In this document: in pieces, positions 1-7,433 of the stretch
Layout: each line of letters begins with the position of its first letter
Position numbering within the stretch: position 1 is the first letter of the stretch
NCBI GenBank assembly: GCA_000004985.1
Contig: GG739139.1
Source: Naegleria gruberi
Taxonomy: Eukaryota
Length of the DNA stretch: 7,433 nt
Reading direction: 5' to 3' (one strand)
The notes under the pieces: model-generated
The model's database searches: none
What the model was told of the DNA's origin: nothing
What the model saw: the letters and a program-made list of their open reading frames with translations, nothing else
Made by a program: the position numbers and the translations under genes

Positions 1-146
1 TATCTTTTCCGAGTTAATATCTTGCATGTTTGTTAGTGGCTTATTTTCAAACATTTTTTTGGAGCTTGAGTTTAGCACACGGGAAGTACCTTAACAATTT
101 TGGGCGCAATACTTGTTACAGTAAAACAAGAGATAAATCGAACCCC

Positions 147-200
147 TCAACATGATCTGAATAGTAGTAATTTTATTAGTGGATTATCATCATGATGGAC
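147..200 (+). repeat. Copy 1 of a dispersed or degenerate tandem repeat unit with core tcaacatgatct...ttttattNgtgg.ttatcatcatga.
   Basis: Positions 147-200, tcaacatgatctgaatagtagtaattttattagtggattatcatcatgatggac, align to 367-431 with two short indels and a few substitutions. Confidence 0.6.
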
Positions 201-366
201 TTAATTTTGAAAGACATAGACCATAACTTCACCAATAATACAACTGCTACGCCATTCTCACAAAAACTTCATAAAAAAATATTCAACATTCTTCTACTCA
301 AGGAGGACATCATGATTTTCGGAGTGGTTTTACATCATGAAACCACCAAACTTTCACATCATCATC

Positions 367-431
367 TCAACATGATCTATATAGTAATAATAATAGTAAT
401 TTTTATTGGTTCATTATCATCATGAAATTGG
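367..431 (+). repeat. Copy 2 of the same repeat unit.
   Basis: Positions 367-431, tcaacatgatctatatagtaataataatagtaatttttattggttcattatcatcatgaaattgg. It shares the tcaacatgatct head and the ttttattgg-N-attatcatcatga tail with copy 1, about 220 bp upstream. Confidence 0.6.
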
Positions 432-818
432 AATTTATTTTTCATGCTGGAAAATCCCAAGTTGGTGTTCCATCATCGGATCATTCACCAACCATCATCA
501 TTATTGTTTTCCATCAATATAATAATAGTATTTGTGGAAATTAATTTTTAGCAATGTAATTTTGGTGAAATGTCAAAATTTTCACTAAATTCATCATCAC
601 TGCTGGATCTACTGGACAAGTTGGAAAAGTGTCAATGTATTATTGTTCGGAATGGTCAATAGTAGGTAGGAGAACTTTCTCTTATCAATTTTGGTCAAGT
701 TATGATAGGGATAGGTACATGTGAATTTTTAAAAAGTACATGGACCATAACTCAACATGTACTTCACCAACTTGAATCATGTCTTTTAGTACTACTATTT
801 AAATAGATAATAAACATC

Positions 819-849
819 ATATTTATTATCAGATTTTCATCATGTTGTC
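819..849 (+). repeat. Copy 3 (tail portion) of the repeat unit.
   Basis: Positions 819-849, atatttattatcagattttcatcatgttgtc, match the ttttattNgtNNattatcatcatgaNNtgg tail of copies 1 and 2. Weaker catcatca/catcatga cores also occur at 306-318, 332-344, 353-366, 468-500 and 589-604, and a ctcaacatgtact head-like fragment at 751-765. Confidence 0.45.
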
Positions 850-973
850 AATTTACCAAGTTCCGATATTTGATGCTACCAGAGTTGATTCATAGCCCAA
901 TTACAAATCAAACAACAATAAAACAACAATTCATAATGTTTATTATGTTGTTGAATGTATAATTTCGAGTCTT

Positions 974-3900
974 NNNNNNNNNNNNNNNNNNNNNNNNNNN
1001 NNNNNNNNNNNNNNNNNNNNNNNNNNNNNNNNNNNNNNNNNNNNNNNNNNNNNNNNNNNNNNNNNNNNNNNNNNNNNNNNNNNNNNNNNNNNNNNNNNNN
1101 NNNNNNNNNNNNNNNNNNNNNNNNNNNNNNNNNNNNNNNNNNNNNNNNNNNNNNNNNNNNNNNNNNNNNNNNNNNNNNNNNNNNNNNNNNNNNNNNNNNN
1201 NNNNNNNNNNNNNNNNNNNNNNNNNNNNNNNNNNNNNNNNNNNNNNNNNNNNNNNNNNNNNNNNNNNNNNNNNNNNNNNNNNNNNNNNNNNNNNNNNNNN
1301 NNNNNNNNNNNNNNNNNNNNNNNNNNNNNNNNNNNNNNNNNNNNNNNNNNNNNNNNNNNNNNNNNNNNNNNNNNNNNNNNNNNNNNNNNNNNNNNNNNNN
1401 NNNNNNNNNNNNNNNNNNNNNNNNNNNNNNNNNNNNNNNNNNNNNNNNNNNNNNNNNNNNNNNNNNNNNNNNNNNNNNNNNNNNNNNNNNNNNNNNNNNN
1501 NNNNNNNNNNNNNNNNNNNNNNNNNNNNNNNNNNNNNNNNNNNNNNNNNNNNNNNNNNNNNNNNNNNNNNNNNNNNNNNNNNNNNNNNNNNNNNNNNNNN
1601 NNNNNNNNNNNNNNNNNNNNNNNNNNNNNNNNNNNNNNNNNNNNNNNNNNNNNNNNNNNNNNNNNNNNNNNNNNNNNNNNNNNNNNNNNNNNNNNNNNNN
1701 NNNNNNNNNNNNNNNNNNNNNNNNNNNNNNNNNNNNNNNNNNNNNNNNNNNNNNNNNNNNNNNNNNNNNNNNNNNNNNNNNNNNNNNNNNNNNNNNNNNN
1801 NNNNNNNNNNNNNNNNNNNNNNNNNNNNNNNNNNNNNNNNNNNNNNNNNNNNNNNNNNNNNNNNNNNNNNNNNNNNNNNNNNNNNNNNNNNNNNNNNNNN
1901 NNNNNNNNNNNNNNNNNNNNNNNNNNNNNNNNNNNNNNNNNNNNNNNNNNNNNNNNNNNNNNNNNNNNNNNNNNNNNNNNNNNNNNNNNNNNNNNNNNNN
2001 NNNNNNNNNNNNNNNNNNNNNNNNNNNNNNNNNNNNNNNNNNNNNNNNNNNNNNNNNNNNNNNNNNNNNNNNNNNNNNNNNNNNNNNNNNNNNNNNNNNN
2101 NNNNNNNNNNNNNNNNNNNNNNNNNNNNNNNNNNNNNNNNNNNNNNNNNNNNNNNNNNNNNNNNNNNNNNNNNNNNNNNNNNNNNNNNNNNNNNNNNNNN
2201 NNNNNNNNNNNNNNNNNNNNNNNNNNNNNNNNNNNNNNNNNNNNNNNNNNNNNNNNNNNNNNNNNNNNNNNNNNNNNNNNNNNNNNNNNNNNNNNNNNNN
2301 NNNNNNNNNNNNNNNNNNNNNNNNNNNNNNNNNNNNNNNNNNNNNNNNNNNNNNNNNNNNNNNNNNNNNNNNNNNNNNNNNNNNNNNNNNNNNNNNNNNN
2401 NNNNNNNNNNNNNNNNNNNNNNNNNNNNNNNNNNNNNNNNNNNNNNNNNNNNNNNNNNNNNNNNNNNNNNNNNNNNNNNNNNNNNNNNNNNNNNNNNNNN
2501 NNNNNNNNNNNNNNNNNNNNNNNNNNNNNNNNNNNNNNNNNNNNNNNNNNNNNNNNNNNNNNNNNNNNNNNNNNNNNNNNNNNNNNNNNNNNNNNNNNNN
2601 NNNNNNNNNNNNNNNNNNNNNNNNNNNNNNNNNNNNNNNNNNNNNNNNNNNNNNNNNNNNNNNNNNNNNNNNNNNNNNNNNNNNNNNNNNNNNNNNNNNN
2701 NNNNNNNNNNNNNNNNNNNNNNNNNNNNNNNNNNNNNNNNNNNNNNNNNNNNNNNNNNNNNNNNNNNNNNNNNNNNNNNNNNNNNNNNNNNNNNNNNNNN
2801 NNNNNNNNNNNNNNNNNNNNNNNNNNNNNNNNNNNNNNNNNNNNNNNNNNNNNNNNNNNNNNNNNNNNNNNNNNNNNNNNNNNNNNNNNNNNNNNNNNNN
2901 NNNNNNNNNNNNNNNNNNNNNNNNNNNNNNNNNNNNNNNNNNNNNNNNNNNNNNNNNNNNNNNNNNNNNNNNNNNNNNNNNNNNNNNNNNNNNNNNNNNN
3001 NNNNNNNNNNNNNNNNNNNNNNNNNNNNNNNNNNNNNNNNNNNNNNNNNNNNNNNNNNNNNNNNNNNNNNNNNNNNNNNNNNNNNNNNNNNNNNNNNNNN
3101 NNNNNNNNNNNNNNNNNNNNNNNNNNNNNNNNNNNNNNNNNNNNNNNNNNNNNNNNNNNNNNNNNNNNNNNNNNNNNNNNNNNNNNNNNNNNNNNNNNNN
3201 NNNNNNNNNNNNNNNNNNNNNNNNNNNNNNNNNNNNNNNNNNNNNNNNNNNNNNNNNNNNNNNNNNNNNNNNNNNNNNNNNNNNNNNNNNNNNNNNNNNN
3301 NNNNNNNNNNNNNNNNNNNNNNNNNNNNNNNNNNNNNNNNNNNNNNNNNNNNNNNNNNNNNNNNNNNNNNNNNNNNNNNNNNNNNNNNNNNNNNNNNNNN
3401 NNNNNNNNNNNNNNNNNNNNNNNNNNNNNNNNNNNNNNNNNNNNNNNNNNNNNNNNNNNNNNNNNNNNNNNNNNNNNNNNNNNNNNNNNNNNNNNNNNNN
3501 NNNNNNNNNNNNNNNNNNNNNNNNNNNNNNNNNNNNNNNNNNNNNNNNNNNNNNNNNNNNNNNNNNNNNNNNNNNNNNNNNNNNNNNNNNNNNNNNNNNN
3601 NNNNNNNNNNNNNNNNNNNNNNNNNNNNNNNNNNNNNNNNNNNNNNNNNNNNNNNNNNNNNNNNNNNNNNNNNNNNNNNNNNNNNNNNNNNNNNNNNNNN
3701 NNNNNNNNNNNNNNNNNNNNNNNNNNNNNNNNNNNNNNNNNNNNNNNNNNNNNNNNNNNNNNNNNNNNNNNNNNNNNNNNNNNNNNNNNNNNNNNNNNNN
3801 NNNNNNNNNNNNNNNNNNNNNNNNNNNNNNNNNNNNNNNNNNNNNNNNNNNNNNNNNNNNNNNNNNNNNNNNNNNNNNNNNNNNNNNNNNNNNNNNNNNN

Positions 3901-6197
3901 NNNNNNNNNNNNNNNNNNNNNNNNNNNNNNNNNNNNNNNNNNNNNNNNNNNNNNNNNNNNNNNNNNNNNNNNNNNNNNNNNNNNNNNNNNNNNNNNNNNN
4001 NNNNNNNNNNNNNNNNNNNNNNNNNNNNNNNNNNNNNNNNNNNNNNNNNNNNNNNNNNNNNNNNNNNNNNNNNNNNNNNNNNNNNNNNNNNNNNNNNNNN
4101 NNNNNNNNNNNNNNNNNNNNNNNNNNNNNNNNNNNNNNNNNNNNNNNNNNNNNNNNNNNNNNNNNNNNNNNNNNNNNNNNNNNNNNNNNNNNNNNNNNNN
4201 NNNNNNNNNNNNNNNNNNNNNNNNNNNNNNNNNNNNNNNNNNNNNNNNNNNNNNNNNNNNNNNNNNNNNNNNNNNNNNNNNNNNNNNNNNNNNNNNNNNN
4301 NNNNNNNNNNNNNNNNNNNNNNNNNNNNNNNNNNNNNNNNNNNNNNNNNNNNNNNNNNNNNNNNNNNNNNNNNNNNNNNNNNNNNNNNNNNNNNNNNNNN
4401 NNNNNNNNNNNNNNNNNNNNNNNNNNNNNNNNNNNNNNNNNNNNNNNNNNNNNNNNNNNNNNNNNNNNNNNNNNNNNNNNNNNNNNNNNNNNNNNNNNNN
4501 NNNNNNNNNNNNNNNNNNNNNNNNNNNNNNNNNNNNNNNNNNNNNNNNNNNNNNNNNNNNNNNNNNNNNNNNNNNNNNNNNNNNNNNNNNNNNNNNNNNN
4601 NNNNNNNNNNNNNNNNNNNNNNNNNNNNNNNNNNNNNNNNNNNNNNNNNNNNNNNNNNNNNNNNNNNNNNNNNNNNNNNNNNNNNNNNNNNNNNNNNNNN
4701 NNNNNNNNNNNNNNNNNNNNNNNNNNNNNNNNNNNNNNNNNNNNNNNNNNNNNNNNNNNNNNNNNNNNNNNNNNNNNNNNNNNNNNNNNNNNNNNNNNNN
4801 NNNNNNNNNNNNNNNNNNNNNNNNNNNNNNNNNNNNNNNNNNNNNNNNNNNNNNNNNNNNNNNNNNNNNNNNNNNNNNNNNNNNNNNNNNNNNNNNNNNN
4901 NNNNNNNNNNNNNNNNNNNNNNNNNNNNNNNNNNNNNNNNNNNNNNNNNNNNNNNNNNNNNNNNNNNNNNNNNNNNNNNNNNNNNNNNNNNNNNNNNNNN
5001 NNNNNNNNNNNNNNNNNNNNNNNNNNNNNNNNNNNNNNNNNNNNNNNNNNNNNNNNNNNNNNNNNNNNNNNNNNNNNNNNNNNNNNNNNNNNNNNNNNNN
5101 NNNNNNNNNNNNNNNNNNNNNNNNNNNNNNNNNNNNNNNNNNNNNNNNNNNNNNNNNNNNNNNNNNNNNNNNNNNNNNNNNNNNNNNNNNNNNNNNNNNN
5201 NNNNNNNNNNNNNNNNNNNNNNNNNNNNNNNNNNNNNNNNNNNNNNNNNNNNNNNNNNNNNNNNNNNNNNNNNNNNNNNNNNNNNNNNNNNNNNNNNNNN
5301 NNNNNNNNNNNNNNNNNNNNNNNNNNNNNNNNNNNNNNNNNNNNNNNNNNNNNNNNNNNNNNNNNNNNNNNNNNNNNNNNNNNNNNNNNNNNNNNNNNNN
5401 NNNNNNNNNNNNNNNNNNNNNNNNNNNNNNNNNNNNNNNNNNNNNNNNNNNNNNNNNNNNNNNNNNNNNNNNNNNNNNNNNNNNNNNNNNNNNNNNNNNN
5501 NNNNNNNNNNNNNNNNNNNNNNNNNNNNNNNNNNNNNNNNNNNNNNNNNNNNNNNNNNNNNNNNNNNNNNNNNNNNNNNNNNNNNNNNNNNNNNNNNNNN
5601 NNNNNNNNNNNNNNNNNNNNNNNNNNNNNNNNNNNNNNNNNNNNNNNNNNNNNNNNNNNNNNNNNNNNNNNNNNNNNNNNNNNNNNNNNNNNNNNNNNNN
5701 NNNNNNNNNNNNNNNNNNNNNNNNNNNNNNNNNNNNNNNNNNNNNNNNNNNNNNNNNNNNNNNNNNNNNNNNNNNNNNNNNNNNNNNNNNNNNNNNNNNN
5801 NNNNNNNNNNNNNNNNNNNNNNNNNNNNNNNNNNNNNNNNNNNNNNNNNNNNNNNNNNNNNNNNNNNNNNNNNNNNNNNNNNNNNNNNNNNNNNNNNNNN
5901 NNNNNNNNNNNNNNNNNNNNNNNNNNNNNNNNNNNNNNNNNNNNNNNNNNNNNNNNNNNNNNNNNNNNNNNNNNNNNNNNNNNNNNNNNNNNNNNNNNNN
6001 NNNNNNNNNNNNNNNNNNNNNNNNNNNNNNNNNNNNNNNNNNNNNNNNNNNNNNNNNNNNNNNNNNNNNNNNNNNNNNNNNNNNNNNNNNNNNNNNNNNN
6101 NNNNNNNNNNNNNNNNNNNNNNNNNNNNNNNNNNNNNNNNNNNNNNNNNNNNNNNNNNNNNNNNNNNNNNNNNNNNNNNNNNNNNNNNNNNNNNNNN
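974..6197. other. Unreadable block of 5,224 consecutive N: an assembly gap of estimated size, or a hard-masked segment.
   Basis: Counted directly: N begins after 'aatttcgagtctt' at 973 and ends before 'atctaatcaatc' at 6198. The length is not a round number, which fits a scaffolder's estimated gap or the exact extent of a mask rather than a placeholder. The flanking 5 nt (gtctt / atcta) do not form a target-site duplication. Confidence 0.98.
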
Positions 6198-6414
6198 ATC
6201 TAATCAATCTATCAAACATTGGAGCATCACATTCATTCTGTCTATCTAATTTCAAATGCATTGTCGAATAGCTTTCCAAATATCCACAGCCCCTGAGCAA
6301 TAGCAAAATCTTACAGTAGATTGTCTCTAAAATCAATGTATCAAATCCTTTTGCATGTAACTGTTCATCATTATATTCATAGTAGCCAAACCAAATTTTA
6401 AATCCTTCACAATT
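6198..6414 (-). CDS. Partial CDS or exon, open from 6414 into the N block; probably a downstream exon of the same gene as the LRR ORF.
   Basis: On the minus strand, 72 sense codons follow a TAA at 6415-6417 (NCEGFKIWFGYYEYNDEQLHAKGFDTLILETIYCKILLLLRGCGYLESYSTMHLKLDRQNECDAPMFDRLIR..) and remain open where the N run begins. The chance of this is about 0.92^72, roughly 0.003. The frame is offset +2 from the LRR ORF. A one-base indel cannot join the two frames, because stops in both frames lie between them (6429-6431, 6421-6423, 6415-6417). Splicing is the simplest link. The supplied track reports only 6336.. because it begins at an internal TTG. Confidence 0.35.
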
Positions 6415-6535
6415 TTAAAATTAGGAGATCAAATTTGACAAAGGCGAAACTTCTGATACAGAGATTTAATATATATTAAATAATAAATTTTTTGGAAAGA
6501 GCCACAATGCTCTTTGTGTGAAACTTCATACGTAC
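6405..6535 (-). other. Candidate spliceosomal intron on the minus strand: donor GTACGT at 6535, with an alternative acceptor giving an intron of about 209 nt that ends at 6327.
   Basis: Minus-sense 'ttt g|GTACGTat' at 6536/6535 is a consensus fungal-type 5' splice site in phase 1 relative to the LRR frame. The sequence between it and the LRR stop is AT-rich and low-complexity. A CTAAT branch-like motif sits about 16 nt upstream of an AAG at 6407-6405, and splicing there restores the downstream frame (..GINF-G-FKIWFGYY..). A better-looking acceptor, TTGATTTTAG|, at 6328-6327 also restores the frame in phase 1 (..GINF-E-TIYCKILLLL..). I cannot choose between them without transcript data. Confidence 0.25.
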
Positions 6536-6977
6536 CAAAATTTATACCATCATTATATTGAGATGATGTTGAAAATAGTACAAAAGTGTTACCACTTGCT
6601 TTAATTATTTGTAAATTTGGAAATAATGGTTGCAACCACCATGTATGATTATTATCAAAATCATTACGAATTATTAAAGTTTTCAATTTTGGTAAATTTG
6701 ATATTTGAAAGAAATTTAATCCTTTCAAATTATCTGAATAAATTGAGAGTGTAGTTAGTAAATTAAAAGTAAAAGATATTTCACTATAAAATTCCAATGT
6801 AATATAAAGATATTCTAAATTTGGTAATTTACAAAGTAATTTCAAATCAATGGCACTAATAGGATTACGAAATGTTAAATCTTTCAATGTTGATATTTTA
6901 GAAATGTGATGAAATATATTCTTATTATATTTTACTGAAATTTTAAGAATTAATATTTCTAAATTTAATTTACTCAA
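6429..6977 (-). CDS. Partial CDS, probably internal or 3' exon(s), encoding a leucine-rich-repeat protein of the RNI-like / F-box-LRR-like class. No ATG is present; the true start is unresolved.
   Basis: A frame of 182 codons is open in about 70% AT DNA; the chance of this is roughly 0.92^182, far below 0.001. The translation has periodic L/I/N spacing typical of LRRs (LKDLTF, LCKLPNLEYLYITLEF, LTTLSIYSDNLKGLNFF, ISNLPKLKTLIIRN, LFPNLQIIKASGN). The first codon at 6975-6977 is TTG, not ATG, and the peptide has no internal Met. An in-frame TAA lies at 6993-6995 (minus sense). The N-terminal ~20 codons (tta aat tta gaa ata tta att ctt aaa att tca gta aaa tat aat aag) and the C-terminal ~30 codons (..aaa att tat tat tta ata tat att aaa..) are AT-rich and low-complexity, so they are probably intronic read-through. 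The core coding part is likely about 6540-6905. Confidence 0.55.
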   Translation of the reverse strand: MSKLNLEILILKISVKYNKNIFHHISKISTLKDLTFRNPISAIDLKLLCKLPNLEYLYITLEFYSEISFTFNLLTTLSIYSDNLKGLNFFQISNLPKLKTLIIRNDFDNNHTWWLQPLFPNLQIIKASGNTFVLFSTSSQYNDGINFGTYEVSHKEHCGSFQKIYYLIYIKSLYQKFRLCQI

Positions 6978-7207
6978 TTCTGATAATATGATTTAATATG
7001 TCTTCCTTTTACATTGAATCGTTCGTGTATTTTCCAAACATAGCAATCCAACTCAATTGAGATATTTAATCATTGTATTAAACCACTTTCAAATTTAATA
7101 AAAGACTACTGATGCCATCATAACGGATGAATCCCAGCTTGATCTGTAACTAAGCAATATCAATGAGGTGATTGTCAAGGCACTCTCGGTACTAACATCC
7201 AACCACG

Positions 7208-7239
7208 GGTTGATTCAAAAGAAGTAATTTGAATCAACC
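7208..7239. other. Perfect 12-bp inverted repeat forming a hairpin, with an 8-nt loop.
   Basis: ggttgattcaaa (7208-7219), loop agaagtaa (7220-7227), then tttgaatcaacc (7228-7239), which is the exact reverse complement. After a G.A mismatch, two more pairs (7205-7206 with 7241-7242) extend the stem. It lies about 230 nt upstream, in gene sense, of the LRR open frame, within a locally GC-richer non-coding segment (about 7105-7300) where neither strand has an ORF longer than about 25 codons. Confidence 0.6.
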
Positions 7240-7433
7240 AGTTCGAAGCTTATTGAAATAATTCAATTAAGGGAGAAGGAAATCTGTACCTCTCCAGAGA
7301 AATGATTGAAAAAAACAAGAAGATAAAATAGAATTCTTTAATGTGTTTTGTTTTTTTTGTACATTACTTATCCAACAAACTCAATCTGAGAACCATTTGA
7401 AGTTCCTCATCATTTCTTCAAAAGTGACAGAAC

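Follow-up and report, generated by a model that had tools for sequence, protein, structure and literature searches.

What does the middle of this window contain, and can it be read from what stands on either side? The window is the whole stretch of DNA analyzed here, 7,433 nt in length. A direct count shows that positions 974–6197 are a single unbroken run of N, which takes up 5,224 of the 7,433 positions (70.3 %), and both GC content and skew are zero across the whole of it. The real sequence amounts to 973 nt to the left of the block and 1,236 nt to the right, and these 2,209 bases (A, 793; T, 778; C, 340; G, 298) have a GC content of about 29 %. No ambiguity code other than N occurs in the window, and the sequence file carries no lower-case letters or other soft-mask information. 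The question of chance does not arise, as the N's are written in the record itself. The block serves as a placeholder where sequence is undetermined or was withheld; it is neither sequence itself nor a feature of biology. The original prediction had given the same extent and the same count, which are exact, and had held that the block yields no information, which is borne out by the finding that every position from 974 to 6197 is N. The central 5.2 kb supports no biological conclusion, and there is no support in the window for any specific content of the block. The length of the block is 1 modulo 3, an observation that has no meaning taken alone.

What does the placeholder stand for? We favor, with modest confidence, a scaffold gap of estimated size in a draft assembly. 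The length of the run, 5,224, is none of the conventional values for a gap of unknown size (10, 50, 100, 1000, and so on). The AGP convention of NCBI assigns round numbers, typically 100 N, to gaps whose size is unknown, while arbitrary lengths are size estimates. The original prediction had remarked that a non-round length fits either an estimated gap or an exact mask, and the direct count agrees with this. For the gap, the proposed course of events is that a scaffolder would have estimated the length of 5,224 from paired reads, joining two contigs of 973 nt and 1,236 nt in a draft assembly from a genome that is AT-rich and probably eukaryotic. Because the total length of 7,433 is odd and the flanks are short, the window may be an entire small mate-pair scaffold of two contigs of about 1 kb each. 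If the block is an estimated gap, then the number of N's is no more than an estimate, no reading frame can be followed across the block, and it is from read pairs alone that the flanks are taken to be neighbors in a given orientation. The record resembles a size-estimated gap, as given by an AGP gap line, in having unbroken N of arbitrary length between short real stretches, and in the X-filled pseudo-proteins that ORF callers make of it. It differs in that 5.2 kb of N against 2.2 kb of sequence is an extreme ratio, yet such ratios do occur in mate-pair scaffolds, and it is from these features that we infer the gap.

The alternative that survives best, and which we consider nearly as likely as a gap, is an exact hard mask: the N's would have overwritten a real, contiguous 5,224 nt, such as an annotated feature, a repeat, a mobile element, or sequence that the data provider withheld. 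The masked interval would then directly adjoin the two flanks, and the length would be exact. The non-round length of 5,224 suits this reading as well, and the block is central with flanks of about 1 kb, as though the window had been cut out with the block at its center. One sequence collection is documented to hold some deliberately N-masked stretches; however, the window sequence matched neither that collection nor the other two. The window is like a hard-masked interval in the exact-length replacement by N, and in that an open frame next to the block, of 72 codons, abuts the right edge as if the mask had cut through a gene. It is unlike one in that low-complexity sequence in the flanks is unmasked and that hallmarks of a repeat element are absent from the edges. 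Four small tandem repeats, at 381–400, 906–930, 6824–6846, and 6950–6979, have been left as they are, along with the low-complexity stretches, which is not what a typical RepeatMasker hard mask does, although this is a weak test, as the repeats score low. The lack of soft-mask case information also counts against a mask.

If the masked interval were a transposon, one would look for its traces at the edges of the block. The left edge reads ...AATTTCGAGTCTT (also given as ...TTTCGAGTCTT), and the right edge reads ATCTAATCAATCTATC... (also given as ATCTAATCAATC...), so that the letters at the two junctions are ...GAGTCTT and ATCTAAT.... The two flanks were compared with each other on both strands, and direct k-mers common to the sequences within 40 nt of the edges were collected. 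The longest such k-mer is 6 nt and is located 33–39 nt from the edges. When the left flank is aligned with the right, the best stretch is 26 nt at 85 % identity, with an E-value of 0.03, and is far from the edges. No target-site duplication adjoining the block was found among the k-mers within 40 nt of both edges, as the original prediction had stated, and the flank-to-flank comparison on both strands gave no terminal inverted repeat or LTR remnant at the edges. With none of these three and with unrelated flanks, the block is not marked as a discrete inserted element, and we have rejected the reading of it as a mobile element. These results speak against a transposon that has been masked exactly.

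Does a gene run into the block? The six-frame scan showed an open frame of 72 codons on the minus strand, 6199–6414(−), which enters the block at its right edge and is putatively coding. The longest frame touching the block at the left edge is 31 codons. In simulations with a first-order Markov model of matched composition, in which any of the six frames at the edge was allowed, the edge was reached by an open frame of 72 codons or more in 2–3 % of cases, which corresponds to a p of about 0.02–0.03. The GC contents at the first, second, and third codon positions of 6199–6414(−) are 35, 31, and 31 %, so there is no codon-position bias, whereas the neighboring ORF of 182 aa on the same strand has a GC3 of 13 %. 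A codon-position model trained on that neighboring ORF gave no coding support to the 72-codon tail or to the left flank. In addition, no homologue of the 72-codon frame was found among 5.8 billion protein clusters or 1.84 billion representative proteins. The open frame is thus suggestive of a gene and does not amount to a demonstration of one, and it is plausible that the block hides a gene. It had been proposed that coding frames enter the block from 6414(−) and that the hidden sequence includes a protein-coding gene, at least in part. The 72-codon frame is real, but the second statement was too firm, in view of its frequency of 2–3 % in the simulations, the missing codon bias, and the missing homologue. 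Moreover, should the block be a scaffold gap, the continuation of the frame into it is not defined.

The sole credible coding stretch of the window is this neighboring ORF of 182 aa at 6429–6977(−), which is weakly similar to leucine-rich repeat (LRR) proteins. It is located in an open frame of 187 codons at 6432–6992(−). The chance of 186 stop-free codons, given this composition, is about 9e-8 per frame, and a GC3 of 13 % is a very strong third-position bias toward A and T. Taken together, these two values indicate that 6429–6977(−) is, or recently was, coding. The Pfam search of the ORF gave LRR_4 with an E-value of 1.5e-4 and 22.3 bits, which is below the gathering cut-off of 27, and LRR_14 with 15.2 bits against a cut-off of 40; the match to LRR_8 is weak as well. 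The best protein match, and the only meaningful one among 1.84 billion representatives, is the LRR region of P0001, a protein of 2,288 aa with WD40 and LRR parts from an ENA metagenome, with an E-value of 3.7e-6 over nine repeat stretches. P0001 carries 24 LRR_4 stretches, and the match is confined to its LRR part. The second match, a nebulin-like lamprey protein, was rejected as a false positive driven by repeats. The likeness of the ORF to LRR proteins (Pfam LRR_4 and the LRR clan) thus consists of the weak LRR_4, LRR_14, and LRR_8 matches and the alignment with the LRR part of P0001; the difference is that its LRR_4 score is 22.3 rather than 27 bits and that it has no close homologues. We describe it as weakly LRR-like and otherwise an orphan, closest among known kinds to a degenerate LRR protein, with a tentative LRR membership that falls below the threshold of Pfam itself. 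The AlphaFold model of the ORF, built from the single sequence, has a pLDDT of 37.5 and is unusable.

The ORF contains neither a methionine nor an ATG start. For a bacterial start it offers nothing but TTG codons, none of which has a ribosome-binding site. An acceptor-like sequence, ...tattatcag, precedes the ORF. At the other end, a GT...AG interval of 131 nt, from 6535 to 6405(−), would join the 182-aa ORF in frame with the 72-codon frame; the candidate splice junctions on the minus strand are ...AATTTTG/GTACGT...GTGAAG/GATTTAAA. As an intron, this interval is hypothetical, because such DNA offers many GT and AG dinucleotides. The product of this putative splicing, 221 aa made up of the LRR-like ORF and a tail of 72 aa, was used as a query. 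No match at an E-value of 1 or below was found for it in a word-indexed search of 5.8 billion protein clusters, and two matches at 1e-3 or below were found among the 1.84 billion representative proteins, namely P0001 and the nebulin-like protein.

From what kind of organism does this DNA come? The flanks are most likely eukaryotic rather than prokaryotic or viral, since they have a low coding density, no start codon in the best ORF, splice-like junctions, and an AT-rich composition, all of which are weak signals. It is very improbable that the window is prokaryotic or phage DNA in which the block conceals a defense or mobile system. The coding density of the flanks is very low, and their best ORF has no ATG. 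None of the flank ORFs gave a match better than an E-value of 0.05 with PADLOC, PHROGs, or NCBIfam. A scan of the right flank gave no terminator-like site, and promoter-like sites were not in excess there. Alternative genetic codes did not help either, as they produced no convincing genes in the flanks. A frame of 141 codons, which code 4 opens at the left edge of the block, 551–973(−), was rejected; about 6 % of its residues would be Trp, and the frame is a reflection of the many TCATGA/CATCA motifs. Under the ciliate codes, long frames are open on both strands at once, as chance predicts at 29 % GC.

The searches for relatives of the flanks point the same way. The exact 27–28-mers from both edges of the block are absent from the viral contigs of IMG/VR, and the 28-mer from the right edge likewise has no occurrence in the GTDB species genomes or the JGI metagenome contigs. 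Degenerate peptide patterns, back-translated from the 182-aa ORF, gave no relative in IMG/VR, in 185,579 prokaryotic genomes, or in the JGI metagenomes. Exact-protein look-ups with four variants of the ORF found no match in the protein collections, and sensitive blastn of both flanks found none among phage and plasmid records. This absence of the flanks from viral, prokaryotic, and metagenomic contigs, from phage and plasmid records, and from protein collections is what one would expect of an unannotated draft eukaryotic scaffold.

We assign still less weight to the possibility that an exact mask hides something unusual, and regard it as a long shot. The hidden sequence would in that case encode the rest of a large orphan protein, at most about 1,740 codons, with the LRR-like ORF of the right flank as its N-terminal part, or it would be an element of 5.2 kb inserted beside the LRR-like ORF, in an AT-rich, probably eukaryotic genome without relatives in current collections.

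That the two ORFs of about 1,800 aa are real giant genes, or form a real multi-gene system that could be analyzed from this window, has the mechanical ORF list as its sole support and is refuted by the sequence, as 1,742 residues of each are X, only 55 and 22 residues are real, and both strands are 'open' over the same N run. The first of these, at 943–6336(−), is listed with 1,797 aa, in which 46 real residues are followed by 1,742 X and then by 9 real ones. The second, at 955–6249(+), is listed with 1,764 aa, with 6 real residues before the 1,742 X and 16 after them. X thus accounts for 97–99 % of these ORFs. They exist because NNN is read as X and never as a stop codon, and an 'ORF' on each strand over one and the same N run is the signature of an artefact. 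That the ORFs crossing the block are artefacts had already been recognized in the original prediction, and the X content on both strands agrees with it. ORF finders that read through N yield very long 'proteins' free of homologues, which resemble giant orphan genes. As a matter of quality control only, windows dominated by N and ORFs that are mostly X are to be filtered out before screening for novelty.

The left flank, 1–973, is AT-rich and has no recognizable gene, tRNA, or RNA family in the ORF, repeat, tRNA, and Rfam scans. Its longest stop-free stretch in any frame is 81 codons in 973 nt. In the two flanks together, neither a tRNA or tmRNA nor an Rfam family at an E-value of 1 or below was found. 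The left flank has a single imperfect duplication of about 50–60 nt, with its copies at 146–195 and 366–425, and motifs like CATCATGA are abundant in it.

The right flank carries a 182-aa open reading frame at 6429-6977 (-) that lacks Met, has a GC3 of only 13 %, and shows weak, sub-threshold similarity to leucine-rich-repeat (LRR) proteins. A search of 1.84 billion representative proteins returned essentially no homologues. The ORF represents an orphan exon or gene fragment of LRR-like character.

Splice-like signals accompany this ORF. Upstream of it, at about 6978-6986, there is an acceptor-like ...tattatcag, and a hypothetical GT...AG intron of 131 nt can be drawn at 6405-6535 (-), with the boundaries G/GTACGT ... 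GTGAAG/GA. Removal of this intron would place the LRR-like ORF in frame with the 72-codon frame (6199-6414, minus strand) that runs into the N block. By inference, the hypothetical intron and the acceptor-like site each suggest eukaryotic DNA. The putative intron also contains a perfect AT-only palindrome of 18 nt (ATTTAATATATATTAAAT, 6464-6481), which is probably a chance product of low complexity.

Farther along the right flank, within a locally GC-richer patch (about 7100-7300), the inverted repeat GGGTTGATTCAAA / TTTGAATCAACC at 7205-7242 folds into a hairpin whose stem is 12-15 bp long and whose loop spans 8 nt. Its RNA minimum free energy is -15.8 kcal/mol (z = -3.8 vs shuffles). No T run follows the hairpin, and Rfam gives no match to it.

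The odd length of the window (1-7433) and its flanks of 973 and 1,236 nt suggest that the whole of it may be an entire small scaffold. Its selection may have come about because the X-filled ORF resembled a giant protein lacking homologues. The left flank contains an imperfect direct duplication of about 50-60 nt (146-195 and 366-425; about 87 % identity, with an indel of about 10 nt) that ends in ATTATCATCATGA. The final 25 nt of this duplication recur in weaker form at 316-340 and at 821-845. CATCA/TCATGA motifs are abundant in this flank, and this richness inflates the TGA counts on the minus strand.

Follow-up and report, generated by a model that had tools for sequence, protein, structure and literature searches.

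An LRR coding block that may be an internal exon ending at a G/GTACGT motif beside a 5.2-kb run of N

Leucine-rich-repeat (LRR) proteins are recognized by tandem units of 20–30 residues with an LxxLxLxxN/C core, and include solenoids of the Pfam LRR_4 and LRR_8 type, bacterial internalin-like repeats and eukaryotic RNI- or SDS22-like repeats. The block of LRR-like units described here resembles these proteins in its LxxLxLxxN-like cores. It differs from them in lacking a specific homologue, a cap at either terminus and a partner domain, and all its Pfam scores lie below the gathering cut-offs. At the 3' end of this block stands a motif with the appearance of a 5' splice site, for which the closest described system is the U2-type GT-AG intron of the short kind found in fungi and protists, with a GTRNGT donor at the exon end, a CTRAY branch motif 10–40 nt upstream of the acceptor and a YAG acceptor (consensus as in PMC2483917). 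Introns of AT-rich species are ~76–89% AT (PMC2483917 Table 2). In many AT-rich genomes CTAATT is the commonest hexamer of the branch type (PMC2483917), and CTAAT is therefore a cheap motif that carries little information. The candidate intron is like the U2-type model in its donor, GTACGT with a G at position −1 (here written G/GTACGT, the slash marking the presumed exon border), in a CTAAT lying 16 nt from an AG, and in a typical length of 131 or 209 nt. Unlike the model, the acceptor paired with CTAAT is AAG and not YAG, with no pyrimidine tract, and the candidate intron has a lower AT content than the exon and contains no stop in the exon frame for 35 codons.

The window, by which we mean the whole stretch of 7,433 nucleotides that was analysed, consists of 973 readable bases, a run of N and a further 1236 readable bases; the GC content of the readable DNA is 27–31%. 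Two contigs of ~1 kb are linked by the N run, whose length is not a round number. This odd length and the ~1-kb pieces suggest a size-estimated gap in a small draft-assembly scaffold, which may coincide with the entire window. The readable sequence contains a single long frame, the LRR ORF on the minus strand. On the same strand the left flank (1–973) is dense in stops, with 21–31 per frame, and any minus-strand gene must therefore end within the gap. Rfam and tRNA scans of the window were empty, and blastn against phages and plasmids gave no match. Scans for identical DNA in viral, genome and metagenome contigs were negative, as were look-ups of identical proteins for four possible gene calls. 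The two flanks have no repeats in common, and the other main open frames of the window, concatenated, matched no homologue. Promoter-like sites were not enriched and no terminators were found in the readable sequence, which holds one real ORF in 2.2 kb. These features make a bacterial or phage source unlikely and, together with the missing start codon of the LRR ORF, suggest that the DNA is eukaryotic and nuclear. The features discussed below are collected in the table.

Table. Positions of the LRR block, the candidate splice signals and the neighbouring features in the window
Feature	Start	End	Strand	Remarks
N run	974	6197	no strand	5224 N; scaffold gap or masked stretch; any continuation hidden inside
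ORF2	6198	6414	minus	72 codons, runs into the N block; first ATG at codon 52
Candidate acceptor 2, TTGATTTTAG/	6327	6336	minus	exon start 6326; intron 209 nt; in phase; YAG-type; 9/15 upstream pyrimidines
Candidate acceptor 1, AAG/	6405	6407	minus	exon start 6404; intron 131 nt; in phase; non-YAG; 7/15 upstream pyrimidines
Branch-like CTAAT	6420	6424	minus	A at 6421; 16 nt before G6405 of AAG; fits CTRAY
TGA closing the LRR frame	6429	6431	minus	from the frame translation
Donor-to-TGA stretch	6432	6535	minus	5' part of an intron, open by chance for 35 codons, or a true C-terminal tail
Candidate 5' splice site G/GTACGT	6530	6536	minus	phase 1; read in the sequence
LRR-like coding block	6537	6992	minus	152 codons; ~6 LxxLxLxxN-type units; no ATG; probably an internal exon

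Some features of the left flank deserve mention in their own right. The plus-strand frame starting at base 3 is unusually open between 18 and 959, with 3 TAA, 2 TGA and 7 TAG in 323 codons, and its part from 426 to 959 is a 178-codon run free of TAA and TGA (P ~0.004 in Markov simulations). The codon-position periodicity of the 18–959 frame is significant (p=0.002–0.004) and no homologue of it was found; decay of a former coding sequence or tolerance of TAG may account for the frame. The same flank carries a degenerate direct repeat of ~50–60 nt at 146–195, 366–425 and 752–845, of the form CTCAACATGATCT...TTTTATTnGT...ATTATCATCATGA, with a 25-nt core present in four copies.

On the minus strand of the right flank, the LRR frame is open from 6992 to 6432 (187 codons). 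Its translation contains ~6 tandem units of 20–27 residues with LxxLxLxxN-like cores, for example LPNLEYLYI and LPKLKTLII, the arrangement expected of LRR proteins. The LRR block has a GC content of 21% and GC contents of 0.25, 0.26 and 0.11 at the first, second and third codon positions (base-by-position chi2 p=0.0024). With this signature, and with 187 codons without a stop at 21% GC, it is clearly coding. Among the Pfam profiles the best score was that of LRR_4 (E 1.5e-4, 22.3 bits, below the 27-bit cut-off), followed by weaker, sub-threshold scores of LRR_14 and LRR_8. No curated LRR profile matched the block significantly, the Pfam scores being below their cut-offs and NCBIfam giving nothing. 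The LRR structures of PcpA and U2A' in PDB were retrieved at non-significant E values of 0.08–0.17, and the best library match was to a generic bacterial LRR protein (E 3.7e-6, query residues 45–108). A low-confidence AlphaFold model displays beta-strand periodicity.

The 187-codon frame contains no ATG, and no compatible, usable ATG exon lies within the 440 nt upstream of it. That the LRR ORF is not the whole gene thus has some independent support. Two in-phase acceptor candidates are found at its 5' end, TTATCAG/ at 6980 and AAATTTCAG/ at 6935; with either of them the LRR block would be a phase 1-1 exon. Variant genetic codes were also considered. Reading TAA and TAG as Gln, as in ciliates, lengthens the frames with no start codon gained. 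With TGA read as Trp the LRR frame grows to 221 codons; the Trp codons, however, are TGG throughout (3/3), which counts against this code. Further upstream on the minus strand, a near-perfect hairpin (7205–7242; 15-nt arms 93% complementary, 8-nt loop; no Rfam match) lies within the GC-richest patch of the window (0.40–0.45).

The LRR block is also a compositional island, with GC 0.21 and GC3 0.09 in DNA whose GC content is 0.28–0.32 on both sides. Being AT-richer than its flanks, it reverses the usual pattern of exons that are GC-richer than their surroundings, which hints at a different mutational history.

At 6536–6530 the minus strand reads GGTACGT. In the LRR frame the Gly codon GGT begins with G6536, which puts a donor at this place in phase 1, as had been claimed in an earlier note on this DNA. 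Over the last 270 nt of the LRR ORF no hexamer other than GTACGT agrees with a donor at 6/6 positions, and GTA[ACT]GT occurs nowhere else in the readable window. While it agrees with the extended donor consensus, the frequency of such motifs is no higher than chance: per window, GGTRNGT was expected 0.77 times and seen once, and GTRNGT was expected 4.07 times and seen twice. The motif alone therefore means little.

More telling is the composition on its two sides. We computed GC3 excluding Met and Trp codons, in a planned comparison across the boundary at 6536, which came from the earlier note. Its value is 9.3% in 6992–6537 and 25.7% in the 35 codons between donor and TGA (Fisher p=0.019), with a value of 31% in the background DNA. 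An unsupervised search for a GC3 change point placed the break at 6533–6536, with a log-likelihood ratio of only 2.65. The donor-to-TGA stretch has no codon periodicity (p=0.35). As the coding signature ends at the sole good donor, the exon probably ends there. The missing ATG and the GC3 jump together modestly support reading the LRR ORF as an internal exon with its end at G/GTACGT, and we rate use of this donor as a splice site as slightly the likelier alternative.

The best explanation overall, to which we give a probability of about 0.5, is thus that of an LRR internal exon or fragment probably ending at G/GTACGT. The LRR ORF would be a genuine coding piece of an AT-rich and most likely eukaryotic, intron-containing genome. 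It would represent an internal exon or an exon-sized fragment, with a coding signature extending from ~6992 to ~6536, and the 35 codons down to the TGA would be intronic sequence open by chance. ORF2, the frame that runs into the N block, would then be the only candidate for the next exon in the readable sequence; otherwise the next exon would lie inside the 5.2-kb gap.

The same stretch can be read with no intron at all: the LRR frame would continue to a terminal-exon stop at the TGA (6431–6429), and ORF2 would be 3' flanking sequence open by chance or belong to something else. This reading accommodates the 35 codons open past the donor, a run for which we derived a probability of only ~0.06 from the background simulation if the sequence is non-coding, and it agrees with a donor motif at chance frequency. 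ORF2, moreover, looks non-coding, and ~0.66 runs of at least 72 codons are expected by chance. It is opposed by the GC3 of the tail, which is at background level and differs from the value for the LRR block (p=0.019), and by the position of the change point at the donor. It also needs a coincidence of ~1% for ORF2 (three frames, 0.0035 each). We consider it unlikely. Two neighbouring observations concern the same segment. After the TGA, the LRR frame is open for 31 more codons, to 6336, and from 6414 to 6336 two overlapping minus-strand frames are open; the region 6336–6431 is locally stop-poor.

Introns are usually AT-richer than the exons that adjoin them. The candidate intron reverses this pattern, as it is 72% AT next to an exon of 79% AT, which counts against use of the donor, as do the 35 codons open behind it. 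Of the AT-rich introns of about 130 or 210 nt that had been proposed, the lengths hold, at 131 and 209 nt, and the AT content falls below that of the exon.

The other elements of the proposed intron are also present in the sequence. These are the CTAAT 16 nt before the AAG at 6407–6405 and a second acceptor ending at 6327, both acceptors being in phase, as well as a 72-codon frame at 6414–6198 that is open to the N boundary and whose translation agrees exactly with the peptide quoted earlier. The CTAAT lies within the 10–40 nt upstream of an acceptor where a CTRAY motif is expected. No pyrimidine tract was found upstream of the AAG acceptor. With the TAG acceptor the first 29 open codons of ORF2 are left unexplained, and the branch candidates ahead of it are TTGAT motifs only. 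Further in-phase AGs would give exon starts at 6347 and 6245. ORF2 contains 11 AGs, 4 of them in phase, and such agreement is trivial. If the candidate intron were removed, the open frames on its two sides would be brought together in phase, the downstream one having neither a coding signature nor a homologue.

ORF2 opens at 6414, directly after a TAA (6417–6415) and 10 nt before acceptor 1, and the first N is at 6197. No ATG occurs before codon 52; if coding, ORF2 must therefore be entered by splicing. A frameshift or single indel joining it to the LRR frame was considered and rejected. The LRR frame is open to 6432 and ORF2 from 6414, and because the two do not overlap one indel cannot join them; only splicing could. 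A background Markov model gives the openness of ORF2 a probability of ~0.0035 per frame, and segment shuffling one of 0.003–0.007. Over all readable sequence and six frames, ~0.66 runs of at least 72 codons were expected and three were seen, and another part of the window, for which no homologue was found, carries a longer open run of 81 codons.

The composition of ORF2 is flat, with GC contents of 0.35, 0.31 and 0.31 at the three codon positions. Its GC3 of 27.5% is close to that of the donor-to-TGA tail (p=1) and of the background, and differs from the 9.3% of the LRR block (p=0.0009). The difference between GC3 and GC1/2 is −0.02 in ORF2 and 0.007 +/- 0.071 in simulated chance open frames, compared with −0.11 to −0.18 in LRR windows. 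To judge whether ORF2 is coding, we did not retain the base-by-position chi-square: its values for chance open frames from the simulation are as high as those for real LRR windows, and it thus has no power here. No family match of ORF2 was found in Pfam, NCBIfam or PDB, and the best PHROG match was non-significant (E 0.052). We also discarded the idea that ORF2 is a further LRR unit, as its BLASTP comparison with the LRR block yielded an E value of 1.4 and no Pfam LRR was detected. ORF2 is accordingly a doubtful next exon after the LRR block: its composition speaks against this role, and its openness is what speaks for it.

The model put forward in the earlier note goes the whole way. It splices G/GTACGT (6536/6535) to AAG/ at 6405 or TAG/ at 6327 and reads through ORF2 into the gap, so that the LRR segment becomes an internal domain of a larger protein whose C-terminal part would mostly be hidden in the N block. 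This model is nested inside the case of the preferred explanation in which the donor is real. Every signal it calls for is present and in phase, both intron lengths are plausible, the CTAAT is well placed ahead of the AAG, the GC3 break coincides with the donor, and ORF2 opens just ahead of acceptor 1 with no early ATG and with the low per-frame probability given above. Against it stand the composition of ORF2, which is that of non-coding background and not that of the LRR exon, the choice between a non-YAG acceptor and one that wastes 29 open codons, the lack of any LRR or other family signal or homologue in ORF2, and the 81-codon run, which is open without having a homologue. We regard the full model as possible but tentative, at clearly less than even odds. 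Of the claim that the gene goes on past the TGA, the better supported part is the incompleteness of the LRR ORF, with its missing ATG and its rise in GC3 at the donor; the continuation through ORF2 fares worse, given its GC3, the AAG acceptor and the missing homologue.

Similarity searches bear on both halves of the putative product. A word-indexed protein search with the spliced product gave no match. An exhaustive HMMER search of 1.84 billion protein representatives returned two generic LRR matches only; the alignable match covered query residues 45–108, and nothing was found on the ORF2 part among these representatives. No related loci for the LRR block or ORF2 were detected in viral, genome and metagenome contigs. 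The proposed check, that homologues would show the ORF2 peptide to be contiguous with LRR proteins, thus came back empty, and the LRR block is likewise without a specific relative. Since neither has a specific relative in these searches, homology cannot decide the matter. The spliced and the unspliced product were each modelled from the single sequence with AlphaFold; both models had a pLDDT of ~41 and did not discriminate between the two.

The isolation of the LRR block also admits a reading in which nothing is spliced. The block could be a dead or captured fragment, either a piece of a pseudogene or a foreign, AT-richer insertion, with ends near 6992 and 6536, the donor motif and ORF2 being coincidental. 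It has neither an ATG nor a specific homologue, it forms an island of low GC and GC3, and a decayed-looking frame lies in the left flank too, all of which fit such an origin. On the other hand, 187 stop-free codons at 21% GC argue for recent or current selection, and three coincidences (donor, open tail and ORF2) would be needed. We think this origin improbable. Far less probable still is a variant in which the LRR block is a foreign module (GC3 9% versus 26–31% around it) from a much AT-richer genome, for example that of a virus or endosymbiont, that was exonised via GGTACGT; if it were true, the junction of the LRR block with ORF2 would be a recent domain-capture event.

To return to the preferred reading, that of an LRR internal exon or fragment probably ending at G/GTACGT, this case is an ordinary gene-structure question about an orphan LRR gene, and it opens no general question. 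It teaches that AT-rich DNA readily supplies a perfect-looking donor, a branch motif and AGs in phase; here it was the composition by codon position and the missing start codon that were informative. A real intron would do no more than correct a single gene model of a fragmentary assembly, making the LRR segment an internal domain of a larger, unseen protein.
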